Shown: piece after piece, positions 1 through 64,000 of the stretch
How the letters are laid out: every line of letters begins with the position of its first letter
Position numbering within the stretch: the first letter of the stretch is position 1
Source of the DNA: Acinetobacter phage Acj61
Strand: one strand, 5' to 3'
Sequence record: GU911519.1
DNA: 64,000 nucleotides
Position numbers and translations under genes: made by a program
The notes under the pieces: model-generated
What the model was told of the DNA's origin: nothing
Databases searched by the model: none
Seen by the model: only the letters and a program-made list of their open reading frames with translations

Positions 1-1012
1 GTAGAATTTTAGTGATGAAAGTCCAATAATCGTATGAGTCTGCAACATAAGACACAATGCCTGTTGGGAAGCGTTCAGTTAACAATTTCTTGGCATACAA
101 GAATTCTGCTTCTTCGAGTGAAATAGGCTCATCCGGGGTGTTAACCTGAAGTGAAGTGTTCCATCGTTCTTGTTCTGTCAAAATACCAGAAGTGGTTACT
201 GAGTGTTCACCTGCTGGGACTGAACCAGCTAATAAACGATGATCATTTTTAGCGTTGTAGAATGTTTTAGCAGCCCATAGTGAAGCTACATTATCGGTAC
301 CACATGAGCTCAATAAGAATGCTGCACCATTGATTGCACATGATTCAAAACCAGATTGACCTCGTGACGAGAAGTCATGGTTCTGGAATTCTACACCTGC
401 TGTAGAACCAGTAGTACGAATTGCATAATCATTTGAGATCAAACGATAAGTACGTGCAATTGTTGCAACAGTGAGTTGTTTCCACATGTCCATCGAGATG
501 CCAGTTTCTAAGAAGTTTGGCAACCATTCGAAATCAGGATGTGTATTTCGAATTGTGAAAACTGGAGTTCCAATATCAACTAAAGTACCTTCATCAAGAG
601 CTTTGATTTCAACTGGCAGGTAACCAAGATCATGTAATGCTTCAAATTGATCGAATTTTTCTTGTCCAATGTATGGACCTAAAACATCTTTCATTTCTTG
701 AATTGCTTCAGCTTTAGGACGATCGAAGAATCCTTTCTTAGCCATTAGATGCAAACGAATAACCATCCATTGGATACCAAATACAACTACTTTGCCGTCG
801 TAGTGTTTGCCAAGCATAGCACGTAAGTAATGGTCAAAGCGAGGTGTCAAGTTTGAGTAAATTTCACTAACGCCTTCAGTTTCAAACAAGATATGGCTCA
901 ATTTATAAGAATCGGTCCAATATAAAAACGGGTTGATTGGAGCGATAAACTCTGCAGCATTTTCTAAAGCAATTTGAATGACGGTCTTTTGCGATTCGAT
1001 TGGTGCGTTCAT
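1..1012 (-). CDS. nadV: Nicotinamide phosphoribosyltransferase NadV, N-terminal part; ORF runs off the window start
   Basis: Minus-strand ORF starting ATG at 1012. Translation MNAPIES...WTDSYKLSHILFE...HDFSSRGQSGFES...GTDNVASL matches the NAMPT family (DSYK; F-x-RG-x-S; GTD-VA-L motifs). Confidence 0.75.
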   Translation of the reverse strand, partial: MNAPIESQKTVIQIALENAAEFIAPINPFLYWTDSYKLSHILFETEGVSEIYSNLTPRFDHYLRAMLGKHYDGKVVVFGIQWMVIRLHLMAKKGFFDRPKAEAIQEMKDVLGPYIGQEKFDQFEALHDLGYLPVEIKALDEGTLVDIGTPVFTIRNTHPDFEWLPNFLETGISMDMWKQLTVATIARTYRLISNDYAIRTTGSTAGVEFQNHDFSSRGQSGFESCAINGAAFLLSSCGTDNVASLWAAKTFYNAKNDHRLLAGSVPAGEHSVTTSGILTEQERWNTSLQVNTPDEPISLEEAEFLYAKKLLTERFPTGIVSYVADSYDYWTFITKIL

Positions 1013-1022
1013 GTAGAACTCC

Positions 1023-1937
1023 TTATGCATTGATTAGGGTATTAACAATTACTTTTTCTTGCTCTTGAACAGTCAAGGCAAAATACGTGCTTCGTTTCAT
1101 GTAATGAGTATAGATTGTATCATACTCTACTAAAAGATTTTCGACTGCATAGTTTGAAAATATACCATGAGTAACGTATAGGTATAATTTTACACCATTT
1201 TTCGGCTTAAGTACACCGTTTTTTACATTTTCTTTAAAACATTTTGCAACTTCAATGAATGTTCGACCACCTTCACAGATGTCATCGACAACTAAGAATT
1301 CGTTGAACTTTTCAGGTTGTCCTACAATTTGTGAATCAAGCTTGAAGCCCGTGATTTTACCTGTAGCCAGATCGCGAGTCTTATCAAACCGAATGATTGC
1401 ATCAGGAATCTTTTTACGAGCACCATTATCAGGACAGATCAAACCAACATTTTCGAGTTCAACAGTGTTTTGACATAAAACTCGCTGATGAAGATTCAAA
1501 GAGCCTTTGACCAAATCTGTCATGACTTCACTATGGCAGTCACTAAAAACAACGGAATCGAATCCAATTGAGTTGACGAAATCTGCAAAGACTTTAGCTC
1601 CAAAGCCATCGATACCATCAAGCATCGGGCGATCATATCGAGTGTAAGGTGTCGATAAGATATTCAAGCAATACGAACGTGGTCGATTTACAGAGTTTTG
1701 CTCCAAGATATTTTTGATTTGTGCTACAATCATTAGGTCGTCCATCGATTCAACAAATGCATCAATACGTGCAGTTTGCCATTCAAAACCTTTTGTGATA
1801 GATGGAATCAGTACTCGTACTGACCCATCGTTAAAGGTGTTGATCTCGACGCCGACTTCTACAGTTTTAGCACCCATGTACGCTAGTTGCAGTGTATCAG
1901 GGATAAGGTTCACTGTGAATTTTTCGACGACTTTCAT
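1023..1937 (-). CDS. prs: Ribose-phosphate pyrophosphokinase (PRPP synthetase)-like
   Basis: 304 aa. STPYTRYDRP resembles the Prs PYFGYARQDR motif; VVDDICEGGRTF resembles the PRPP-binding loop DDMIDTGGT; adjacent to nadV. Confidence 0.6.
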   Translation of the reverse strand: MKVVEKFTVNLIPDTLQLAYMGAKTVEVGVEINTFNDGSVRVLIPSITKGFEWQTARIDAFVESMDDLMIVAQIKNILEQNSVNRPRSYCLNILSTPYTRYDRPMLDGIDGFGAKVFADFVNSIGFDSVVFSDCHSEVMTDLVKGSLNLHQRVLCQNTVELENVGLICPDNGARKKIPDAIIRFDKTRDLATGKITGFKLDSQIVGQPEKFNEFLVVDDICEGGRTFIEVAKCFKENVKNGVLKPKNGVKLYLYVTHGIFSNYAVENLLVEYDTIYTHYMKRSTYFALTVQEQEKVIVNTLINA

Positions 1938-1947
1938 TTACTGCTCC

Positions 1948-2133
1948 TTAAAATTTAGTTAGTGCGTATTCGATTGCAAGGTACCATGAGATTGGCGGGA
2001 TAAAGATTGATCCGACCGTCCACCAAAAACCTTTTGCAACAACGATGCCAGTAATCCAAATTGCGAATGCGATTAAGCTTGCTAAGTAACGCATGTGTTT
2101 CTCCTGTTGATTAATTGATTTCACCACAGTCAC
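1948..2133 (-). CDS. Small membrane protein
   Basis: 61 aa, two hydrophobic helices. Confidence 0.35.
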   Translation of the reverse strand: MTVVKSINQQEKHMRYLASLIAFAIWITGIVVAKGFWWTVGSIFIPPISWYLAIEYALTKF

Positions 2134-2476
2134 GTAGTGATTTTTCGACTCGAGCTAGATAACCTTCAGTGTATCCAGACCAGTTATTTGCTACAACTCC
2201 ACCATTAAGCTTGTGAGCTGATTCAAGGCAAGTTTTAGCTAATTCGTTAGTGTCGTTGTATACTACATCTCGATTAGTATTACCTGCTATACAAGAGCGA
2301 TAATCTTTTTTGATGTCATCGCGATAAGTCCAGTTGTTCTTAACCGCTTGACGAATTCCACCACCAAATGAACATTCTTTAGCTTCTGCGGCTTGTTCGC
2401 GTTCAAGTTGCTCAGCAGATTTGACACAGCCAGTTAAAGCAATTGCAATTAAAGATACACATAGTAAGGTTTTCAT
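2111..2476 (-). CDS. Putative lipoprotein
   Basis: 121 aa; signal peptide with lipobox LTGC. Confidence 0.5.
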   Translation of the reverse strand: MKTLLCVSLIAIALTGCVKSAEQLEREQAAEAKECSFGGGIRQAVKNNWTYRDDIKKDYRSCIAGNTNRDVVYNDTNELAKTCLESAHKLNGGVVANNWSGYTEGYLARVEKSLRDCGEIN

Positions 2477-3459
2477 TTCATTTCACCATTTGGATTATAT
2501 GGAAGTATTATACCATCTTTCATGGCATTTGTAAACTTTGTAATGTAATCATCGTTGTAAAGATTTGTAACTACATCAAAGTTTTCCCAAGCGAATTCAC
2601 GGAACCAGCCTGAAGTAATCGACGTACAGACTTTCTCGAGAGCAATCATGAAACTTTCGTATGGACGAACCATAAACTCATTAGGAATCTGTGAACGTTC
2701 TAATGCAAGGACGTATGATTCTTCGAGGACTCCGAGTAATTGGACTGCCTTGCTTTGAGCAAAGAAACGATCTTTGTCGCAATGAACTTCTTGATTTTCA
2801 GTCATGTAGTATTCGTATGCTGGCTTGTCAAGAAGCTTTACTGCTCGATGAATCGAGTCATGGTCATAAATGTAATTGAAATTTGAATGGAAGAAATCTG
2901 ATTTGCCTACGTTGAGCTTTGGAGTCGCGTAATCGTATGTCTCCTTCATTCGTGCCTGATAGAACTGCTCGTCGATGATCTTTGCACCGATTTTACGCAT
3001 GTTCTTGATGTGTTTCATGGTCTTATGAAAATGAGGACTATTACGAAGATAACGATGACTCATCTTAAGCGTATAAAGCAAATCTAATGACGCATACATG
3101 TAGTTAGCGTAATTGATTGACTCTGGTAGTTTAGGAGCGAGTTGAACTTCATGTTCGAAGCCATGATATAACTGATAAGTCGTAGACTTCTTTGAAGTTG
3201 GAAAGGTGAGTTCCCACATTGATCCGTAATGATTCAAGACGATTGTACCAGTCTTGAATTTCTTAGATGTGGTAATCTTTTCGATTGCAAGAGATGAGTT
3301 GAATTGACGTAAGTAATCAATAAACTCGTATGCAGACTTTTGATTTGGCACGATGATATCGTGATCAAGAGGTTCGAGATTGTGATCGATATGCAGTTTG
3401 TCAAGATGACGAACTAATGCATGAGAACCAATAACGAGAGGTTGAAATGATAATTTCAT
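2473..3459 (-). CDS. Hypothetical protein, possible minimal nucleotidyltransferase fold
   Basis: 328 aa; N-terminal VIGSHAL...DHDII resembles the GS...DxD NTase motif; function not assignable. Confidence 0.5.
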   Translation of the reverse strand: MKLSFQPLVIGSHALVRHLDKLHIDHNLEPLDHDIIVPNQKSAYEFIDYLRQFNSSLAIEKITTSKKFKTGTIVLNHYGSMWELTFPTSKKSTTYQLYHGFEHEVQLAPKLPESINYANYMYASLDLLYTLKMSHRYLRNSPHFHKTMKHIKNMRKIGAKIIDEQFYQARMKETYDYATPKLNVGKSDFFHSNFNYIYDHDSIHRAVKLLDKPAYEYYMTENQEVHCDKDRFFAQSKAVQLLGVLEESYVLALERSQIPNEFMVRPYESFMIALEKVCTSITSGWFREFAWENFDVVTNLYNDDYITKFTNAMKDGIILPYNPNGEMK

Positions 3460-3485
3460 GATGATTTCCTCAATTTGATTAATGA

Positions 3486-3527
3486 TTTGATAGGACCATT
3501 ATACCATGAATCCTATCAAAAGTAAAC
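3486..3527 (-). promoter_or_regulatory. PeSL-like early promoter cassette with inverted repeat
   Basis: On the minus strand, GTTTAC-N18-TATAAT with TTGATAGGA...TCCTATCAA flanking the -10; identical 42-mer at 33174-33215. Confidence 0.55.
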
Positions 3528-3529
3528 AA

Positions 3530-3868
3530 TTAATTGTAGAATTCTTCACATCCGGCGAAAATAATTCTAAGGGCTTCTTTATGAGAGCATTCCCAACCTA
3601 CATTTTCATGACCGTGCTTAACAACGTCATGCCATGCAAATAAAGGAATCTCGTCATTGATTACTTCATAGATGTTTCGCACATACTCATCAAAGTATTC
3701 GCGTTGAATCGCAACATCTTCAAGTAGATCAGCAGAACAATGACTGCCATGCTTTTTCCATAATAGCTTTAGAACCGAGTTTGCGAACTGTGCACGATGA
3801 TCGTTATTATGGAAATGTGATTGCTTCTTACTCATAAGAAGACGACCAGCTTTGAGTCCAATCGACAT
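3530..3868 (-). CDS. Hypothetical protein; true start probably internal Met (MSKKQ, about 3835)
   Basis: 112-aa ORF; the first 11 codons overlap an upstream small ORF, and an ATGAGTAA stop/start overlap is present. Confidence 0.5.
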   Translation of the reverse strand: MSIGLKAGRLLMSKKQSHFHNNDHRAQFANSVLKLLWKKHGSHCSADLLEDVAIQREYFDEYVRNIYEVINDEIPLFAWHDVVKHGHENVGWECSHKEALRIIFAGCEEFYN

Positions 3869-4001
3869 TCACATCAGTACGATTTTTAAAGCGAACTGTG
3901 AACTCAAGAGAGTTGTCTTCAGCAAGCTGTTCAGCTTGTTCAACCAACGCATTGATTGATTCTTCAAGAGCAGATAAATGCTGTTGTGGTGATGTAGCCA
4001 T
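3828..4001 (-). CDS. Small hypothetical protein (57 aa)
   Basis: Unlisted short ORF MATSPQQHLSALEES...; fills the gap between annotated ORFs, with the early promoter at 3486-3527 downstream. Confidence 0.3.
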   Translation of the reverse strand: MATSPQQHLSALEESINALVEQAEQLAEDNSLEFTVRFKNRTDVNVDWTQSWSSSYE

Positions 4002-4011
4002 GTGGCTCTCC

Positions 4012-4212
4012 TTAACAAGATTCAGATGAGTTGTACCATGAAATGGTAGTGTGGCCGCCAGATTTTTCTAGGTCAAATCCATGGCGTGAATTCCAATCTA
4101 AGTTGGCTTCAGTTGCGATGTCATCCGCAAGACGAGCAAGAGATTCGATGTTTTCCAAAATCTCTTTAACACGTCGAGATGCCTTAATTTCTGCTTCAGT
4201 ATATGCTGCCAT
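4012..4212 (-). CDS. Small protein, SSESC-tail paralog A
   Basis: Start taken at MAAYTEAE because the longer ORF overlaps a promoter cassette; C-terminus ...WYNSSESC is shared with the neighbour. Confidence 0.4.
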   Translation of the reverse strand: MAAYTEAEIKASRRVKEILENIESLARLADDIATEANLDWNSRHGFDLEKSGGHTTISWYNSSESC

Positions 4213-4280
4213 TTCAATTTCCTCTTTGTTTGATGATAGGACCATTATAACATGGTCATAATTTAAAGTAAACCGCTTTT

Positions 4281-4490
4281 TTAACAAGATTCACTAGAAG
4301 GATACCATTTTCCTTCTTCACCATCATAACGTCCACCCATACCGTAAGCAGGATAAATGTCGAATGACAAGTTATGCTTGTCTGCATGAGCTTCAGCTTC
4401 TGCAATAGCTTTGCTAATTGCGGTATCGAGTTCATCCATACGTTTACGTGGATTAGTTGCTGGTGCACCTTTACTCATAATAGTCTCCAA
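4281..4490 (-). CDS. Small protein, SSESC-tail paralog B
   Basis: 69 aa ending ...WYPSSESC; tandem paralog of 4012-4212. Confidence 0.4.
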   Translation of the reverse strand: METIMSKGAPATNPRKRMDELDTAISKAIAEAEAHADKHNLSFDIYPAYGMGGRYDGEEGKWYPSSESC

Positions 4491-5067
4491 ATAATTTAAA
4501 GTCGCCTGATAGGCTTAAGTCCATAGTTGCGATACTGTGGGCGATATCTTCTTTAAGGGTTTGAAGCATTTCGAATGCCTCTTCCATCGTTTTCGCCTTG
4601 CCTAAGTTACAGACTGGAATCATGTAATCTTTTGCAAGACGTAGGGCTTGGCCTGTACCACCAGTCACAAGTCCATCTGGCGTCCAACATAGAATGAAAG
4701 CCACTGGTTCGATTAAATGTGGTCCCAAAATGATGTTACAATTTCGAGCATGCATTAAGCGAGCTGTTGGTGAGCAACGATTCCATGCGGGATGATATTT
4801 CTTTGCTAAGTCCATGACCTTTTTGCTTCGATCAAAAGGCATGATGTTATTGCGATATCCATTGTAGCCAGGGAAAGGAAGATAGTTCCGAAGAGAACCA
4901 TTACCTTGCATAGCTCCATCAATAAACGCAGAATCAGCACCTTTAGCTCCACCTGTTGAAACAGTGTGTCCTTGTTCAGCCATGTATGTTGCAAAGTTTC
5001 TCATACCTTTAAGTATGATGGTAGGAGTCTCGCGACTCCCTATTCCTGCATAATTTAAGACAGCCAT
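4471..5067 (-). CDS. DprA/Smf-like (SLOG-fold) Rossmann protein
   Basis: AGIGSRETP ... VSTGGAKGADSAF motifs typical of DprA/SLOG. Start moved to M26, which has an AAGGAG RBS, because the longer ORF overlaps the promoter at 5127-5170. Confidence 0.5.
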   Translation of the reverse strand: MAVLNYAGIGSRETPTIILKGMRNFATYMAEQGHTVSTGGAKGADSAFIDGAMQGNGSLRNYLPFPGYNGYRNNIMPFDRSKKVMDLAKKYHPAWNRCSPTARLMHARNCNIILGPHLIEPVAFILCWTPDGLVTGGTGQALRLAKDYMIPVCNLGKAKTMEEAFEMLQTLKEDIAHSIATMDLSLSGDFKLFGDYYE

Positions 5068-5126
5068 TTTGGTCTCCTTCAATTCTTTTAAAACCTTCTT
5101 AGCTAATTTGAGCCATTTGGATGTTT

Positions 5127-5170
5127 GATTTGATAGGACCATTATACAACAGTCCTATCATAAAGTAAAC
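5127..5170 (-). promoter_or_regulatory. PeSL-like early promoter cassette with inverted repeat
   Basis: GTTTAC ... TTGATAGGACtgttgTATAATGGTCCTATCAAA on the minus strand. Confidence 0.5.
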
Positions 5171-5176
5171 TGCTTT

Positions 5177-6628
5177 TTAAAATTTAATTTGATCTGCTAA
5201 ATCTTCCAATTCGGATCGTGATGCAGCTTGAACTCGATGAACTTTGTTTAGATGCTCTTGAGTTGTTTGCTGAGCATGAGAGATTTCCATTTCATGATCA
5301 CTTGCAGCCGGAATCTTTGGAGCAGTTTCACCGTCAGGTTCAACCCATCGTTGATTGCCTTTCTTGACAACTAATGTGAACTTGTTATTGATCATCTTAT
5401 CACCATAGCGTGATTTGAGCTGTTTGATCAATTGAAGTCCTTGTTGTGCAAGTTCTTCTGTTTCAATGACACCTAACATGAAGTCAGCTGTATGTACAAG
5501 ACCTGCAGATTCAGCAACATCACTCATTGACATGTCTGATGCATCCCATCCACCACGAGTAGTTTGAGCTGCTGACCAAATCAATGTGTTTGTGTCAAAC
5601 GCTAATGCACGAAGTTCTTCGGCAATCGCTTTAACTAATGTGTATGAGTTTTCAGTGTATTGTTTAATACGACATGAACCACAAATACCTAAGTAGTCAA
5701 TGATGATTACGTCAGGCACAAAGCCTTTCTTCAATTTCAACTCGTTGATTAATGCTCGGAATGTGTTAGCATTAGCTCCACCAGTTGCATATTGTTTGAT
5801 GTACAATTGTCCAAGTACGTTAGCTTTTCTCCAACGTTCCATCTTAGACTTGTACTCTGGGTACGAGATTTTGCCATCATCAATATCGTCTAATGTGACA
5901 TCTAACAAGTTAGCATCGATACGTTTAGCACATACCTCTTCTGCCATTTCCATTGTGATGTACAAGACGTTTTTACCAGTCTGCAAATAATCTGCTGCTA
6001 ATGTACAAAGACCTAACGATTTACCAACGTTCGAACCGGCAAGTAAGATGTTTAATGTAGCATTCTCTGCTCCACCTTTAGTGATTCTGTTCAAAATAGG
6101 AAGTTTGAATGGAATCTTGCGTGTTTTGTTTTGATAAGATAACCAACGAGCTTCATAGTCATCCATCCAGTTGTGACCAACTGATGAGTCAAAGCAAACA
6201 CTTAATGCATCGCGCATGATGTCTGGAATTGCACCGACATCTTGAATTTTTCGATTTCTCTGTTCTGGTGGAAGATCAGCATTCGTTTGAATTTGAATAA
6301 TTCGAGATGTTGCGTTGTACATTGCTACCTTTTGAATGTACTTCTCGGTTTCTGGGATTAACCAATCACAGCTTTCTACTTGATCAGAAAGAGAGTTCAA
6401 AAGGTCATTTGCGCCTTTAAGTTCAACTTCGCCTGCACGTGAATTTGATAGTGCAAGATTCAAAGCTACTTTAGATGGCACACCATTATAATCGTTTACA
6501 TGTTTCCGAATTGAGTTATACAAAATTCGTGCCGGTCCTTTCTCGAAGTAGTCTTCATTGAGATATGGCCACACACGTCCAAAATAGTCTTGATTGGCGA
6601 CTAATTGCCCTAAAATCACATCGATCAT
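5177..6628 (-). CDS. 41: Replicative DNA helicase gp41 (DnaB-like)
   Basis: Near-colinear match to T4 gp41 (YFGRVWPYL..., Walker A AGSNVGKS, C-terminal ...LKF); start chosen at MIDVILGQL with a GGTGG RBS. Confidence 0.9.
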   Translation of the reverse strand: MIDVILGQLVANQDYFGRVWPYLNEDYFEKGPARILYNSIRKHVNDYNGVPSKVALNLALSNSRAGEVELKGANDLLNSLSDQVESCDWLIPETEKYIQKVAMYNATSRIIQIQTNADLPPEQRNRKIQDVGAIPDIMRDALSVCFDSSVGHNWMDDYEARWLSYQNKTRKIPFKLPILNRITKGGAENATLNILLAGSNVGKSLGLCTLAADYLQTGKNVLYITMEMAEEVCAKRIDANLLDVTLDDIDDGKISYPEYKSKMERWRKANVLGQLYIKQYATGGANANTFRALINELKLKKGFVPDVIIIDYLGICGSCRIKQYTENSYTLVKAIAEELRALAFDTNTLIWSAAQTTRGGWDASDMSMSDVAESAGLVHTADFMLGVIETEELAQQGLQLIKQLKSRYGDKMINNKFTLVVKKGNQRWVEPDGETAPKIPAASDHEMEISHAQQTTQEHLNKVHRVQAASRSELEDLADQIKF

Positions 6629-6670
6629 ATTTCCACCTTTGTCCAATTAGAAATCATTATATACCACAAA

Positions 6671-6686
6671 TGGTCCCGAAGGACCA
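6671..6686 (-). terminator. UUCG-tetraloop hairpin downstream of gene 6691-7023
   Basis: Minus-strand GGTCC-TTCG-GGACC; same type at 8178-8195 and 23893-23908. Confidence 0.4.
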
Positions 6687-6690
6687 TTGC

Positions 6691-7023
6691 TTAAAACATA
6701 AATCGTTTTGTTGATTTGAGAATCTCGTCAAGCTGAAGCTTGAGCACATGTTCGACATGTGGTGTCAACTCTGCCTTACGATCTTCACTTGGAGTACTGA
6801 AGCCATATGATACTCCATTACCAGAAATTTGAAGTTCTGTAACGTAAACAATATGATCAGTACCGTCTTCCAGTTTAATCAGGATTTCTTGCTTGACATC
6901 TTTCATGGCCTCTTTAATGATACCTAAAGACTTGTCATAGAGAGTGTTATCAGGTGGACCTGATGGTTCAATGTACTCTTCTACGTCTTCGATGTCTAAA
7001 TTCAAATCGAAATCATTAGCCAT
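6691..7023 (-). CDS. Acidic hypothetical protein
   Basis: 110 aa, D/E-rich N-terminus; position between 41 and the GT genes. Confidence 0.5.
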   Translation of the reverse strand: MANDFDLNLDIEDVEEYIEPSGPPDNTLYDKSLGIIKEAMKDVKQEILIKLEDGTDHIVYVTELQISGNGVSYGFSTPSEDRKAELTPHVEHVLKLQLDEILKSTKRFMF

Positions 7024-7026
7024 TTC

Positions 7027-8145
7027 TTACTCCATCAATGCCTTTTCCCACATTGCGAATACACGTTCTGGGCGATACTGCTCATACAATGCATTAGCTC
7101 GTTCAACACGTTGTTCAAACGTATCGGTGAATTCATTCAATGCCTTTGAATATGCAGCAATAATTTCTTTGGTGTCCATACCATCTTCAATCCAAACGAT
7201 CTTAGTGTTAGGGTCATGTTCAAGCGTTGCATGACTATAACCACGTTGAATCAATTGCAGAACTGGAACACCTTTCTCAATTGCTTCCATTGAGCCATGT
7301 TCGATGGTACCTGTGTCATGACAAGTATTGACGAGCACAAGTGCTTCTTTCAATGTTTCTTGAATCAATTTACGGGGTTTGTCCATTTGAACGAATGGCT
7401 CTTTCAAATATTTCTTTGGTGGAGCCCATTGGCTTGGCAAGAACGCAACGATTTTGTGAGGACACTGTGCCATAGATTCTAACGCAACGTTTGTCTTTCG
7501 GAATTTCAAGTCATAACGCTGAGCTTGGACAACAGTACCATTTGAAGGCAGAACTTCAGGCTTTTTCTCAATCAGAGTTGCTGGGAAGAAATTGTCTGAA
7601 ATGATGTCATGTTCAGCCCAGTAATCAAAATCGATAGCATCAACAGCAAGTTTGGTATTCATTTTAGAATAGACACGAGTTGTCAAATCCTTAAATGTAT
7701 GAGTTGGCACTAAGTTCTTACCACCGTTCTGATGAATGAAGATTGCTGTACGCCAGATCGAAATAAGTGTACGGATGCCTGGGTCAAGTGGAGTTGCTAA
7801 AAGATTTCGAATTTTTGGTCCAAGTCCTAATTTGACAAGACCATTGATTACACCTTTAGCGCCTTCAACAGTAACGACAACATCATATTTTGAGTAGTCT
7901 TGCTCAGCAATTTTCTCAACGATTTTATTGCCATGTTTGATTGTGTACTTATCCACAATAGGATAATCAATCGAGATCGGATTTACTTTGTACGGACCAA
8001 AGTTCTCGTCACCAAAAGCCATATAATCAATTTCATGATGTTGGCTCATTGTTTTGATGAAGTTTAATTGAACCGACTCGAGACCACCTGAAATGTAGTC
8101 TGCGTTGAAAGTGATAAAACGACATGGAATGTATAAAATTTTCAT
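7027..8145 (-). CDS. GT-B fold glycosyltransferase, paralog 1 (candidate DNA sugar transferase)
   Basis: 372 aa; C-terminal LVNTCHDTGTIEHGSMEAIEKGVPVL resembles the GT4/GT-B EX7E-type motif; tandem paralog of 8203-9321. Confidence 0.55.
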   Translation of the reverse strand: MKILYIPCRFITFNADYISGGLESVQLNFIKTMSQHHEIDYMAFGDENFGPYKVNPISIDYPIVDKYTIKHGNKIVEKIAEQDYSKYDVVVTVEGAKGVINGLVKLGLGPKIRNLLATPLDPGIRTLISIWRTAIFIHQNGGKNLVPTHTFKDLTTRVYSKMNTKLAVDAIDFDYWAEHDIISDNFFPATLIEKKPEVLPSNGTVVQAQRYDLKFRKTNVALESMAQCPHKIVAFLPSQWAPPKKYLKEPFVQMDKPRKLIQETLKEALVLVNTCHDTGTIEHGSMEAIEKGVPVLQLIQRGYSHATLEHDPNTKIVWIEDGMDTKEIIAAYSKALNEFTDTFEQRVERANALYEQYRPERVFAMWEKALME

Positions 8146-8202
8146 GTTAGGTCCTGACGTGATTGTAATGATATTTATAGAGCCCGAAGGCTCTATAACA
8201 TT

Positions 8203-9321
8203 TTAGCTCAAAACTGTTTCCCACAGTTTGAAGTATGCATCTTTGTTGAAACGATTGTACAAATATTCTGCACGTTTGACACGATTTTCTTGAGTGTCAG
8301 TGAATTCATTTAATGCTTTAGCATACATATCAATCAATGTTGCAGTGTCAGTACCTTCTTCAAATTCAACACGAACTGTTGTCGGGTCGTATTCGAATGT
8401 TGCATGATTGAATCCTTTTTGAATCAATTGCAAGACCGGTACACCTTGTGAAATGGCTTCAAGACTTCCATTTTCAACTGTGCCAGTGTTATGACATGTG
8501 TTGACAAGAACTTTAGCAACAGAGATTTCGATTTGGATTTCACGACGAGATGAATCGATCATGACCCATGACTTCTCTAACCATTTCTTGCCTGGTGCCC
8601 ATTTGCTAGGACAGAATGCAAGTTTAGGACCTTGATACAAGTCCATTGCACCGAATGCTACATTTGATTTACGAAATGCATTGTCAAAACGTTGAGCTTG
8701 AACAATGTGTCCTTCTGATTCAAGGACGTCTGGCTTTTCTTCAATCAAGATCGGTGGATAGAAATCATCTGCGATGATGTCATTGGCTTGCCAATATTCA
8801 AAGTCTATGACTTCTGCTGCAATTCGTGTATTCATTTTCGAGTACACTTGAGCTGCTAAGTCTTTAAACGTTTGAGTTGGAACAATGTTCTTTCCGCCTA
8901 ATTTGTGAACCATTACTGCGTTGTTCCAGCATTGAACGATACCACGAACCGATGGGTCAAGTGGAGTTGCAAGAATATTGCGAACTTTTGAAATTTGACC
9001 AAGTTCAGCTAATGCATTGAGAACCATCTTACTGCCTTCGATAATAACGATAGCATCATATTGGTCCCAATCTTGAATTTCTTGCAACAAGTACTTGATC
9101 TTGTATGCATGTGCTGTAGTGAACTTACCACCAATCGGTTTGTTGATAGACAATTCATTGACTGCTAAGTGTCCGAAGTCTTCATCGCCAAATGATACAT
9201 AATCGATGTCATGTACCTTTGACATGTTGTTGATGAAGTTGTACTGAACAGCCTCAAGTCCGCCATCGACACGATTGATATTGAAAGGTACTGAACGGCA
9301 AGGCAAATATAAAATTTTCAT
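8203..9321 (-). CDS. GT-B fold glycosyltransferase, paralog 2 (candidate DNA sugar transferase)
   Basis: Start moved to ATG (MKILYLPCR) with a GGAG RBS, because the ORF-track start is a TTG. C-terminal motif VLVNTCHNTGTVENGSLEAISQGVPVL. Confidence 0.55.
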   Translation of the reverse strand: MKILYLPCRSVPFNINRVDGGLEAVQYNFINNMSKVHDIDYVSFGDEDFGHLAVNELSINKPIGGKFTTAHAYKIKYLLQEIQDWDQYDAIVIIEGSKMVLNALAELGQISKVRNILATPLDPSVRGIVQCWNNAVMVHKLGGKNIVPTQTFKDLAAQVYSKMNTRIAAEVIDFEYWQANDIIADDFYPPILIEEKPDVLESEGHIVQAQRFDNAFRKSNVAFGAMDLYQGPKLAFCPSKWAPGKKWLEKSWVMIDSSRREIQIEISVAKVLVNTCHNTGTVENGSLEAISQGVPVLQLIQKGFNHATFEYDPTTVRVEFEEGTDTATLIDMYAKALNEFTDTQENRVKRAEYLYNRFNKDAYFKLWETVLS

Positions 9322-9322
9322 G

Positions 9323-9862
9323 TTATGCTCCAATGAATTCTTTGATTTTCAAATCAGCTACTACTTGATCAAATGGCTTGGCTTCGATAACGCCATTGTA
9401 CACATCATGTTCAAGAATTTTGTATGGAGTAATCCAAAGAGCTTTGTACAAGCTTTCGAATTCATCAACGATCTTATTGAATTGATCTTCTGAGATTGCA
9501 ATCAAATCATCGGCGAAATTATCTTCAAGTTTGTTACGAGTGAGTCCAACTACAAGAACTTGGTTGTTCTCGATGAATCGTTGGAAGTCATCCATGAACA
9601 CATCAGTTCGTTTTCCACGAAGTACACTTTCATACACAATGTTACTTAAACCACCACGATCAAGAACATAAGTCTGATCATTATTGATATATTGTAACAT
9701 AGTTTCAAAGATAGCAACTTCATTACGTGTTACACAAGTGAAACGTCCTTCACTTGTCTTTTTAGGAAACTTCATTACCTTTGCTCCAAGGCTTTCGAGG
9801 CCTTGGATAAAAGTAGTTTTTCCTGAGTTGTCGGGACCTTCAACCAGAATTAACTTAGCCAT
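9323..9862 (-). CDS. P-loop nucleotide/nucleoside kinase (thymidylate/dNMP-kinase-like)
   Basis: LILVEGPDNSGKTT Walker A at the N-terminus; 179 aa; a second kinase in addition to gp1. Confidence 0.55.
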   Translation of the reverse strand: MAKLILVEGPDNSGKTTFIQGLESLGAKVMKFPKKTSEGRFTCVTRNEVAIFETMLQYINNDQTYVLDRGGLSNIVYESVLRGKRTDVFMDDFQRFIENNQVLVVGLTRNKLEDNFADDLIAISEDQFNKIVDEFESLYKALWITPYKILEHDVYNGVIEAKPFDQVVADLKIKEFIGA

Positions 9863-10779
9863 ACATCTTCTCCATTTTCGATAACTACATCTTCGTATAG
9901 AGGCATTATATACTCGGATTCAATGTCAGCATCGAAATAGATCAATTCTGCAAGACCTGGATGAAAAACTTTTTGAGGATTTTCATTGTAGATAATTTTT
10001 GGTTGTCCAATCAAAACTCGATAATAATCTTGCTTTGACAACTTGATATTGTGAATCACAGCTCGTTCAGGATATTTTGAACGATCGAACGTGTCATTAG
10101 GGTCGGTCACAAAGACTGCACCATTTTTGAGTTCCATAGATTTCTCTACAACTGCATCAAAATCATAACACTTATCCGAGATTCGGAATGGATGAAAAAT
10201 AGTTCTATCACCAATATGAATAACTTCTGCATCACCCAAATATCGGTCAATGATTTCTGGACTCACAACCTTTTGACAAACAACAATTTTTTCTGCCGGG
10301 GCACCATTTTCAACAAGTACATCTTTTTGACATTGATTCAAAACGAATGTACGTTGTGATAAGATCACACTTGCTACATCAGTTTGTAAGAATCCATCAA
10401 TGTATGCTCGTGGATTTTCAGGGTCAGCAGTAATGTTGAAGTTGAAGATGATTGGAATCTTGCCGAAGTAACCAGTGATATCCGTCACAACGATATCGCA
10501 ATCCAAGAATGTGATGATCTTTGCAATCTTATCACGATTACAATTCCAGAACGATCGACGTGTTTCAAATGCATTAGTCATGTAAGGCACTTGGATGTAC
10601 ACGAATTCCGGAAAGAGTTCTTTAAGTTCATCATAGTCTGCAATAGCTGTTGGGATTGTAATTACATCACCAGCTCGAGCACGACTTAAATGAAGTTGGA
10701 AATTGCCGTCCTTAAGGACTGAGTATAACCCAGTCTCATAAGAACGCATAGAGAAGATTGGTACAATCAGCTTACGCAT
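9850..10779 (-). CDS. Hypothetical protein in the hmC-modification cluster (possible sugar transferase)
   Basis: 309 aa; occupies the position where T4 carries beta-gt; no recognisable motif. Confidence 0.4.
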   Translation of the reverse strand: MRKLIVPIFSMRSYETGLYSVLKDGNFQLHLSRARAGDVITIPTAIADYDELKELFPEFVYIQVPYMTNAFETRRSFWNCNRDKIAKIITFLDCDIVVTDITGYFGKIPIIFNFNITADPENPRAYIDGFLQTDVASVILSQRTFVLNQCQKDVLVENGAPAEKIVVCQKVVSPEIIDRYLGDAEVIHIGDRTIFHPFRISDKCYDFDAVVEKSMELKNGAVFVTDPNDTFDRSKYPERAVIHNIKLSKQDYYRVLIGQPKIIYNENPQKVFHPGLAELIYFDADIESEYIMPLYEDVVIENGEDVWLS

Positions 10780-10789
10780 ATCAGGTTCC

Positions 10790-11503
10790 TTATTTTACCC
10801 ATGGTAAAAATGTTTTGACATATTCGAGGTCTCGTTCAAAGACATGAGCAGATACGATTGAATGTGAATATGTACCCAATTCTACTCCACATTTATCAGC
10901 AATGTGTTGCATAAATTTCTGCATCAAGTAGAAATCTAATTGCATAACAACAGCACAGTTTTGACTACGCATGTGTGTATGAGCATAAAGGCGACCTTCA
11001 CGAATATAGAACGTCACAGAATCAGTACACGGATATTCCAATGTTTCATCTGCATCAAGAAGAACTTGGTCCTGTTCTTGCAAGATTTGAAAAACTACTC
11101 GACGTGAGTTTTCCTTTTCTTTGAGCTCTTTAATAAGAGCGGGCATTTGTGCAGCGATTCGTGGACCATAGAAAGTGTTGAAATTCGCAGGAAGAGATTC
11201 CGTCTTCGGTTTCGCAAGGAATTTCGCGACATTTGGATATTCCTTAAACGCTTGTTCCGCATCTGTGCCACCTGCAATCATGAATTCCCAGAACTTTTCT
11301 GCATAGTTGTAATCAATACGATTGATCTTTTTGTTTCCGAAAGTTGCACCTTCTTCAGGATATTCAACTTCGATTAGAAGTGATCCAATTTCACGACATT
11401 TGCCAATGCGAGATTCAGTGATGAATTCAGGAGTTTCTACTACTTTGGCGACAGTCAATAAGAATGCTTCTTCAAATGTTGCTGCGTCTATATACTTTGA
11501 CAT
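10790..11503 (-). CDS. 42: dCMP hydroxymethylase gp42
   Basis: Thymidylate-synthase-like active-site segment CTDSVTFYIREGRLYAHTHMRSQNCAVVM matches T4 gp42 CTNTVQYLIRDKKINAVVNMRSND. Confidence 0.8.
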   Translation of the reverse strand: MSKYIDAATFEEAFLLTVAKVVETPEFITESRIGKCREIGSLLIEVEYPEEGATFGNKKINRIDYNYAEKFWEFMIAGGTDAEQAFKEYPNVAKFLAKPKTESLPANFNTFYGPRIAAQMPALIKELKEKENSRRVVFQILQEQDQVLLDADETLEYPCTDSVTFYIREGRLYAHTHMRSQNCAVVMQLDFYLMQKFMQHIADKCGVELGTYSHSIVSAHVFERDLEYVKTFLPWVK

Positions 11504-11889
11504 TACTTCACCTGTGGTTTGTATGGTTGTTTAGATAATAATTCATTTTTGAAGAAAGCATCTTTGAATTCTTGTGGATTCATCGATTTGTCATCAATAA
11601 TCCAGTCATACACGGGCTTGTGAGTCATGAGTTCATGATATTTGACGCCGATCTTTTCAAGATTCTTGACTAAAGATGGAACGATATCTGTTGCGATACG
11701 TCCAGGACCAACTGACTTCATTCCACGAGCAGTGTAAAGAGTGATATGATGACCTTGCTCATACAACTCATTGATAATTTGAACCATTGTTACATCAGGC
11801 TTGAAATTTTCATAATCTCTGTTGTCGTCCCAGAGAGTTATCGTATCATCGATGTCCACACAAAAATGCTTGCGTTTTACATTGTCCAT
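11503..11889 (-). CDS. HAD-superfamily sugar-phosphate phosphatase
   Basis: HAD motif I CVDIDDTIT; start placed at MDNVKRK (TAATG overlap with the upstream stop); 128 aa. Confidence 0.55.
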   Translation of the reverse strand: MDNVKRKHFCVDIDDTITLWDDNRDYENFKPDVTMVQIINELYEQGHHITLYTARGMKSVGPGRIATDIVPSLVKNLEKIGVKYHELMTHKPVYDWIIDDKSMNPQEFKDAFFKNELLSKQPYKPQVK

Positions 11890-12209
11890 TAGTATAAGTC
11901 CTCTGAAAATAAAATACCTGGCGAACCAGTAACACGACGAATTTGATTTGCTGCTTTGGCAATTAACCAAGCTTCTTCACGATCAACAAAACGTCCTTCC
12001 GATGTGGTGAATCCTTGATGCCAGTGATTGTAGTCAGCATCTTCACCATAAATTTTATCAGCGACATTAAAAAATATATCGTCGCCATGACGTTTAGACA
12101 TAATCATCATATTGTCTTCAGGATTCAGTGCCGAAGCACTGATCACGATTTCCTGAAGTTGACGATGTCCAGTATGTTTATCAACACATAATAGAGCACC
12201 GATTGGCAT
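11889..12209 (-). CDS. Hypothetical protein
   Basis: 106-aa ORF translationally coupled to its neighbours. Confidence 0.45.
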   Translation of the reverse strand: MPIGALLCVDKHTGHRQLQEIVISASALNPEDNMMIMSKRHGDDIFFNVADKIYGEDADYNHWHQGFTTSEGRFVDREEAWLIAKAANQIRRVTGSPGILFSEDLY

Positions 12210-13867
12210 TAGATTTTCTCCCAGTCAAAAACTTGTACAGGATGAGCATTAGGGCGATACTTTTCACCAGTTTCTAAGTCTGTAAGAAGCCATTTGCCTG
12301 GATTCTTTGTCTTTAGAACTGATACGACGAGATCAGTATCATGTGAAACTTTACCATTACGAAGACGTCGACCAGCTTCATCAAGAGTCCGAGTCAATAG
12401 ATGCATCCCGTAATAGTATGCACTTACTGCTTTGATTGGATTGTTCTTGAAATATCCAGCTAATGCGATCCAAATAACTGCAACCCATAGACGATGGAAA
12501 ATGTTGAAGTTTGGATTGTAGAAGCTATCAAGTTCATTGATCTTGACTGTTGCTGATTGACCATCAATCGATAATCCACCCCACATAGGGTCAGAATTAA
12601 ATTCATCATAACCACTTAATGCATAAAGCACTTTAGCTTCATCATAAATTCGTGGACCAAATAATTTCGTTTTACCGAAGTAGCCACGTGGGTCAATCAA
12701 ACGAACACCTGAATCATCGAGCATCAAGTTACTAAAGTTCGGATCACCATGAATGATGTGGTAGTTATTGTGAATTGATTCATAGATCAAATGTGAATAT
12801 GCTTGTTGCAACATAGTCTTCAAACGACCAATACGAGTTCCATTGACAAAACGAATCTTGCCGAATGAATCAATGACACCTTGAATTTCTTTACAACGAG
12901 CTAAAACTTTATCGATGACTTCATATTGATAATCACGAGCTTTAGTTTCGTATGTGACTTTGCATCCAATTTCTGGGAATTTCAAAGTTTCAAGAATTTC
13001 ATCCAATAATTCTGGTTTGTAGACTTCGAACATTGGTTTGCCATGAATTCGTTCCATTTTGAAGTTGCATGCATTAGGAGTATTGCGTCGATCAATAATC
13101 TTTGGCAATGCTGGGCTATCAACATGGTCATACCATGACAGTTCTTCAGCTTGCAGTTCACGACCCTTTTCATTTAATGCAGCTTTGAAAACTACATCAC
13201 CAGAGAAAGTAACTGAGTTGAATTCACGATTCAATTCACGATGACGATGAGCATTTTGAAGTTTCGGTTTGTCACCTAAATCAGTGAGCCCAATCAATTC
13301 TTCTTGATAGAACGAATCTTTAACATCGAGCAATTCGACAAAGTCACGACCTTTGAAATATTCGTTGGCTTCATCTTTGTCATCGAAACGCTGAATGAAG
13401 AAATCATCGTACTGATAAATGCCAACTACGTTGCCGCCGGTTCCACCGGTTTCTTTGAGTTCATTGCCATCAAAGTTATAGCGGCATTCATCACCGAATG
13501 TGTAGATCGCATCATGGTCCCATGAGAATGCATCAAATTCTGGAATGACATCACACCAGTTGAAAACGACATTATGCCCATTGATTCGATTGGCAACTTG
13601 AGATATAGCATAGGCTGAACCATAAGCTTCGTCAACTGTTTCAACTGTGATGTTGAGTTTAAAGACTTTGGCATATTCGCGAACTTGTTTTGCAAACTTG
13701 CTATGAACGACAACAATAATTTCTTGAGCACCAGCTTGTTTATAGATCGAATATAAATGATGCAGAATTGTGTGTTGTTTGTAGTTCACCAAGACTTTAG
13801 GAATATGGTGTGTGATTGGATACAATCGAGTTGCAAGTCCAGCACCAAGAATAACTACTTTTTTCAT
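12209..13867 (-). CDS. Bifunctional sugar-1-phosphate nucleotidyltransferase (N-terminal) / APH-like anomeric sugar kinase (C-terminal)
   Basis: N-terminal ILGAGLATRL resembles the G-x-G-x-R NTase signature (RmlA/GlmU/MurU type). C-terminal HGDPNFSNLMLDD...IDPRG resembles the APH/choline-kinase/AmgK/NahK catalytic loop. Confidence 0.6.
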   Translation of the reverse strand: MKKVVILGAGLATRLYPITHHIPKVLVNYKQHTILHHLYSIYKQAGAQEIIVVVHSKFAKQVREYAKVFKLNITVETVDEAYGSAYAISQVANRINGHNVVFNWCDVIPEFDAFSWDHDAIYTFGDECRYNFDGNELKETGGTGGNVVGIYQYDDFFIQRFDDKDEANEYFKGRDFVELLDVKDSFYQEELIGLTDLGDKPKLQNAHRHRELNREFNSVTFSGDVVFKAALNEKGRELQAEELSWYDHVDSPALPKIIDRRNTPNACNFKMERIHGKPMFEVYKPELLDEILETLKFPEIGCKVTYETKARDYQYEVIDKVLARCKEIQGVIDSFGKIRFVNGTRIGRLKTMLQQAYSHLIYESIHNNYHIIHGDPNFSNLMLDDSGVRLIDPRGYFGKTKLFGPRIYDEAKVLYALSGYDEFNSDPMWGGLSIDGQSATVKINELDSFYNPNFNIFHRLWVAVIWIALAGYFKNNPIKAVSAYYYGMHLLTRTLDEAGRRLRNGKVSHDTDLVVSVLKTKNPGKWLLTDLETGEKYRPNAHPVQVFDWEKI

Positions 13868-13940
13868 ATTTGAATAATTCCTAAGAAGAACTGTGATACG
13901 TTAATTATACCACAGTTCTGAGTTAAAGTACATTGCTATT

Positions 13941-14573
13941 TTATTTAGTTTCGGACTTTAACATAGCACCTAATGAACCGCCAGGATGATACGCATAGAA
14001 ATCTTCACGTTTAAAGCCAACATACTTCGACAGAATGACACCGATTGTATCGAGAAGAGCCAATAGAACTGTCGTACTGGTCGTCGGAGCCAAGTTATTG
14101 TCATCACATTCTACAATGCCAGGAATACCAAATTCGATGTCAAATGGAGCTTTCTGCTCATCAGTCAAATTCGGGTTACAATGTAACAAGATTTGAAGAA
14201 CATTTGGACGAATTTTATTGAGGTGCTGTGCCATGTACTGCATTTCGTCAGTTTTGCCTGAACGTGAAACGTGAATAACTACGTCGTCATGTGCAATGAA
14301 GCCAGCGTCACCGTGTGAATAATGACATGTGTTAAGGTACATTGATGGGATACCTAAGCTTGCGAAAGTTTCAGAAGCTTTAGCTGCCATGTTTGCATTT
14401 TTACCAACACCGGTGATCATGATACGACGACGATAATTTGATGCTGCAACTGGCTTTAACGTTTCAATCATGCTGTCATATTTGTCGCCGTTAAGAGCGA
14501 TCGCGGTATGAAGATGATCTAATGCGTCATTTTGAGCTTCAACAACTTGTAATGCTAAATCGATATTGTCCAT
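13941..14573 (-). CDS. SIS-domain sugar-phosphate isomerase (KdsD/GutQ-like arabinose-5-phosphate isomerase type, no CBS domains)
   Basis: ITGVGKNANMAAKASETFASLGIPS...HGDAGFI resembles KdsD GxGKSG...LASTGTP...HGDLG; 210 aa, single SIS domain. Confidence 0.6.
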   Translation of the reverse strand: MDNIDLALQVVEAQNDALDHLHTAIALNGDKYDSMIETLKPVAASNYRRRIMITGVGKNANMAAKASETFASLGIPSMYLNTCHYSHGDAGFIAHDDVVIHVSRSGKTDEMQYMAQHLNKIRPNVLQILLHCNPNLTDEQKAPFDIEFGIPGIVECDDNNLAPTTSTTVLLALLDTIGVILSKYVGFKREDFYAYHPGGSLGAMLKSETK

Positions 14574-14581
14574 ATTTACCT

Positions 14582-14854
14582 CTAAATACTAGAAACTGCT
14601 GCGAACTCAGCAATTGCCATAATGAATGTTACAAGAACGAACGCTACTGTGAAAATAAGAGTTCGAACTATTTGAGAACCGGTTAGCCCTTTCAATGCCA
14701 AGATGAATGCGATAATCCATCCGATAGCAGTCCAACCGAAGAAAATGTTGACCATCAAAACTGATACGTTGTTTGATGTCGTGTAGTAGGTCGCTGTGAT
14801 TCCTGGTAGCAAGTACAGGAAAAATAGTAACGCACAAACTAATAAGATACTCAT
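14582..14854 (-). CDS. Small membrane protein
   Basis: Three TM helices; start taken at the internal Met because the longer ORF overlaps the promoter cassette. Confidence 0.45.
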   Translation of the reverse strand: MSILLVCALLFFLYLLPGITATYYTTSNNVSVLMVNIFFGWTAIGWIIAFILALKGLTGSQIVRTLIFTVAFVLVTFIMAIAEFAAVSSI

Positions 14855-14875
14855 GATGATTTCCTCATCTAAATT

Positions 14876-14920
14876 ATTTGATAGGACCATTATAACACAG
14901 TCCTATCAAATCGTATACTG
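14876..14920 (-). promoter_or_regulatory. Early promoter cassette with inverted repeat
   Basis: TTGATAGGA-N-TATAAT-GGTCCTATCAAA on the minus strand; weaker -35. Confidence 0.4.
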
Positions 14921-14929
14921 CTTTATGAA

Positions 14930-16102
14930 TTAAAAACCGAAAATATCTTCAAGAGAAGCTTTCTTTTCACATTGAAGCCCAGCGGCTTCACACATACCTT
15001 CAAGTGGAGTCTTGAAAGATTTACCGAATAATGAGACATAATCGACTGAACGTAGAACGTTTTGACGAATCTCAGTTGGAATCTCTGTACCAGAAGGCCA
15101 TGCAATCAATTTGTCACCAAATGGGTTGGCAGGTACTAATGGCAGAACCATGACCTTTTCGCCTTCTTGGATGTCTGTTGCACCAGGGATTTCTTTGATT
15201 GCTCGTTTGTAAGTCAGAACTCCACGAATATGAGCAGGACACTTGAGACCAGGGAATCCATTGTCATCATATTTAGCAATGTTGTTTGCAGACGAAACTT
15301 TAGCGATCACTTTGTAATCAAGAGCTCGATATTCATTTTCAAACTCTTTGTAGTAAGTTTGAAGTGATTTCTCACCTTCTTGAAGCATTCGGCGAATAGA
15401 TTCAACTAATGCATCTTGAACTGCCTTAGGAGTAGATGATTGCTGAGTTTCCATTCCCATGATTTTCAAGTATGGTGTCTTGAATCGAGTACCTTCCATG
15501 TCCCATACACAAAGTGCATATCGTTTCTTAGCTTTCCAGAATCCACCGATACCTTCAGAACCAAGTGGTGGTGCAGAGATTGCTTCACGATCCATAAACA
15601 TCAAATGTTCGCGATTGTTCATGTACTCACACATTTCACGATATGCTGTATCAATCATTGGTTCCATTTTCTTGAGACCAAATTGATTCAAGAATTCGAT
15701 CAAATCATTTGTCTCTTTGAAACGTTCGATGCCAACTTTTTCAATTACTTTGTCAACACAGACATAGATCGAATCTGTATCACCAGCAATAACGAATGCA
15801 TGTCCTGTAGTTCCACAGACTTTATTCAAGTACTCGTTAACTTTTCGTTCAATCCATTGAATTGCCATTTGTCCAAACGTAGTAATTGCTGCAGCATTTC
15901 GAAGATCATAGAATCGGAAATAAATATTACCTAAAGCACCATACAACGAGTTAATGAGTAGCTTTCGGTTGATCTGATTCGTGTCACACAACATGATGAA
16001 ATCGGCACAATCTTGTTCAAGTTTTTCGATTTCTTCGTCAGACAGTGTTTGAAGATAAGCGATTTCTTCGTCAGTGAAATCACGTCCAAAGTCAAGGTTC
16101 AT
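14930..16102 (-). CDS. 43: DNA polymerase gp43, C-terminal fragment (43B): polymerase motifs B and C
   Basis: KLLINSLYGALG (motif B) and VIAGDTDSIYV (motif C) of family-B polymerases; 390 aa; own ATG start. Confidence 0.85.
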   Translation of the reverse strand: MNLDFGRDFTDEEIAYLQTLSDEEIEKLEQDCADFIMLCDTNQINRKLLINSLYGALGNIYFRFYDLRNAAAITTFGQMAIQWIERKVNEYLNKVCGTTGHAFVIAGDTDSIYVCVDKVIEKVGIERFKETNDLIEFLNQFGLKKMEPMIDTAYREMCEYMNNREHLMFMDREAISAPPLGSEGIGGFWKAKKRYALCVWDMEGTRFKTPYLKIMGMETQQSSTPKAVQDALVESIRRMLQEGEKSLQTYYKEFENEYRALDYKVIAKVSSANNIAKYDDNGFPGLKCPAHIRGVLTYKRAIKEIPGATDIQEGEKVMVLPLVPANPFGDKLIAWPSGTEIPTEIRQNVLRSVDYVSLFGKSFKTPLEGMCEAAGLQCEKKASLEDIFGF

Positions 16103-16144
16103 AAGAACTCCAATTAAGATGGGATAATGTAATTGTATATCAAA

Positions 16145-16318
16145 TTATCGATTCGCACCTGTCGAATCAACTGAGCCGTCACAGACTACACACGGGACTC
16201 TACCAGTTTCTCGTATGTAGTTCTGACGGATTTCTTCAGAAGTCATTGTAGGTGCATCGTAATGATACGTAGTGCAGCCGGTAAGAGTGATAATCAATAA
16301 GCTAATTGCGTACTTCAT
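16145..16318 (-). CDS. Small lipoprotein (57 aa)
   Basis: Unlisted ORF MKYAISLLIITLTGC... with lipobox. Confidence 0.35.
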   Translation of the reverse strand: MKYAISLLIITLTGCTTYHYDAPTMTSEEIRQNYIRETGRVPCVVCDGSVDSTGANR

Positions 16319-16484
16319 ATGTTATGTCTACCCGTGCTGTAAGAGATAATTCTTCTTCGCAATTTGAGCATTCGATGACGAATGAATCGCCATCATGTCT
16401 CCAGTTTTCAGTGTAGTCGGTAGAGTCGTTTTGGTGTCCACAGAATGGACACCCAACGTCATCACTCATACTTTTCACCTTCAA
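16302..16484 (-). CDS. Small zinc-ribbon protein
   Basis: CPFCGH...CSNCEE CxxC pairs; 60 aa. Confidence 0.45.
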   Translation of the reverse strand: MKVKSMSDDVGCPFCGHQNDSTDYTENWRHDGDSFVIECSNCEEELSLTARVDITYEVRN

Positions 16485-17019
16485 CTTTATTTTGAAGTTT
16501 GAAACGACGATTCAAGTCAACGTTAATGTTGAGATATCCTGACACGTTTCGTGAAATTTTGTCTGCAACACCTGCATCGTTTGCAAGTGAAACAAGTTCA
16601 GTCAAACGAATTTCAGCTTCATTGATCTCGCCTGTGTAGTCTGATGAGCTATAACGCTGAGAATAATTTGCATACGTGTAATCATGTACTGCAGATTGAA
16701 TTCGACGTTGTAATTGATCGATCATAGATGTGCCTCGTTGATAGTAGACTGGCTCTGGTTTCTTCCAATCATATGGGAATAATTTGTGGCACTTTGTGCA
16801 ACGTTTTTGAGGAGGATTCGATAGTAACATACGTCCTTCCTGAAATTCATGTTCGCATTCTGGAATACGAGGCTCGATACCTGAAACACATCCAGTTGTT
16901 AAGCTCAGAGGTGCTTGCACTGGCGGTGTAGCAACAAGTATTGAATGTTTCAATTCAGGTGCAGGTTGTCCATATACACCATTGAACCATTGTTCAGCTA
17001 AAGATTTCATACGAACCAC
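16462..17019 (-). CDS. Hypothetical protein with Cys/His cluster
   Basis: 185 aa; CEHEF...CTKCHK. Confidence 0.5.
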   Translation of the reverse strand: MVRMKSLAEQWFNGVYGQPAPELKHSILVATPPVQAPLSLTTGCVSGIEPRIPECEHEFQEGRMLLSNPPQKRCTKCHKLFPYDWKKPEPVYYQRGTSMIDQLQRRIQSAVHDYTYANYSQRYSSSDYTGEINEAEIRLTELVSLANDAGVADKISRNVSGYLNINVDLNRRFKLQNKVEGEKYE

Positions 17020-17483
17020 TCCGGTTGATTACGATTTTTCCATTCAGCAAGATTTCGTTTTTCAGTCATGTACAACTCGCGATACAATTGAACTGTGTCT
17101 GCGTTGTGTACTACACGTCCAGGCAAAACTGCAACGAATGGAGTCAATTCACCTTTTCCATCAGGAATTTTATCAAGAACATCGATAAACAAAGGAATCA
17201 AACGAGAACCTGCATGTACCTTACCATATCGATGAGTGTACTCATCAAGAAGAGCCATGTTAAGTTCGAGTAGATATTCAAAGTTTGCTTTAGATTCACG
17301 AACCCAAACTGCTGAAGGATGATTGACATGAGTTTTACGATACATATCTTCCGTAGCTAAGCCGAAAACATGGCATGCAGTCGAAAGAAGTTGATTGTAC
17401 TCAGTAATCATTTTAACAACGTGTTTGTTGCCATGTGCTTGAGCACATAGATTTATGTCGTGATCTAAAAGAAAGATGTTCAT
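17007..17483 (-). CDS. Hypothetical protein
   Basis: 158-aa ORF in the gp43 split island. Confidence 0.5.
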   Translation of the reverse strand: MNIFLLDHDINLCAQAHGNKHVVKMITEYNQLLSTACHVFGLATEDMYRKTHVNHPSAVWVRESKANFEYLLELNMALLDEYTHRYGKVHAGSRLIPLFIDVLDKIPDGKGELTPFVAVLPGRVVHNADTVQLYRELYMTEKRNLAEWKNRNQPEWFV

Positions 17484-17500
17484 GATAATTCCATCATTGT

Positions 17501-17542
17501 TTTGATAGGACCATTATAACATAGTCCTATCAAAAAGTAAAC
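17501..17542 (-). promoter_or_regulatory. PeSL-like early promoter cassette inside the gp43 split island
   Basis: GTTTAC-N18-TATAAT with flanking TTGATAGGA/TCCTATCAA. Confidence 0.5.
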
Positions 17543-17814
17543 TAAACTTTGGTCAAAAGTTTCTTGATTTCAGAAATTAATGCTTCAACTTCTTTCGCCA
17601 TTGTAGTCTGATGCTCAGGCTTGGTTGTAACTTCAGCAACACCTTTTATTCGATAGGCTGCAATAAGAATCTCTTCAATTTGAGGTTTTAATGCAGGTCC
17701 AACCCGAAAACTTTCGAATTTGAAATCATCGGTACTTATACGACGTGGTTCAGTGATAAGTGGATTGCGTTGTCCAATTCCGATACCAACGCCTGGAAAA
17801 TTACCGTCATGCAT
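17542..17814 (-). CDS. Hypothetical protein
   Basis: 90 aa. Confidence 0.45.
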   Translation of the reverse strand: MHDGNFPGVGIGIGQRNPLITEPRRISTDDFKFESFRVGPALKPQIEEILIAAYRIKGVAEVTTKPEHQTTMAKEVEALISEIKKLLTKV

Positions 17815-17824
17815 AGCATGTCTC

Positions 17825-18022
17825 CTATTTGATTTGCTCTAATTTATCTCGAAGCCCGTGAAGAGTACCAAGTGTACCTTCATCAGTGCAGAACAAGATT
17901 TCGCCTTCGATCATACCTAGACATTCACGAGCGATGAAATGTGCATCATCAAACTTGTCCTTCCAGTTGACCAACTTGTTAGCTTCATTTTCAGAAGCTA
18001 ACGTACCATTAATTGCTATCAT
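17825..18022 (-). CDS. Hypothetical small protein
   Basis: 65 aa. Confidence 0.4.
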   Translation of the reverse strand: MIAINGTLASENEANKLVNWKDKFDDAHFIARECLGMIEGEILFCTDEGTLGTLHGLRDKLEQIK

Positions 18023-18030
18023 TCTAGCTC

Positions 18031-18267
18031 CTAGAATAACCCGTCGATAGTTTCTTTACCAGCAGCGTGTGGATTCATGAACCACAACAAACCAGTGATA
18101 AAACCCGCGATGTACAGCAAAGGAAATGCAATTAACAAAGTCACAATGAATTTGTAGACAATCAATGCTTTCATAGCAGTTGATTCTTGGTCTTTGTATG
18201 CACCTTTAGCAGCTTTGTATAGATCCATTTTATACTCCAATTTCCCAGAAGCATTGTGCAATGGCAT
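18031..18267 (-). CDS. Small membrane protein
   Basis: 78 aa with a TM helix. Confidence 0.4.
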   Translation of the reverse strand: MPLHNASGKLEYKMDLYKAAKGAYKDQESTAMKALIVYKFIVTLLIAFPLLYIAGFITGLLWFMNPHAAGKETIDGLF

Positions 18268-18598
18268 GATTCAATTGCATGTCAGAATGAAGTGACTGCT
18301 GAATCAATTGAGCAACAAATGCAATCTCAGATTCTTTGTTGGCTCGAGCGTTGATAGTAACTTCTGCATTTCGTCGAGCCAGATCGATTGCAGAAAACCG
18401 AGCTTTGTAGCGAGGCTGTGTAATGGCTTTCAATAAACCAGGTTGCCATGAAATCGTGAAGCCAGATTTGATTTCAGCAATAATGAACATACTAGTCTCG
18501 CATGACTGCGTCACGCAGGCTTCGCCTTTCTCATTTTTGTAAATCATTTTTCTCGCTCCAAGATTTTCGTACAGCAAAATCGTAGTCTTTGCTAGCAT
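18230..18598 (-). CDS. Hypothetical protein
   Basis: 122 aa. Confidence 0.45.
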   Translation of the reverse strand: MLAKTTILLYENLGARKMIYKNEKGEACVTQSCETSMFIIAEIKSGFTISWQPGLLKAITQPRYKARFSAIDLARRNAEVTINARANKESEIAFVAQLIQQSLHSDMQLNHAIAQCFWEIGV

Positions 18599-18983
18599 TC
18601 AAGAAATGACCATGCATCTTATGGATTTCAATTGAGATAAGATGAAATACTTCATCATTCATCGGTTTGTGACGATACATATCTGACATACGTTCGATAG
18701 CAACAGTGATGTCGTCTAAGATTGATGCACCACCTGATGATTCAATTCGATCAATAACAACTGGGTCAACATTGACTGCAATAACATTAGCTTGTGGCTT
18801 ACACACAAGAGTGTAAGGATACAACGTAATGATTGTTGTGTCTTCCAATTTTTGCACTGATGGCAATGGATACACTTCAGATGGAGTGAATGACATCAAT
18901 CCATCAATAGGCATCTGTTCTAAACCAATCATATCTTCTACTCCCAAAGTAATCTGAAGTGACAGAACTATTATAATGAACAT
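18531..18983 (-). CDS. Hypothetical protein
   Basis: 150 aa. Confidence 0.45.
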   Translation of the reverse strand: MFIIIVLSLQITLGVEDMIGLEQMPIDGLMSFTPSEVYPLPSVQKLEDTTIITLYPYTLVCKPQANVIAVNVDPVVIDRIESSGGASILDDITVAIERMSDMYRHKPMNDEVFHLISIEIHKMHGHFLNASKDYDFAVRKSWSEKNDLQK

Positions 18984-19223
18984 TTTATACTATTCAGGCT
19001 TATAGCACTCTTCCGTTGTAAATATTTTTGCCAACTTCAGGAGGATAACTTTTGAACTGTTTACGAGTCACCACATCTTAAACACTTTGTGTAACGCATA
19101 GAGAATTTGTATGCATTGCTTTGAGTTAGTCCACCGCCTTTAACTCGTTCGGTCCATTGGTCCTAGTGATGAAAGATTTCTTCATGTTCGACTGTGTGTT
19201 TGCACATAAGTTGCTGAAGTATT

Positions 19224-19658
19224 TTAAACATTGAACGGACTCACTACAGGTAAATTGATTGTGTTACCATACATACGACGAGAACCTTGATAACATCCGG
19301 ATAACGAGTTTGCCATAATTGTATAAAATGGGCGAAGAGCAGGTTTTTGAGATTCAACTTCTACTGAAAGCCCGTATTCAGTCATGAGTTTGTTATACAT
19401 TTGATCATGAACCATCAAATTATGTTCAAGACGTTCAAGGATTGACATTGTTACAGGAATGAATTGCTCGAGAACTGAAGGATCGATTGCAACTGGTTTA
19501 GGGTCCCAAAAACCACCAAGTGTACATTTAGAAGAAGATCCGAACACCTCATTAAACTGCTTGTCAATTGCATCAGAGATAATAGTATCCATCATATTCA
19601 CAGTTAGATTATCCTGTGTTAAATCCTGAATGGCCTGTGTTAAAGTAGTTTGTTTCAT
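19224..19658 (-). CDS. Hypothetical protein
   Basis: 144 aa. Confidence 0.5.
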   Translation of the reverse strand: MKQTTLTQAIQDLTQDNLTVNMMDTIISDAIDKQFNEVFGSSSKCTLGGFWDPKPVAIDPSVLEQFIPVTMSILERLEHNLMVHDQMYNKLMTEYGLSVEVESQKPALRPFYTIMANSLSGCYQGSRRMYGNTINLPVVSPFNV

Positions 19659-19766
19659 AATTTAATACTCATTAGATGATAAGACTATAATAACAAATCA
19701 TATAGCAAAAGTAAACTATTAGATGCCACAAAAGGAGCATAAAGCTCCTATGTGATTACATTTTGA

Positions 19767-20036
19767 TCAGAACAATGTATCTAACTCTACTGCAATAGGC
19801 AGAAGTTCGTTAGTCAATGCTTTGATATTGTCACCTGTGATAGGTAATCCAATGTACTTGTGAGTGATCTGCTCCATATCTGCGATACGTTGCTTGTTCA
19901 TGTCTCGATCACGTGGGTCAACGATCAAACGAATATTTTCTTTAGCGAACTCAATAGCTACAATGCCAAGAGTAATTTTTGCATCTAAAGAACGAGTTGC
20001 ACGAGTATCAATTTTAGGTTTGAATGTGTTTTTCAT
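19767..20036 (-). CDS. Hypothetical protein
   Basis: 89 aa. Confidence 0.45.
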   Translation of the reverse strand: MKNTFKPKIDTRATRSLDAKITLGIVAIEFAKENIRLIVDPRDRDMNKQRIADMEQITHKYIGLPITGDNIKALTNELLPIAVELDTLF

Positions 20037-20089
20037 ATCATAACTCCGGTTTGTAAGATCATTATACTACATGTTAAGAAGAAGCACAA

Positions 20090-21598
20090 TTACTTGCGCA
20101 ACTTCTTGAGGATTTCTAAGTTTCGTTTACCAGGCAACATCTTGTTTTTCCATTCTTTACGTTGGAAGAACACTTTGGTGATTTCTTCAGGAATCACACC
20201 TTGGACATCTTTGGTGTACATCATGCCGTTTGGTGAACAACTGTACACTTCTGAAGGACGTGGAGCAGTTTTGTTGATGTACTCAGCCAATGGACTTAAT
20301 GCGAATGTACCTGCAATAGTTTCTGGGCTGATATTCACTTGACGAATGATCGATGGATACAATGATGTCAAGTCAAATGACATAACATATTTGTAAGCAC
20401 CTGGTTTTGGTTCCTTAACGTATGCACCTGGATAACCTTGACGAATATGAGATTTGCCTTCTGGTAAGATCGTGTGCTTTGATTTCAATGAGTTGAATAA
20501 AATCGCATCCCAAGTTTTGATTGGAGACATGACTGATCCGATTGCCATTTTAGCATAGTAACCCATTGAAAGTGATAGGTTAATGAATCCACGTTTCACA
20601 TCAATCGCTTGTACAGATTCAACGTCCATGATGTTGTACGAAATGTAACGTTGGTGATTTCGTTCACGTAACTTGTTAATTGGACCATCATATTCCAACT
20701 TACCAACACCGGTTTCATATTTCGCAATGAAGTCAAGTTTATAAGTCGGTTGGTTTGTGAATGCGAACTTTTTGTATAAGTCCATGTAGTCAAGAATCGT
20801 GACACCTACGATATTGAAGATTTCTTTGTCACCATACATGTTAGTGATGACTTTAGAAGTTACTTTACCGAATGGACTCATTCGATTGACTGCACTGTTA
20901 CCAAGAACTCGTTTCAAACGATTGAGCACGTATGGAATATCGAATCCTTCAACGTTCCAACCTGTGAAAATTACTGGTCGTTTAGTTTCCCAAAGATTGA
21001 CGTATTCCATCAATAATTCTTTTTCAGAATCAAATGGCATGTACACGACTTTGTCTAAAAGATTTTGAGGTACTTCATCACCACCTTCAGAATCTGGGCG
21101 AGCTGCAAGTTTGATGTCCCATTTCGAAACAGAACCATAAACCGAATTCAACAAGTCAAAGACATAGTACTTGTCATCGATTGAATCATAGTGAGTGATC
21201 GCATCGATTTCATACATCGCTTCAGCTGGATTCGGGAACTCTGCTGCAGTCACCTCAATGTCCATATTGGCAACACGAACATATTTTCGATTGTACTCAA
21301 TCACATCTTTGTATGTGTCAGCAATATATGCTAATTTGAAGTCATCCATACCAAGAACATCGACGATACCACGAGTTTTCTGCATCCAATCTTTGGCATC
21401 TTTGATGCATGTGAATCGTTTAGGGAGACATGGCTTACCATAAATGTCTTTGTACTTTGATTCAACGTGATCTTGTGCATGAATGAATAATGTCGGTTCA
21501 TATGGCACATAACGAATAACTTCTTCACCAAATTCATTGATGTATCGTTCACAAATGTTGTTACCAATCTGTTCGACTGCTAAATAAAAAGGCTTCAT
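20090..21598 (-). CDS. 43: DNA polymerase gp43, N-terminal fragment (43A): 3'-5' exonuclease domain plus motif A
   Basis: VANMDIEVT (Exo I D-x-E) and SFDLTSLYPSII (motif A); 502 aa ending at a stop codon. Sum with 43B is 892 aa against T4 gp43 898 aa. Confidence 0.85.
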   Translation of the reverse strand: MKPFYLAVEQIGNNICERYINEFGEEVIRYVPYEPTLFIHAQDHVESKYKDIYGKPCLPKRFTCIKDAKDWMQKTRGIVDVLGMDDFKLAYIADTYKDVIEYNRKYVRVANMDIEVTAAEFPNPAEAMYEIDAITHYDSIDDKYYVFDLLNSVYGSVSKWDIKLAARPDSEGGDEVPQNLLDKVVYMPFDSEKELLMEYVNLWETKRPVIFTGWNVEGFDIPYVLNRLKRVLGNSAVNRMSPFGKVTSKVITNMYGDKEIFNIVGVTILDYMDLYKKFAFTNQPTYKLDFIAKYETGVGKLEYDGPINKLRERNHQRYISYNIMDVESVQAIDVKRGFINLSLSMGYYAKMAIGSVMSPIKTWDAILFNSLKSKHTILPEGKSHIRQGYPGAYVKEPKPGAYKYVMSFDLTSLYPSIIRQVNISPETIAGTFALSPLAEYINKTAPRPSEVYSCSPNGMMYTKDVQGVIPEEITKVFFQRKEWKNKMLPGKRNLEILKKLRK

Positions 21599-21642
21599 AA
21601 ACTACTCCATAATTATAGGGAAATTGTATACCAAAAAAATTT

Positions 21643-21662
21643 AAAGCGGGTTTCCCCGCTTT
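21643..21662. terminator. Bidirectional hairpin terminator upstream of gene 43
   Basis: AAAGCGGG-TTTCC-CCGCTTT, flanked by A-run and T-run. Confidence 0.5.
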
Positions 21663-21665
21663 CTT

Positions 21666-21905
21666 TTAATTGGTTTGAACATCGTTTGCGATTGCTCGTT
21701 TGCTCATTTCTTCTCGAGGAATCCAGCCTTTTTCTGTTTTGACATAACATCCTGAAACTATGCTATATCGAGTTTGCCGATCAGTCATTGATTCGTAACT
21801 ATTGCATTGCATGAATCCAGAAACAGTGTTCCATCCAGCGATTAAGATTGCAATAACGACTACTAAAATGATTGTGGCCCATAATTCAAATGCGGCGTTT
21901 GACAT
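21666..21905 (-). CDS. Small membrane protein
   Basis: 79 aa with an N-terminal TM helix. Confidence 0.45.
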   Translation of the reverse strand: MSNAAFELWATIILVVVIAILIAGWNTVSGFMQCNSYESMTDRQTRYSIVSGCYVKTEKGWIPREEMSKRAIANDVQTN

Positions 21906-21906
21906 A

Positions 21907-22263
21907 TTAGTTTCCTACAGTGTACTTTGATTTAAGTGTCCATTCAGACTTTTGACTGAACTTAATAACTCGGAAATTGTTAGAGATTTCTACATCTCCG
22001 AGGTCAGTTTTGATAAGACCCCATGCTTCAAGAGTCTTAGCAATTGATTTGGTACGAAGCAGATCATCTTCAGACATGTTGACAGCTTTGCCATCTAATT
22101 TCATCATGTCTTTAAAATGAGCAATGAAATATTTTCCTTGCTTTTGCAAGATATGGCAAGACTGGTACAAGACTTTGTCTTTATTGTTTGCGATACCCAT
22201 GCGAGTAAGAGTTTCTTTAACTTTTAGGAAGTCGTCTGGTGTGTTCAAAATAATGTTAATCAT
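21907..22263 (-). CDS. regA: Translational repressor RegA
   Basis: 118 aa (T4 RegA 122 aa); synteny 62-regA-43. Confidence 0.65.
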   Translation of the reverse strand: MINIILNTPDDFLKVKETLTRMGIANNKDKVLYQSCHILQKQGKYFIAHFKDMMKLDGKAVNMSEDDLLRTKSIAKTLEAWGLIKTDLGDVEISNNFRVIKFSQKSEWTLKSKYTVGN

Positions 22264-22826
22264 AGCAATCTCTTTAACTCTTTCTGCTCTTTGACATTTT
22301 TCGTGATCGACTTCAAAAATTCATCAGTCACGAATCCTTTAGCTTGTTGCAACACTGCATCAAGTTTACCTTTATGTTGTAGCAAATCACGATATTCTAC
22401 CGCTTTGCCTGGGTTGACTTTGTAAAACTTCTGTAGAAGTTGAAGTACAAATTTGTCTTTGAATGATTCATCAAGCTTAACTGCCTTAGCGAATCGTTTG
22501 CCATGTGGAATCGCATTCATTAAGTAGTTATGATGAGCTTGGTCACTCATTCCATGAAGTAACATGTTAGCCATGTACACATGGTGGATGCAATCAACGT
22601 GTTTCGATAACATGTTGTCAACTGCAAACTTTGAATATGAATCGATGTTGCCAACAGGTAATTCTTTCTTACCCGTGTTGATATTGTTGAGCAACATGAA
22701 GAATTCATTTTCAGGTTTTTCTTTATATGAATCAGCCAACTTCTGAACTGCTTCCCAATCTTTGCCAAACCAAGCAACGTCATGTTCAGAATATTGTTGT
22801 TCATCTTCACCAAATAAACAGATCAT
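22260..22826 (-). CDS. 62: Clamp loader small subunit gp62
   Basis: 188 aa (T4 187 aa); coupled to gp44. Confidence 0.7.
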   Translation of the reverse strand: MICLFGEDEQQYSEHDVAWFGKDWEAVQKLADSYKEKPENEFFMLLNNINTGKKELPVGNIDSYSKFAVDNMLSKHVDCIHHVYMANMLLHGMSDQAHHNYLMNAIPHGKRFAKAVKLDESFKDKFVLQLLQKFYKVNPGKAVEYRDLLQHKGKLDAVLQQAKGFVTDEFLKSITKNVKEQKELKRLL

Positions 22827-22887
22827 GATAATGTCCTCATTTAGTTGATAAGGCTATTATATCAAATAGCCTTGGATTTGTAAACAC

Positions 22888-23853
22888 TTAGTTCCATTGA
22901 ATTTCGAGAACTAAACGAGTGAACATGTACATCATGTGGATTTCGACGTTGGCTGCAAGACCATGCATCTGATTATTTTCACCTACAATTTCATACATAC
23001 GAATGATACTGGCTTTTGAGACCTTAGTGTACAATTCATTTGCAAGTTTTTCGATGAAGAATGAATAATCCGGTGCATACTTAGGAGCTAATGCTCGTAA
23101 TGTTGCAAGGTCTTTTCCTTTGAGAGCTTCGAGAACATCATCAATTGAACCACGATCATTTGTTACAATCGAAAGAATACCTTCGTCAATAACACCTTTG
23201 GTTGAATAATGATCTAATTGCTTGATCGTTTCACGGAAATCTGGGAAGTTTTTCTTGACCAAAGCTGCAATGACCTTACGATCTTGGACTTCGATGCCTT
23301 CATTTTCACAGATTGCCATACAACGAACAATCATTTCTTTCATCATGGTACGTGTATCTTCTTGAGTTGGTGACCCAAATTGGATAACGTTAGCACGAGA
23401 ACGAAGTGGTTTGATGATACCTTCGAGATTGTTGGCAGTGATAATGATTGAACAGTTGTTGCCATAAGTTTCCATGAAAGTACGTAAGTGACGTTGTGCT
23501 TCAGCAACACCAGCTCGGTCGAACTCATCAATAACAATAACTTTTTGACGTCCATCCATTGATTTAGATGATGCGAAACGAGTCAATTCATTACGAACGA
23601 AATCGATCTTACAGTCAGAACCATTGACAAAGAACATTTCTGCATTAATATCAGCACATAGGGCTTTTGCAACAGTTGTCTTACCGGTACCAGGAGAATT
23701 TGATTGGAGAATGAGATGTGGAATCTTGCCTTTCTTAACCAAGGCTAAAAAGATTTCCTTATCATGTGCAGGCAAAACACATTCTTGAATTGATTGTGGA
23801 CGATATTTCAACTCAAACATATGTTCTTGTGCGTTAATTGTTAAATTACTCAT
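22888..23853 (-). CDS. 44: Clamp loader large subunit gp44 (AAA+)
   Basis: SNSPGTGKTT Walker A and VIVIDEFD Walker B; 321 aa. Confidence 0.85.
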   Translation of the reverse strand: MSNLTINAQEHMFELKYRPQSIQECVLPAHDKEIFLALVKKGKIPHLILQSNSPGTGKTTVAKALCADINAEMFFVNGSDCKIDFVRNELTRFASSKSMDGRQKVIVIDEFDRAGVAEAQRHLRTFMETYGNNCSIIITANNLEGIIKPLRSRANVIQFGSPTQEDTRTMMKEMIVRCMAICENEGIEVQDRKVIAALVKKNFPDFRETIKQLDHYSTKGVIDEGILSIVTNDRGSIDDVLEALKGKDLATLRALAPKYAPDYSFFIEKLANELYTKVSKASIIRMYEIVGENNQMHGLAANVEIHMMYMFTRLVLEIQWN

Positions 23854-23911
23854 AATAAGCTCCGTGTCATTTCAGAAAAATAAGAAGTAAGGAAGGCCCG
23901 AAGGCCTTAAC

Positions 23912-24598
23912 TTAGAAATCGTGTGTTGAATCAGCTTCTACTGCTAAGACATATGATGCAGTTGTACCTTCGAACTTAGAAGCGAACATTTCACCAGTAG
24001 CCCATAGCAATACTTTGTAGCTATCTTGTTGCATTTTCATATTTGCAATATTGATAACAAAGTTGAAGTTGTTAGAGTCATTATATTCTGTTGCATCGAA
24101 CTTGTACAATGGTTTTTCAAGTTTTGAATCGGCAATTTTGTTAAATGATTTGATAACGATTTTACCATCTTCAGAACCAATTGTCAAAGTATCAGCGCCA
24201 AGACCACGTGAAACTCGCATGATTTGTTGATATTCTTCGGCATTCAATTCGAAGATCACGTTTGCAGTTGGGAAACTGATTTGTTTCTTAGGTGCAACGA
24301 TTGTTGATGGGTCTGCAGAAGGCCAAGTGATTTCAGATCGAGCACCTTTGATTGAGATGTCACCTTCTTTATTCAATGAGATTGTTGCATTTTCATCAGC
24401 TAACGATAGAATGCTTAAGAACGCATTGAGATCGTAAATACCAAATTCTGCATCAATTTCATCACTCAATGTTGCTTCGGCATAAGTTGCACCATTGACA
24501 GATCGAGTCATTACGAATTGACCAGGTTTTAATACGATACCGCCATTGATTGTTGCAAAGTTTTTAAGAGTAGCCAAAGATTCTTTAGAGAGTTGCAT
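23912..24598 (-). CDS. 45: Sliding clamp gp45
   Basis: 228 aa; N-terminus MQLSKESLATLKNFATINGGIVLKPGQFVMTRSVNG is close to T4 gp45. Confidence 0.85.
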   Translation of the reverse strand: MQLSKESLATLKNFATINGGIVLKPGQFVMTRSVNGATYAEATLSDEIDAEFGIYDLNAFLSILSLADENATISLNKEGDISIKGARSEITWPSADPSTIVAPKKQISFPTANVIFELNAEEYQQIMRVSRGLGADTLTIGSEDGKIVIKSFNKIADSKLEKPLYKFDATEYNDSNNFNFVINIANMKMQQDSYKVLLWATGEMFASKFEGTTASYVLAVEADSTHDF

Positions 24599-24646
24599 AA
24601 TTACCTCGAAATGTTAATAAAAATGTTGTTAGTGATATTATATCAC

Positions 24647-25021
24647 TTATTCGCCTTTCGCAGAACGAGTTGCGAAATCTTCAAGCCATAGTTGAGCTGC
24701 AGTGATGAGTAATTCATCGGAGTCAGAGCAGAAGGCATCTTCAAGACGTTCGATACCATCGACTTTAACAAATTTAGCACCATCTTCAATTGCTTTGAGA
24801 CGTGCATCTTTCATGAGTTTGACCCAGATCGCTTGAACTTCAAAGTCGAATTCACGGAACAGTTGACATTTTACATATCCAGGGAAGTGTTCAAATTTGG
24901 CTTTATCTGCCTCAGGCATCTGAAGTTTCCAAGCATTTCGAACACGTTGATCACAAGATTCACCACGAGTTTTCTTTGGTTGGATGTCTGCAGGAGTGAT
25001 CATAGTCATTGAATTGTTCAT
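24647..25021 (-). CDS. Hypothetical protein at the rpbA position
   Basis: 124 aa; sits between 45 and 46 as rpbA does in T4. Confidence 0.4.
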   Translation of the reverse strand: MNNSMTMITPADIQPKKTRGESCDQRVRNAWKLQMPEADKAKFEHFPGYVKCQLFREFDFEVQAIWVKLMKDARLKAIEDGAKFVKVDGIERLEDAFCSDSDELLITAAQLWLEDFATRSAKGE

Positions 25022-25097
25022 AATAAATTCCTTGATTAAGTGGATGTATCAATTAAGATTTGATGAGAGTATTTTAAACTACAATTTAATATAGCAC

Positions 25098-25286
25098 TCA
25101 ATCATAATACTCTGATAAGAGCCAGGCGTCATTTCGCCCTGATTTAATTTTGAGGAATCCCTCTTCACCAAAGGCAGCTAAAAGCTGCTCTTTAGTAACG
25201 AGAGTTTCTTCATTCGTATAGAGATTAGTAAGTGTATACTTCTTAATCTCTGGGTGCAATGACAAATCGTTTAGAGTTTCCATCAT
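25098..25286 (-). CDS. Small hypothetical protein
   Basis: 62 aa, coupled to gp46. Confidence 0.4.
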   Translation of the reverse strand: MMETLNDLSLHPEIKKYTLTNLYTNEETLVTKEQLLAAFGEEGFLKIKSGRNDAWLLSEYYD

Positions 25287-26965
25287 TACTCCATAATTGT
25301 GAATCGGCCCACCTTCTTCATTTGCAAGTGCTGGCCATAATCTTGCGGATTATGATCTCGGTGAGAGATAATGAAAATGTTAGCGTCTTTCAATTCGCCT
25401 AGGATTTGATTGATAGACTTCATTGCTTGTGCGTCAACTGGGCCATCGAAAACTTCATCCAAGAACAGACAGTTAATTTTAATACCACTTACTTTTTCAG
25501 CAATATCTCGCCAAGTAAATAGCAATGCGATGTCAATACGAGCTTTCTCGCCTTGACTGAATGAAGCATAGGTGAACTCTTCACGTCCACGTGACTTGAT
25601 CGTTTCTGAGAATTCTTCATCAAGAACGAACGAGTAGTCAGCTTCCATAATGTTCAAATAGTGATTAATTTGCTTATTGAACAAAGGGATGTACTTCTTG
25701 ATAATAGAGCCTTTGATGCCAGAATCTTTGAGCATTTCAGTGATTAGACCACGACGATGTTTTTCAAGTACCAAGTCAGACTTGTGCTGAATGTCATTAT
25801 TTAATTTCGACTGAAGCGAATTAACTTCTTCAGTGTTATCAACAAATTCCTTTGATGCTTCTTCAAGAGCAGCATTGATCTTTCGAATTCGTTCGACTTG
25901 TTGAACAGCCAATTGGCGATTCGTTGCGATCTGGTTTTCATAACGACGAATTTCCTCTTTAGCATTCAAGTGAGCTACTTTACGAGAGTGAACTTCAGCA
26001 TGAACTTCTTTAAGGCGTTCGAATTCTGATGTCAATGAAGCTTTAGAATCTTCAATCTTGTCTACCAATGAGTCATCTGAAAGTTGTTGTAAACATGTAG
26101 GACATGAGCCACCTTTTTGATACAATGATAGCACACGAACTGTTTGATTGAGTTCACCTTCGATTTGTACTACAGCACGATGAGCATTATGGCTTTCGTC
26201 TGATGGGTCTTCACCTGCATCAACGCCTAAGATTTTTTCATTCAATGACTGATTTTCTGCTTTGATCTTTTCGATCTCAGCCATCGCCTCGTCTTTCATT
26301 GTCTGTAGTCGAGTGATGTTGTCACCAGACAATTTCTTTTGACGCTCAGCATAGTCATTATGAGTTTTGATCTGAGTTTGGGTATGTCCAATTGTCAAAT
26401 CAATTTGCTGTACATCAGTGTTCAATTCACGAATTGCACTTTTGTTAAGCTTGTCCATTTCTGCAAGAATCGTTACTTCTAATAAGTCTTCAACTAACTT
26501 ACGACGTGAAGGAGTATTGAGTCCCATAAATGGCGTGTAACCAGCAGTACCGAGTACGACGATTTGCTTGAATGATGCATAGTTCATTCCAATCATTTCT
26601 TCGAAGTGAGTTTGGAAATCACGTACACTTGCTGATTCATCGATTGGTACACCATCTTTCTTGACGGTGAACACATTCGGCTTGATGCCACGAGCGATTT
26701 CAAACACATGTCCATCATACTCCATTGCCAATTCAACTAACAAAGCTTTCTTTGTAACTGAGTTGACCAACTGGCCTTTTTTGATGTCACGAAACGGTTT
26801 TCCAAATAGAGCAAATGTGATTGCTTCTAACATTGTACTCTTGCCACCGCCATTTTTACCTGTGATGAGAGTCTTATGATGTGCATCAAGTGCAATTCGG
26901 ATTTCTGTATCGCCTACAGACATGATATTCTTGTAGGCGACGCTGTTGAGTTTAAATGTTTTCAT
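25286..26965 (-). CDS. 46: Recombination nuclease subunit gp46 (Rad50/SbcC-like ATPase)
   Basis: Start set at MKTFKLNSVAYKNIMSVG, matching the T4 gp46 N-terminus. Walker A TGKNGGGKST; coiled-coil; signature motif near the C-terminus. Confidence 0.85.
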   Translation of the reverse strand: MKTFKLNSVAYKNIMSVGDTEIRIALDAHHKTLITGKNGGGKSTMLEAITFALFGKPFRDIKKGQLVNSVTKKALLVELAMEYDGHVFEIARGIKPNVFTVKKDGVPIDESASVRDFQTHFEEMIGMNYASFKQIVVLGTAGYTPFMGLNTPSRRKLVEDLLEVTILAEMDKLNKSAIRELNTDVQQIDLTIGHTQTQIKTHNDYAERQKKLSGDNITRLQTMKDEAMAEIEKIKAENQSLNEKILGVDAGEDPSDESHNAHRAVVQIEGELNQTVRVLSLYQKGGSCPTCLQQLSDDSLVDKIEDSKASLTSEFERLKEVHAEVHSRKVAHLNAKEEIRRYENQIATNRQLAVQQVERIRKINAALEEASKEFVDNTEEVNSLQSKLNNDIQHKSDLVLEKHRRGLITEMLKDSGIKGSIIKKYIPLFNKQINHYLNIMEADYSFVLDEEFSETIKSRGREEFTYASFSQGEKARIDIALLFTWRDIAEKVSGIKINCLFLDEVFDGPVDAQAMKSINQILGELKDANIFIISHRDHNPQDYGQHLQMKKVGRFTIME

Positions 26966-27068
26966 AGTTGTGAACCTGCCATAAGACCGCCAAAAAATGC
27001 AGCTGTTGCGATAGCACACCAAATCAATTCATTTGCGAACCATTCACGTTTTGTCATCTTGACATAAA

Positions 27069-28085
27069 TCATTTTGAAGCCTCCAAGTACAATTGTTTAA
27101 CGATTATCTTTGTTGCATCGATATCTGCAGCATTGACTTCAGGTAGAGCATCAACATATTCTTCCATCAAATCTGGTAGTGTCTTGATCTCTTCATCAAC
27201 TGCATCGTCAGTTACTTCAACTGATGTATCAACTTTAACAATGACCTTCAATTCATGAACAACTTCTTCGAGTGCAGTTTCAAATGCAACCAAAGACTTA
27301 TCCATTTTGTCTACTATAACACGTAATGAGATGTTTGTAAACTGTCTTGGATTAATTGAGCATGGATAATAAATCTTTTTGTGCCAGATCGTTTCATTTG
27401 GAACGAATTCTGATTCTTCGGTTTCTGTATCAAAAATCCAGAATCCACGAATGTCATTTTCATCACCAGCAGTCAGTGTGTAAGGAGTTCCAATGTAACT
27501 GACATTCTTATTTTCTGATTGTGTATGGAAGTGACCTGACCATGCTCGTTTGTATCGACGTAAGAAATCAGGCTCAATACCATGTGATTTCATGCCTTTG
27601 TAGAAATAGAATCCATTTAGTTCGAAGTGTCCTAAACAATATCGAGCTTCAGTAGTTTTCATGTACTCAAGAATTTCTTCTCGATTCTCATCACAAATCC
27701 AAGGCACCATATCGATTTTGAGTCCATCATAATCAACAGTTGTGATCTTATCATAGATTGTGAAGTGCGGGAACTGAGTCAACAATTCTGTGCAAGCATT
27801 CGGATGAATTTTTTGTTTGAGTGACATGTCGTGATTACCCACAATCACATCGACTTCAATACCTGCATTGCCAATTTCAGTTGCGATTTCACGAGTGAAT
27901 TCCATGCACTTGTGAGTAATTGCTTTGCGTACATCGAACCAGTCACCAGCCTGTAACCATTTCGTGATGCCGTGCTTCTTTGAGATTTCAATCGCTTGAC
28001 GAATTGCATCTCGTTGTAAGTCTTGAACCCATTTGTCATCTTGCTTGACTCCAAAATGAAGGTCGCCAAGTTTAAGTACTTTCAT
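27069..28085 (-). CDS. 47: Recombination nuclease subunit gp47 (Mre11/SbcD-like)
   Basis: GDLHFG and GNHD phosphoesterase motifs; 338 aa. Confidence 0.85.
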   Translation of the reverse strand: MKVLKLGDLHFGVKQDDKWVQDLQRDAIRQAIEISKKHGITKWLQAGDWFDVRKAITHKCMEFTREIATEIGNAGIEVDVIVGNHDMSLKQKIHPNACTELLTQFPHFTIYDKITTVDYDGLKIDMVPWICDENREEILEYMKTTEARYCLGHFELNGFYFYKGMKSHGIEPDFLRRYKRAWSGHFHTQSENKNVSYIGTPYTLTAGDENDIRGFWIFDTETEESEFVPNETIWHKKIYYPCSINPRQFTNISLRVIVDKMDKSLVAFETALEEVVHELKVIVKVDTSVEVTDDAVDEEIKTLPDLMEEYVDALPEVNAADIDATKIIVKQLYLEASK

Positions 28086-28226
28086 GTTTTACCTCCAACG
28101 TAATGATTCCATTATACCACAAAAGGATGCTAAAGCATCCCCGTGAAGTTATCGAACAAATCAGGCTTCGCTTCGCGCTGGTCCGGGTCCGGACCAGAAA
28201 TCCACTTCGTAAATAACTAACGAAGT

Positions 28227-28234
28227 TATTTATA
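28227..28234 (-). promoter_or_regulatory. Possible late promoter (TATAAATA on the minus strand) within a palindrome-rich intergenic region
   Basis: Plus-strand TATTTATA, the reverse complement of TATAAATA; embedded in the 16-bp palindrome AAGTTATTTATAACTT. Confidence 0.3.
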
Positions 28235-28355
28235 ACTTTTCTCTGAGCACTTTCTCGAAAAGTGAACAATTTAGTTTAGAAAGTAAACATCCAATTGTAT
28301 TGTATTTGTAACAACATATAGATACGCGAAAGGGACTCAATTGAGTCCCTATACG

Positions 28356-28724
28356 TTATTTAGCGGTTTGTACAATATCGAGCAATGATTGACGGCTGGT
28401 ATTCCACATTGTGCGAATGAGTTCGTCGTTATAAGGCTGTTTATAAATGTCACGCAATTTCTTAATAGCGTATGCATAACCATCAAATCGGTTTTCCATT
28501 AAACATTTACCAGCATGATTTTTGAGACGTTTGATTTCACGTCCATTTCGTTTTAAAACCCGTTGTGCTTTTTGAGTAGCCATAGACATCATTTTATCGT
28601 GCATCTTTTCTGCATCGTAGTGGTCTAAGAGAGATGATTGACCTTCATCTTCGGCTTGTTCTTCAGTGAGGTTTGCTTGGATTGCTTCAGCTTCAACTAA
28701 TTGATGTTCGATATTGGCTTGCAT
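28356..28724 (-). CDS. Hypothetical protein
   Basis: 122 aa. Confidence 0.5.
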   Translation of the reverse strand: MQANIEHQLVEAEAIQANLTEEQAEDEGQSSLLDHYDAEKMHDKMMSMATQKAQRVLKRNGREIKRLKNHAGKCLMENRFDGYAYAIKKLRDIYKQPYNDELIRTMWNTSRQSLLDIVQTAK

Positions 28725-28726
28725 AA

Positions 28727-28972
28727 TTATCCCTTTGTTTCGTAGGTGAGCTGCAATCCGAATGATGATTCAGATACGTTAAATTGATAATCTAAATCGA
28801 AATTCGGATCGATTTCAGCTCTGAATAGATTGTTACCACCAGGTAACGTTGCGTATTGGCTGTCTTCATTTAATAGATGAGTTATGTCAAGATTCATCTC
28901 CATATAGGAAATCCAGGTTAGGTCCATCAGCTTTCGCTTGCTCTTTCGGCTGAGCTTTAACTGACTCTTCAT
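28727..28972 (-). CDS. Possible small ORF overlapping the gp55 3' end
   Basis: 81 aa; overlaps gene 55 by 86 nt in another frame; uncertain. Confidence 0.2.
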
Positions 28973-29432
28973 ATTGCGTCATTTTGTCGTAGATGTCTTG
29001 AATGAAATTCTCATCGGCTATTGAGGCCATATCAGTATCTCGTGAATCATAAACATTGTTGACAAAGTAGCTATATTTCTTAGCCATCTCTTTACGTTCT
29101 TTCTTGATACGCTGAACAAAGGCATTGAAACAAGCTTGGGTGATATACGCATGTGGATTATTGAATCGGGTCTCATCGAAGTTGATAAGACCTTTAATCG
29201 ACGCTTCAATCCCATCCGATATCATTTCCTCTTTCCAAGACGACGAATATCCTGAAAAGTTGAATCGTTTCGAAAGTCCTTTTGCAATTAAAAGGATTGC
29301 TTTACCGATCGTGTCATTTTGGCGAACAGGTTCACCTGCCTCAGCACATTTCTGTTTCCAATCGCAAATCGCTTGATACAGCTCTTTGTTATTGACATAA
29401 TTGTTCTTCGGCTTAATTGGTTGGTCAGTCAT
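28887..29432 (-). CDS. 55: Late-transcription sigma factor gp55
   Basis: [12 protein letters not shown]...VRQNDTIG...[11 protein letters not shown]...[22 protein letters not shown] is near-identical to T4 gp55. Confidence 0.9.
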
Positions 29433-29492
29433 AGTTAATTACCTCTTGATAAGATAATTATACAACACTTAATCATAAAGCATATGAAATAT

Positions 29493-29900
29493 TTATGTCT
29501 TTGGTAACTTGTCTATCGGTTTGATTTCATCGGCTTTCCAAACTTTACCTTCAACATATGATTTGAACACAAGTTCTTCAGATTCTGACACACGTTTCAA
29601 ATCTCCAGAGATATCTACAGAGACATACACAATTTCACCGTTGCGAACACAGATTTCGCCTAGACGTTGACATTGGTCATTGTAGATCGTCGCAATTAGA
29701 TTTGAATTCGTGCGAGTTTCATATGACAAGATATGAACGTACCCAATAACAGTAGGCTCAACAATGGTTTCTTCAATGAATAACCACTTTTTCTTAGTGA
29801 CTAACTGATTCCATTGTAAGGCGTGAAAGCCTTGATTAAGAGATTGTAGTCGTTTGATTGCACTTAACATATCATACTCCAGTTTGTTTTGATAGTTCAT
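29493..29900 (-). CDS. Hypothetical protein
   Basis: 135 aa. Confidence 0.5.
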   Translation of the reverse strand: MNYQNKLEYDMLSAIKRLQSLNQGFHALQWNQLVTKKKWLFIEETIVEPTVIGYVHILSYETRTNSNLIATIYNDQCQRLGEICVRNGEIVYVSVDISGDLKRVSESEELVFKSYVEGKVWKADEIKPIDKLPKT

Positions 29901-29902
29901 TA

Positions 29903-29945
29903 TACCACAAAAGACAGTTTGAAGTAAACTGCCTTTTTCAATTAA
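29903..29945 (-). promoter_or_regulatory. Terminator-promoter cassette: hairpin with GTTTAC in the loop, followed by TATAAT
   Basis: Minus strand AAAAAGGCAGTTTACTTCAAACTGTCTTTTGTGGTATAATG; a near-identical copy (G-A changed to G-C in the stem) at 36568-36612. Confidence 0.45.
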
Positions 29946-30244
29946 TTTTGTGGTGGGTCAACATCGTATCCCATTTCGTATAACGTTGACTGCAAATTTT
30001 TGATTCGTACTATGTTGTCGTCAATGAATACGACAGGGTACATGATTTGTCGGTTAGGAAACTTTGCTCGTTTGACTAATGAATCTATTAACTCGGTGTT
30101 GTACACAGGGAAGTCATCTTCACCTCGAGTCACCACCTTATGAAATTCAAATTCAATTCCAGCCTCACTGAACAATCGTTTTGCTGCTATGCAGCCTCCA
30201 CATCGAAAATCTGATTCGTCGACTCCATAAATCTCAGCTTTCAT
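29942..30244 (-). CDS. Glutaredoxin-like protein
   Basis: CGGC redox motif near the N-terminus; 100 aa. Confidence 0.55.
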   Translation of the reverse strand: MKAEIYGVDESDFRCGGCIAAKRLFSEAGIEFEFHKVVTRGEDDFPVYNTELIDSLVKRAKFPNRQIMYPVVFIDDNIVRIKNLQSTLYEMGYDVDPPQN

Positions 30245-30729
30245 TTCGCACCCTTCAAAAATAATTTGAGCCCTTTCTTAAAGATTGGAACTCGTTTGAC
30301 CTTAGTCGTTTTAGGTGGAAATTCGACATTGTATTTTGCAGCCATGTCGTCCATACCTTTAACATCAAGTCGAGAAAATAATTTAGACAAATCATTGACA
30401 AATTGAGGATGGATGTTGTGTTCTGAAAGGTCTTTGCGATAATATTCTGCTAATGTTTCTAACCAATCAGCAATATCGACTCCTTTCGTCTTTAATCCAG
30501 ACGTGTCAAATTTGTGTTTGATTTGTCCTTCTAATGAATTGCAGTACAAACAGAGAAGAGCTCGAACTTTACCGGCGTTAGGACCTTCTAGCGTGTGGTC
30601 ATGATCTAAATGATTTGAGGCGATGTCTTCGTTTAGTTCTCTTCCACAAATCGGACATAATCCATTCTGTTCTTGATACAAGCGTTCTTTCTCTGCAACA
30701 TAGAGCTTTCCAATAAGTAGAATATTCAT
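30241..30729 (-). CDS. 49: Endonuclease VII (Holliday-junction resolvase) gp49
   Basis: LIGKLYVAEKERLYQEQNGLCPICGREL...HLDHDH...GKVRALLC..CN..EGQIKHKF matches T4 endo VII. Confidence 0.85.
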   Translation of the reverse strand: MNILLIGKLYVAEKERLYQEQNGLCPICGRELNEDIASNHLDHDHTLEGPNAGKVRALLCLYCNSLEGQIKHKFDTSGLKTKGVDIADWLETLAEYYRKDLSEHNIHPQFVNDLSKLFSRLDVKGMDDMAAKYNVEFPPKTTKVKRVPIFKKGLKLFLKGAK

Positions 30730-30759
30730 ACAATCCTCCGTAGATGATTGTATTTATTG

Positions 30760-31044
30760 TCAGATTTCCACTAATCGGATTGAATCATTCTTGTCGAATA
30801 AGCACCAATATTCTTCAAGAGCTTCAAAATTGTTGACATCAAAAATTTCTTGAGTTTCGATATCTTTGATCGATACGATTCCCCATTCATCTGGATGTCC
30901 ATCAAGCGTGTCTACTTCTAAAATCTCATAGACTTTGCCTGGGGTCAGGTTAGGCATAGACTGAACGAAAAATTGATTAGGTTCCATCCATGCTTTGTTG
31001 ATGATTAGATGTTGACCAACATCTGGTTTTATACGAATAGGCAT
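30760..31044 (-). CDS. Hypothetical protein
   Basis: 94 aa. Confidence 0.45.
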   Translation of the reverse strand: MPIRIKPDVGQHLIINKAWMEPNQFFVQSMPNLTPGKVYEILEVDTLDGHPDEWGIVSIKDIETQEIFDVNNFEALEEYWCLFDKNDSIRLVEI

Positions 31045-31394
31045 TATTTCTCCACAAATTCAAATTCGGCTGTTACGTCAGTGTAGACGAAGCACCAGTA
31101 ATCATGAGCAGGACGCTGATCTTCAGGTAATCGACCTAGTTCAGCAATATCAAAGAAGGCACCAGTTGCAGTGTCACGAAGTTTTGTGATACCAAAATCG
31201 TTTTCGTCTTCCGTTAAATATTCGGTTCCGACGATTTCATATGTCGCATCAGCACTTAGTTCCGGGAATAGCTTAACTAGCCCATCAACTTCGTTTTCAA
31301 AAAATGCTTCAGTTAAAGTAATAAACTTAGACGGCATAATAGGCTCCAAAAGGGACCGAAGTCCCAATTTAATCGATTGATAATTAGAACTCAA
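31044..31394 (-). CDS. Hypothetical protein (paralog of 31384-31713)
   Basis: 116 aa; C-terminus ...EFEFVEK. Confidence 0.45.
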   Translation of the reverse strand: MSSNYQSIKLGLRSLLEPIMPSKFITLTEAFFENEVDGLVKLFPELSADATYEIVGTEYLTEDENDFGITKLRDTATGAFFDIAELGRLPEDQRPAHDYWCFVYTDVTAEFEFVEK

Positions 31395-31713
31395 CTATTT
31401 CAAATCGTTCTGCACTAAATTCTGAAAAGAATGCCCAGAAGTCATCCTTTTCATCGAGATACACATCATCAATATCGATGACTTTACCAGTTTTAGCGTG
31501 ACGAAGCTGAGTAGCTCCAATTGTTAATTCAAGAATTTCAGTGTGTTCGTCTTCAGCCATTGAATCACGAGTTTTAATAACAAAGAACTCGTCAGAAGTT
31601 CCGAGTAAAGGTTCATTTTTAACTAACTTGCGCATGTCTTTTCGGAAAGTTTCAGTTAAAGTAACAAGAGTGCCTGTACGAAATTTTACTGGGTTAAGAG
31701 CTGAAGTAGTCAT
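31384..31713 (-). CDS. Hypothetical protein (paralog of 31044-31394)
   Basis: 109 aa; C-terminus ...ERFEIVEF. Confidence 0.45.
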   Translation of the reverse strand: MTTSALNPVKFRTGTLVTLTETFRKDMRKLVKNEPLLGTSDEFFVIKTRDSMAEDEHTEILELTIGATQLRHAKTGKVIDIDDVYLDEKDDFWAFFSEFSAERFEIVEF

Positions 31714-31762
31714 AATATCTCCAAATGTTTGGGTTCAATTCGTTAAAAGTATATTGTAAACC

Positions 31763-32044
31763 TTATTTCGATTTAGCAATATGGGTTCGTAATTCGTTAA
31801 AGCCACCAATGTGTTTTTCATCTTCAAATACAACTGGCAAACTGAGACCTACAATCGAGGTACGTCTAAGTTTTTGAAGCAAATCTGCAATGATCTCATC
31901 ATTAAAGACCGGGCCTTCTTCATTTTTTGAATCGGCTAAAGACACAAATTCAAATTCACGTTTCTTTGCAGTACAGAGACGTTTTGCTCCATCACAATTG
32001 ATGCATTTTTGAATTTCGGGTAAGAAGCCGTAGATCGTAATCAT
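31763..32044 (-). CDS. nrdC: Phage thioredoxin/glutaredoxin NrdC
   Basis: IYGF..IQKCINCDGAKRL...EFEF...GLSLPVVFEDEKHIGGFNELR matches T4 NrdC. Confidence 0.75.
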   Translation of the reverse strand: MITIYGFLPEIQKCINCDGAKRLCTAKKREFEFVSLADSKNEEGPVFNDEIIADLLQKLRRTSIVGLSLPVVFEDEKHIGGFNELRTHIAKSK

Positions 32045-32086
32045 GGTTGAAAATTTCCTTAGTTTGTTGATGTCATAATATCATAT

Positions 32087-32893
32087 TTATGATTTAGCAT
32101 CAAGGAGTGAACCACCCATTAATGCGAAAATTCGTTTGTTGAGTTCAGGCAACGGATGTACTCGATTTGTATCGACCGACTTAGGATTCACATTTAGCTG
32201 TACACATGCTTCTTGGAATGATTCAAATCGATTGCCGTAATCTTCACGTAAGAAGTTTTCACGTTCTGTGTACTCATGCCAAGTCCCTGTGCAACGACCG
32301 GTATCACCTTTGTGAGCTGTTGAACGATCGTACTTGTAATAGTGTTTAAATGGATACGCTTCGAAATCTGGCCCTAATGTGAAAACTGCTTCATAACCTT
32401 TTGTGAATGTACGTCCAAGTACTTGACGATACTCTCCACCTTGAGTAAGGTACATCTCACCGATTTGATATGTGAAAGGTGAAACGTATAACTCTTTCGT
32501 TAAATTGCCATTAGCGAATTGAATGATAATTTCTTCGATAAGTTTGTATGAACGCATCGTTAGTGCACCTTCACCGAATACTACATGATGTCCAGTGTTG
32601 TAATTCTTAGCGAATTCTTGTGCAAGCTGAATGATGTCAGTATCATATGCACCTGTGTTGATCATACGCTGTAATTCGCTATAGATGTCTTCGATACATT
32701 CATACGTGTAAAGAGGTTCTATGTCATGAGTTTCAAGAAGCTCTTGAGGGTTGTAGATTGGCTCGCCATAGTAATCATTTACTAAGCGTGCTTCATCTTC
32801 AGATACCATGATGATATGCTTGGCAATTCGGATTCTACGTGAACCATCAAATTTAGGACGTAAAACATATTCGCGGTTGATTAAAAGTTCCAT
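32087..32893 (-). CDS. Hypothetical protein
   Basis: 268-aa ORF. Confidence 0.5.
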   Translation of the reverse strand: MELLINREYVLRPKFDGSRRIRIAKHIIMVSEDEARLVNDYYGEPIYNPQELLETHDIEPLYTYECIEDIYSELQRMINTGAYDTDIIQLAQEFAKNYNTGHHVVFGEGALTMRSYKLIEEIIIQFANGNLTKELYVSPFTYQIGEMYLTQGGEYRQVLGRTFTKGYEAVFTLGPDFEAYPFKHYYKYDRSTAHKGDTGRCTGTWHEYTERENFLREDYGNRFESFQEACVQLNVNPKSVDTNRVHPLPELNKRIFALMGGSLLDAKS

Positions 32894-32920
32894 GTGAATT
32901 TCCTCATTTCAAGTTAAGTT

Positions 32921-33147
32921 TAAGCATCTTTACGAGCAGTACCAGATTTACCAAAACGATCAACGTATGCATCAGTGATTACGTTAGCCCATTTAATTGC
33001 GGTTGATGTTGATTTGCAATCTTGGCACTAGCTACAGCGCAAGCAACTCGAGTCTAGACTTCACGTTCAGCCAACTCAAATTCAATGCTGACGTTGTGAT
33101 TAGTGGTTTTAGGTGAAACGTTATCAAAAATATTATCAGCGTTCATG
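32921..33147 (-). pseudogene. Disrupted small gene: a 30-codon N-terminal ORF and a separate C-terminal reading frame, separated by a segment carrying TAG in all three frames
   Basis: ATG at 33147 gives MNADNIFDNVSPKTTNHNVSIEFELAEREV then stop. The downstream frame ...CQDCKSTSTAIKWANVITDAYVDRFGKSGTARKDA ends at 32921. Minus-strand 30-mer CTAGACTCGAGTTGCTTGCGCTGTAGCTAG (plus coordinates 33028-33057) carries TAG in three frames, with adjacent palindromes ACTCGAGT (XhoI) and AGTCTAGACT (XbaI). Confidence 0.4.
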
Positions 33148-33173
33148 TCATTTCCTTTTAAATGGATGTTTGA

Positions 33174-33215
33174 TTTGATAGGACCATTATACCATGAATC
33201 CTATCAAAAGTAAAC
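33174..33215 (-). promoter_or_regulatory. PeSL-like early promoter cassette (exact copy of 3486-3527)
   Basis: 42-nt identity with the 3486-3527 copy. Confidence 0.55.
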
Positions 33216-33454
33216 TACTTTTTGCAATAATGATCAATTAATTCATTACAAAGTTCGTGGCTAATATCGATCTTGTAACACTCATAGATCGTTGAGGGCA
33301 GATAACTGTTATGTTCAGTGTAACCATGAGATACGATGAATCTCTTAATGTTATCCTTTAACTTTTTAGGTGCTCTACGAAAATATTCATCTATAGAGCA
33401 CTTGTACGTACGTTTCTCCCAGCGATTTCGGCATTGACGTTCTGAAAGGTTCAT
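33215..33454 (-). CDS. Small Cys-rich hypothetical protein
   Basis: 79 aa. Confidence 0.45.
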   Translation of the reverse strand: MNLSERQCRNRWEKRTYKCSIDEYFRRAPKKLKDNIKRFIVSHGYTEHNSYLPSTIYECYKIDISHELCNELIDHYCKK

Positions 33455-34443
33455 AGCATCATGATCTCCAATGCTTTGTTAAGAGTTTTGATGTCTGACT
33501 CAGTCCAAACGACTTGCTTGTCTAGTTCAGCCTGACGCTTTTTGATAGTTTCGAGTTCGGCATTCATAGCCTTAAGAGCATCATGACGAGATTCAAGTTT
33601 ATCTTTTATCGCATCAACAGCTACGTTAGCACCATGATTGAGCTCTAATGGACTCTTCATAAATTCACCTTTCTTTAAAACTACGACAAGGCAAGATGTG
33701 TCAACTTCAACACTTCGGACTATGTGCATCATTCGGAACATCTTGGCTAATGAATTGAGAATGCTTTTATACAATTCAGCTTCTTTAGGGCCAAGGCCTA
33801 CTGGTTGACCGGGCTTTTTCGTCAATTTGATACGAAGTACATCGCCGTGAGTACTTGCAGAATAATGTTCTGAATAGACAACAAAGCCCATGTATTCACA
33901 ACCGATATTTCCGCCACCTACATTGATTTTTTGTAGCTTTTGATTTGATCGATTATCTCGTTTAGCAAAACGTCCTTCGATGCCTAATAAATGAGGCCAT
34001 TGGCTACGTAATAATTTTAGTACTGCGTTTGAGCGATGCTGACTTGCATACACGAAATCAGTTGTAGCGCCTTTGATCAAAATCTGGTCGATGCCTTCTT
34101 TGTTTTTAAAGTGAGACATTGATCCGAACTGTTTGAGACGTTGACCAATCAGATATTGCTGCGCAACACGGGACTTCATAATTCGACGAGAAATTCGTTT
34201 GATATCGAATTCTTTAACTAGTGCAACGTCACCTCGAATCAAACTTTCTAAGTCAGCTTCATATTGATCAGAGAATCGATTTGAGATTCCAAATACAATA
34301 GAACGAATTAATGATTCACGATCAGGTATCACAGACAAATCATTTCGTGCAACGATATTTGCTACGCCTTGACGTTGACATTCACCTTCGAATGCTGTTT
34401 CGATAGTTCCAAGAACTAATTGTAAAAATTGAGTTTTATTCAT
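33451..34443 (-). CDS. Hypothetical protein with C-terminal coiled coil
   Basis: 330 aa; C-terminus ...LKAMNAELETIKKRQAELDKQ. Confidence 0.5.
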   Translation of the reverse strand: MNKTQFLQLVLGTIETAFEGECQRQGVANIVARNDLSVIPDRESLIRSIVFGISNRFSDQYEADLESLIRGDVALVKEFDIKRISRRIMKSRVAQQYLIGQRLKQFGSMSHFKNKEGIDQILIKGATTDFVYASQHRSNAVLKLLRSQWPHLLGIEGRFAKRDNRSNQKLQKINVGGGNIGCEYMGFVVYSEHYSASTHGDVLRIKLTKKPGQPVGLGPKEAELYKSILNSLAKMFRMMHIVRSVEVDTSCLVVVLKKGEFMKSPLELNHGANVAVDAIKDKLESRHDALKAMNAELETIKKRQAELDKQVVWTESDIKTLNKALEIMML

Positions 34444-34556
34444 CTCATGACTCCTCAGTCTATCTGTCCAGTAAATAATAAATTAGTAGTTGTATTGACC
34501 TGAAGGTATTGTATCATACATCCTCCAGGTAGCAATTAGTGGTTTAGATCAAATGA

Positions 34557-35471
34557 TCATTTTTTGTTCAAGCGAGCTTCCGAAACTACAAGAGCTTTAG
34601 CGAGAATATTGATGTCATTATTAAGCTCAAAGATTTCTCTTTCGAGAGCATCTTGTTTAGCCTTTAATGCTTTACGTTCTTCAGTCTTAGCCAATGACTC
34701 TTCACGAAGTTTATCAATAAGGTCTTGCAAAGGCAATTTAGGTGCTATAGGCCTGTTCATTTCACTATCAAGAATTTTATAATTGAATGAAATCCACGTT
34801 TCTCCGTGACCTTTTATTTGCATTGATTTAAATTTCAATTTTGTCATCTTGAGATAGGTTTTGATATCGTCAACTAATTCATTCGCTGGTACAGTTCGAT
34901 TGTGGCCTCGAATATTAACACCAATCTCTTTTGTGTTAGGCTGCAACACAAAGCTGAACTGTACACCTGAATTGCTAATATACTCATTTGGCTTGTACTG
35001 TTCTACACCATGATATGACTTATTACGACCTTTCAAACGGAGATATGCTTTAAAGCCTTGAGTAAATTCTCGTTTGAAAATTTCAAAGAATTGTGGGCTG
35101 ATGTAACCTTGCTCAAGGCGATACATTCCACGAAGTCCTTGGATGTAATAACGATCGCCATAACGATACATGTCAAACTGAGCATTGAGTGCTTTAGTAC
35201 TTGCGAGAACATTAGCAAACTTGTACTTTTTGATTTCTTGCATGATAGCAGGAACATCATAGTTGTACGGAGTCAAGTTAGGCACATATAATTTCTTGAC
35301 AACGTTATCTGCTAAGTGATGATTGAAGTCAAGAAGATTTGTACCATCAATAGCACGTTCAAGAATAAAGCGGATTTCTTGTTTGATGCCTTTGGTATCT
35401 CGACCAGCAAGATTGCCAATAAGACCTTCAAGTTCAGTTTTTACAAATTCGTTAATATCTTTTATAGTCAT
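34557..35471 (-). CDS. Hypothetical protein with C-terminal coiled coil
   Basis: 304 aa; C-terminus ...KTEERKALKAKQDALEREIFELNN. Confidence 0.5.
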   Translation of the reverse strand: MTIKDINEFVKTELEGLIGNLAGRDTKGIKQEIRFILERAIDGTNLLDFNHHLADNVVKKLYVPNLTPYNYDVPAIMQEIKKYKFANVLASTKALNAQFDMYRYGDRYYIQGLRGMYRLEQGYISPQFFEIFKREFTQGFKAYLRLKGRNKSYHGVEQYKPNEYISNSGVQFSFVLQPNTKEIGVNIRGHNRTVPANELVDDIKTYLKMTKLKFKSMQIKGHGETWISFNYKILDSEMNRPIAPKLPLQDLIDKLREESLAKTEERKALKAKQDALEREIFELNNDINILAKALVVSEARLNKK

Positions 35472-35545
35472 GATAATTTATCCATGTTAAGATGATAGTT
35501 CAATTATACACCAAAAAGGGAACCGTGTAAACAGTTCCCTTAAAA

Positions 35546-35986
35546 TTATTTACTCAATGTACGTTTGGCATTGATTTCGAATACTACTGCAGCAGGTGTG
35601 TAGTTAGGACCTGGGCCATCATATTCTTTTTCAAACGACATCTCCATTTGAGTCATGTCTTTGTGTTTGTACATAACTTCATAGAGTTTGCGAAGCTTGT
35701 TAACGTTGCCATTTGGAGCCTTGTAACGATAAGTCCAACAGTCGTCAAACGGGCGTTTATCGATTTGCTCAGCAATGTTCTTTTCTGCGAATTCGAAAAT
35801 CTTTTCAATTTCTTCAATACCAGATTCTTCGTTTTGGCGTCGTGTAATGAGTTCTTTAAAATTAAGCAAGAGAATGTACTCCTTTAGAGATTGCGTATGA
35901 GATTCGTGGCATCGCGAGTCCGGTGCCATAATTGAATGTGATGCCATCAACAGTTCGTTGTCCGTAAGACCCGATTTCGACACCAT
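35546..35986 (-). CDS. Hypothetical protein (start uncertain; overlaps the upstream gene)
   Basis: 146-aa ORF; 125-nt overlap with 35862-36449 suggests a later start. Confidence 0.35.
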   Translation of the reverse strand: MVSKSGLTDNELLMASHSIMAPDSRCHESHTQSLKEYILLLNFKELITRRQNEESGIEEIEKIFEFAEKNIAEQIDKRPFDDCWTYRYKAPNGNVNKLRKLYEVMYKHKDMTQMEMSFEKEYDGPGPNYTPAAVVFEINAKRTLSK

Positions 35987-36449
35987 TTAATTCAATGTCA
36001 ACTTCATGATCTTTTTCTTGAACAACTTCCAATTTGTCGCCAGATGGACGATATTTGTGAAAGAAGTCCCATGCGTCAAATTGAGGATTTCGATCAAAAC
36101 TAATCAATTCGAGCTTTAAGAAGATTTCAAAATGAGAATCATCAATGACTTCTTCATTGCGTTGGCAAGGAGTCAGAGCCATGAATGAACCATGTTGACT
36201 CATAGGACGTCCATTCTTTTCGTACTCTTTAATGAGTTGAATGAAACTTTGTTCAGCACTGCCTACATAGAACTTGCCTTTGCGATGATGCCTAGCGAAT
36301 CGATCTGTTGGCATCGTTACTTTGATTGCTTCCCAATCTACACACATTGGTACTGTGATCATTTTGTAACCACGAGATGCATAGAATTCTAGCGCATGGT
36401 ACAGCATAGGTAAATTGATTTCGAAACGTGAGTCCATATTATACTCCAA
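35862..36449 (-). CDS. Hypothetical protein
   Basis: 195 aa. Confidence 0.5.
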   Translation of the reverse strand: MEYNMDSRFEINLPMLYHALEFYASRGYKMITVPMCVDWEAIKVTMPTDRFARHHRKGKFYVGSAEQSFIQLIKEYEKNGRPMSQHGSFMALTPCQRNEEVIDDSHFEIFLKLELISFDRNPQFDAWDFFHKYRPSGDKLEVVQEKDHEVDIELNGVEIGSYGQRTVDGITFNYGTGLAMPRISYAISKGVHSLA

Positions 36450-36567
36450 AACGGGTTTTGATAAATTCTTCTACAAGCTTGTAAGGTCTTAGAACTCCTG
36501 ATTTCTTAATTGCTGTTATGTGATAACCACTCATACTGATTTCCTCGTTGGGTTATTTGATAAGATC

Positions 36568-36612
36568 ATTATACCACAAAAGGCAGTTTGAAGTAAACTG
36601 CCTTTTTAAATT
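36568..36612 (-). promoter_or_regulatory. Terminator-promoter cassette (copy of 29903-29945)
   Basis: Same about 40-nt sequence. Confidence 0.45.
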
Positions 36613-36629
36613 ATTTTCAATGTGTGACG

Positions 36630-37106
36630 TTATGATCCGAACAACACTGTACGTTCTGTTGCAGGGCAATACGATATACTAACAATCGAATGAATACCAA
36701 ACTCTCCGTATGGGAGAAATTCTTGTACGTATTCTCTGAGAATTTCGAATGCAGCCTCATAATACTCTTCAGGATTATCCGCATCTTCGTCTTCATCAAG
36801 TAGTGTGATGTCAATATTGTACAATTCTTGAGCAAGCATTCGAATCGTTTCGCGAACTGGCAGGTCAGTGCAATCATATTCAAATTGTGCCCAGTTGTGA
36901 CGAGTTTCACGAGGCATCTTCAACACTTTAGCAAGTGCTTCGATAAATTCGAGTTCTGTGTAGTCCTGAATGGTTTGATACACAGTGCCATTACTGGCAG
37001 TCAGTGCTGGCAATTCCATTGTGTCGACATCATTAATTGTATTTGTTGCTGTGATATAATCTGCATCATTTGTATCGCCAACGATAGTTAAGATGAATTG
37101 AGTCAT
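36630..37106 (-). CDS. Acidic hypothetical protein
   Basis: 158 aa. Confidence 0.5.
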   Translation of the reverse strand: MTQFILTIVGDTNDADYITATNTINDVDTMELPALTASNGTVYQTIQDYTELEFIEALAKVLKMPRETRHNWAQFEYDCTDLPVRETIRMLAQELYNIDITLLDEDEDADNPEEYYEAAFEILREYVQEFLPYGEFGIHSIVSISYCPATERTVLFGS

Positions 37107-37115
37107 GATTAGCTC

Positions 37116-37340
37116 CTAAATTACTTTGTATTCGATTATGAATTTGAATCCAGAGATTGTTACTTTCATCTCTGCTACTTGTACATTATTAACCATCCAT
37201 TTGATAAGCATATTAGGATGGCACTCTTTTACAATGTCGTTTGGATAGCCATAAATTGACAACAAACGACGACAAATGTTATTCTCAGTTTCATAGAGCA
37301 GTTTGTGATACTCATCGAGAATTGAACCGACGTTAACCAT
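37116..37340 (-). CDS. Small hypothetical protein
   Basis: 74 aa. Confidence 0.4.
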   Translation of the reverse strand: MVNVGSILDEYHKLLYETENNICRRLLSIYGYPNDIVKECHPNMLIKWMVNNVQVAEMKVTISGFKFIIEYKVI

Positions 37341-37878
37341 GCCATTCTCCTAAATATTTTCGAGTTTCGGATTTTAGCCATACACAATTGTTGACTACGA
37401 CAAATTTTCGTAAACGCTTGTTGCTGTTCCACCACCAATAATCTGGATTCTGCAAATCTCGGATCATGTAACCAGCAGCGTTTCGATATGTTGCATAGTG
37501 CTTGTACTTTGGATTCGCTTTAATCTTTTTGATGATCTCATCTACCATTGCACATGGCTTGACCATCGATGCAACGATTCGATCAATGTTGTTCATTTCA
37601 ACTTTGAATCCATGCCAATGAGCAAATCGTCGACGTTCATAAGGACACATACCCCACTTCTGTTTTCGGTCATAGTGCATGTAAGTATTAGTACCTGTCA
37701 TAAACTTTTCGAGTTTACCAGATGGAATACCTGAAGTGTCAACATTAAAATCGCATCCCAGTTGCCAATCAAAGTGGTAGTCCCATGGCAAAGGCTCCGG
37801 TTCATATTCGAAATCCAATGTAAAGGGATCATAATCGTCGAATAGTGGATTTGGGAATTCATTAAACTTTCTTTGCAT
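37333..37878 (-). CDS. Trp/Tyr-rich hypothetical protein
   Basis: 181 aa. Confidence 0.5.
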   Translation of the reverse strand: MQRKFNEFPNPLFDDYDPFTLDFEYEPEPLPWDYHFDWQLGCDFNVDTSGIPSGKLEKFMTGTNTYMHYDRKQKWGMCPYERRRFAHWHGFKVEMNNIDRIVASMVKPCAMVDEIIKKIKANPKYKHYATYRNAAGYMIRDLQNPDYWWWNSNKRLRKFVVVNNCVWLKSETRKYLGEWHG

Positions 37879-37892
37879 GTTGTGCTCCTGGA

Positions 37893-38153
37893 TTAAAGGA
37901 CCTTGTAGTTCTTTTTGATGATTGTGTTACCTTTAACGATTTTCTCAGGTCGATTCAGCCATTTGTAGATGTGAGGCTTAGTACCGAATGTGCCATTCAA
38001 AATATCAGTGATCATAATCGACTTGACGATGTTATGCAAACTTTCAACTTCAACGATATGTTTTGAAGTTCCATTTTCGATGAATTCCCAAGTTCTTGAG
38101 GATGTTCTAAAGTCTGGTGAATAAACTACTTTACTTACAATTGCGATTTTCAT
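37893..38153 (-). CDS. Small hypothetical protein
   Basis: 86 aa. Confidence 0.4.
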   Translation of the reverse strand: MKIAIVSKVVYSPDFRTSSRTWEFIENGTSKHIVEVESLHNIVKSIMITDILNGTFGTKPHIYKWLNRPEKIVKGNTIIKKNYKVL

Positions 38154-38207
38154 ATTTTTTCCTCAATGATATAAGGTTCTGATCGAATGACCAGAACCTA
38201 GATTTAA

Positions 38208-39215
38208 TTAACGAAGTTGAGTAACTTCAGCGATTTCTTTCCAGTTTTGGCGATCAGTAATAACGAATGATGCAAGATATAATGCTGTACGAAGTGATAC
38301 ATTGCGAAGACGTTTAACATTATCTTTCATCCATTGCAAAACTTCTACTGTGTCTGCATCACTTAATCCAATACGTTGTAACATATCAGTTGTTGTAATA
38401 ACATCTTCAACTCGAACCATAATCTCTTCGTTTGTGTGAACTCCAAGATCAAGATAAACTGAACGAGATACTAAAGCCATAAGGTGAGGAGCAATTTTAG
38501 TACCACGTTGGATTTCATTATCTATATCGGTGTTTGTAATGAAAACGATTGTACCTTCAAATTCGAATTCATTTGGAATTTCTTTTTCTTCAAGGAAAGA
38601 TGAAGCAGTTGACCAACATACTTTGCGTTTCTCTCCAGAATCAAGTGCAGCTTTAAGAAGGTTTAGAACATCTTCAGAAGAGAAAACGTCTACGTCATCA
38701 AGAAGAAGTACTGAACCTTTCTCTTTAGCATCCCATAAGCGGCAGTATAAACCAATTCCAGAAATTTTACCATTTACTGATGCATAATCGATAATACCAT
38801 TATCATTTGCAGCTTGAAGATCACGATCAAGTGTATAAGTTTTCCCAATACCAGGTGCTCCAGAGATGATGAGAGAACGAATGCTTCCACCGATAATACC
38901 AGAAGTCATAAGATTCATTACGTTGAAGCGTTTGTTGATTCGTGCTTTCATTTCTTCAACTGATTCAACAACAATTGGAGCAGCTAAAGGAGCTTCAAGT
39001 TTAATTGATTGCGGAAGTTGACCTTCGATTTCGTAATCACCGTGGAATACCCAGATTCCGCGTTCTTTACCATTTAAGTTAATGATTACTTTACCATTAC
39101 CTTTATGAACTTCTGCAGGATGAAGTTCTTCAGGGAACCAAGTGTTTAGTAATTCAAATGTACCAGTAACTTCGTTTCCACGGAATGTACCTTTTTTGAT
39201 ATTTACTGTAGCCAT
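38208..39215 (-). CDS. AAA+ ATPase of unknown function
   Basis: Walker A GAPGIGKTYT and Walker B VLLLDDVD; 335 aa. Confidence 0.6.
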   Translation of the reverse strand: MATVNIKKGTFRGNEVTGTFELLNTWFPEELHPAEVHKGNGKVIINLNGKERGIWVFHGDYEIEGQLPQSIKLEAPLAAPIVVESVEEMKARINKRFNVMNLMTSGIIGGSIRSLIISGAPGIGKTYTLDRDLQAANDNGIIDYASVNGKISGIGLYCRLWDAKEKGSVLLLDDVDVFSSEDVLNLLKAALDSGEKRKVCWSTASSFLEEKEIPNEFEFEGTIVFITNTDIDNEIQRGTKIAPHLMALVSRSVYLDLGVHTNEEIMVRVEDVITTTDMLQRIGLSDADTVEVLQWMKDNVKRLRNVSLRTALYLASFVITDRQNWKEIAEVTQLR

Positions 39216-39315
39216 GATATTTTCCTCAATTTAAACTAAATGATATATTTGATTTGATAAGACTATTATACACTACTATGGAATCAAAGTAAACCATTTT
39301 GTGAAAATAAATTGA

Positions 39316-39480
39316 AATTATTTCATAAAATGTCTACATACGACTTCTACTACCGAAGGATTAACTAAGCCATTTGTTGCTACCATAATTCGCTTTACCA
39401 AAGTCATTCGGTCACAGTCTGTCAAATTATTTTCTTCTAGATGAGCGATAAGTTGCTCTTTTGTCCACATGTTTCGCATA
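39316..39480 (-). CDS. Small hypothetical protein (54 aa)
   Basis: Unlisted ORF MRNMWTKEQLIAHLEENNL... Confidence 0.3.
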
Positions 39481-39481
39481 A

Positions 39482-39778
39482 CTACCTCAATTGGCTATCT
39501 TTTGAGCCGCGTCGATTGTAATAAGATTTGTGAACAGCGTCATGTTCACATTGATGTTTAATGCAGTACTGGACTCCTGGGACAGCCTTTCGTCTGCCTT
39601 CAGGAATAGGCTCATCACAATCAAGACAGAATTCTTCAGATTCACGCTTAGAAGCTAGTTCGAGTTCAAGTCTTGCCCAGTCAACAGCATCATCAATTGT
39701 TGCTTTGTTGGTTTCGAATACTGGATCGTTAGGTCCCCATCCGTTCATGATAATTTCCTCATTATTGCTTAAAGACAT
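39482..39778 (-). CDS. DksA/TraR-family C4 zinc-finger protein
   Basis: CLDCDEPIPEGRRKAVPGVQYCIKHQ CxxC-x17-CxxH pattern; 98 aa. Confidence 0.55.
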   Translation of the reverse strand: MSLSNNEEIIMNGWGPNDPVFETNKATIDDAVDWARLELELASKRESEEFCLDCDEPIPEGRRKAVPGVQYCIKHQCEHDAVHKSYYNRRGSKDSQLR

Positions 39779-39822
39779 TATACTACAAACGGAGAACTAA
39801 GTAAATAGTTCTCCGGAATTAA

Positions 39823-40104
39823 TTACATTGCAGAATATGCTAAAATCAAGATGAACAAGATCAGCATAGGAATAAACGACGATAGTTTCGTGATTTTTGA
39901 TTCAACATTCGAAACTCTGTTTGCGAAGTTTTGAGGAGACTTGATCACAAACTTGTTCTGCCATTCGAGCGAACTGATTGGAAATTCACAATCATTGTTC
40001 TTAACCCAAAGTGTGATCAAGTCACCAGACTTGCGAACTGATGAAATCTGGAAGATTTGCAGCATTGACCAAATGATGATGTATTGTCCTTCTTTGTACT
40101 TCAT
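39823..40104 (-). CDS. Small membrane protein
   Basis: 93 aa with a C-terminal TM helix. Confidence 0.4.
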   Translation of the reverse strand: MKYKEGQYIIIWSMLQIFQISSVRKSGDLITLWVKNNDCEFPISSLEWQNKFVIKSPQNFANRVSNVESKITKLSSFIPMLILFILILAYSAM

Positions 40105-40114
40105 GATGATCTCC

Positions 40115-41179
40115 TTAAACTCGATAGCCTAATGATTTCTCTACTTCGTAAAGATATGTGTTGTGAACAAAGTTTTCCCAGAATTGGCGATCAACTTTAG
40201 CTGGCATACCATTTTTGCCTGCTGTTACACATGCTTTATCAACATCGACGATCAGGTCTTCAAGACATTCTTGGAAGGCTTTGAAGTTGATTTCACCTGC
40301 TTTGATTTGCTTAACAAATTCAGCTTGTCCAAGTGGATACTTCAGATCGCCTGTTTGATAGATTTCAAGCAACTGGATTCCACCTCGATAAGCATGACTC
40401 AGAGCTTTCCAATCGATACCTTCATTTGACTCTGCTTGACGTGCTCGAGCTCCATATTCATCCCATACTCGAGCTAGTTTCTCTTTAAGCTCGGATACTC
40501 GAATTGTGAGTTGGTGTTTGCGTCCTAACACATTATAGAACTCATTACCTTTCTCATCGACTTCTAATGAAGCAAATTCATTAAGAGGCAGCTTATCTTT
40601 GAAGTCTTTCAACTTATTGATTCGAACTGTGCTGATGTGACCAAGCTCAGAGAAGTTTTGATGTTTCGTCATTGCTTCATCTAAAGCCTGTTTGGCAGAA
40701 ATGTGACGTTCATCAGGCAATGTTACTACAACTTCTAAGACTTGGCGAAGAGCTGCAAGACGAGTTCCTTTGATGCCATATTTTGCTGCTTGTTTCTTGA
40801 CATAGCCAAGATATGCTTTCATATCAGTTGTATAGAAACGATGACGATTCTTTTGAATGTAGTTCCAAGTTGCATTGTGTTCAGCGAAGTTTTGATGAAC
40901 AGGAGTGTGAAGCATATCAATTGCAATGGTTTCACCTTTGGAAGCTAATTCAATGAAGTACTTGAGAGAGTAGTATTCACGATCTACGTCTTCTGAAGTG
41001 TTCTTCGAATTCTTAGTGTTTGTATCACGATTAAAATGAGATGGACCATTGCCAAGGATGATTTCTCGTGCTGTTGGTAAGAAGATTGCTTTGAAATCTT
41101 GGTCGCTTGTTGGAGTGTTCGTGCCATAAAGAGTTGAACCAAAAACTCCGTCGAAAATGATTTTGTGATCGATATTCAT
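40115..41179 (-). CDS. Pol-beta-superfamily nucleotidyltransferase, unknown substrate
   Basis: N-terminal GSTLYGTNTPTSDQDF (GS...DxD); 354 aa with a large helical C-terminal domain. Confidence 0.5.
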   Translation of the reverse strand: MNIDHKIIFDGVFGSTLYGTNTPTSDQDFKAIFLPTAREIILGNGPSHFNRDTNTKNSKNTSEDVDREYYSLKYFIELASKGETIAIDMLHTPVHQNFAEHNATWNYIQKNRHRFYTTDMKAYLGYVKKQAAKYGIKGTRLAALRQVLEVVVTLPDERHISAKQALDEAMTKHQNFSELGHISTVRINKLKDFKDKLPLNEFASLEVDEKGNEFYNVLGRKHQLTIRVSELKEKLARVWDEYGARARQAESNEGIDWKALSHAYRGGIQLLEIYQTGDLKYPLGQAEFVKQIKAGEINFKAFQECLEDLIVDVDKACVTAGKNGMPAKVDRQFWENFVHNTYLYEVEKSLGYRV

Positions 41180-41237
41180 AATGATCTCCAGTTAATATAA
41201 GAGCAATTATACTACAATTTGTGTTGTGTGTAAACTA

Positions 41238-41269
41238 AAAATGGGAATTATTTTGAAAATAATTCCCAT
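41238..41269. terminator. Perfect 14-bp-stem hairpin
   Basis: AATGGGAATTATTTT-GAAA-ATAATTCCCATT between two gene ends/starts. Confidence 0.5.
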
Positions 41270-41275
41270 TGGTTA

Positions 41276-41572
41276 TTAAGGACGAGGACGAAGTGGAGCG
41301 TACCAGGCACCGTTACTGTACTCAACATCGAATGGAGGCTTGATGTTATTCTTGTAAAGCAAGTTGCTTGTGAATGGCTCTACCGAGATTTCTTTAACTG
41401 AGCCATCAGGCCAGATAAATTTTGCTACGGGTACTTTGAAGAACGAGTTGTACCCAATTTCTGCTCGAAACTGAATGTGTACTTGAACCCCATTTTCTTC
41501 GATGATGTAGTATGCAGTGTGTCGAAGAAGTTGAGTTGCAATACGAGCTTGTGCTTCCATATTAATTTCCAT
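41276..41572 (-). CDS. Hypothetical protein
   Basis: 98 aa. Confidence 0.45.
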   Translation of the reverse strand: MEINMEAQARIATQLLRHTAYYIIEENGVQVHIQFRAEIGYNSFFKVPVAKFIWPDGSVKEISVEPFTSNLLYKNNIKPPFDVEYSNGAWYAPLRPRP

Positions 41573-41962
41573 TTAATCTACGATTTCTATGATTGGACAT
41601 ACTTTAGCCTTTTTAGCTTTGAAGTATGCCATGATTACACCGTCTGGTGTAGTGTCATCAGAGATTTTGCTTTTCGTCATGTACACAATGTACCCGACTA
41701 ATGCACTGGCTCCGAGTCCAGTTATAAATGCTACAATGACTTCCAAAACTGGATGGATAATCTTGTAGTCAGATATCGAGAATGGATACCAAAGAATCAG
41801 GAATCCAATTAAAACAAAGAAGAATATTAATCCAGCTAACGCTGCTGCGACATGCAATACGCTGAATACGAGTTTCCAGAAATATCCACATAAAGACGTA
41901 GGAATTTCATTTTGCAAGAATTTGTGTAGACGATAGTGCCAAGATTGAGTACTTACTTTCAT
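41573..41962 (-). CDS. Membrane protein, paralog A
   Basis: MKVSTQSWHYRLHKF...SLCGYFWK with multiple TM helices; paralog of the next gene. Confidence 0.5.
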   Translation of the reverse strand: MKVSTQSWHYRLHKFLQNEIPTSLCGYFWKLVFSVLHVAAALAGLIFFFVLIGFLILWYPFSISDYKIIHPVLEVIVAFITGLGASALVGYIVYMTKSKISDDTTPDGVIMAYFKAKKAKVCPIIEIVD

Positions 41963-42453
41963 TTCTTCTCTCCATAAGTGAAGTTTAGCTTAGGGCAAAT
42001 TTTCTGGTGTTTCGAACGAATATATGCAACAACCAGATTGTCACTAGAGTTGATTCGTTCCGAGATGCCTTGGCCTTTGAATTTCTGTCCAAGCATACTT
42101 ATTCCAGCAGTGATTGCTATCATTAAGGCTAACAGCCCAAATGTTACTCCAACGGCTAAAGCAAACGTTATTGCACCTACTAAAATTACTACAGGGTACA
42201 TCCAAAATGAAAGTGAGTTAGCTGAAAGATTGGTACTGATCACATTCACAAGCCCAGCATCAGCTATTCCCATAAATGTTATGAATCCACAAATAAACAA
42301 TACTGCTCCGATAAAGGATACTATTGCAGTCAGAATTGCAGAGAACAATGCTGTTGTCCAGAAATATAGACATAAACTCGACGGGATTCTGTGATCGCTC
42401 TTGATAAACAGCTTATTGAGGCGGTAGTGCCAGGATTTCATGTCAATGTTCAT
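41959..42453 (-). CDS. Membrane protein, paralog B
   Basis: MNIDMKSWHYRLNKLF...SLCLYFWT with multiple TM helices. Confidence 0.5.
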   Translation of the reverse strand: MNIDMKSWHYRLNKLFIKSDHRIPSSLCLYFWTTALFSAILTAIVSFIGAVLFICGFITFMGIADAGLVNVISTNLSANSLSFWMYPVVILVGAITFALAVGVTFGLLALMIAITAGISMLGQKFKGQGISERINSSDNLVVAYIRSKHQKICPKLNFTYGEKK

Positions 42454-42516
42454 AATTTACCTCATCATGATATAAAGTTTGTAAGACCATTATATCATGA
42501 TTCCTGATAAAGTAAA

Positions 42517-42804
42517 CTACTTTTTAGCTTTAATTTCGATATTTTTTCGTTCTGCATATTCTGAACCGGCCTTAAATCCTAATCGAGCACAATTGTCTGT
42601 GCATTGGGTATAAATCCATTTCGACTTGATGAATTTGTAGAACTCTTCTGATTCTTGCTTACTTGGTGTCTTGAATTGTGAATAGACAACCATGGCACCT
42701 TCGACATAATTATTAAAGTCTTCTGGTGGCTTTGGTGGATTAGTTGGTGATGCGTTCGCAGCTGAAATTGATAGGCTGCATAACAAAATGAGGACTGCTC
42801 TCAT
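42517..42804 (-). CDS. Secreted small protein
   Basis: Signal peptide MRAVLILLCSLSISAANA. Confidence 0.45.
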   Translation of the reverse strand: MRAVLILLCSLSISAANASPTNPPKPPEDFNNYVEGAMVVYSQFKTPSKQESEEFYKFIKSKWIYTQCTDNCARLGFKAGSEYAERKNIEIKAKK

Positions 42805-43106
42805 AATGACTCTCCATAGCGAGATTGCTCATGCTGTAGGCATTCTTTCGAAAATACGTCTTCGAAGTTTTTGTCAACCCATGAACGGTCGGTTACATTA
42901 GTTAGTGGAATGGTATGAATATATTCGTATTTCAGAAGGCTCAATTGCTTCTTATTAGGACACATCGGCTGGCGATATATCCCATAAGAAAATCCAAGAG
43001 CTTTGATTTCTGTTTCGAACTTATTGTCTTTAGGTTTCAATGGCAAGAAAAACCACGCTGCCATGATGAGCGTTACAATAAGTCCTAGAACTGAACTCTT
43101 GTACAT
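42801..43106 (-). CDS. Membrane-anchored or secreted small protein
   Basis: N-terminal hydrophobic segment. Confidence 0.45.
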   Translation of the reverse strand: MYKSSVLGLIVTLIMAAWFFLPLKPKDNKFETEIKALGFSYGIYRQPMCPNKKQLSLLKYEYIHTIPLTNVTDRSWVDKNFEDVFSKECLQHEQSRYGESL

Positions 43107-43108
43107 GG

Positions 43109-43534
43109 TTATTCCTTGTCAATTGGACCTACATTCTCAAACTTGTAGAGAGTATAGTTATTTGAGGTGTCCCAAATTCCGAAGAACACGGGACGATTGC
43201 ACTCTGTAAAGATTTTGTCCATTTGATCTTCTGACGCTGGGTCACGAAGCATTGGTCCGGCAACAGCACCTACTGTGTCCATAGCGCATGTGCGTAGACG
43301 AAAGATGCCATATGGGACTGTTGATCGTTTTCCATCTGAACTCATAAACGAAACACCAAAGCTATCGTATTTTGAGTTGTACACGATTTCAGCATAAGGC
43401 TGAAGAACAGGTGCAGATTGAGAGATTCGAGTACCATAAATTGTGTACAAGTCTGGACCAACCCTTTCCCAAGCATTTGCAGCTAAGGGACTCATTAACG
43501 CGAGTAATGGTAGAACGAATTTGAGGAATTTCAT
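43109..43534 (-). CDS. Secreted protein
   Basis: Signal peptide MKFLKFVLPLLALMSPLAANA. Confidence 0.5.
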   Translation of the reverse strand: MKFLKFVLPLLALMSPLAANAWERVGPDLYTIYGTRISQSAPVLQPYAEIVYNSKYDSFGVSFMSSDGKRSTVPYGIFRLRTCAMDTVGAVAGPMLRDPASEDQMDKIFTECNRPVFFGIWDTSNNYTLYKFENVGPIDKE

Positions 43535-43863
43535 CGATTGAGAAGACCTGTCATGTACTTAAGCATTAGTTGGTTCTTGTATGATTCACAACCTGCTTTG
43601 TCCTTAGCGTGCGTACAATAGTCCTTAAGTGATCGATCTTTACGATTAATCAAAGTGCCTATTGTAAATTGCTTGGTTTCATTCAAGCCTTGATAGTACA
43701 TAGCATCAAGTTCCATCGCAACAACGTCAATGCATTCCTTGTCTGCTGAGCAGTACACGTTTGCAGTTTTGTTAGATTGATCGTACTCGACGTTTACGTT
43801 CGCTGATGCCACGCCAGACGCAAGAACTGCGCCTAACATGACAATGAAAGTTTTGAGTTTCAT
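43531..43863 (-). CDS. Secreted Cys-containing protein
   Basis: Signal peptide MKLKTFIVMLGAVLASGVASA. Confidence 0.5.
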   Translation of the reverse strand: MKLKTFIVMLGAVLASGVASANVNVEYDQSNKTANVYCSADKECIDVVAMELDAMYYQGLNETKQFTIGTLINRKDRSLKDYCTHAKDKAGCESYKNQLMLKYMTGLLNR

Positions 43864-44384
43864 TATTTGACCTTTAAAACATTGTGGTCCCTTAAGTATG
43901 TGGCTTTGCGTATCACAGAAGACGAGTATCTGTAACCAGCTCCTACGTTATAGCCTGCATTGTATGATGCCAATGCTTTAGGCATATTGCCTTTGTGAGT
44001 CTTTAACCAAGAATCAATTTCCACGTTTGCCCAATGTGCGGATCGATTAAAGTTTGAGAGCTCGCGTGAGATTTCTGCATGGCTCTTTGTGATGCCTTGC
44101 TGTTTCAAACGACTCTTAACAGTTGGGATATAATTTTGAAAGGCTCCGACAGCATGCCCATTCTTAATATTTATTCCAGCTGAACTCTCTTGCCATAAAA
44201 TTGCAGCCATGATGTACCCAACATTCAAGTTGGTCCCGTGGTAGTTTTTCTTGCCTTGCGACTGTCCAAACTGATATGCTTTTTGCATATTTGCTATTTG
44301 TGCATCGCTAAAATTATAGTTGGCGAATGCAACGGGGCTAATTAAAAATATAAGTGCCAGGATGGCAACTTTTACGAACTTCAT
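43863..44384 (-). CDS. Secreted lytic transglycosylase (SLT domain)
   Basis: Signal peptide plus AAILWQESSAGINIKNGHAVGAFQ, resembling the family-1 LT catalytic ES...GxxQ. Confidence 0.55.
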   Translation of the reverse strand: MKFVKVAILALIFLISPVAFANYNFSDAQIANMQKAYQFGQSQGKKNYHGTNLNVGYIMAAILWQESSAGINIKNGHAVGAFQNYIPTVKSRLKQQGITKSHAEISRELSNFNRSAHWANVEIDSWLKTHKGNMPKALASYNAGYNVGAGYRYSSSVIRKATYLRDHNVLKVK

Positions 44385-44688
44385 ATATTCTCCTAAAACT
44401 GGTGGCCAGCTCTGTGATGTAATACGCTATGCGCTTCCTTATACTAAATGACGATAATAGTATTTATTAATTGTACCATTTATCGAGTTCTTCGTCAGCA
44501 CCCTTGCAGGTGAAGATGAATCCAAAGACAAATAATCCAATTCCTAAAATGATTGAGAGACAAACCCAAAATGCAATACTCATAACATTCTCAACATGAT
44601 TAAAGGTTCATTATACTCTATTTGAGCAACAACGTAAACCATATAATGTATATATTATATACAACCTGTAGAGACGCAAAAAGGACAA

Positions 44689-45123
44689 CTAGTGTCCTTG
44701 AGTTTGTGCACGAGACTTGCCTTTGCACATTTTTGAGTACCAATCTTCATAGAAAACTGGGTCTTTCAATTTTTCTTGAAACACTTTTGATGCACGTTCA
44801 GCTCGTTCTTGGCGATCTTCTTTGGTCATAGTAGCATTGATGTAATCAAAACCACCTGTGCCTCCGAGCTTGAGATTGTATGTGTCATCTCGATCAATGA
44901 ACTCTTGATCTACAAGTTGAGATTCATGCTCAAACATTTCTTCTTGAGATGAATGAAATTTGAGGATTTCTTTTTCAAATTTGTCAGCTCCATATTTAGC
45001 CATAGCACGTTTGAGAATTGTGCCTGAACCCATGTAGCCATCATTGAGACGTTTGGTTTTGTGGGCTCCTATGTAAATGTGTTTAGTGACTGAATTTGTG
45101 ATTTTGTATGTGTAAAAATACAT
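44689..45123 (-). CDS. GIY-YIG homing endonuclease (Seg-like)
   Basis: [18 protein letters not shown]...DGYMGSG GIY-YIG motif; 144 aa. Confidence 0.7.
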   Translation of the reverse strand: MYFYTYKITNSVTKHIYIGAHKTKRLNDGYMGSGTILKRAMAKYGADKFEKEILKFHSSQEEMFEHESQLVDQEFIDRDDTYNLKLGGTGGFDYINATMTKEDRQERAERASKVFQEKLKDPVFYEDWYSKMCKGKSRAQTQGH

Positions 45124-45241
45124 GACTCTTTACCGTTTGTTCAACGTTGGAGAATCTCATAGAGAATACCATCAAGTGGCATATGTATTTATACAAAACC
45201 AGCCAATTTGAGCATTGTTAAGAGGCTTGGCTGGTCAATTT

Positions 45242-45580
45242 TTATTTGATGAACTTTTTGGTCACGTTGCCTGTTCGGCTTCGGTAAAGTCCTTTGAGTT
45301 TATCGTTGATGTCCCAATCACATTGAGTGAATAGAATAGGGTCACCTTTTTCTTGTTCATGAAATTTGATTCCGTAACAGTAACGCAGACGATCTGGTCC
45401 GATGAGTGAAATCAAATTGTTGATGTCCATATTGGCACGAACAATGCCGTTTAGATCATATTGGCGTTGTTGATATTCTTTTATGAGACGAGAAAATGAA
45501 CAGTTTCGATTGAGATGGATGCAGCCTAAAATGACTAAAGCTGCTACGAATGTGATCAAATAGAATACAGGTAGTGTCAT
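45242..45580 (-). CDS. Membrane-anchored hypothetical protein
   Basis: 112 aa with an N-terminal TM helix. Confidence 0.45.
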   Translation of the reverse strand: MTLPVFYLITFVAALVILGCIHLNRNCSFSRLIKEYQQRQYDLNGIVRANMDINNLISLIGPDRLRYCYGIKFHEQEKGDPILFTQCDWDINDKLKGLYRSRTGNVTKKFIK

Positions 45581-45807
45581 TAGTCCTCCCAGTGAGATTC
45601 AATCTCGGCTTGCAATGCGGTCGACAGTTCTTTATTGAATTCCGGAATGTTTGATTCAACGTCGTGCCTATAAACATATTTGAGCTCGTCACCCATCCAT
45701 TTTTTGCATTCTTCAATAAAGTGTTCTACACTAATCACATGTAACAAGTGAAGATAATGATCAGAACTCTCGGTGGTCATGCTAACTGCTACTGGTACAG
45801 TTCCCAT
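45580..45807 (-). CDS. Small hypothetical protein
   Basis: 75 aa. Confidence 0.4.
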   Translation of the reverse strand: MGTVPVAVSMTTESSDHYLHLLHVISVEHFIEECKKWMGDELKYVYRHDVESNIPEFNKELSTALQAEIESHWED

Positions 45808-46032
45808 AATATTTCTCCTTTAAAAGGGCCATGGCTTTCGCCTTGTTTGCGCAATAACTTCGTTCAGAAGTCGATTCAGCGAATACTCCCGATGCAATGT
45901 GAATAACTCGTACATTGGTCGGGTTGATATTCAGTTGGTTGGTTTTTCGAAAAGTTTCAGTTCGAATTTCATGAGCTCCGAATTCCATGTCATCCTGCCT
46001 TGATGGGTCGAGTTAAATGTTTTTCGAGTTTT

Positions 46033-46290
46033 TTAGGTACTCATCTCTCTGTAGTATTTAAACGTGGCTGCAGCTCGTTTCGTAAGAAGTACGCTGTAGC
46101 CAGAACGCCATAGAGTCAAATCGTCATTGTATGCACGCCAGATTCGAGCTTGGTCATTTGTTTCAATGCATAAATCACGAAACTGTACTGTCATAGGCAG
46201 TTTGGCTACGTACAGTTGACGAATGACATCATTACAAATCTTGGTGAATTCTAAGAGGTCGGCTGCTTTGTAAAGTTTATATGGCTTCAT
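46033..46290 (-). CDS. Small hypothetical protein
   Basis: 85 aa. Confidence 0.45.
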   Translation of the reverse strand: MKPYKLYKAADLLEFTKICNDVIRQLYVAKLPMTVQFRDLCIETNDQARIWRAYNDDLTLWRSGYSVLLTKRAAATFKYYREMST

Positions 46291-46721
46291 GATAGTCTCG
46301 CATATCCAATAACTAAATTATCTTGTACATCAAACAAGAATGAACCGGCTAAACTACCTGTTTGCTTTGCATACATACGAAGGATTCCCATGTTTTCGGA
46401 CATGTCCCAATCGCGTACATACTTGACGAGATATTCACCGGGCTCCCATGTATCTTGGATATCGCCAACAGTGATAGGAGTTTCTAAAGCAGTCCAATCA
46501 CCAAGATCAAGATTGGCATCGAATTCATATGTGAGTTCAAGCTTTTTGATATTCCAGCTATAGATGTCTTCACCTGAATCAATGTGCCAGAATTTCTTTG
46601 ACAGCCAATCAGATGTGTCCATCACAATGTCGACCCATTCGTCACCGATAAGAGCTCGAGTACGAGTAATTCCTTTGTCGATTAATTTGTCACTAGGACA
46701 TACAATAACAACATGTTTCAT
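46287..46721 (-). CDS. Hypothetical protein
   Basis: 144 aa. Confidence 0.5.
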   Translation of the reverse strand: MKHVVIVCPSDKLIDKGITRTRALIGDEWVDIVMDTSDWLSKKFWHIDSGEDIYSWNIKKLELTYEFDANLDLGDWTALETPITVGDIQDTWEPGEYLVKYVRDWDMSENMGILRMYAKQTGSLAGSFLFDVQDNLVIGYARLS

Positions 46722-46722
46722 T

Positions 46723-46890
46723 TCATTCTCCTACATAGAATTTGAGGATGCAAAAGATAATCATTAGACCGGCAACATGGATTTTAGGCCATGCATTCAT
46801 TTTGTCGATCTTGTCACCAACCATCAATGACAAGATGCCATCTAAAAGAATTATCAGCGAAATTACGAATATAACAGCAAATATGAACAT
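46723..46890 (-). CDS. Small membrane protein (55 aa)
   Basis: Unlisted ORF MFIFAVIFVISLIILLDG... with two TM helices; stop overlaps the start of the next gene. Confidence 0.35.
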   Translation of the reverse strand: MFIFAVIFVISLIILLDGILSLMVGDKIDKMNAWPKIHVAGLMIIFCILKFYVGE

Positions 46891-46957
46891 AATGGTTCTC
46901 AATATGTTTTGATAGATTGATTATATCATAAACATCTGAGAAAGTAAAACCTTTTGC

Positions 46958-46991
46958 AAAAAAAAAGGACTGACGAATTGCTCGACAGTCC
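46958..46991 (-). terminator. Rho-independent terminator closing the tRNA array
   Basis: Hairpin GGACTG-N13-CAGTCC followed by a 9-T run on the minus strand. Confidence 0.6.
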
Positions 46992-47023
46992 TAGATTTGT
47001 AATAATTTATTGTTGTAGTTATT

Positions 47024-47113
47024 TGGTAGTTGTGCTGGGTAACGCTCCCAGATCAAGCACTTATCTAGTGGAAAGGTGTATAAATCCTCTTGCTTTCTTT
47101 AAGCTACACAACC
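47024..47113 (-). ncRNA. tRNA-like small RNA with acceptor-like stem and encoded CCA (about 90 nt)
   Basis: 5' GGTTGTG pairs with 3' CACAACT, followed by A-CCA; internal hairpin CTGGG-AGCGTTA-CCCAG. Flanked by the same AAT(T)AT spacers that separate the tRNAs, but no canonical D/anticodon/T arms. Confidence 0.35.
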
Positions 47114-47119
47114 ATAATT

Positions 47120-47196
47120 TGGCAGAATCGCCTTCGATTCGAACGAAGATTAACGGGGTTGGAGCCCGTCGTGGTACCATTACACTAGCGACCTAT
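47120..47196 (-). tRNA. tRNA-like, anticodon CCA (Trp); acceptor stem imperfect, possibly a pseudo-tRNA
   Basis: Anticodon arm ACGGG-CTCCAAC-CCCGT, T arm CTTCG-TTCGAAT-CGAAG and D-loop AATGGTA are present. The 3' acceptor strand GCGATTC pairs poorly with 5' AGGTCGC. Confidence 0.35.
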
Positions 47197-47200
47197 AATT

Positions 47201-47276
47201 TGGTGCACGAGACATGATTCGAACATGTGACCTGCTGCTCTTCAGGCAGCCACTCTACCAACTGAGTTACTCGTGC
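47201..47276 (-). tRNA. tRNA-Phe (GAA)
   Basis: GCACGAGTAACTCAGTTGGTAGAGTGGCTGCCTGAAGAGCAGCAGGTCACATGTTCGAATCATGTCTCGTGCACCA; canonical cloverleaf; CCA encoded. Confidence 0.8.
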
Positions 47277-47282
47277 GTTATT

Positions 47283-47356
47283 TGGTAGCGATATCCAGAC
47301 TCGAACTGGAACCTTTGGGTTATGAGCCCTATGTGCAACCTTTACACCATATCGCG
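47283..47356 (-). tRNA. tRNA-Met/Ile2 (CAT)
   Basis: Anticodon loop CTCATAA; T arm TCCAG-TTCGAGT-CTGGA; CCA encoded; 1-72 pair mismatched. Confidence 0.6.
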
Positions 47357-47362
47357 ATAATT

Positions 47363-47436
47363 TGGAAGTCGCAAAAGGGATCGAACCTTTACTAACAGAG
47401 TCAAATTCTGTGGTGCTACCATTACACCATGCGACA
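47363..47436 (-). tRNA. tRNA-Gln (TTG)
   Basis: Anticodon stem-loop ACAGA-ATTTGAC-TCTGT; T arm AAAGG-TTCGATC-CCTTT; U1-U72. Confidence 0.65.
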
Positions 47437-47527
47437 ATTGATAGTTTTTGATCTGCTGAACTATAACAGCAGCTCGACAGTAAGTTCATCGAGTCTCAAG
47501 AAGTGTATTTCTACACTTAGACAAATT

Positions 47528-47603
47528 GGTCTCCCTAGTTGGATTTGAACCAACGACATCTTCTTTCCAAAAGAAGTAGGCTACCAGACTGCCCTATAGA
47601 GAG
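47528..47603 (-). tRNA. tRNA-Pro (TGG)
   Basis: CTTCT-TTTGGAA-AGAAG anticodon arm; GTTGG-TTCAAAT-CCAAC T arm; CCA encoded. Confidence 0.8.
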
Positions 47604-47659
47604 ATAACAAAAATAATGGATTAGTGAGCATTGTAAAGAGGCAAATCCATATCTGAAAT

Positions 47660-47735
47660 TGGTCGTCGAGACATGATTCGAACATGTGACCTGCGGATTA
47701 TCGGTCCGTTGCTCTACCAACTGAGCTACTCGACG
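47660..47735 (-). tRNA. tRNA-Ile (GAT), with unusual C33
   Basis: Perfect acceptor stem CGTCGAG/CTCGACG; anticodon loop CCGATAA; T loop TTCGAAT. Confidence 0.65.
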
Positions 47736-47830
47736 GGAGGTGAAACTGGGATTTGAACCCAGGGCCCCATATCACTATGAGACGGTAGTTTTCAAGACTA
47801 CTGCAATAAGCCAGACTCTGCCACTTCACC
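47736..47830 (-). tRNA. tRNA-Ser (TGA), type II, CCA not fully encoded
   Basis: GGTGAAG acceptor; anticodon arm GTAGT-CTTGAAA-ACTAC; long variable arm; T arm CTGGG-TTCAAAT-CCCAG. The 3' end is ...TCC, shared with the first nucleotide of the next tRNA. Confidence 0.65.
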
Positions 47831-48034
47831 AAAATTCTGTGATAGTTTTGTTTATGTAACGACCAAGCTCTATCAACTTCGCCAATCATTCAAAAGAATG
47901 ACAACATTTTTCAATTCTCACTTGAGGTGGAGGAACACCTTGTTAGGACAGCTCCAAAACGTTCTAAAGTTTCGTAAGGTATCCCGAGCTAAATCAGTCA
48001 TTGCGCTTATGGCTATGATTCAACTACTAACATT
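47831..48034 (-). ncRNA. About 200-nt non-tRNA spacer inside the tRNA array; candidate small stable RNA
   Basis: No tRNA fold found and no credible ORF; T4 carries two small stable RNAs (species 1 and 2) in its tRNA region. Confidence 0.25.
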
Positions 48035-48110
48035 TGGCTCCCCAGACACGGATCGAACGTGTGACCCACAGATTAACAGTCTGCTGCTCTACCAACTGAG
48101 CTACTGAGGA
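48035..48110 (-). tRNA. tRNA-Asn (GTT)
   Basis: TCCTCAGTAGCTCAGTTGGTAGAGC...CTGTTAA...TTCGATC...CTGGGGAGCCA. Confidence 0.8.
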
Positions 48111-48143
48111 AGAAATTGTTTAATTTATTATAATTATTTATAT

Positions 48144-48218
48144 TGGTTGGACCACACAGATTCGAACTGAGACTAACGACATCACAAATCGCGGTGCTAA
48201 CCATTACACCATGGTCCA
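48144..48218 (-). tRNA. tRNA-His (GTG)
   Basis: Acceptor TGGACCA/TGGTCCA; anticodon loop TTGTGAT; T loop TTCGAAT; A73-CCA. Confidence 0.7.
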
Positions 48219-48226
48219 CATCAAAT

Positions 48227-48302
48227 TGGTACTCTTATCGGGACTTGAACCCGAGTTTTCAACGTGAAAGGCTGACGTCCTAACCGACTAGACGATAAGA
48301 GC
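48227..48302 (-). tRNA. tRNA-Glu (TTC)
   Basis: Anticodon arm TCAGC-CTTTCAC-GTTGA; T arm TCGGG-TTCAAGT-CCCGA; CCA encoded. Confidence 0.75.
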
Positions 48303-48308
48303 AATGTT

Positions 48309-48394
48309 TGGTGGGGCCGGTGAGACTTGAACTCACAGATGCTTTTGGCGTCGGATTTACAGTCCGATGGGGTTACCAATTTTCCTACGTCCCC
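48309..48394 (-). tRNA. tRNA-Tyr (GTA), type II
   Basis: 86 nt; anticodon arm TCGGA-CTGTAAA-TCCGA; long variable arm; T arm GTGAG-TTCAAGT-CTCAC; CCA encoded. Confidence 0.7.
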
Positions 48395-48410
48395 GTAGTA
48401 ATTCTTAAAG

Positions 48411-48481
48411 TTCTGGCACGAGTAATCGAAACTCGGTGACTGGAGTACAAAACCAGCATAATACCACTATATGATGCCAGA
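48411..48481 (-). tRNA. tRNA-Thr (TGT), no encoded CCA; flanked by a 12-13-bp extended inverted repeat
   Basis: Acceptor TCTGGCA/TGCCAGA; D arm CATA-TAGTGGTAT-TATG; anticodon loop TTTGTAC; T arm CGAGT-TTCGATT-ACTCG. The 3' trailer is CTT instead of CCA. Confidence 0.55.
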
Positions 48482-48594
48482 ACTTTAAGAACTATGTTGT
48501 TTAGTTGATATAGACAGTATATCATACTTTTCCTAACAGCATATTGATTTGCTGTTGGGGCGTGTGTTTCTATAATTATATTTATACAACAATC

Positions 48595-48670
48595 TGGAGG
48601 CGTCAACAGGACTCGAACCTGCATCGACGCGGATTTGCAATCCGCCGTATAACCATTCTACCACAACGCC
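48595..48670 (-). tRNA. tRNA-Cys (GCA)
   Basis: Anticodon arm GCGGA-TTGCAAA-TCCGC; T arm GCAGG-TTCGAGT-CCTGT; CCA encoded. Confidence 0.7.
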
Positions 48671-48678
48671 TTTAATTT

Positions 48679-48755
48679 TGGAGCCCCGCATGAGATTCGA
48701 ACTCATATAAGTCGCAATAGAACTACGATGCCTAATCCAACTCGGCCAGCGAGAC
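48679..48755 (-). tRNA. tRNA-Arg (TCT)
   Basis: Acceptor GTCTCGC/GCGGGGC with two G-U pairs; anticodon loop GTTCTAT; T arm ATGAG-TTCGAAT-CTCAT; CCA encoded. Confidence 0.6.
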
Positions 48756-48760
48756 ATATT

Positions 48761-48847
48761 TGGCGGAAAGAGGAGTGCTCGAAACTCAACCGTTACCAGT
48801 CAACTCGCTTAGCAGGCGGTTCCCAATCCAAGATGGGTTCACTTTCC
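48761..48847 (-). tRNA. tRNA-Ser (GCT), type II
   Basis: 87 nt; acceptor GGAAAGT/TCTTTCC; anticodon loop CTGCTAA; long variable arm; T loop TTTCGAGC; CCA encoded. Confidence 0.55.
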
Positions 48848-48855
48848 AAATTAAA

Positions 48856-49038
48856 CTATTCAAATTTAGCTTTCAAGAATTCGTACAACGCTCGAGATTC
48901 TTTAGGGTCAAAAGTTGTATCAACTGACTCATATTGCTCATCGTCATACACTGACTTGACTACAAGAATATCGCCATCAAATTCAACGTCGAAACTGCAA
49001 TTTCCAGGTACGGATAAATCTCGTTCTAAGATAGCCAT
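48856..49038 (-). CDS. Small acidic hypothetical protein
   Basis: 60 aa. Confidence 0.4.
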   Translation of the reverse strand: MAILERDLSVPGNCSFDVEFDGDILVVKSVYDDEQYESVDTTFDPKESRALYEFLKAKFE

Positions 49039-49206
49039 TGCTAACTCCTTTAAGTAACTTTTTAAAACGTTCTATTCTTGCAACTAATCGGAATTCAACC
49101 GATAATCTTAGGGCTTATTGTCAGGCCTATATTCTAACTTTGAACTAGTCATCACTAAGAACGTTTTAAAAAGTTACCTCAATTAAGAGGTAACTCCGAG
49201 GTAAAT

Positions 49207-49653
49207 TTAATCCAATTCAGGGTCAAATGGACCATCAATATACAATGAAGCGATTTCATCAAAATCTTCAGTTACGAATGCCAATGTCGGCACTGCATTT
49301 TCAGAAGTTTTGATTGTGAGTTGAGTACCAAGATGATTTTCAACTACTCCAACGAGTTTGCGTACATCGAGTACAAACTGTGCAATGAGTGATTGTTGCA
49401 CCTTATGATTGACCGTCACAACTGTTTTGTTCGGATTTTCGAGTTGCAATGTTTCAGCAAGTTCTTCGAAAGTTTCAGTAACGTATACTGATTTTGGCTG
49501 AGCAACTGCAGCTGGTTTGAATACTACGCCAGTGTTGCCGTGTACATCTTTGAATAAGCCAACGATGTTTTCTGTGTCAAGTACAAAGCGACGAGTATTA
49601 GTTGCTTGTGGAAGACGGGTGTCGACGGTTAAGATGATTTTAGCCATGTTCAA
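49207..49653 (-). CDS. Hypothetical protein
   Basis: 148 aa. Confidence 0.5.
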   Translation of the reverse strand: MNMAKIILTVDTRLPQATNTRRFVLDTENIVGLFKDVHGNTGVVFKPAAVAQPKSVYVTETFEELAETLQLENPNKTVVTVNHKVQQSLIAQFVLDVRKLVGVVENHLGTQLTIKTSENAVPTLAFVTEDFDEIASLYIDGPFDPELD

Positions 49654-49707
49654 TTTCCTTCGTGGATTGATTTCGATTCAAGTGATTTGATAAATTTATT
49701 TATACGA

Positions 49708-49956
49708 TTACTTGTTCATACTCATACCTCGCAATTTCAGGGTTAGTTCATCATAATACTGAGCAACGAAATGACGAATTACTTCGAAGATACATCCTAC
49801 TGCAGCCATTTTAAATGCTTGCATTGCAAGAGATTTCATTTCGGCGTTAGTCATCAAAACTCCTAGAGCTACTGTGCCGAGAATCGTAATTGCAGCCAAA
49901 GCTAAAAATACATTTCGAACAATAATTGAAGATTTGATAATAACTTGCTTGATCAT
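49708..49956 (-). CDS. Small membrane protein
   Basis: 82 aa with two TM helices. Confidence 0.45.
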   Translation of the reverse strand: MIKQVIIKSSIIVRNVFLALAAITILGTVALGVLMTNAEMKSLAMQAFKMAAVGCIFEVIRHFVAQYYDELTLKLRGMSMNK

Positions 49957-50046
49957 GATGTTTTACTCAATGTAATATTTGATAAGACTATAATAACACA
50001 TTTTTCAACAAAAGTAACCTGCTTTACGAAAATAATTTTTGATTGA

Positions 50047-50511
50047 TCAAATTTTATCCTTTGTCCAATCTAGGTCCAGATCTTCCACAACTTCGTGTGA
50101 AACAACGATAGGCATATTGACATCTGCGATCGTCAGATCAACAGCTTGAGCACCAAGATTATAAGACAACGTTATGTGAGGCTTGTAATCAGGATAATCG
50201 TATGTAGCACCTAAGATGCGAGAATATTTGTGGCGTTCTACCAAGTACTCAGATTCCAAACAAAGAATTAGAGCAGGTCCATTGTTGGTTTGCCATACTT
50301 CTAAATGATTTTTGTTTGAAACTTCGAGAGATGCATTCGATGCAGTGAATGGCACATTAACTCGTGAGAAGCAAATTGTAGTATGCAGATCAGCACGAGA
50401 AACAGGATTAAGAAGACCCAAATATTTCTGAATCTTCTCAATACGATCTAATGTGTCTTCAGTGAACTTGGCAGAAACGTAAGTTCCTTTGTCAACTTCA
50501 CTGAATTTCAT
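50047..50511 (-). CDS. gp57B-position hypothetical protein
   Basis: 154 aa (T4 57B is 152 aa); immediately downstream of 57A. Confidence 0.45.
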   Translation of the reverse strand: MKFSEVDKGTYVSAKFTEDTLDRIEKIQKYLGLLNPVSRADLHTTICFSRVNVPFTASNASLEVSNKNHLEVWQTNNGPALILCLESEYLVERHKYSRILGATYDYPDYKPHITLSYNLGAQAVDLTIADVNMPIVVSHEVVEDLDLDWTKDKI

Positions 50512-50771
50512 TATTCACCTTCGACAGTTGCAGCTTTAAGCGAATCGCGTTCTTCAACAATAGCTTCAACTGCTGATACGATATCAGCAAGCTGAACTTG
50601 GCCATTTTCTGAAGCTGGCAGTTCAATAGCTTGAACGATGCTAGTCAAAACATCAGCAAGTTCTTTTGTTTGAGCTTGCGCTTGAGTAAGAGCATCTTGG
50701 GTATCTAAGATACGTGATTTCAAGTTTTGAATTTGAAGCTCTTGGCGTTGTTCGTTTGTTAATTCAGACAT
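50511..50771 (-). CDS. 57A: Tail-fibre assembly chaperone gp57A
   Basis: 86 aa; MSELTNEQRQELQIQNLKSRILDTQDAL... resembles T4 gp57A (LKSRILDTQD). Confidence 0.65.
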   Translation of the reverse strand: MSELTNEQRQELQIQNLKSRILDTQDALTQAQAQTKELADVLTSIVQAIELPASENGQVQLADIVSAVEAIVEERDSLKAATVEGE

Positions 50772-51500
50772 TTATATTACCTCTAACACTTTTGATTTAA
50801 GATCAGCAATTGACCCGTTGTTTTGAATGACAATATCAGTAGGAGCAGGTTTTAATCCAGCTTCTGTGATGTGGTCATCGATTCTGTTTTTATTTATACG
50901 ATCTTCACGTTCAACAAAAATAATTATTGCACCTAAATCACGCATTAATTGAATTTCATGTTCTTGACGAATGTCAGAAATGATGAAATATGGAGTGTCT
51001 TCTGAATCAGTGTTCAAAAACTCATTCAGCATGCAACGATTCCAGAATTGTGTATCAATCAAGTTGACAACAATATCTGTGCCTAAAACTTGCATGAAAC
51101 GACGTACACACCAGTAATCTGTTGAGTTCCAGAGCAATGATTCAATTTGAGAATTGATCGAATGTACTTGTACGGTCTTTTTCTGTTTGAGACCGAGCAA
51201 CTGTTCAAGATATTTAACCGAAGTTTGCATCAACTCAATCGCATCAGCATTTGAGATATTGATTGGACGTTCACGATCATAATCTTGACCTGTTAAAGGG
51301 TCGATACCATCAAAGTGTTCACGTGTTAAATCGACACCAGATTTGTTTTTAAGATTGATCATATTGTACGCATATGATAATGCTTCTTTGATTGGCTTTG
51401 CCAATGCATATTTTACAGCTAAGGGATTCTCAGCTATTATGATGTCGGCGACCGTGTCTTTACCAGATCGTTTTTTGCCGACTACACAGAGAAATTTCAT
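50772..51500 (-). CDS. 1: dNMP kinase gp1
   Basis: MKFLCVVGKKRSGKDTVADII... P-loop; colinear with T4 gp1 (QALGTD..., HITEAGL...); start at the ATG with a GGAGGTGG RBS. Confidence 0.85.
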   Translation of the reverse strand: MKFLCVVGKKRSGKDTVADIIIAENPLAVKYALAKPIKEALSYAYNMINLKNKSGVDLTREHFDGIDPLTGQDYDRERPINISNADAIELMQTSVKYLEQLLGLKQKKTVQVHSINSQIESLLWNSTDYWCVRRFMQVLGTDIVVNLIDTQFWNRCMLNEFLNTDSEDTPYFIISDIRQEHEIQLMRDLGAIIIFVEREDRINKNRIDDHITEAGLKPAPTDIVIQNNGSIADLKSKVLEVI

Positions 51501-51544
51501 AACCACCTCCAACGTAGATAAGATGATTATATACCAACTTTTTA

Positions 51545-52201
51545 TTAAGCACGTTGACTTGGGTGCCTCCCAATTTTAGGAGCTGATTCGCCAGTCGTTT
51601 GTCCACGCTCGGTGATTGATTCACGAGTCTCAATGATACGTCCATCTTTTTCGATGACATAGTACTTGTAATTAAATGTAGCTACGCATGAAACAGCTGG
51701 ATCAGAGTCTTCAACAAATGTGTACTCAATTTCGCCAAGGTCGGAACACCAAGCTCCATAGTAATGAATTGACATGACAATGTTCTCTTTTGTGTTATCG
51801 AGAATATGCAATGTGATAAATTTTGGAAGCGTGCCTTCATGCCAGCCCATGTTGTCATGAGTCAAGTAGTTATTGATTGAAAGCATCCATGTGTACAAGT
51901 CAACCCATGCATCAAGATTTTCATCGACAAGGAATCGAACTACTAATGGGTCAAACTCGACAGTCGAGCCAGGCAAGTTAGCACGTGCCAATCCCTTTGT
52001 GCCAGCTGGCGTGTTAGTTGGTGGAATCCGGATGCCAGGAATTAAAGCACTTTGGACGTTTAACTTGAATGCTCGTGTGATATTCGCGTCTGGAATATCT
52101 AAAGCAAAGTTGGTAATGTTGGTTTGATTGTATGCTACTGACATAATTCTCTCTTTGTATAAAATTTGATCGCTTGATTCGAGACTAAATATGCTATCCA
52201 C
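51545..52201 (-). CDS. 3: Tail completion/sheath stabiliser gp3 (assigned by synteny)
   Basis: Position between gp1 and gp2; about 200 aa; start possibly at an internal Met. Confidence 0.5.
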   Translation of the reverse strand: MDSIFSLESSDQILYKERIMSVAYNQTNITNFALDIPDANITRAFKLNVQSALIPGIRIPPTNTPAGTKGLARANLPGSTVEFDPLVVRFLVDENLDAWVDLYTWMLSINNYLTHDNMGWHEGTLPKFITLHILDNTKENIVMSIHYYGAWCSDLGEIEYTFVEDSDPAVSCVATFNYKYYVIEKDGRIIETRESITERGQTTGESAPKIGRHPSQRA

Positions 52202-52356
52202 GGAAATTGTTTATAATAGCTTCAGCTGCTTCCGCCGTTCAAAGTTATTCATTTGGTCGGAATAGATAGAGGGTCAGATGTTTCAGATTTCTCTGATCTA
52301 TAACGACGAAAATGAATGACTGTGGCTCTGCCACTTGTGCGTAGCACAAAGTCTGA

Positions 52357-53196
52357 TTATTTCCAGACCTTGTTAGCACTAAATTTCTTACCGTTAGATA
52401 AAAATTGCTGTAATGGCATCAACACGACATTTGCCCAATCAGAAGGTTTAATTTCGATAATTGGACCTTTGATGTGTGCGGGTAGATATGCTTTAATCAT
52501 CTGATCAGCGCCTTGAAATCCTTTGACCTTGGACCAGTCAATGTTTAACTTTGTGCTGTTAGTGATTGTCTTCGTGTTAGCATATTGCTTCAATAAGTCT
52601 TCAAGAAATTGCTGACGTGCTTTAGGTGGAATATAGTGCAAGTTCAAACCATGCATGAGCAGTGTGTTACTCTTTGATGACTTGTAGAATCCAAGAAAAA
52701 CGATAAGTGGATATTTGTCCCAGTATGGAAGTGTGTCTTTGTGTTTAGCATCATATTGATATGCATAGACTTTTCCAGGAGTAGGACGAGAAACTTTGTG
52801 TCCTTTGACACCCTTACGAAGAGTATCAGCAAACCATTTCGCAGATTTGTTGTTCTGCGCAGCACCTTTGTCGGCGACTCGAGCCCGCAAAGATTGTCTA
52901 AAGCTATTGATCATTATGACAGCACGATCTTCACGAGTCAACTTGTTGTCAGGCTTTTTAGCTAATGCTTCAGCTTTAACAGCAAGTGCGATCTTCAATT
53001 TGAAACGTGTCATTGATCGACTGAATGTGCTGTAGTTGAGTCCTTTCTCTTCTGCGAATGCTTTGCCAGAAACGCCTTTTGCTTTAGCTTTGTACCATTC
53101 GACACCAATATTGACCCATTGGAGCTCGTCCTTTGTCATCTTAGGCAGATTGCTCTTTTGAATCTGTGTTGATTCATCAATTTGGAAAATACTCAT
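52357..53196 (-). CDS. 2: DNA end protector gp2 (assigned by synteny and size)
   Basis: 279 aa (T4 gp2 274 aa); position between gp3 and gp4; basic. Confidence 0.5.
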
Positions 53197-53837
53197 ACTA
53201 TCTCCTTCATTCTACAATTGTCGCCATGCCATCGTTTGTATGGAGCTGGCTTGCAGCTCTTTTGACAATGTGGACATACTTTATCAGGGGTATTTATGAA
53301 TGCAGATCGCATAGAGGCTTTGGCTGATTCTGAACGAGGAATACCTCTGAGCAATTCTGCTCGTCGCTTGACATCTTCTTCAGGCATCTTAAATCCTTTT
53401 GTTGCTTTAGAAATCTTGAGCTTAGTAGCATTAGACAATTTCTTGCCTTTATGAGCTACTGACATTTTGGCCTTTGATTCTGCAGAATGAGTTTTACCGG
53501 TTGCAACAATTCTCATTGACTCGGCGATTTTCTTACGAACTTCTTCAGACCGAGCACCGCCACCTTTTCCGCCTAAGTCAATGTTATAGTTTGTATCCAA
53601 CTTAACAAATTCTTCCGTGACGAGTTCTGATTCAGCGTCGAACATTTCTTGTTCAGTTTCAAATACATGCAGAATTTCCTTTGAGAAATTTTCTGTACCA
53701 TGTTTAGCAATAGCCTTCAATATTAATCTTCCTGAGCCAAGATATGAGTCATTCACATCATGAGTTTTGTGAGCCCCGATATAGATTTTGCCGTTGATGC
53801 TATTTGTTACTTTATAGACTGTATAAAAAATGTTCAT
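53193..53837 (-). CDS. GIY-YIG homing endonuclease (Seg-like) inserted between gp4 and gp2
   Basis: [18 protein letters not shown]...DSYLGSG; Lys/Ser-rich NUMOD-like middle region; C-terminal Cys/His cluster. Confidence 0.75.
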
Positions 53838-53844
53838 ATATTCC

Positions 53845-54306
53845 TCAACATACGTACCCTAATTTTCTAAGACCTTCTTCGGTCAAAATTCGAAAATTGA
53901 TTTTGTTTTTGTCTGCTACTGCTTTTGCTGCTTTCCACTTGTCAATGTTCACACTATATGTGTAGATTTCATTCATAAATCTACGTTTAGCACCAGCAGT
54001 TAATTGTGTAGGCTTGATAGGTGGCAGAGTTTCTTTCTTAGGCTTGACTTCAATCAAAAATTCTTGTCCTGTATCATACTTGACCCAGAAATCCATGAAG
54101 TATCGACGACGTTTGCCATCAGCCTGAGAGAAGTAAGGGATAACAACTTCTTCTGAACTCCACTTGACGATTGCGTCATTTTTGTCACAATAATTCATGA
54201 AAAACTTTTCCCAGTTAGAACGATAATGAATTTTTGTGATCTCGCCTTTGTATTTTTCACGATTTTTAGGCATGAAACTGCCGCTGTAGGCCATAAAATC
54301 CTCCAT
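53845..54306 (-). CDS. 4: Head completion protein gp4 (assigned by synteny)
   Basis: 153 aa (T4 gp4 150 aa); divergent from gp53 as in T4; possible PD-(D/E)XK-like D...E.K segment. Confidence 0.55.
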   Translation of the reverse strand: MEDFMAYSGSFMPKNREKYKGEITKIHYRSNWEKFFMNYCDKNDAIVKWSSEEVVIPYFSQADGKRRRYFMDFWVKYDTGQEFLIEVKPKKETLPPIKPTQLTAGAKRRFMNEIYTYSVNIDKWKAAKAVADKNKINFRILTEEGLRKLGYVC

Positions 54307-54308
54307 AA

Positions 54309-54336
54309 AGTATAAATACGACTAGTTAATATTTAT
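54309..54336. promoter_or_regulatory. Divergent T4-type late promoters (TATAAATA) for gp53 (plus) and gp4 (minus)
   Basis: TATAAATA at 54309-54316 on plus, and its reverse complement at 54329-54336 on minus, between the divergent genes. Confidence 0.55.
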
Positions 54337-54338
54337 AA

Positions 54339-54926
54339 TTGGAGACAACTGTGCTATTATCATTTTATAATCCAATTTACTACTCAGCTAAAACAGTTTC
54401 GAAGAATGCACCTACGATTTTGATGACTGACACATTTCGTAATTACAAACGATACTTTGACAATGTCGCATCAAATTATAACTTAGTGACATACTATATT
54501 CAAGGTGCTCCTCGTCCAGAAGTTTTAGCGTACAGTATGTATGGGAATACACAACTCTACTGGGCATTGCTCATGGCAAATAATGTCTATGACCCGTATC
54601 ACGACTGGATTAAATCTCAAGAAGCGTGTTATGAATCTGTTGCTCAAGAGTATACAAATCCAGAAGCAGTGATTATGTACCATGTTGACATTCGTGGTGA
54701 AAAGTATTACAATCTCGTCGAAGACAAGACGAATCCAGGTTGGTGGTACGATAAAGGCGACGTCGAACAGCTACATGTTCAATTTAGAGGTTCATTAGCT
54801 GCAGTCAATGCATATGAAGCTGCACTACATGACAATGAATACAAACGTAAGATTCGAGTTATTTCGCCATCAGATATTGATAACTTTGTGGCTGACATGA
54901 TTCGTGAAATGGAGCGAAATGCATAA
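54339..54926 (+). CDS. 53: Baseplate wedge protein gp53
   Basis: 195 aa (T4 196 aa); first gene of the plus-strand baseplate operon; late promoter upstream. Confidence 0.7.
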   Translation: METTVLLSFYNPIYYSAKTVSKNAPTILMTDTFRNYKRYFDNVASNYNLVTYYIQGAPRPEVLAYSMYGNTQLYWALLMANNVYDPYHDWIKSQEACYESVAQEYTNPEAVIMYHVDIRGEKYYNLVEDKTNPGWWYDKGDVEQLHVQFRGSLAAVNAYEAALHDNEYKRKIRVISPSDIDNFVADMIREMERNA

Positions 54927-56701
54927 TGAGAATGCAATCAGATGACGTCAACTGGTTCGTTGGCGTTGTAGAAGATCGATTAGACCCGATGCAACAAGGA
55001 CGTGTACGCGTACGAGTAGTAGGCGTACATCCATTCAGTCGAATTCAAGGTGACGTCGCTGGTATTCCTGTTGAAGAATTGCCTTGGATGTCAGTTGGTT
55101 TGCCAGTCACATCGGCATCAGTTTCTGGCATCTCAGGTGCTGTTACAGGTCTTGTGAATGGCTCATCAGTTTTTGGTATCTGGCTTGACAAGTACAAGAC
55201 AAATGGACTCGTACTCTGCTCATACTCGGGTAACCAAGTCAATATTCCTAACAGCGAAGAAGGATTCTCTGACCCGTTTGGACAATATCCAAACAATGCT
55301 GGACCTGACATAAGTGGTCTAAATGCTGGTGGAGCTTATGGCGATGCATCAGGTGCGAATGGAATTCAAAATGGTAACTCGTCAACCGGTATTCTGCCAG
55401 GTGGTAAAGACGTTGCTGGCGAAGACAATAATCCTGCATTGACAATCGAAACAATGCTTCGAGGTGACGAAGGTGTCAAGAATCAAGTGTATTGGGACTC
55501 ATTAGGGTACCCGACAGTTGGTATTGGACACTTGATTGTGTACAAGAAAACTCGAGACATGAATCAAATTCTTCCAATTTTGAGTCGTCAACTTGGCAAG
55601 TCAGTTGGTTCATCAATCAACTCTGCTGATATTTCTACTTTGTTTAAGATGGACCTTCAAAAGGTTCAGTCAGAAATTCGAAAGAACGGAGTTATTGCAC
55701 CAGTCTATGCTAAGATGAATCGATCACGTCAAATGGCATTAGAGAACATGGCCTTTCAAATGGGTACTGGTGGTCTCGCTAAATTCAGACGTGTTTTAGG
55801 GTTCATGGGTGCAGGACAATATGCCGAGGCAGCAGCTGCAGCAAAACAATCTAAATGGGCTCGTCAGACACCTGGACGTGCTAACCGAATTTCACTCATC
55901 ATCAAAAATGGTAATGTTGCCTCGTATGGCGTGTTGCCTCCAAAACCAGCTGGCAAAATGATGCTTCGTTCGAATTTTAGTGAAATGCCTTTCATGGATG
56001 GATTTGACCCATATGATCCGAATGACCAAGAAGTTGTACCTGACTACACAAAGATTCCAATTCTCGACGGTATGCCTGAAGATTTAAGTGAGCCATTTGT
56101 TGAAGAAGAAACCGCTGTGCTGTTCTCAGAACCAAAGAGTTCATATCGTGGTGAGTATCCATACGTTAAAGCAACTCGATCTGAAGGTGGTCACGTAGTT
56201 GAATATGATGACACGCCTGGTCAAGAACGTCATCGTCAAATGCATCCAAGTGGTTCATACACAGAAGATGCTGCAGATGGACGAAAAACCGATAAAGCAA
56301 CAGGCGATCGATATTTCTTGACTGGTGGCTCACGACATGATTTGTGTGAAGGCGAGTACAAAGTCAACGTAGGTGGTGTAGAGACATACATCAATTTCTC
56401 TGATGCTATACAGCAAGTAGAAGGTAATCGTACTTCAAAAATTGCTGGTAATGAGACTATCGAAATTGCTGGCAATGAAATCAAAAAGATCACTGGTGAT
56501 GGCACAATCGAAGTTTCGGGCAATATTAAAATTGTTGTAGCTGGTAATGCATCTATTGACGTTTCTGGTAACACAGAATTAAAAGTTGGTGGTTCTATGA
56601 ATGCTAATGTTTCTGGTAGCTATACTATGAATGTTGGTGGAACGTACAGCGTAACATCTGGTGCTGTTACTTGGAATACTCCTCGATTTGATGTGGTGTA
56701 A
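54926..56701 (+). CDS. 5: Baseplate hub / tail lysozyme gp5
   Basis: N-terminal OB region; central T4-lysozyme-like domain (NQVYWDSLGYPTVGIGHLIV...); C-terminal beta-helix repeats (VGGVETYINF..., IEIAGNE...). Confidence 0.85.
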   Translation: MRMQSDDVNWFVGVVEDRLDPMQQGRVRVRVVGVHPFSRIQGDVAGIPVEELPWMSVGLPVTSASVSGISGAVTGLVNGSSVFGIWLDKYKTNGLVLCSYSGNQVNIPNSEEGFSDPFGQYPNNAGPDISGLNAGGAYGDASGANGIQNGNSSTGILPGGKDVAGEDNNPALTIETMLRGDEGVKNQVYWDSLGYPTVGIGHLIVYKKTRDMNQILPILSRQLGKSVGSSINSADISTLFKMDLQKVQSEIRKNGVIAPVYAKMNRSRQMALENMAFQMGTGGLAKFRRVLGFMGAGQYAEAAAAAKQSKWARQTPGRANRISLIIKNGNVASYGVLPPKPAGKMMLRSNFSEMPFMDGFDPYDPNDQEVVPDYTKIPILDGMPEDLSEPFVEEETAVLFSEPKSSYRGEYPYVKATRSEGGHVVEYDDTPGQERHRQMHPSGSYTEDAADGRKTDKATGDRYFLTGGSRHDLCEGEYKVNVGGVETYINFSDAIQQVEGNRTSKIAGNETIEIAGNEIKKITGDGTIEVSGNIKIVVAGNASIDVSGNTELKVGGSMNANVSGSYTMNVGGTYSVTSGAVTWNTPRFDVV

Positions 56702-56703
56702 TT

Positions 56704-57165
56704 ATGGCTACTATTTTACCAGAAGAATCGTTGCTTCCGGTCATTATGGAAGGTTCGAATTTCTCATTCACATTTACGAATACTCTTGAGGCAGATGAAG
56801 TTTTAGTTGATTTCAAAATCACTGAGACTGATATGCCTCAAGCTATCGCAATCAATGGACCAACGTTCAGTGGTAATTTCTCTGGACTATTTCAATTGCC
56901 TCCTGGCTCTCTCAAGTATAGATTAGGGAATGATCTACTTGAAGCTAGTTCATTTAATGATCTACCTCCAAAGGGAACTGCAGACTTGTACTCATACTCT
57001 GCTCCACGTCAAATGCTTAAGAATTTCAATATCAAAGTTGAATTGACTTACAGCAAAGGAGAGCCCGGTGCAGAGCAAGTCTTAAATATAACTAAACAGT
57101 ATACTCAACCTGTACAAGGCAATTGGGATACTTTCACAAATATGTTTTTAGCTTATGTGAGGTAG
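56704..57165 (+). CDS. gp5.1-like baseplate-associated protein
   Basis: 153 aa between gp5 and the PAAR gene. Confidence 0.45.
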   Translation: MATILPEESLLPVIMEGSNFSFTFTNTLEADEVLVDFKITETDMPQAIAINGPTFSGNFSGLFQLPPGSLKYRLGNDLLEASSFNDLPPKGTADLYSYSAPRQMLKNFNIKVELTYSKGEPGAEQVLNITKQYTQPVQGNWDTFTNMFLAYVR

Positions 57166-57167
57166 AA

Positions 57168-57443
57168 ATGGCAGCAGTAGCATATGACATGTGCATGACT
57201 ACAGGACATAGTCCTTATCCACCTACACCAATTAAAGCGACTCAAAGCAAATTCTTTGTAGGTGGCATACCAGTCATCGTTAATGGCGATGAAGCACAAT
57301 ATCATGGACACAGTCCTGTTGGAAAATGTATAGCATCTTCAACTAAGGTATTCGTGTCTGGCAAAGCAATTGTTCAGATCGGTGATTCACTGACTGATGG
57401 CGATCATGTTGCTCAAGGCAGCCCAAAACTATTCATATCTTAA
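57168..57443 (+). CDS. 5.4: PAAR-repeat spike tip protein gp5.4
   Basis: Start at ATG with a GAGGT RBS; Gly/His-rich PAAR-like repeats; 91 aa. Confidence 0.65.
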   Translation: MAAVAYDMCMTTGHSPYPPTPIKATQSKFFVGGIPVIVNGDEAQYHGHSPVGKCIASSTKVFVSGKAIVQIGDSLTDGDHVAQGSPKLFIS

Positions 57444-57452
57444 GAGGTCAAT

Positions 57453-59402
57453 ATGGCAACTGAACCACAAAAATGGACTAACGGACAATTACAACGTACC
57501 GTAAATGCTATTCCCGAAGTGTTCATCGGAGCAACATTCGAAGAAATCAAATTAGCACTGACAAACTGGCTGAGTGGCCAAGAAGAATTCAAAGACTATG
57601 ATTTCGCTGGCTCTCGAATCAACGTGTTACTTGATCTATTAGCATACAACACATTGTACATCCAACAATTCTCAAACACTGCAGTTTATGAATCATTCTT
57701 GCGTACAGCAAACATGCGTTCGTCAGTTATTCAGGCTGCACAAGACAATTCATACTTACCATCTGGCTTGACAGGTGCTAAGACAAGTCTTCAACTTCGT
57801 GTATCGAACTCGTTGAATCCAAACAACATTCGAATTCCACGTGGTACAAAATTCTTGGCGTATGCTCGAGAAACTAGTGCCGATCCATATCCATTTGTTG
57901 TAACTGAAGAAGTAACAGCAGTAAAAGATTTAGCAAATGAATATTGGCCAATCGTTCGTCTTGCTCAAGGACGTATCGTTCGTACTGAATCATTATTCAA
58001 ACGCAAAGACCCAATCATCATTCGTGATGAGAATATTGACCGAAATCAAGTTCGAGTTTTTGTTGATGGTAAAGAATGGGCTAACTGGACTCACAAGTCA
58101 ATGGTCAATGCTGGTTCAACTTCAACAATTTACTACATTCGTGAAACAGTCGATGGCTTTACAGAAATCTACTTTGGTGAAGGTGAAGCATCTATCGCTG
58201 CTGCAGGCGGTGTGTTACAAGCCAATTACATTGGTGGTTTGAAGCCAATCGAAAATAGTTCAATCGTTGTTGAATATCTACGTACTGATGGCGCTAAAGC
58301 AAATGGTGCTACAGATTTCACTTATGCTGATACTTTGCAGTACATCACAGTGAATGAAGTACTTGAGAACTATAACAATGACAAAGATTATGTTGGTGCT
58401 GATGGCGGTGGTGACCCAGAAGATATCGAACGTATTCGTGAAATGGCAGCAATCAAACGTGAAGCTCAAATGCGATGTGTAACAGCATCTGATTATGATG
58501 CATTCGTTTCTGAACGATTCGGTTCAATTGTGCAAGCAATTCAAACCTTCACAGACAATGACAAGCCTGGTTATGCATTCATTGCTATCAAACCGAAGTC
58601 TGGATTGTACTTGACTGCTGTACAACGTGAAGACATGCAAAACTACTTGAAAGAGTACAATTTAGCACCAATCACGCCTTCAGTTATTTCACCAAACTAC
58701 TTGTTCATCAAGCATGAAATTGACGTGACCTATGCGATCAATAAATTGCAAGAATCAGAACAGTGGCTCAACTCAAAAATTATCGATCAGATCGATCGCT
58801 ATTACATTGATGATGTTGAGATGTTCAACAAATCGTTTGCTAAATCGAAAATGTTGACATACGTCGATAATGCTGACCATTCGATCATTGGTTCATCAGC
58901 ACGCATCAGTTTGGTTCGTGAAATCTCTAACTTCTTTGTGACACCAGAATCAGGGATTAAATACTATAATCGAGTTAAGTCTCGTTCAATCACATCAAAC
59001 GAATTCCCATTTAGTCCTGGACTCGACAATGACTATTACAACGTCAAAATCGTTTCAACTGATGCTAACAACGAAGGCAAAGGTAAAATTCTAATTGGTC
59101 CATTCATCCCAGGTGACATCAAAGTTAAAGCGCCTTATCAGGGAAATGACTTTAATCGTGAACCATTAAATGCACAACGTGATTACTTCGAAATCGGTGA
59201 AGTGGATTATGTACGTGACTACATTTATTGGAACATTGCTGCTATTGATATGACATCTGATCGTTTCGAAGTACAGCAAATTGAATTGTCAAGTACACCT
59301 GACGATGACAACATCTTTACTCGAGATGGTTCTTTGATCGTGTTTGAGAACGACTTACGTCCACAATACACAACAATTAATTTAGAGGCAGTAACACAAT
59401 GA
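57453..59402 (+). CDS. 6: Baseplate wedge protein gp6
   Basis: 649 aa (T4 660 aa); synteny 5-6-7-8. Confidence 0.75.
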   Translation: MATEPQKWTNGQLQRTVNAIPEVFIGATFEEIKLALTNWLSGQEEFKDYDFAGSRINVLLDLLAYNTLYIQQFSNTAVYESFLRTANMRSSVIQAAQDNSYLPSGLTGAKTSLQLRVSNSLNPNNIRIPRGTKFLAYARETSADPYPFVVTEEVTAVKDLANEYWPIVRLAQGRIVRTESLFKRKDPIIIRDENIDRNQVRVFVDGKEWANWTHKSMVNAGSTSTIYYIRETVDGFTEIYFGEGEASIAAAGGVLQANYIGGLKPIENSSIVVEYLRTDGAKANGATDFTYADTLQYITVNEVLENYNNDKDYVGADGGGDPEDIERIREMAAIKREAQMRCVTASDYDAFVSERFGSIVQAIQTFTDNDKPGYAFIAIKPKSGLYLTAVQREDMQNYLKEYNLAPITPSVISPNYLFIKHEIDVTYAINKLQESEQWLNSKIIDQIDRYYIDDVEMFNKSFAKSKMLTYVDNADHSIIGSSARISLVREISNFFVTPESGIKYYNRVKSRSITSNEFPFSPGLDNDYYNVKIVSTDANNEGKGKILIGPFIPGDIKVKAPYQGNDFNREPLNAQRDYFEIGEVDYVRDYIYWNIAAIDMTSDRFEVQQIELSSTPDDDNIFTRDGSLIVFENDLRPQYTTINLEAVTQ

Positions 59403-62400
59403 CAGTAAAAGCACCGAGCATCACAAGTCTCACTATCGCAAAACTATCTGCCACAAGCGTTAGTTTGAAGTGGGACGAGGTCGGTGAAAACTTTTATTAC
59501 TTTGTTGAAGTAGCTAAGACACGTGAGCCAGGAAATATTTCTTGGCAATCACTTGGCTATACAAGTGATAACTTTTGGTTTTCATCAGATTTAGCCAAAT
59601 TGACATACTACAAATTCCGAATTGCGGTAGGTGCTGAAGGGTTTGAACAGAGTGATTGGGTAGAGACAGAAGAACTCCAAACTTTTGAGCAAAATGCTTA
59701 CACATTCGAATTGATGAACGAGTTGACTCTCAATAAGACATTCATCAATGAAAAATTCTTGAAAGGCAACAATTCATACGTTGACTTTAATCGTGACGTT
59801 ATCTGGGCTGCATTGACGAACGAACAGTTCACATACTCAGACGGATACTCACATATTTCTCAAATGTCCAACTTCATCATTAAAGAGAACGAGTACCACG
59901 AAATTCAAGGTTCGATTCAAAAAGTCTGTAAGGACTTAGAACGCATGTACTTGATGGAAGATGATGGCGTTCTCTACTTGTTTGAACGTTGGCAAGGTCT
60001 TGTTAAAGTATCAAACGACAAAGGACAGAACTGGCAAGCAGTTAAATTGCTTAATGATCGAGTTGGCTGGCCATTGTCACAAACTGTGTTCTATCAAACA
60101 TCAAGCACAAACTATGTACTTGGCTGGGATCGAATTTTCTATGGTCGAAAATCAACTGACACTCGTTGGTCATCTGATGAAGTTCGATTCAGCGCTGAGG
60201 ACATCACATTTGCTAAGAAAGGCGATACGCTAAAACTTGGTTTTGATGTGAATATTTTTGGTACATATGCACGCTTGCCGGGTGATGTGTCACAAATCGC
60301 TGAAGCTATTACAGCAAACGATGATTACATTTATGTTGTAGCACGTGACAAAGTACGTTTTGCAAAAGCTAAAAATGCTCCAATCGACACTGATCCGTTG
60401 AGTTCTACTTTTGGTGAAAAATTATTCGAAGATGAATCTCATACAATCACCGGCAACCCTAAAGTTGTCACATGGAAAATGGACTCTGTTGAAGGACGTG
60501 TGTTTGCACTCGTTATTGGCGAAATGGAACAAGCTGGTCAAGACCCTCGTAAGTTTCCAATTCTCGATTCTCTTGACAAAGGCGTCTACATCTTAGAAGA
60601 TCATGATACCGGCAAATGGACCCGTGTGTTTGGTAACACAGAAGAAGAGCGTCGTCGTATTGAGCTTGGCTATACAAACATGTCTTGCGACAACAAAGAA
60701 ATCTTCATTTCTTCAAGCAACTACAAAATTCTTGACAAAGATTTAGTACCTGACACTGAATTGCCTGCGAAATATCCTGGCGTTGTTTCAAGTGCTGTTA
60801 AGCCTTTAATCGAACAGCAATTCTTACATGACAAACATTATTTGATGATGTCATTCCGAGCTAATGGATTTGATGGCTGGGATAAATGGAAGCCTGGACG
60901 CATGCGTTATTATGCTGAACCATTTTTCTCTAAGTGCACAAACTCTGGTACTCGTTGTTGGGTAAACAATGATTGGCGAGTTGTTATGGTCTATTCAGAC
61001 GTAGAACACTCATATGCTATTGACCCAGCATCAATCAGTTCACCTGATCGTGTCATGAAAGAAGTTTGGAAAGCAGGTGACTGTACTGTCATTTCACCTA
61101 ACGTCGAATTCAAGAACTTCACTCAATACGCAAGTGGTGTAATGTTCTATCGATATTCTGGTGAGCTCATTGGTTACTACGAATTCAATTATCGAGTAAA
61201 AGATAACGTTCGTATTGTTTGGAAGCCTTCTAACGTCATGTTACGTGCTTACTTGCAAAATCAAGAGTGGCCTACTGAATGGAAGCCAGATGACGAAGGT
61301 GGATACAACAATCCTGACTTACGTCCATTCTTGACTAAAATGATTCCAGATAGCTACTTGCTTGAAGATTCAAATTTCGAGAAATTCTGTCAATATTACC
61401 TTCAATACTTGTCAGATGGCTATGGCACATCATACAATAACTTGGTGAATTTGATTCGTGACAAGTATCCTAAAGAGAAGCACTCTTGGGAGTACATGTG
61501 GTCAGAAATTTATAAGCGTAACATCTATTTGAACAAAGACAAACGTGACCTCGTATCTCGATTCTTTGAGACTCGTAAAAACGATTTCTATTCAACTAAA
61601 GGTGTTGAAGCATCATATAAATTCTTGTTTAAAGCATTGTACAACGAAGATGTTGAAATCGATATTGAGTCTAACAACGGGCTTGAATACGACATCATCG
61701 TGCAGTCTGACAACATCACAGAAGATTTAGCAGGTCGAACTATCTACACACCTACTGGTCGTTCAAACGTTACATACATCGAGCGTCACTATGCCAAAGG
61801 TAAGCTTCAATGGCGATTAACGATTCACAACTTGATGGGACGCTTCTTAGCTGGTCAAGAAATCAAGTCAGAACGAACTAATTTTGAAGGAATGATTGTT
61901 CAAGGTGTACGTGGTAAAGACATGTCATCTAACACAATCGAGTACATCAACCGTAGTCGTGCTTACTATGTGATGAAAATCAAATCTCAATTACCAACTT
62001 CGCGTTATCGTGATGACGTACTTCGATTCGTTCATCCAGTTGGATTCGGCTTCATTGGTATCACATTATTGACTATGTTCATTAATGCTGGTCTGAGCCT
62101 TAAACATGTTGAGACGATCATCAACACATACAAAAACTATCGTTGGGATTCTGGGTTGCCATCTCATTATCCAGATCGAGTTGCTGTTATTGGTCCAAAT
62201 GGCAAGATCGAACATGACATCACAACAGGTGAGCCGATTTATTCTCCTACAGGTCGTGAAGATGAAGAATTCCCACTTCGTCCTGACTACATGAGCATAA
62301 ATAATACTACATACTATGGGCTAGATGCTGATCAACGACGTAGACCTATGAGTCCACTATTTGATCAAAGTGCTGTTACTTTCTCTAAGTTCAGAGCTTT

Positions 62401-62479
62401 GGTTGATTTACGACTTAAGTCAAACATCGGAAATCCACGTGACCCAGAACATCCAACACAGGTAAAAGTAGATGAATGA
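59399..62479 (+). CDS. 7: Baseplate wedge protein gp7
   Basis: 1026 aa (T4 1032 aa); synteny. Confidence 0.75.
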   Translation: MTVKAPSITSLTIAKLSATSVSLKWDEVGENFYYFVEVAKTREPGNISWQSLGYTSDNFWFSSDLAKLTYYKFRIAVGAEGFEQSDWVETEELQTFEQNAYTFELMNELTLNKTFINEKFLKGNNSYVDFNRDVIWAALTNEQFTYSDGYSHISQMSNFIIKENEYHEIQGSIQKVCKDLERMYLMEDDGVLYLFERWQGLVKVSNDKGQNWQAVKLLNDRVGWPLSQTVFYQTSSTNYVLGWDRIFYGRKSTDTRWSSDEVRFSAEDITFAKKGDTLKLGFDVNIFGTYARLPGDVSQIAEAITANDDYIYVVARDKVRFAKAKNAPIDTDPLSSTFGEKLFEDESHTITGNPKVVTWKMDSVEGRVFALVIGEMEQAGQDPRKFPILDSLDKGVYILEDHDTGKWTRVFGNTEEERRRIELGYTNMSCDNKEIFISSSNYKILDKDLVPDTELPAKYPGVVSSAVKPLIEQQFLHDKHYLMMSFRANGFDGWDKWKPGRMRYYAEPFFSKCTNSGTRCWVNNDWRVVMVYSDVEHSYAIDPASISSPDRVMKEVWKAGDCTVISPNVEFKNFTQYASGVMFYRYSGELIGYYEFNYRVKDNVRIVWKPSNVMLRAYLQNQEWPTEWKPDDEGGYNNPDLRPFLTKMIPDSYLLEDSNFEKFCQYYLQYLSDGYGTSYNNLVNLIRDKYPKEKHSWEYMWSEIYKRNIYLNKDKRDLVSRFFETRKNDFYSTKGVEASYKFLFKALYNEDVEIDIESNNGLEYDIIVQSDNITEDLAGRTIYTPTGRSNVTYIERHYAKGKLQWRLTIHNLMGRFLAGQEIKSERTNFEGMIVQGVRGKDMSSNTIEYINRSRAYYVMKIKSQLPTSRYRDDVLRFVHPVGFGFIGITLLTMFINAGLSLKHVETIINTYKNYRWDSGLPSHYPDRVAVIGPNGKIEHDITTGEPIYSPTGREDEEFPLRPDYMSINNTTYYGLDADQRRRPMSPLFDQSAVTFSKFRALVDLRLKSNIGNPRDPEHPTQVKVDE

Positions 62480-63476
62480 TTCAAGCGTAGTTTATCGTGC
62501 CATTATCACCTCAAAATTTCGTACTGAAAAGATGCTAAATTTTTATCAGACGATCGGTAATGGTGCTGACAAAAATTCAATTTACTTGTCATTTGGACGA
62601 GATACACCTTGGGCCTCAAACGAGAACGATCCTGGATTTGCACCGCCTTATCCAGTCGATAATACTCGAGGCGTTGAAGATGTATGGACTAATATGCTTG
62701 GAGCAGTGAAAGTTAATCAATCACTGCTCGATGCAGTTATTCCTCGTAAAGATTGGGGTGACGTTCGTTACTCCAATTCTCGTACATTCCAAATCGGCGA
62801 GATTATTGTCACAAACACTGCACCGTACAACCGAGTTACAGGTGCTGAAGGATGGCTCGTGTATCGGGTTGTCGATGTTCCAAGTCTCGGTGTATGTTCG
62901 ATTGGTTCAATTACCGACAAAGGTGAATGTATCAAGCTCGGTGGAAAATGGACTACTTCCGTTGAGTCTCGTTTTGCTCCAAGTGGACGTGGTGACACAG
63001 AAGGAATGGTAGACACTGGTGATGGCTATCTATGGGAATACTTGTATGAGATTCCACCTGACGTTTCAATCAACCGCTGTACAAATGAACACATCGTTGT
63101 GCCATGGCCTGATGAACTCGGTAGTGACCCTGCTCGTTGGGGTTATCAGCACAATTTATCATGGCAACAAAATGATTTTGGATTGATTTTCCGAATCAAA
63201 GCAGTTTCAATGCGATTTAAAGCATTCTTTGACTCAGTACATTTCCCTAACGCATCTGTGCTTGGTAACAAAGGCTTCCGTCAATTATCTATGATTGTCA
63301 ATCCATTTGAAGCAAAAGCAAAACCTACTGACCCTAACGTGAAAGCAGAAAAAGAAAATTATTCTGCAAATCAATTGTTCCGTCATTCAGGTGAAATGGT
63401 CTACATTGAGAATCGACAACCAATCGTTCGCTCTATGGACCAGACAGAAGAAATAAACATTATTTTTGAATTCTAA
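62472..63476 (+). CDS. 8: Baseplate wedge protein gp8
   Basis: 334 aa, identical in length to T4 gp8; synteny. Confidence 0.75.
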   Translation: MNDSSVVYRAIITSKFRTEKMLNFYQTIGNGADKNSIYLSFGRDTPWASNENDPGFAPPYPVDNTRGVEDVWTNMLGAVKVNQSLLDAVIPRKDWGDVRYSNSRTFQIGEIIVTNTAPYNRVTGAEGWLVYRVVDVPSLGVCSIGSITDKGECIKLGGKWTTSVESRFAPSGRGDTEGMVDTGDGYLWEYLYEIPPDVSINRCTNEHIVVPWPDELGSDPARWGYQHNLSWQQNDFGLIFRIKAVSMRFKAFFDSVHFPNASVLGNKGFRQLSMIVNPFEAKAKPTDPNVKAEKENYSANQLFRHSGEMVYIENRQPIVRSMDQTEEINIIFEF

Positions 63477-63506
63477 GTTATTGATTTATAAAGGATTTTT
63501 ATTAGA

Positions 63507-63650
63507 ATGTATAATTTTACTTACTTAACTACTAATTTGATTAATGGCAAGATGTATTATGGCGTGCATTCTACTAAAAACATTAATGACGGGTATATAG
63601 GGTCTGGAAAGGCCCTTAAACTAGCAATACAAATCATGCAAAGGTTTTGA
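63507..63650 (+). pseudogene. Truncated GIY-YIG homing-endonuclease remnant (47 codons) between gp8 and gp9
   Basis: MYNFTYLTTNLINGKMYYGVHSTKNINDGYIGSGKALK... is the GIY-YIG N-terminus only, then a stop; followed by the terminator hairpin. Confidence 0.6.
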
Positions 63651-63668
63651 ATGGCATTACATATAAAG

Positions 63669-63700
63669 GAAAAGGAGCCCAGTGCTCCTTTTCGTTTTTG
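63669..63700 (+). terminator. Rho-independent terminator
   Basis: GGAGCCCAGTGCTCC hairpin followed by TTTTCGTTTTTG. Confidence 0.6.
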
Positions 63701-63701
63701 T

Positions 63702-63709
63702 ATAAATAA
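63702..63709 (+). promoter_or_regulatory. Late promoter TATAAATA upstream of gp9
   Basis: Exact octamer 21 nt upstream of the gp9 ATG. Confidence 0.5.
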
Positions 63710-63729
63710 TAAAATTAAGAGGATTTCCT

Positions 63730-64000
63730 ATGATCAATCAAGAAGTAAAGCAATACATTGACGTTGGTGAAATCGGTAACGCATCTACTGGCGACATCTT
63801 ATATGATGGTGGTGTCAAAATCAACCACAACTTCGACAGTGTCTACAATGCTTTCGGTGATCAACGCTTAGGTTCTGTAGGACACGGCGAAGGACATCAA
63901 ACCATCCATGCTACCGGCTACTACCAAAAAGTTACTCAACATGATTTTCGTACTCCAATTGGCTTAGGTACAATGTGGGATGTCGATACGACAACTGGCG
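63730..64000 (+). CDS. 9: Baseplate wedge / tail-fibre socket protein gp9 (N-terminal part; continues beyond the window)
   Basis: MINQEVKQYIDVGEIGNASTGDILYDGGVKINHNFDSVYNAFGDQR...IHATGYYQK is near-identical to the T4 gp9 N-terminus. Confidence 0.85.
   Translation, partial: MINQEVKQYIDVGEIGNASTGDILYDGGVKINHNFDSVYNAFGDQRLGSVGHGEGHQTIHATGYYQKVTQHDFRTPIGLGTMWDVDTTTG

Follow-up and report, generated by a model that had tools for sequence, protein, structure and literature searches.

Promoter-early-stem-loop (PeSL) cassettes have been described in RB49/phi1, PST/T4 and nt-1/KVP40 (Arbiol et al. 2010, PMC2839356; Comeau et al. 2014, PMC4122927). Their stem-loops sit "between the -35 and -10 or overlapping the -10" (PMC2839356), and one of those in RB49 displayed strong terminator activity in a lacZ assay (Arbiol et al., PMC2839356). 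For PST/T4, the stem consensus is AGNA-loop-TCNT (PMC4122927). PeSL-like sequences had been noted earlier at the plastic gene-43 locus, including g43A-g43B of split-polymerase phages (Arbiol et al., PMC2839356). A promoter inside a hairpin is also known from T4 e, soc, 49 and I-TevI, where transcripts from upstream include the whole hairpin while those from the internal promoter are without its 5' arm (PMC3014915).

Here we analysed a 64-kb stretch of phage DNA (the window), in which several early promoters carry an inverted repeat across the -10 box. By the sequence-level definition these elements are PeSLs, of the subclass overlapping the -10. The PST/T4 consensus AGNA-loop-TCNT fits the ...AGGA...TCCT... 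of the window, and PeSLs and window elements alike exist as near-identical copies able to recombine. PeSLs are enriched near variable genes, including the split gene-43 locus, and the window elements may be so too. In contrast to the RB49 PeSL, which has a TTGACA-type promoter and a GGGG/CCCC-rich stem, the window elements have a promoter of the T4 GTTTAC type, an A/T-rich stem and no U-tract; as the RB49 stem is GC-rich, its terminator activity may not transfer to the window hairpins. The elements of the T-even internal-protein (IP) locus (Repoila et al. 1994, as described in PMC2839356) appear to be the closest, having a T4-type early promoter and a weaker, A/T-rich stem-loop. That likeness is drawn from the sequences of coliphages JK45 and SF, which have the same arms, and from Arbiol's description; relative to the IP-locus elements as so described, those of the window differ in belonging to a Twarogvirinae-like phage and in not being at IP genes. 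With T4 e/soc/49/I-TevI the window elements share a promoter within an inverted repeat, but the window promoter is early and its ribosome-binding site is free, the Shine-Dalgarno sequence being 4 to ~60 nt past the right arm. No earlier description of the dyad element in this phage group was found in the literature searched. What is known is thus the PeSL, or T-even early-promoter stem-loop, and what is added here are modest extensions and not a new system.

Results

The window and its relatives

The window, with a G+C content of 39%, comes from a T4-like myovirus and takes in its early region and the beginning of its baseplate module, in the gene order gp41, gp40, glucosyltransferases, split gp43B/gp43A, gp62/44/45, gp46/47, gp55, tRNA block and gp2/4/53/5/6/7/8. 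The encoded proteins share 50-85% identity with their counterparts in Acinetobacter phage Kimel (Twarogvirinae) and 45-70% with those in T4; the phage is T4-like and closest to the Acinetobacter Twarogvirinae. A search of a phage collection returned no record above ~75% nucleotide identity to the window. The early genes lie on the minus strand up to ~54.3 kb and are all co-oriented.

The DNA polymerase is split into gp43B (14930-16102, minus strand) and gp43A (20090-21598, minus strand), which are separated by ~4 kb of small ORFs, the majority without a homologue in Kimel, T4 or Acj9. This block contains sites 3 and 4 below and one terminator-type promoter. The window also encodes a cluster of 13 tRNA genes (47124-48670, minus strand) and, at 45198-45234 (minus strand), a match to the Rfam abiF RNA motif (RF03085; 58 bits against a gathering score of 37) flanked by ORF 45242-45580, with no Pfam match, and by ORF 44689-45123, a GIY-YIG Seg-like homing endonuclease. 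As ACCAGCCAA...TTGGCTGGTTTTGT resembles a plain terminator hairpin, the abiF match may be structural mimicry.

Early promoters with an inverted repeat across the -10

The five minus-strand promoter sites reported in the initial annotation are all present in the sequence. They are given here with two dyad promoters with different arms that the annotation had missed, at 22861 and, weakly, at 4249.

Site 1, 3486..3527 (minus strand): -35 GTTTAC at 3522-3527, -10 TATAAT at 3498-3503; hairpin at 3486-3520 with arms TTTGATAGGA / TCCTATCAAA; stop of ORF 3530-3868 3 nt before the -35, ORF 2473-3459 (DUF7275/phrog_2141) downstream.
Site 2, 5131..5170 (minus strand): -35 at 5165-5170, -10 at 5141-5146; hairpin at 5131-5160 with arms TGATAGGACTGTT / AATGGTCCTATCA and two G.U pairs; directly downstream of the gene 41 helicase (5177-6628), with a DprA-like gene downstream.
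Site 3, 14876..14918 (minus strand): -35 GTATAC at 14913-14918, -10 at 14889-14894; hairpin at 14876-14911; follows gp43B (14930-16102) directly and precedes an Imm-like superinfection-immunity ORF.
Site 4, 17500..17542 (minus strand): -35 at 17537-17542, -10 at 17513-17518; hairpin at 17500-17535 of 15 bp with one G.U, -20.1 kcal/mol; in the gp43B-gp43A variable block, upstream of ORF 17007-17483 (phrog_624 'DNA binding protein').
Site 5, 33174..33215 (minus strand): -35 at 33210-33215, -10 at 33186-33191; hairpin at 33174-33208; within the ORF block 32087-35471.
Additional promoter with different arms, 22850..22885 (minus strand): -35 at 22880-22885, -10 at 22856-22861; hairpin at 22850-22873 with arms AAGGCTATT / AATAGCCTT; between the gp44 and gp62 homologues.
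Weak member, 4240..4273 (minus strand): -35 at 4268-4273, -10 at 4244-4249; 6-bp repeat GACCAT / ATGGTC at 4240-4257.

With at most one mismatch, GTTTAC-N18-TATAAT has 16 minus-strand matches in the window against 0.54 expected, and with at most three mismatches the dyad TTGATAGGA-N14/15-TCCTATCAA is found at the five reported sites only, against 0.02-0.05 expected. All sites have A-rich sequence upstream of the GTTTAC-N18-TATAAT promoter, and at the five the inverted repeat around the -10 is 9-15 bp. The promoter pattern that the annotation had ascribed to all five holds except at site 3, where the -35 is GTATAC; likewise the dyad exists at all five, but the left half of site 2 is ATGATAGGA and not the shared 9-bp half-site. 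The identity between sites 1 and 5 spans 45 nt, GTTTAC through TCAAATCA, slightly more than the 42 nt first noted. The supposed degenerate versions at 19680, 36554, 39255, 42478 and 49982 proved to be other early promoters and not degenerate dyads. These promoters have the right-hand segment TATAAT-rGTCyTATCA in common with the dyads and nothing more, and one such supposed version, at 36573, has a terminator hairpin across its -35 instead.

Aligning the ~19 minus-strand early promoters of the window at their -10 boxes clarified the anatomy of the dyad. As TATAAT-rGTCyTATCA(A) is carried by about two-thirds of them, the right arm is part of the general early-promoter consensus. What is peculiar to the five sites is the left arm alone, TTGATAGGA(C), which lies in the spacer between the -35 and -10 and makes the dyad. 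The placement is intergenic, after the upstream stop codon and before the downstream Shine-Dalgarno sequence and start codon; at site 1, for example, Shine-Dalgarno and ATG follow within 30-75 nt.

A divergent plus-strand promoter within the palindrome was not evident, promoter-like matches being at background (56 versus 57 expected), and Rfam detected no known RNA family at the sites. Mimicry of host promoters was rejected: in 185,579 bacterial and archaeal genomes, with one genome per bacterial species, the right-arm consensus TATAATGGTCCTATCAA gave 13 unrelated matches and none in Acinetobacter, so that it is not a motif of the host.

Hairpin stability and excess over chance

The stems of the five sites are 13-15 bp with G.U pairs, and their sense-strand folding energies are -15 to -20 kcal/mol (z of -3.6 to -6.5) against -12 to -14.5 kcal/mol for the antisense strand. 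Over 33 promoters from 7 phages, the mean is -15.9 kcal/mol for sense versus -12.8 kcal/mol for antisense, an average difference of 3.1 kcal/mol (Wilcoxon p = 8.6e-6). Counting promoters whose repeat across the -10 scores 7 or more, and taking the expectation from spacer shuffles, we observed 6 versus 0.11 expected in the window, 9 versus 0.35 in Kimel and 4 versus 0.13 in T4. The own arms of each promoter also pair better than arms exchanged between promoters. Based on stability, excess and the co-variation described below, a stable stem-loop adjoins or overlaps the promoter at these sites.

The same architecture in other phages

The same dyad is present in Acinetobacter phages Kimel, AbTZA1, KARL-1 and many others. 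In the Acinetobacter phages the copies are often a perfect 14+5+14 palindrome, TTGATAGGACTATT-GTTAT-AATAGTCCTATCAA, and several of those in Kimel and AbTZA1 are near-identical. In coliphages JK45 (Tequatrovirus) and SF (Mosigvirus), the internal-protein loci have GTTTAC...TGATAGGACTATGTTATA(G/A)TAGTCCTATCAA, with the same arms as the window. A scan of all early-type promoters of Kimel and T4 and of part of Acj9 revealed that the repeat across the -10 is family-wide, with many arm sequences. The arm pairs include TGATAGGGCTAT/ATAGCCCTATCA, ATGAGACTATT/AATAGTCTCAT, TGATACAGTG/CACTGTATCA and ATAGAGCT/AGCTCTAT in Kimel, and CCTAGAATTGTGA/TCACAATTCTAGG in T4. The T4 promoters with the repeat precede motB (7191), dmd (20588), mobD.2 (57966), ipII (65775), 30.7 (129895) and cd.2 (133307).

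When IMG/VR was searched with the bare dyad, most matches were unrelated chance palindromes. In two unrelated IMG/VR viral contigs (37-53 and 2647-2663), TATAATGGTCCTATCAA follows a TTGAAT-type -35 beside the complement of a tRNA gene.

For T4 (NC_000866), RefSeq notes at 133300-133313 an 'inverted complement of previously reported sequence; corrects the early promoter Pe133295'. Those 14 nt lie within the dyad-bracketed hairpin region (arms and loop) at the Pe133295 -10, and the discrepancy could be either an old sequencing artefact at the hairpin or a true inversion flanked by the arms.

The leader after site 1 (ATCAAATCATTAATCAAATTGAGGAAATCATCATG, 3459-3495) is near-identical to Kimel NC_049492 ~10478-10515, the leader of an unrelated gene (promoter 10521, before cef). 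Whole promoter-leader-Shine-Dalgarno cassettes are thus common to different genes in different phages.

Arm co-variation and strand polarity

The arm sequences are frequently unlike between sites yet complementary. In two sets of ungapped dyad-promoter alignments, double-sided changes were found in 12 of 16 and 7 of 16 pairs, counts matched by 0 of 500 and 4 of 500 shuffles, respectively, while slid registers were 30-52% paired. As these two sets had been chosen for pairing, a third was collected from the promoter directly downstream of gene 41, a position conserved in T4, Kimel, Acj9, AbTZA1, the window (site 2) and many T4-like genomes of IMG/VR. This set, comprising all 18 distinct sequences downstream of gene 41 with an 18-nt spacer, was not chosen for pairing. 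It had 80% of cells paired versus 68.5 +/- 1.7 when shuffled (0 of 500) and 30-56% in slid registers, and double-sided changes in 10 of 12 pairs; since the sequences of the co-variation sets include paralogous and related copies, the counts are not of independent events. Downstream of gene 41, G.U intermediates could also be placed in series, TGATAGGGC/GCCCTATCA to TGGTAGGGC/GCCCTATCA to TGGTAGGGC/GCCCTACCA.

On the sense strand of 28 distinct promoters, the stem mismatches are 27 G.U and no A.C (binomial p = 1.5e-8; p = 3e-6 against a compositional expectation of 62%). That polarity points to selection on the read-through RNA or on the non-template DNA strand. A double-stranded protein site or a symmetrical cruciform is disfavoured, as neither would give sense-strand polarity. 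The data suggest a helix in the sense RNA; a hairpin in the non-template DNA fits too, less parsimoniously. On this evidence, the pattern argues that the 'SL' of the cassettes would act within read-through RNA rather than as a site in DNA or for a protein.

U-tracts and terminators

No U-tract follows the hairpin at the dyads, where the right arm runs into A-rich sequence (AAATCA, AAAACA), and a terminator scan of the window did not flag the dyad sites. Having no U-tract, the dyads were ruled out as intrinsic terminators of the kind with a GC-rich hairpin and U-tract.

A second class of minus-strand promoter in the window has a GC-rich terminator hairpin overlapping or preceding the -35 and a T-run in the spacer.

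Terminator-type promoters and their hairpins (minus strand): 29906-29934, 35510-35541, 36575-36603, 39784-39815, 41234-41270 and 19727-19749.

An example of such an embedded hairpin is AAAAGGCAGTTTACTTCAAACTGCCTTTTGTGGTATAAT. Over ~45 nt the cassette at 29904 is nearly the same as that at 36573 (AAAAAGGCAGTTTACTTCAAACTG[T/C]CTTTTGTGGTATAATGA), and the two make up another repeated cassette family. Like the dyads, these terminator-type PeSLs would have a promoter-embedded hairpin acting on upstream transcripts; they are unlike the dyads in that the hairpin is GC-rich, lies over the -35 and is then followed by a T-run (CTTTTGTGG) in the spacer, whereas the dyads straddle the -10.

An intrinsic terminator upstream of or overlapping the promoter was found for 1 of 21 promoters with the repeat versus 29 of 92 other early promoters (Fisher p = 0.012). 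RB69-like orthologues with a separate GC hairpin and T-run after gene 41 have only a weak repeat. From the near-exclusivity and the weak repeat of the RB69-like phages, the hairpin probably fills the niche of terminators; the exclusivity is in part physical, as a T-run in the spacer leaves the left arm no space.

Gene neighbourhood of the cassettes

Four of the five sites adjoin genes absent from or relocated in Kimel, T4 or Acj9, in a small sample of sites. Site 2 follows gene 41 as in other phages, and the DprA-like gene downstream of it is elsewhere in Kimel and Acj9. The Imm-like ORF downstream of site 3 is absent from Kimel, T4 and Acj9, the Kimel homologue of the gene downstream of site 4 is located elsewhere, and the ORF block around site 5 (32087-35471) is without homologues in Kimel or T4. 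Site 1 is syntenic, and the orthologous promoters Kimel 32910 and Acj9 39169 are dyads with different arms. Two metagenome scans with the dyad returned no closer relatives that would give exact indel junctions.

Among the neighbours of the cassettes, site 3 has an Imm-like superinfection-immunity protein (PF14373; 14582-14842, minus strand) downstream, and site 5 has an Arn-like anti-restriction protein (phrog_4452; 33215-33454, minus strand) upstream. Both are typical accessory 'host-takeover' cargo.

Sites 5 and 2 are identical over 30 nt (GTATAAT...AAACATCCA). As its left 45 nt equal site 1 and its right 30 nt equal site 2, site 5 is a chimera, and the crossover this implies lies within the shared TATAATGGTCCTATCAAATCA core. 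The copies are similar enough to recombine and exchange (45 nt for sites 1 and 5, 30 nt for sites 2 and 5). As far as these comparisons go, the evidence for movement of genes at the cassettes is circumstantial but consistent. The description of the sites as PeSL-like early promoter cassettes in the initial annotation was borne out by the architecture, which matches the PeSL subclass with a -10-overlapping stem-loop and the T-even IP-locus elements; the four sites at absent or relocated genes and the chimeric site 5 fit it too.

Discussion

The reading we favour, at a probability of roughly 0.62, is that the sites are strong T4-type early promoters whose hairpin is an RNA-level element on upstream transcripts. 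Each site would be a strong sigma70-type T4 early promoter, with A/T-rich sequence upstream, GTTTAC, an 18-nt spacer and TATAAT, strength being judged here from sequence evidence only. The left arm of the repeat, in the spacer at about -28 to -14, pairs with a segment that begins where the -10 ends and runs to about +5. By the sigma70/T4 rule, the RNA of the promoter itself is predicted to begin within the right arm, with the A that lies 7 nt past TATAAT, and so would form no hairpin. Read-through from the upstream gene on the same strand, as expected from T4 biology, would carry both arms and could fold a hairpin of 9-15 bp a few nucleotides past the upstream stop codon. As the left arm is upstream of the predicted start, the hairpin would be confined to the read-through transcripts, and for the same reason the 'structured 5' leader' that had been put forward for these sites is not supported.

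The hairpin most likely defines or protects the 3' ends of upstream transcripts; it could block exonucleases, be a site of processing or attenuate transcription in part. It would serve the 3' end of the preceding message without terminating efficiently, a niche taken elsewhere in the genome by the intrinsic terminators that overlap the -35 of their promoters. As a by-product, the near-identical cassettes of 30-45 nt would be substrates for homologous recombination, by which genes could move with their promoter as in the PeSL model. Sequestration of the ribosome-binding site, as for gene e, was considered and rejected, the right arm ending at about +5 to +8 and the Shine-Dalgarno sequence lying 4 to ~60 nt beyond.

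It is possible but unlikely that the structure is one of DNA, a non-template hairpin or a supercoiling cruciform that tunes promoter melting or strength or makes a recombination hotspot, perhaps one that endonuclease VII cuts and from which PeSL mini-circles arise. A G.T is the least destabilising mismatch in single-stranded DNA, so a non-template hairpin would give an equal strand bias, and the repeat has an A/T-rich centre (GTTATAAT). Arbiol et al. placed a crossover in the PeSL loop and speculated on a structure-specific factor (PMC2839356). The chimeric site 5 could be accounted for in this way, as could the 14 nt between the Pe133295 arms of T4 that were once reported inverted. However, a cruciform requires pairing in both strands, and the antisense strand would hold A.C mismatches and folds ~3 kcal/mol worse. 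In many copies, moreover, the last three bases of the -10 (AAT) are in the stem, so that extrusion would hide -7T, misplace the -35 relative to the -10 and bring no pre-melting. Nor is a condition known that exposes the non-template strand alone upstream of +1.

Something of a long shot is that promoter-embedded hairpins without a U-tract are a distinct cis-element across the Straboviridae (Tevenvirinae and Twarogvirinae), one that couples 3'-end formation or stabilisation of the upstream message to the next initiation and is possibly read by a dedicated factor of phage or host. Distant phages have the canonical arms TGATAGGACT/AGTCCTATCA in excess, more than pairing by itself would call for, and this counts against the favoured reading. 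Such an element, if true, would explain why E. coli and Acinetobacter phages have the arms TGATAGGACTAT/ATAGTCCTATCA in common.

That the repeat has no function of its own, being a by-product of template switching (a quasi-palindrome) or of repeated copying of the cassette, with the rest due to chance, is quite improbable. Recent copying or gene conversion would account for the 45-nt identity of sites 1 and 5 and the chimeric nature of the latter, and several copies in Kimel and AbTZA1 are likewise near-identical. Downstream of gene 41, however, the architecture is kept with different arms in phages whose core proteins are only ~60-70% identical, and the repeat is in excess over chance in each of three genomes. 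The G.U bias and the near-exclusivity with terminators would be unexpected for a neutral by-product.

Very improbable is the operator for a dimeric regulator suggested in the initial annotation, by which a dimeric phage or host protein bound to the dyad would switch a subset of the promoters off or on: although the dyad covers the -10, a classic position for a repressor, its canonical arms are the same at all five sites of the window and are found again in Kimel, AbTZA1 and the coliphages JK45 and SF, and a phrog_624 'DNA binding protein' gene is downstream of site 4, the arms of promoters in Kimel and T4 differ yet stay complementary, with compensatory changes and G.U intermediates among positional orthologues, a ratio of 27 G.U to 0 A.C is meaningless for a double-stranded site, the arm spacing varies over three or four registers, contiguous arms of 9-15 bp are unlike half-sites of 4-6 bp, and the downstream genes are of mixed function. 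Neither half-sites conserved regardless of complementarity nor deviations free of strand polarity were found.

On the favoured reading of a hairpin in upstream transcripts, a dyad that looks like an operator becomes an ordinary, already described feature of T4-type phages, and annotation of a false regulon is avoided. The additions to what was known are modest. A dyad at the -10 is common to Tevenvirinae and Twarogvirinae, with identical arms, and includes the conserved position after gene 41. It appears to evolve as a paired RNA would, in that changes in the arms compensate each other and G.U intermediates occur but A.C does not. The near-exclusivity with terminators, along with the absence of a U-tract, may bear on how T4-like phages insulate or stabilise adjacent early transcripts.

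Follow-up and report, generated by a model that had tools for sequence, protein, structure and literature searches.

The Acj61 locus is almost certainly a naturally bicistronic gp43, the replicative DNA polymerase of the T4 family, which is how this phage is already annotated. The split is real, but already deposited in GenBank (GU911519) as gp43A and gp43B: the polymerase and ten proteins encoded between its halves are residue-for-residue identical to the entries, and the polymerase genes themselves do not differ. To the deposited annotation the present analysis adds a pseudogene at 19003-19231, an unannotated 57-aa ORF and the possibility of a longer start for p095, as well as promoters, terminator-like hairpins and leader motifs. 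Gene anatomy, break point, identity with Acj61, cross-phage conservation, support from independent assemblies and purifying selection were all computed here; the window referred to throughout is the whole 64-kb stretch of DNA that was analysed.

A polymerase gene in two halves

The two polymerase genes are encoded on the same strand:

20090-21598, minus strand: gene 43A (Acj61p097), a 502-aa ORF, exact match to ADG36062.1, 'gp43A split DNA polymerase'
14930-16102, minus strand: gene 43B (Acj61p086), a 390-aa ORF, exact match to ADG36051.1, 'gp43B split DNA polymerase'

In 43A the N-terminal domain and the 3'-5' exonuclease are joined by the first palm segment, which holds motif A (SLYPS), and by the first of the two finger helices. 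The second helix, bearing motif B, belongs to 43B, together with the remaining palm segment (motif C, GDTDS), the thumb and a C-terminal tail. In Pfam terms, 43A matches DNA_pol_B_exo1 and positions 17-139 of the DNA_pol_B profile, and 43B carries on from there with positions 147-237. The motifs can be read directly in the translations, DIE and SLYPS in 43A and KLLINSLYGALG and GDTDS in 43B. Alignment pairs residues 1-500 of the 502 in 43A with T4 gp43 1-499, and residues 9-389 of 43B with T4 gp43 519-898 (residues 2-390 with RB69 gp43 515-903). Both halves thus lie end-to-end on the T4 and RB69 enzymes, with only about 10 finger-tip residues unaccounted for and a combined length of 892 aa against 898 for T4 gp43. 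When the halves are aligned by MAFFT with T4 gp43 and five monocistronic relatives, they meet at T4 residues ~501-510, within the loop that links the finger helices at the tip.

The cistrons are separate: a TAA stop follows codon 502 of 43A, 43B has its own ATG, and a GGAG Shine-Dalgarno (SD) sequence lies 6-7 nt upstream of both ATGs (6 nt for 43B). Between them, 16103-20089 forms a gap of 3,987 nt occupied by same-strand ORFs. The original prediction had proposed just this arrangement, namely ORFs of 502 and 390 aa at these positions, motif A in one and motifs B and C in the other, a clean break between motifs A and B, a genuine stop and a separate start, and a gap of 3.99 kb; Pfam coordinates, translated motifs and alignments bear it out on each point.

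Genes and signals between the halves

Reading from 43A toward 43B, the island contains:

19767-20036, minus strand: i01 (Acj61p096), 89 aa, orphan family, phrog_21960 at E 6e-44
19733-19749, minus strand: terminator-like hairpin just after i01, AGGAGC-tttat-GCTCCT then a T-rich tail
19687-19716, minus strand: T4-early-type promoter upstream of i02, GTTTACT, 17-nt spacer, TGTTATTAT
19224-19658, minus strand: i02 (Acj61p095), 144 aa; the GenBank form is shorter, 122 aa
19003-19231, minus strand: pseudogene, a decayed 78-aa ORF that has lost 5 nt and contains an in-frame stop
18531-18932, minus strand: i03 (Acj61p094), 133 aa, exactly ADG36059.1, SD GGGAG
18230-18547, minus strand: i04 (Acj61p093), 105 aa, exactly ADG36058.1, phrog_26620 at E 9e-54
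18031-18228, minus strand: i05 (Acj61p092), 65 aa, hydrophobic, exactly ADG36057.1, phrog_24434 at E 3e-36
17825-18022, minus strand: i06 (Acj61p091), 65 aa, exact Acj61 match, SD AGGAG
17542-17814, minus strand: i07 (Acj61p090), 90 aa, exactly ADG36055.1, SD AGGAG
17513-17542, minus strand: T4-early-type promoter upstream of i08, GTTTACT, 17-nt spacer, TGTTATAAT
17007-17483, minus strand: i08 (Acj61p089), 158 aa, phrog_624 at E 9e-58
16462-17010, minus strand: i09 (Acj61p088), 182 aa, exactly ADG36053.1
16302-16469, minus strand: i10 (Acj61p087), 55 aa, zinc-ribbon protein, exactly ADG36052.1, phrog_6504 at E 9e-12
16145-16318, minus strand: i11, 57 aa, doubtful ORF, lipoprotein-like N-terminus (LTGC)

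Eleven small ORFs had been predicted here. Ten of them stand, each with an SD and an exact match to Acj61p087-p096, although several starts are shorter than the longest ORF (the mechanical 150-aa ORF of i03, for instance, begins too early). The eleventh, i11, is doubtful: it has no SD, no annotation in the Acj61 GenBank record and no NCBI accession, and is called in two metagenome records only. Missed in that prediction was the pseudogene, which lies in an ORF-free stretch between i02 and i03 and is recovered by tblastn as two frames and a stop. A 99.4%-identical metagenome contig (L028, gene at 6865-7101) retains the full 78-aa ORF; the pseudogene region differs from that contig at 20/234 columns, as against ~0.3% elsewhere.

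The conserved members of the island are led by i01, the sole island gene adjoining 43A in every split Acinetobacter lineage. Homologs sit immediately after 43A in Stupor, Acj9, Ac42 and, weakly, 133, and the gene is present in 66 phage records, yet its family has just 26 cluster representatives among 1.84 billion proteins; its AF2 model (pLDDT 79) has no fold match in the PDB, endonuclease-like folds included. i04 has homologs within the islands of Stupor and Acj9 and occurs in 64 phage records, i05 is syntenic in the same two phages, and i08, whose family is annotated 'DNA binding protein' (Xp15-like), is 70% identical to Acj9p096 and 65% identical to Ac42p092, each within its phage's island. 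i10 has a homolog in the Stupor island; its zinc-ribbon and Lar-like Pfam matches are weak and below cut-offs. By contrast, i02, i03, i06, i07 and i11 occur in Acj61-type genomes only and are absent from relatives' islands; i02 matches no family in Pfam, PHROGs or NCBIfam. i09 has only weak similarity, to a Stupor gene outside that phage's island. On these comparisons, the apparent Acj61-specific cargo is only part of the island: i02, i03, i06, i07 and most of i09.

Of the class to which the promoters belong, the 64-kb window has 15 sites, every one on the coding strand, where 0.16 would be expected. At least one early promoter had been predicted, at 17501-17542; the site is confirmed at 17513-17542 as a good match to this strongly over-represented class, but the island has two, the other at 19687-19716. 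The hairpin at 19733-19749 was read by eye and falls under the T-run threshold of the terminator scan; it would close a 43A-i01 transcription unit.

Several known ways of interrupting such a gene were considered and rejected. An intein-containing PolB is ruled out by the stop after 43A, the several separate ORFs in the gap and the lack of an intein domain in Pfam scans for Hint or intein domains, and a split-intein polymerase by the absence of extra sequence at the broken ends. A group I intron, as in g43B of phage 25 or in JSE, is ruled out since the gap is protein-coding and a search of both strands of 14500-22000 found no Rfam family at E<=1. As to a homing-endonuclease split of the kind associated with seg43 in phage 25, mobE in Aeh1 nrdA or mobA in T4 gene 39/60, no GIY-YIG or HNH gene lies at the break; neither these domains nor LAGLIDADG were detected in any island ORF by Pfam, PHROGs or NCBIfam. 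The original view that intein, intron and homing endonuclease are all lacking therefore agrees with the Pfam, PHROGs, NCBIfam and Rfam scans.

A split shared by Acinetobacter phages

Every T4-like Acinetobacter phage examined is split at the same break point. Acj61, Stupor, Acj9, Ac42 and 133 break at one and the same alignment column, and all fetched Acinetobacter loci are split, whereas 18 other relatives have a contiguous gene 43. Phages 133, Acj9, Ac42, ZZ1 and the A. baumannii Twarogvirinae (Stupor, Lazarus, KARL-1 and others) share with Acj61 the orientation, an i01 homolog beside 43A and several island genes (i01, i04, i05, i08 and i10 are syntenic with relatives' islands), and their subunits are as long as those of Acj61 or nearly so (502/390 aa, with 502/391 aa in Ac42 and 506/392 aa in 133). 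In ~45 Acinetobacter phage records the halves lie 1.7-2.9 kb apart, with 6-8 genes between them; the 3,987 nt and 10-11 genes of Acj61 make its island the largest sampled, by ~1 kb. The original prediction had noted that split 43A/43B genes are reported in a few T4-related phages, and had taken an island of this size and content to be unusual. That unusualness is not supported: the break is common to all those Acinetobacter phages, the Acj61 genes were already deposited, multi-gene islands are the rule and their content is partly syntenic. Because the same split and multi-gene islands are common and ancient in Acinetobacter phages, the Acj61 island differs in degree only.

This distribution bears on whether the island might instead have been inserted recently, and in Acj61 alone, into a previously unbroken gene 43, for example through a homing endonuclease. 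Homing endonucleases do split other T4-family genes (mobE in Aeh1 nrdA, mobA in T4 gene 60, seg43 beside the phage 25 split; PMC2988022), and the Acj61 island does exceed any other sampled by ~1 kb. We nonetheless consider such an event very unlikely, given that five diverged lineages, with polymerases 61-74% identical to that of Acj61, share one break point and keep i01 beside 43A (as a weak homolog in 133), that the cargo is only partly Acj61-specific, and that neither an endonuclease domain in the island ORFs nor an endonuclease fold match for the i01 model was found.

Rejoining of the halves into a single-chain enzyme is extremely improbable, be it at the RNA level (group I intron, trans-splicing), during translation (bypassing) or through a split intein. 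T4 gene 60 is a known case of translational bypassing, but no bypass as long as 3,987 nt is known. A group I intron does occur in gene 43 of phage 25 (PMC2993671), but the Acj61 gap returns nothing from Rfam and holds 10 genes that look translated and have SDs, along with two promoters and a hairpin resembling a terminator. Nor is there room for split-intein halves, because 43A aligns through residue 500 of 502 and 43B from residue 1-2.

We attach next to no weight to the split being a sequencing or assembly artefact, through misjoining or frameshifting of a contiguous gene 43. The Acj61 genome dates from 2010, and the first assembly of ZZ1 contained spurious split genes that its authors attributed to assembly errors (PMC4177764). 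Yet the 43B junction is reproduced in four independent metagenome assemblies from different sequencing runs, at 99.4-99.7% identity; one 23-kb contig covers 43A, island and 43B, and so spans 16103-20089, at 99.4% identity; the same architecture and break point recur in dozens of independently sequenced phages; and the gap is 4 kb of coding DNA rather than a frameshift. Independent assemblies, relatives and coding gap together effectively refute this reading. Equally hard to credit is that one or both halves are decaying pseudogene fragments while another polymerase replicates, since, even if the island itself holds a decaying gene (19003-19231), the exonuclease and polymerase motifs are all intact, full-length comparison with functional homologs gives ~70% identity for both halves, SD and ATG are kept for both in every lineage, and comparison with a natural variant contig gives 9 synonymous and 0 nonsynonymous differences in 43A and 43B, against 8 and 8 in the island ORFs.

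Proposed assembly and possible control of a two-part polymerase

A bicistronic gp43 has published counterparts. Natural gp43 splits have gaps from 2 bp to 3 kb, the latter in an Acinetobacter phage (PMC3061061), and the 43A and 43B proteins of phage 25 co-purify and are active (PMC2988022). According to summaries of Petrov et al. 2006 and 2010 in PMC2988022 and PMC3061061, Aeromonas phages 44RR, 31, 25 and 65 likewise have a bicistronic gp43 broken in the finger-tip region, but with a short untranslated spacer (down to 2 bp) or a seg-type homing endonuclease gene rather than a multi-gene island, and with break positions reported to vary within the finger tip. Outside this family, structural work shows that the split PolB of PhiKZ forms a stable 1:1 heterodimer in which motifs A and C lie on separate chains (PMC13648687). 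PhiKZ DNAP-N/DNAP-C and Methanothermobacter PolB (Kelman 1999, cited in PMC3061061) are both two-polypeptide enzymes with motifs A and C divided in this way, but split in the palm (at a palm insertion in PhiKZ), encoded by unlinked genes and belonging to unrelated lineages. Closest in position is an engineered Pfu polymerase, broken in the fingers near the tip, whose fragments reconstitute full activity (PMC3061061); it differs in being an artificial bicistronic construct in which the stop codon of one cistron overlaps the start of the next and no genes intervene.

Searchable literature yielded no direct biochemical or transcript work on Acj61 itself, and it is from these published split PolBs, by homology, that we infer subunit assembly and activity. 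On the favoured reading, gene 43 was broken once, at the finger-tip loop, in an ancestor of the T4-like Acinetobacter phages, and each half is translated from its own SD and ATG. The two polypeptides, 43B bearing a putative clamp-binding tail, would assemble non-covalently into one enzyme to whose polymerase active site both chains contribute. The intervening DNA behaves as any T4 'hyperplastic' early region with its own early promoters: beside 43A it has the conserved i01, and it further contains some small genes that are widely shared and lineage-specific cargo subject to gain, loss and decay.

How the two halves might be controlled is suggested by their leaders, where the following features are found:

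21643-21662, minus strand: strong terminator-like hairpin and T-run, immediately upstream of the 43A leader
21622-21635, minus strand: leader motif TTTGGTATACAATT, 23 nt upstream of the 43A ATG
16131-16144, minus strand: leader motif TTTGATATACAATT, 28 nt upstream of the 43B ATG

The 43A and 43B copies of this 14-nt motif are the only two exact copies in the 64-kb window; the 43A leader of Acj9 has the same string as that of Acj61, and phage 133 has TTTGATATAAT upstream of its 43B. The 43A motif is possibly an extended -10 element, and the order hairpin, -10 element, SD before 43A is the same in relatives. A T4-type gp43 translational operator was found before neither half. It is conceivable, if rather unlikely, that in the split Acinetobacter phages the T4-type gene 43 operator has been replaced by another control element, duplicated before both halves. 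There are two candidate elements, the 14-nt motif TTTGRTATACAATT and a CCC(T/A) box that immediately precedes the SD on its 5' side.

The layout of the Acj61 locus implies, by analogy, a two-subunit polymerase. Were a duplicated control element to prove real, it would coordinate matched amounts of both subunits, and i01, predicted to be co-transcribed with 43A, might take part in such control or in assembly.

The divided polymerase and its break point

The original prediction held that the T4-type polymerase gp43 of Acj61 is encoded as two separate ORFs, and this structural interpretation is correct. Both predicted ORFs recur, to the nucleotide, in the ORF list:

20090-21598, minus strand: 43A, N-terminal half, 502 aa, ATG start
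14930-16102, minus strand: 43B, C-terminal half, 390 aa, ATG start

GGAG lies 6-7 nt upstream of each ATG, TAA terminates 43A, and 3,987 nt (16103-20089) separate the halves. The catalytic elements are shared out as predicted, with Pfam and the translations in agreement: 43A holds the family-B exonuclease domain, DNA_pol_B profile positions 17-139 and the strings DIE and SLYPS (motif A), while 43B covers profile positions 147-237 and holds KLLINSLYGALG (motif B) and GDTDS (motif C). The combined length—892 aa versus 898 in T4—was also reproduced. Searches against solved structures aligned 43A 1-500 to T4 gp43 1-499 (E 3e-230), 43B 9-389 to T4 519-898, and 43B 2-390 to RB69 515-903.

Alignment to T4 and RB69 gp43, which had been proposed for mapping the break, locates it at the finger tip. 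When the joined halves of Acj61 and four further split-gp43 Acinetobacter phages (Stupor, Acj9, Ac42, and 133) are aligned with T4 gp43 and five relatives whose gene 43 is monocistronic, the junction falls in the finger-tip loop at T4 residues ~501-510, with ~10 loop residues missing. The break occupies the same column in all five Acinetobacter lineages, with 43A ending '...KKLxK' and 43B starting 'MxLDF...'. In the RB69 structure of Wang et al. 1997, the fingers reportedly comprise residues 469-572 and the palm residues 383-468 and 573-729. With these boundaries applied to the alignment, 43A supplies the first helix of the fingers and the palm portion bearing motif A; the second helix (motif B), the palm portion with motif C, and the thumb come from 43B.

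A sequencing or assembly artefact, named beforehand as grounds for refutation, was checked against independent assemblies. Four contigs, each assembled from a different, unrelated sequencing run, encode a 43B protein identical to that of the window, and a 23-kb metagenome contig, L028, crosses the whole locus—43A, a 3,994-nt island, and 43B—at 99.4% identity to the window; the split is not an artefact. Between the window and L028, all nine differing codons in 43A and 43B are synonymous, against 16 differing codons in the island ORFs (eight synonymous, eight nonsynonymous). Both halves are under strict purifying selection.

The predicted lack of intein, intron, or homing endonuclease was likewise borne out. 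An intron is dismissed by the absence of any Rfam family match in 14500-22000, even at the permissive threshold of E<=1; an intein or a homing endonuclease by the absence of such domains from every ORF of the locus; and a split intein by alignments in which the broken ends carry no spare residues.

The island and its relatives

Gene starts in the island—the small same-strand genes between the halves, numbered from the 43A side—were refined from three sources, namely Shine-Dalgarno (SD) sequences, the calls of an independent gene caller, and deposited proteins of identical sequence:

19767-20036, minus strand: i01, 89 aa
19224-19658, minus strand: i02 (Acj61p095), 144 aa; 122 aa in GenBank
19003-19231, minus strand: pseudogene, a decayed 78-aa gene between i02 and i03
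18531-18932, minus strand: i03, 133 aa
18230-18547, minus strand: i04, 105 aa
18031-18228, minus strand: i05, 65 aa
17825-18022, minus strand: i06, 65 aa
17542-17814, minus strand: i07, 90 aa
17007-17483, minus strand: i08, 158 aa, phrog_624 'DNA binding protein'
16462-17010, minus strand: i09, 182 aa
16302-16469, minus strand: i10, 55 aa, zinc ribbon
16145-16318, minus strand: i11, 57-aa ORF

Eleven small ORFs had been predicted; ten are well supported, and ten island proteins exactly match Acj61p087-p096. The eleventh, i11, lacks both an SD sequence and an entry in the Acj61 GenBank annotation. It is called by metagenome gene callers, has a lipoprotein-type signal (MKYAISLLIITLTGC) at its N-terminus, and shares 17 nt with the end of i10. 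For i02, the longest ORF and metagenome gene calls give the 144-aa start and GenBank the 122-aa start, neither preceded by a good SD. The pseudogene, unannotated in Acj61, is interrupted by an in-frame stop and has lost 5 nt; its counterpart in L028 (6865-7101) is an intact, cysteine-containing 78-aa ORF, and the stretch diverges by 8.5% locally versus ~0.3% in its flanks.

Only i08 and i10 bear family labels. PHROGs named i08 alone; Pfam, NCBIfam, and PADLOC assigned nothing to the island proteins except weak zinc-ribbon matches for i10, and neither i08 nor i09 matched any PDB sequence. Because one gene is always attached to 43A, i01 was singled out as a possible relic of a split-causing element. 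Its family is tiny: an exhaustive HMMER search of 1.84 billion proteins found 26 small relatives or representatives, and a word-indexed homolog search only three, near-identical. A SPRY-domain protein, P0086, was rejected as a spurious coiled-coil match. The AlphaFold model of i01 (pLDDT 79), a small sheet with three helices, has no significant fold match in the PDB (best E 0.63). The homolog and fold searches thus give no evidence that i01 derives from a homing endonuclease or belongs to the known accessory factors of polymerases.

The comparison with related genomes called for at the outset revealed islands between the halves in all split Acinetobacter relatives compared. The gap, 3,987 nt in Acj61, is 2,007 nt in Stupor (6 annotated genes), 2,417 nt in Acj9 (6), 2,508 nt in Ac42 (7), and 2,917 nt in phage 133 (8). 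Two more Acinetobacter-type loci in IMG/VR are split by 1.9-2.0 kb, and 18 other relatives are contiguous. A scan of IMG/VR with 43B reached 72% identity at best and turned up no close relative of Acj61; in a phage collection without Acj61 accessions, the best nucleotide matches to the locus (~73%) were Acinetobacter phages, many annotated 'split DNA polymerase'. Measured from i01 start to 43B start, ~45 records of Acinetobacter phages fall into classes of ~1.69, 1.84, 1.91, 2.06, 2.30, 2.44, and 2.9 kb, compared with 3.93 kb in the window. The claim that the island is unusual thus gives way to a clade-typical arrangement, with size a difference of degree. In OP946502.1 (vB_AbaM_DLP2), the i01 homolog (48471-48719, minus strand) and the 43B N-terminus (18291-18431, plus strand) lie ~30 kb apart on opposite strands, a layout unlike all other records that may reflect rearrangement or an assembly problem.

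By local tblastn, i01 homologs adjoin 43A in every lineage (58% identity in Stupor, 42% in Acj9, 39% in Ac42, and, over 51 aa, 37% in 133). The same searches placed i04 and i05 in the Stupor and Acj9 islands, i08 in those of Acj9 and Ac42, and i10 in that of Stupor, and confined i02, i03, i06, i07, and i11 to Acj61-type genomes. The split and a core of the island are thus ancient and the cargo variable, with Acj61 at the top of the size range. Nor is the split itself new: it is annotated for Acj61, occurs clade-wide, and is in the literature for sister phages. Exact-sequence look-up identified 43A as ADG36062.1 'gp43A split DNA polymerase' and 43B as ADG36051.1 'gp43B split DNA polymerase', and the Acj61 split gp43 was deposited in 2010.

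Expression signals and neighboring genes

The following elements bear on expression of the locus:

21643-21662, minus strand: strong hairpin and T-run preceding the 43A leader
21622-21635, minus strand: 14-mer TTTGRTATACAATT, 23 nt upstream of the 43A ATG
21605-21615, minus strand: CCC(T/A) box, 43A leader
19733-19749, minus strand: hairpin and T-rich tail just after i01
19687-19716, minus strand: GTTTAC-class promoter in the island
17513-17542, minus strand: GTTTAC-class promoter in the island
16131-16144, minus strand: 14-mer TTTGRTATACAATT, 28 nt upstream of the 43B ATG
16112-16120, minus strand: CCC(T/A) box, 43B leader

GTTTAC-N15-19-TAWWAT occurs at 15 window sites against 0.16 expected, often as GTTTACTTTTGATAGGA...TGnTATAAT, spanning 2507-44639 on the minus strand. 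This excess, and the location of all 15 on the coding strand, mark a genuine promoter class that resembles the T4 early promoters. The island promoter predicted near 17501-17542 is present at 17513-17542; that at 19687-19716 had gone unremarked. Predicted transcription units are 43A-i01, i02-i07, and i08-i10(-i11) running into 43B. The GTTTAC-class sites provide a ready map of Acj61 early transcription units.

The 14-mer, which resembles an extended -10 element, has exactly two copies in the 64-kb window; the identical string precedes 43A in Acj9, and TTTGATATAAT precedes 43B in phage 133. A MotA-box reading was set aside as too weak: at 43A, CGCTTTA precedes TACAAT by 13 nt, but 43B shares TGC only. 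In both leaders of Acj61, Stupor, Acj9, and Ac42, but not of 133, a CCC(T/A) box stands 5' of the SD at a distance of 4-12 nt; across the window, such boxes occur at only 8 of 97 crude gene starts. The T4-type gp43 operator hairpin (GAC-uAAUAACUCG-GUC UAUAAAC AAGGA), found upstream of gene 43 in 18 of 18 monocistronic relatives, is absent before either half in the split Acinetobacter phages (21599-21660 compared with L009-L026, the contiguous relatives), and no similar hairpin was seen by eye in the two Acj61 leaders. The shared 14-mer, the CCC box, and the missing operator hint at another mode of control for the two subunits, possibly a coordinated one.

Downstream of 43B lie three further genes:

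14582-14890, minus strand: Imm superinfection-immunity family protein, 102 aa, directly downstream of 43B
13941-14573, minus strand: SIS-domain sugar isomerase, downstream of 43B and imm; annotated in Acj9 as arabinose-5-phosphate isomerase
12209-13867, minus strand: nucleotidyl-transferase, 552 aa, downstream of 43B and imm

The position of imm relative to gene 43 is the same as in T4 and phage 133. Acj61 homologs of the RB69 genes put forward for arabinosyl-hmC modification of DNA have been discussed (PMC6024577); these and the isomerase and transferase genes suggest that Acj61 may arabinosylate its own DNA.

A probable two-chain enzyme and its implications

Published split family-B polymerases provide a template for the Acj61 enzyme. 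In phage 25, 43A and 43B co-purify and together synthesise DNA (PMC2988022); a Pfu polymerase divided close to the finger tip performs as wild type (PMC3061061); and in PhiKZ, whose PolB is broken between motifs A and C, the two chains form a stable, interdigitated 1:1 heterodimer (PMC13648687). Natural gp43 split gaps run from 2 bp (Aeromonas phage) to 3 kb (Acinetobacter phage), with 133 among the split forms (PMC3061061). Acj61 has two cistrons with their own translation signals and intact catalytic motifs, and by homology its 43A and 43B are expected to assemble into a single enzyme with palm and fingers built from both chains.

As the split class is already described and biochemically tested in related phages, the Acj61 case carries little weight as discovery. 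It is nevertheless a useful natural example of a replicative PolB that withstands interruption of its chain at the finger tip, and the shared leader motif and operator loss make the balance of subunit expression directly testable. Once fixed, the break offers accessory early genes a stable place to settle, a zone that has grown to 1.7-4 kb in Acinetobacter phages, while the polymerase halves remain under strict purifying selection.

Follow-up and report, generated by a model that had tools for sequence, protein, structure and literature searches.

A short locus on the minus strand of Acinetobacter phage Acj61 (GU911519.1) raises the question of whether foreign DNA has been placed in a small gene or whether the gene has decayed where it stands. 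Within the window, by which we mean the whole 64,000-nt stretch analysed here (positions 32001-96000 of the Acj61 genome), a preliminary description drawn from the letters alone had noted a small ORF that stops at an amber codon and resumes in a different frame beyond a 30-nt segment, and it had offered a natural pseudogene, a recombination scar and an engineered stop cassette as explanations. Alignments with relatives and five wild contigs favour the first of these and refute the other two: the locus is very probably a natural pseudogene of an uncharacterised accessory gene of the family phrog_13068.

Results

Reading frames at the locus

The whole pseudogene covers 227 nt (32920..33146, minus strand), an extent set by comparison with the intact homologues, by DNA alignments and codon by codon. 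It opens with a stub ORF of 30 codons plus TAG (33054..33146, minus strand), as had been described, with the ATG at 33146-33144 rather than starting at 33147 and the TAG at 33056-33054. The encoded 30-residue peptide, MNADNIFDNVSPKTTNHNVSIEFELAEREV, is identical to the GenBank hypothetical protein Acj61p119 (ADG36084.1 / YP_004009736.1), and the 268-aa neighbour is identical to Acj61p118. A Shine-Dalgarno-like AAGGA (33153..33157, minus strand) lies 6 nt before the stub ATG and is kept in relatives. The reported change of frame is also real: a second minus-strand frame reads ...DCKSTSTAIKWANVITDAYVDRFGKSGTARKDA, its last codon ending at 32923 and its TAA occupying 32922-32920, so that the end previously given as 32921 falls inside the stop codon. 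In the ORF listing of the window, no start codon was found for this C-terminal frame.

The 30-mer CTAGACTCGAGTTGCTTGCGCTGTAGCTAG lies at 33028-33057 on the minus strand, where it had been placed, and the sequence does contain everything ascribed to it, namely CTAG at both ends, TAG in three frames and the XhoI and XbaI palindromes, which are ACTCGAGT (33046-33053) and AGTCTAGACT (33051-33060). The 30-mer and each palindrome are single-copy in the window, and the 30-mer had 0 matches in shuffled sequences. Folding the RNA of the pseudogene region gave a structure no better than those of shuffles (z = 0.03).

The gene is intact, with 75 codons, in relatives

A search of metagenome protein clusters with the conceptually repaired 75-aa protein found seven related clusters, of which P0001-P0004 encode the full 75-codon protein; the 95 aa called for P0004 result from over-extension of the start site through the promoter cassette. 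Full-length homologues read MNADNIFDNVSPKTTNHNVSIEFELAEREV-W-TRVACAVASA-N-DCKS(T/A)STAIKWANVITDAYVDRFGKSGTARKDA. The gene sits between genes of 79 and 268 aa in contigs L002, L003 and L004, with the same arrangement within contig reach in L005 and L006, and L001 ends short of the upstream gene. The intact orthologue that the preliminary description had proposed seeking in close relatives is thus present, as a 75-codon gene at the same position, and the sequence in question lies inside the relatives' intact ORF, a result which had been named in advance as counting against a cassette. Among the intact copies dN/dS is 0.12-0.27, which indicates that the parent is a real protein-coding gene.

When 1.8 billion representative proteins were searched with a profile, 51 small proteins came up that share the core VW..A.CAVA.ANDCK....A..WAD..L.AF..RF, with Trp31 conserved to at least 90%; conservation across the family extends over roughly positions 24-69. 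The phrog_13068 profile is matched by 40 of 45 family members (P0001 with E = 2.6e-9) and by the repaired conceptual 75-aa translation from Acj61 (E = 1.5e-4). At the Acj61 locus itself there is no intact core, the Trp codon being TAG and the core being split over two frames, and by its sequence we take the locus to be a dead member of phrog_13068 and not a functional one.

The intact product is predicted to be a two-helix hairpin: an AlphaFold2 model of an intact homologue, based on the family alignment, places helices at residues 16-39 and 47-65; its block-mean pLDDT is 89-94 for residues 21-60, and its confidence is low for the first 20 residues. The Acj61p119 stub covers this low-confidence N-terminus and part of helix 1, within which it ends, and most of the conserved core is missing from it. 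For the 75-aa protein we found neither a Pfam family nor a sequence match in the PDB, and Foldseek hits in BFVD and the PDB were limited to uncharacterised phage proteins, one of them from Vibrio phage nt-1, and non-significant helical matches. Distant sequence matches occur in KVP40-like Vibrio phages.

Other searches were less informative. Using megablast and blastn, no close relative was found among the GenBank phages (133, Acj9 and Ac42 included), because the Acj61 record is itself absent from that collection; the only matches were to the promoter cassette of ~70 nt and, at ~73% identity, in the DNA polymerase gene. Queries of tblastn with both raw peptide fragments gave nothing useful, and searches with the 268-aa neighbour (IMG/VR) and with the small-gene alignment (IMG/VR and JGI metagenomes) gave pattern hits, none of which was confirmed as a relative. 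Proteins of 362 aa that clustered with the peptide of the 30-mer are unrelated and represent a clustering artefact.

Both neighbours of the pseudogene are intact. Acj61p118 (phrog_30047; 32087..32893, minus strand) has the same length in relatives that carry it whole and has its own ribosome-binding site, GAGGAAA, 7 nt before its ATG. The 79-aa gene (33215..33454, minus strand), assigned to phrog_4452 with the label 'anti-restriction nuclease', ends in TAG directly ahead of the promoter -35 element. The gene order is conserved, with products of 329/330 aa and 79 aa followed by the small gene, products of 268 aa, 92/93 aa and 109 aa, two pin-like genes and endonuclease VII. Farther along, L004 (5676-5927) and L007 (5503-5754) have an extra 83-aa gene in the interval from the endonuclease VII gene to a 100-aa gene; in the window these two genes overlap by 4 nt at ~30238-30244, without the 83-aa gene. 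The 79-aa gene of L003 was called as 98 aa (639-935), which proved to be the gene caller reading through the TAG stop and not biological read-through. For two distant homologues of the 79-aa protein, P0058 and P0059, the contigs end before the locus and carry no information on the allele.

Two lesions, and a 30-mer made of native codons

In alignments with contigs L001-L009, only two inactivating differences separate the window from all intact relatives. One is the deletion of the T of the Asn42 codon AAT, between 33021 and 33022 on the minus strand, where the window has GCCAA-GATTGC and the relatives have GCCAATGATTGC; it shifts the remainder of the gene into another frame, and with it the relatives' 228-nt, 75-codon gene becomes the 227 nt of Acj61. 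The other is an amber TAG in place of the Trp31 codon TGG (33054..33056, minus strand), the changed base being 33055, which is A on the minus strand of the window and G in all relatives that retain Trp31. The lesions are at most 34 nt apart and neither lies in a homopolymer run; the substitution is inside the 30-mer and the deletion 5-6 nt downstream of it. Relative to L001 the window has 8 synonymous differences and 1 non-synonymous difference. With so few non-synonymous changes the copy still looks 'selected', which fits either a recent inactivation or the spread of one allele by recombination.

The 30-mer begins at the third position of codon 30 and ends at the second position of codon 40; in the frame of the gene it codes for (V)-W*-T-R-V-A-C-A-V-A-S. 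Against the intact L002 allele it matches at 29 of 30 positions, frame 1 past the TAG reads TRVACAVASA in exact agreement with the homologues, and codons 31-40 are kept in every intact relative aligned. As judged from these alignments, the 30-mer is native coding sequence with nothing inserted, and the earlier statement that the gene is 'disrupted by a 30-nt segment' between two frames cannot be upheld, the segment being the gene's own codons 31-40. We also considered an insert of 26 or 29 nt, whose removal restores the frame and gives a plausible 65-aa protein, and rejected it on the grounds that the homologues are 75 aa long and contain the segment.

The amber codons in three frames and the XhoI and XbaI palindromes exist because native codons have combined with a single G-to-A change. 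The XhoI site CTCGAG corresponds to the conserved Thr-Arg-Val/Ala codons ACT CGA G(T/C)T and is kept in all relatives, and the XbaI site TCTAGA and the first CTAG arise from the G-to-A change. The remaining two TAGs fall outside the reading frame, in GCT GTA GCT AGT (Ala-Val-Ala-Ser), and the off-frame TAGs in GTAGCTAGT are found in all intact relatives but one. Across the window XhoI sites are not avoided (18 found, 8.5 expected). Counts in the window also show that CTAG is strongly avoided (45 found, 225 expected), as is XbaI TCTAGA (2 found, 21 expected), and that TAG is the stop of only 2 of 62 long minus-strand ORFs.

Fourteen tRNA genes lie at 47124-48755 on the minus strand (Trp, Phe, Met, Gln, Pro, Ile, Ser, Asn, His, Glu, Tyr, Thr, Cys and Arg), and none of the 14 is a suppressor with a CUA anticodon; TAG serves as a stop codon. 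The positions of tRNA-Cys (48595-48670) and tRNA-Pro (47527-47603) in the window, plus 32000, equal the published Acj61 coordinates, and 14 tRNAs were also reported there (PMC4177764).

The damaged allele recurs in wild genomes

Ten more contigs, from separate JGI and ENA samples, were found by searching with the upstream 79-aa protein of the window. Five of them, from five samples and each with flanking differences of its own, have both lesions: L013, L016 and L017 (99.5%, 99.8% and 97.6% identity to the window, respectively) carry the TAG and the 1-nt deletion, and L015 and L019 (95.5% and 96.7%) carry E22D and R28C in addition. The recurrence of the lesions in five independent contigs shows that they arose neither by sequencing error nor as a laboratory artefact. 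Close homologues do not vary at E22 and R28, and changes at such residues are what relaxed constraint predicts. The window, L013, L016 and L017 are identical across the gene, without further decay, in a comparison that offers few sites.

The other five contigs extend the series. L018 (97.9% identity) has the 1-nt deletion only, with TGG at Trp31, and because it has the deletion without the amber codon, the frameshift probably came before the amber codon, an order based on this single, truncated contig. In L014 (94-95% identity), a single low-coverage scaffold, the whole gene is absent: window positions 32918-33147 have no counterpart, and, at a short stretch of similarity between the two leaders, that of the promoter passes straight into that of the 268-aa gene. 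L020, L021 and L022 (93-94% identity) end 29 nt past the 79-aa gene, short of the small gene. Several Logan contigs (L024, L025 and L020-L022; one of 22.7 kb) end in or just past the promoter cassette, and a repeated element that breaks assembly would explain where they stop.

More distant lineages have independent lesions, consisting of a 1-nt deletion near codon 51 in L007, a 2-nt deletion in codon 43 in L008 and an in-frame deletion of 18 nt in L009. Wild genomes therefore display the gene intact, with the frameshift, with frameshift and nonsense codon, with further substitutions, and deleted. The lesions observed in the small gene are all at codon 31 or beyond, a bias that is partly an effect of ascertainment, because several relatives were found through the N-terminal peptide. 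The genes on either side showed no real lesions in these contigs; the 268-aa gene looks split in L014 only because its scaffold contains a run of N there.

The upstream promoter cassette

A sigma-70-type early promoter cassette lies upstream of the stub (33174..33214, minus strand), with TTTACT and TATAAT at a spacing of 17, a TG extension and a 10/12 match. The -35 box (TTTACT) occupies 33214-33209 and the -10 box (TATAAT, TG-extended) 33191-33186, and the arms TTTGATAGGA (33208-33199) and TCCTATCAAA (33183-33174) enclose the -10 box in a stem-loop with 10-bp arms and a 15-nt loop (fold z = -3.1). The 38 nt of 33177-33214 recur without a change at 3489-3526, and related copies are found at 5141-5169 and 17513-17541, all on the minus strand; the family follows the pattern GTTTAC-N17-TATAAT with TTTGATAGGA and TCCTATCAAA around the -10 box. 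In L004 (2695-2755), L005 (4003-4063) and L006, the cassette at this place is 96.7% identical to window 5118-5178 and resembles that copy, not the same-position copy at 33166-33226, which suggests from sequence that cassettes may be exchanged between loci.

The preliminary description had called this element a PeSL promoter lying directly upstream. It is indeed a repeated early promoter with a stem-loop, but its layout is unlike that of published PeSLs. As in RB49 and phi1, a strong sigma-70-like early promoter is combined with a stem-loop, the cassette is repeated in the genome ahead of small accessory genes, and a relative has a different copy at the same place. The stem-loop of the RB49/phi1 PeSLs is a G/C-rich (GGGG...CCCC), terminator-like hairpin beside the promoter (PMC2839356, PMC4122927), whereas the 10-bp arms of the Acj61 cassette are A/T-rich and surround the -10 box. 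PeSLs in Acinetobacter phages are not described by Arbiol et al. 2010 (PMC2839356) or Comeau et al. 2014 (PMC4122927). By its sequence the Acj61 cassette is broadly PeSL-like.

The window has ~15 early-type promoters on its minus strand. A second type among the early promoters has a stem-loop that straddles the -35 element (e.g. GGCAGTTTACTTCAAACTGCC) and occurs on the minus strand at 36568-36597, 29899-29928, 35503-35531 and 39777-39805; its layout is closer to that of a combined terminator and promoter.

Discussion

Loss of a small accessory gene

The reading that best accommodates these data is that the ancestor of Acj61 had an early gene of 75 codons, flanked by the 79-aa gene and Acj61p118. 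In the Acj61 lineage one T was lost from codon 42, giving the frameshift, and, probably later, a G-to-A transition turned the near-invariant Trp31 codon into TAG. The early promoter presumably still fires, translation from the AAGGA and ATG would yield only the 30-residue stub without the conserved core, and the 134 nt downstream of the TAG, as far as the original stop, would now be an untranslated leader of the Acj61p118 mRNA. Acj61p119 is accordingly the stub of a dead 75-codon gene and not a small protein-coding gene, and its annotation is to be corrected to that of a pseudogene stub. If the pseudogene reading is true, infected cells should contain no peptide from ...DCKSTSTAIKWANVITDAYVDRFGK.

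The strongest of the competing ideas, though still very unlikely, is that the 30-residue peptide, or the transcript of the remnant, has acquired a role in its own right, as a micro-protein or as a leader that tunes Acj61p118. The promoter, the ribosome-binding site and the first 30 codons are unchanged in four copies, and every observed lesion spares those codons, as would be expected if the stub mattered. The position of the lesions is nonetheless largely a matter of ascertainment, and the stub has been altered at E22 and R28 in L015 and L019 and wholly removed in L014. Most of the stub also falls outside the family-conserved part, and it is its first 20 residues that are modelled with low confidence.

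We consider it highly improbable that the lesions are errors of sequencing or assembly and that the real Acj61 gene is intact at 75 codons. Two lesions within 34 nt of a tiny gene whose copy is otherwise well preserved might raise that suspicion, but an error would have to recur, twice over, in five contigs that derive from different samples and projects (JGI and ENA) and have their own flanking differences, at sites outside homopolymer runs, and in a region whose flanking genes are intact and of the lengths seen in relatives.

Equally improbable is programmed recoding, in which amber read-through combined with a frameshift, or a bypass, would still produce the full-length protein. In T4 gene 60, a coding gap of 50 nt is bypassed during translation and is absent from the protein, and the gap has matching GGA take-off and landing codons and a stem-loop. 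The Acj61 locus resembles this superficially, being in a T4-like phage and having a sense codon followed by UAG and a continuation downstream in another frame, and its retained promoter and ribosome-binding site would be in keeping with continued expression. In Acj61, however, the 'gap' codes for conserved residues that are translated in the homologues, which leaves nothing to bypass; no codon that matches the GTC of the take-off site resumes the homologous frame; GCC AAG ATT offers no slippery heptamer, no structure beats shuffles, and the tRNA set contains no suppressor. The frameshift-only allele of L018, the extra changes of L015 and L019 and the deletion in L014 look like decay and not like a maintained signal. 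The locus does not share the mechanism of gene 60 and is not a member of its class.

Least credible of all is an engineered stop cassette, linker, marker or recombination scar inserted in the small gene, for which only appearance speaks (TAG in three frames, CTAG at both ends and two window-unique palindromes): the 30 bases, save one G, sit in intact genes of uncultured relatives, where they code W-TRVACAVAS; the Acj61 gene is one base shorter than theirs, not longer; the XhoI site is common to all relatives and the XbaI site is the product of a point mutation; Acj61 was isolated in the wild, from sewage in New Orleans, with Acinetobacter johnsonii as host (PMC2993671), and has no reported engineering; the same allele occurs in five metagenome contigs; the 30-mer has no exact match in IMG/VR; and the 0.2-4.5% divergence of those contigs speaks against contamination from an engineered stock. 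The misleading impression that foreign or engineered DNA is present at the locus is thereby removed.

Relation to known cases

The pseudogene has much in common with the ORFan pseudogenes of the hyperplastic regions of T4-like phages, being a small early gene behind a repeated early-promoter cassette that is present, damaged or absent in close relatives while its neighbours are intact. Such a pattern of gain and loss has been described for RB49/phi1 and other pairs (PMC2839356, PMC4122927). The published cases are mostly whole-gene insertions, deletions or replacements between cassettes, whereas the Acj61 locus also shows intermediate stages, with point lesions, in wild genomes. At the level of the single base, the change from Trp TGG to TAG by a G-to-A transition that truncates the protein is like that in T4 amber mutants. 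Those mutants were selected in the laboratory as conditional-lethal changes in essential genes, with suppressor hosts (PMC2993671); in contrast, the Acj61 change is natural, is found in several wild genomes, affects a dispensable gene that had apparently been frameshifted beforehand, and is in a phage that encodes no suppressor tRNA.

The biological weight of the locus is small, and its value lies in displaying successive stages of gene loss in wild phages. Because loss is repeated and independent, the phrog_13068 family of helical hairpins is marked as having a dispensable, possibly host-dependent, accessory function. Among ~15 sampled lineages there are four or more independent disabling events, namely the 1-nt deletion of the Acj61 clade, the 2-nt deletion of L008, the 1-nt deletion of L007 and the whole-gene deletion of L014, to which L009 adds its in-frame deletion; ~2 kb of flanking genes on the same contigs have 0. 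It is a doubtful, though not negligible, proposition that the small gene has been repeatedly selected against and has not only drifted. If that were true, the small early protein would be harmful on some Acinetobacter hosts, for example by being sensed by a host defence system, and the dead alleles would be natural escape mutants.

Elsewhere in the window, stretches of at least 240 nt free of ORFs of 45 codons or more occur at 624-1022, 18268-18530, 18984-19223 and 44385-44688, and these could be more decayed genes, regulatory regions or RNA genes.
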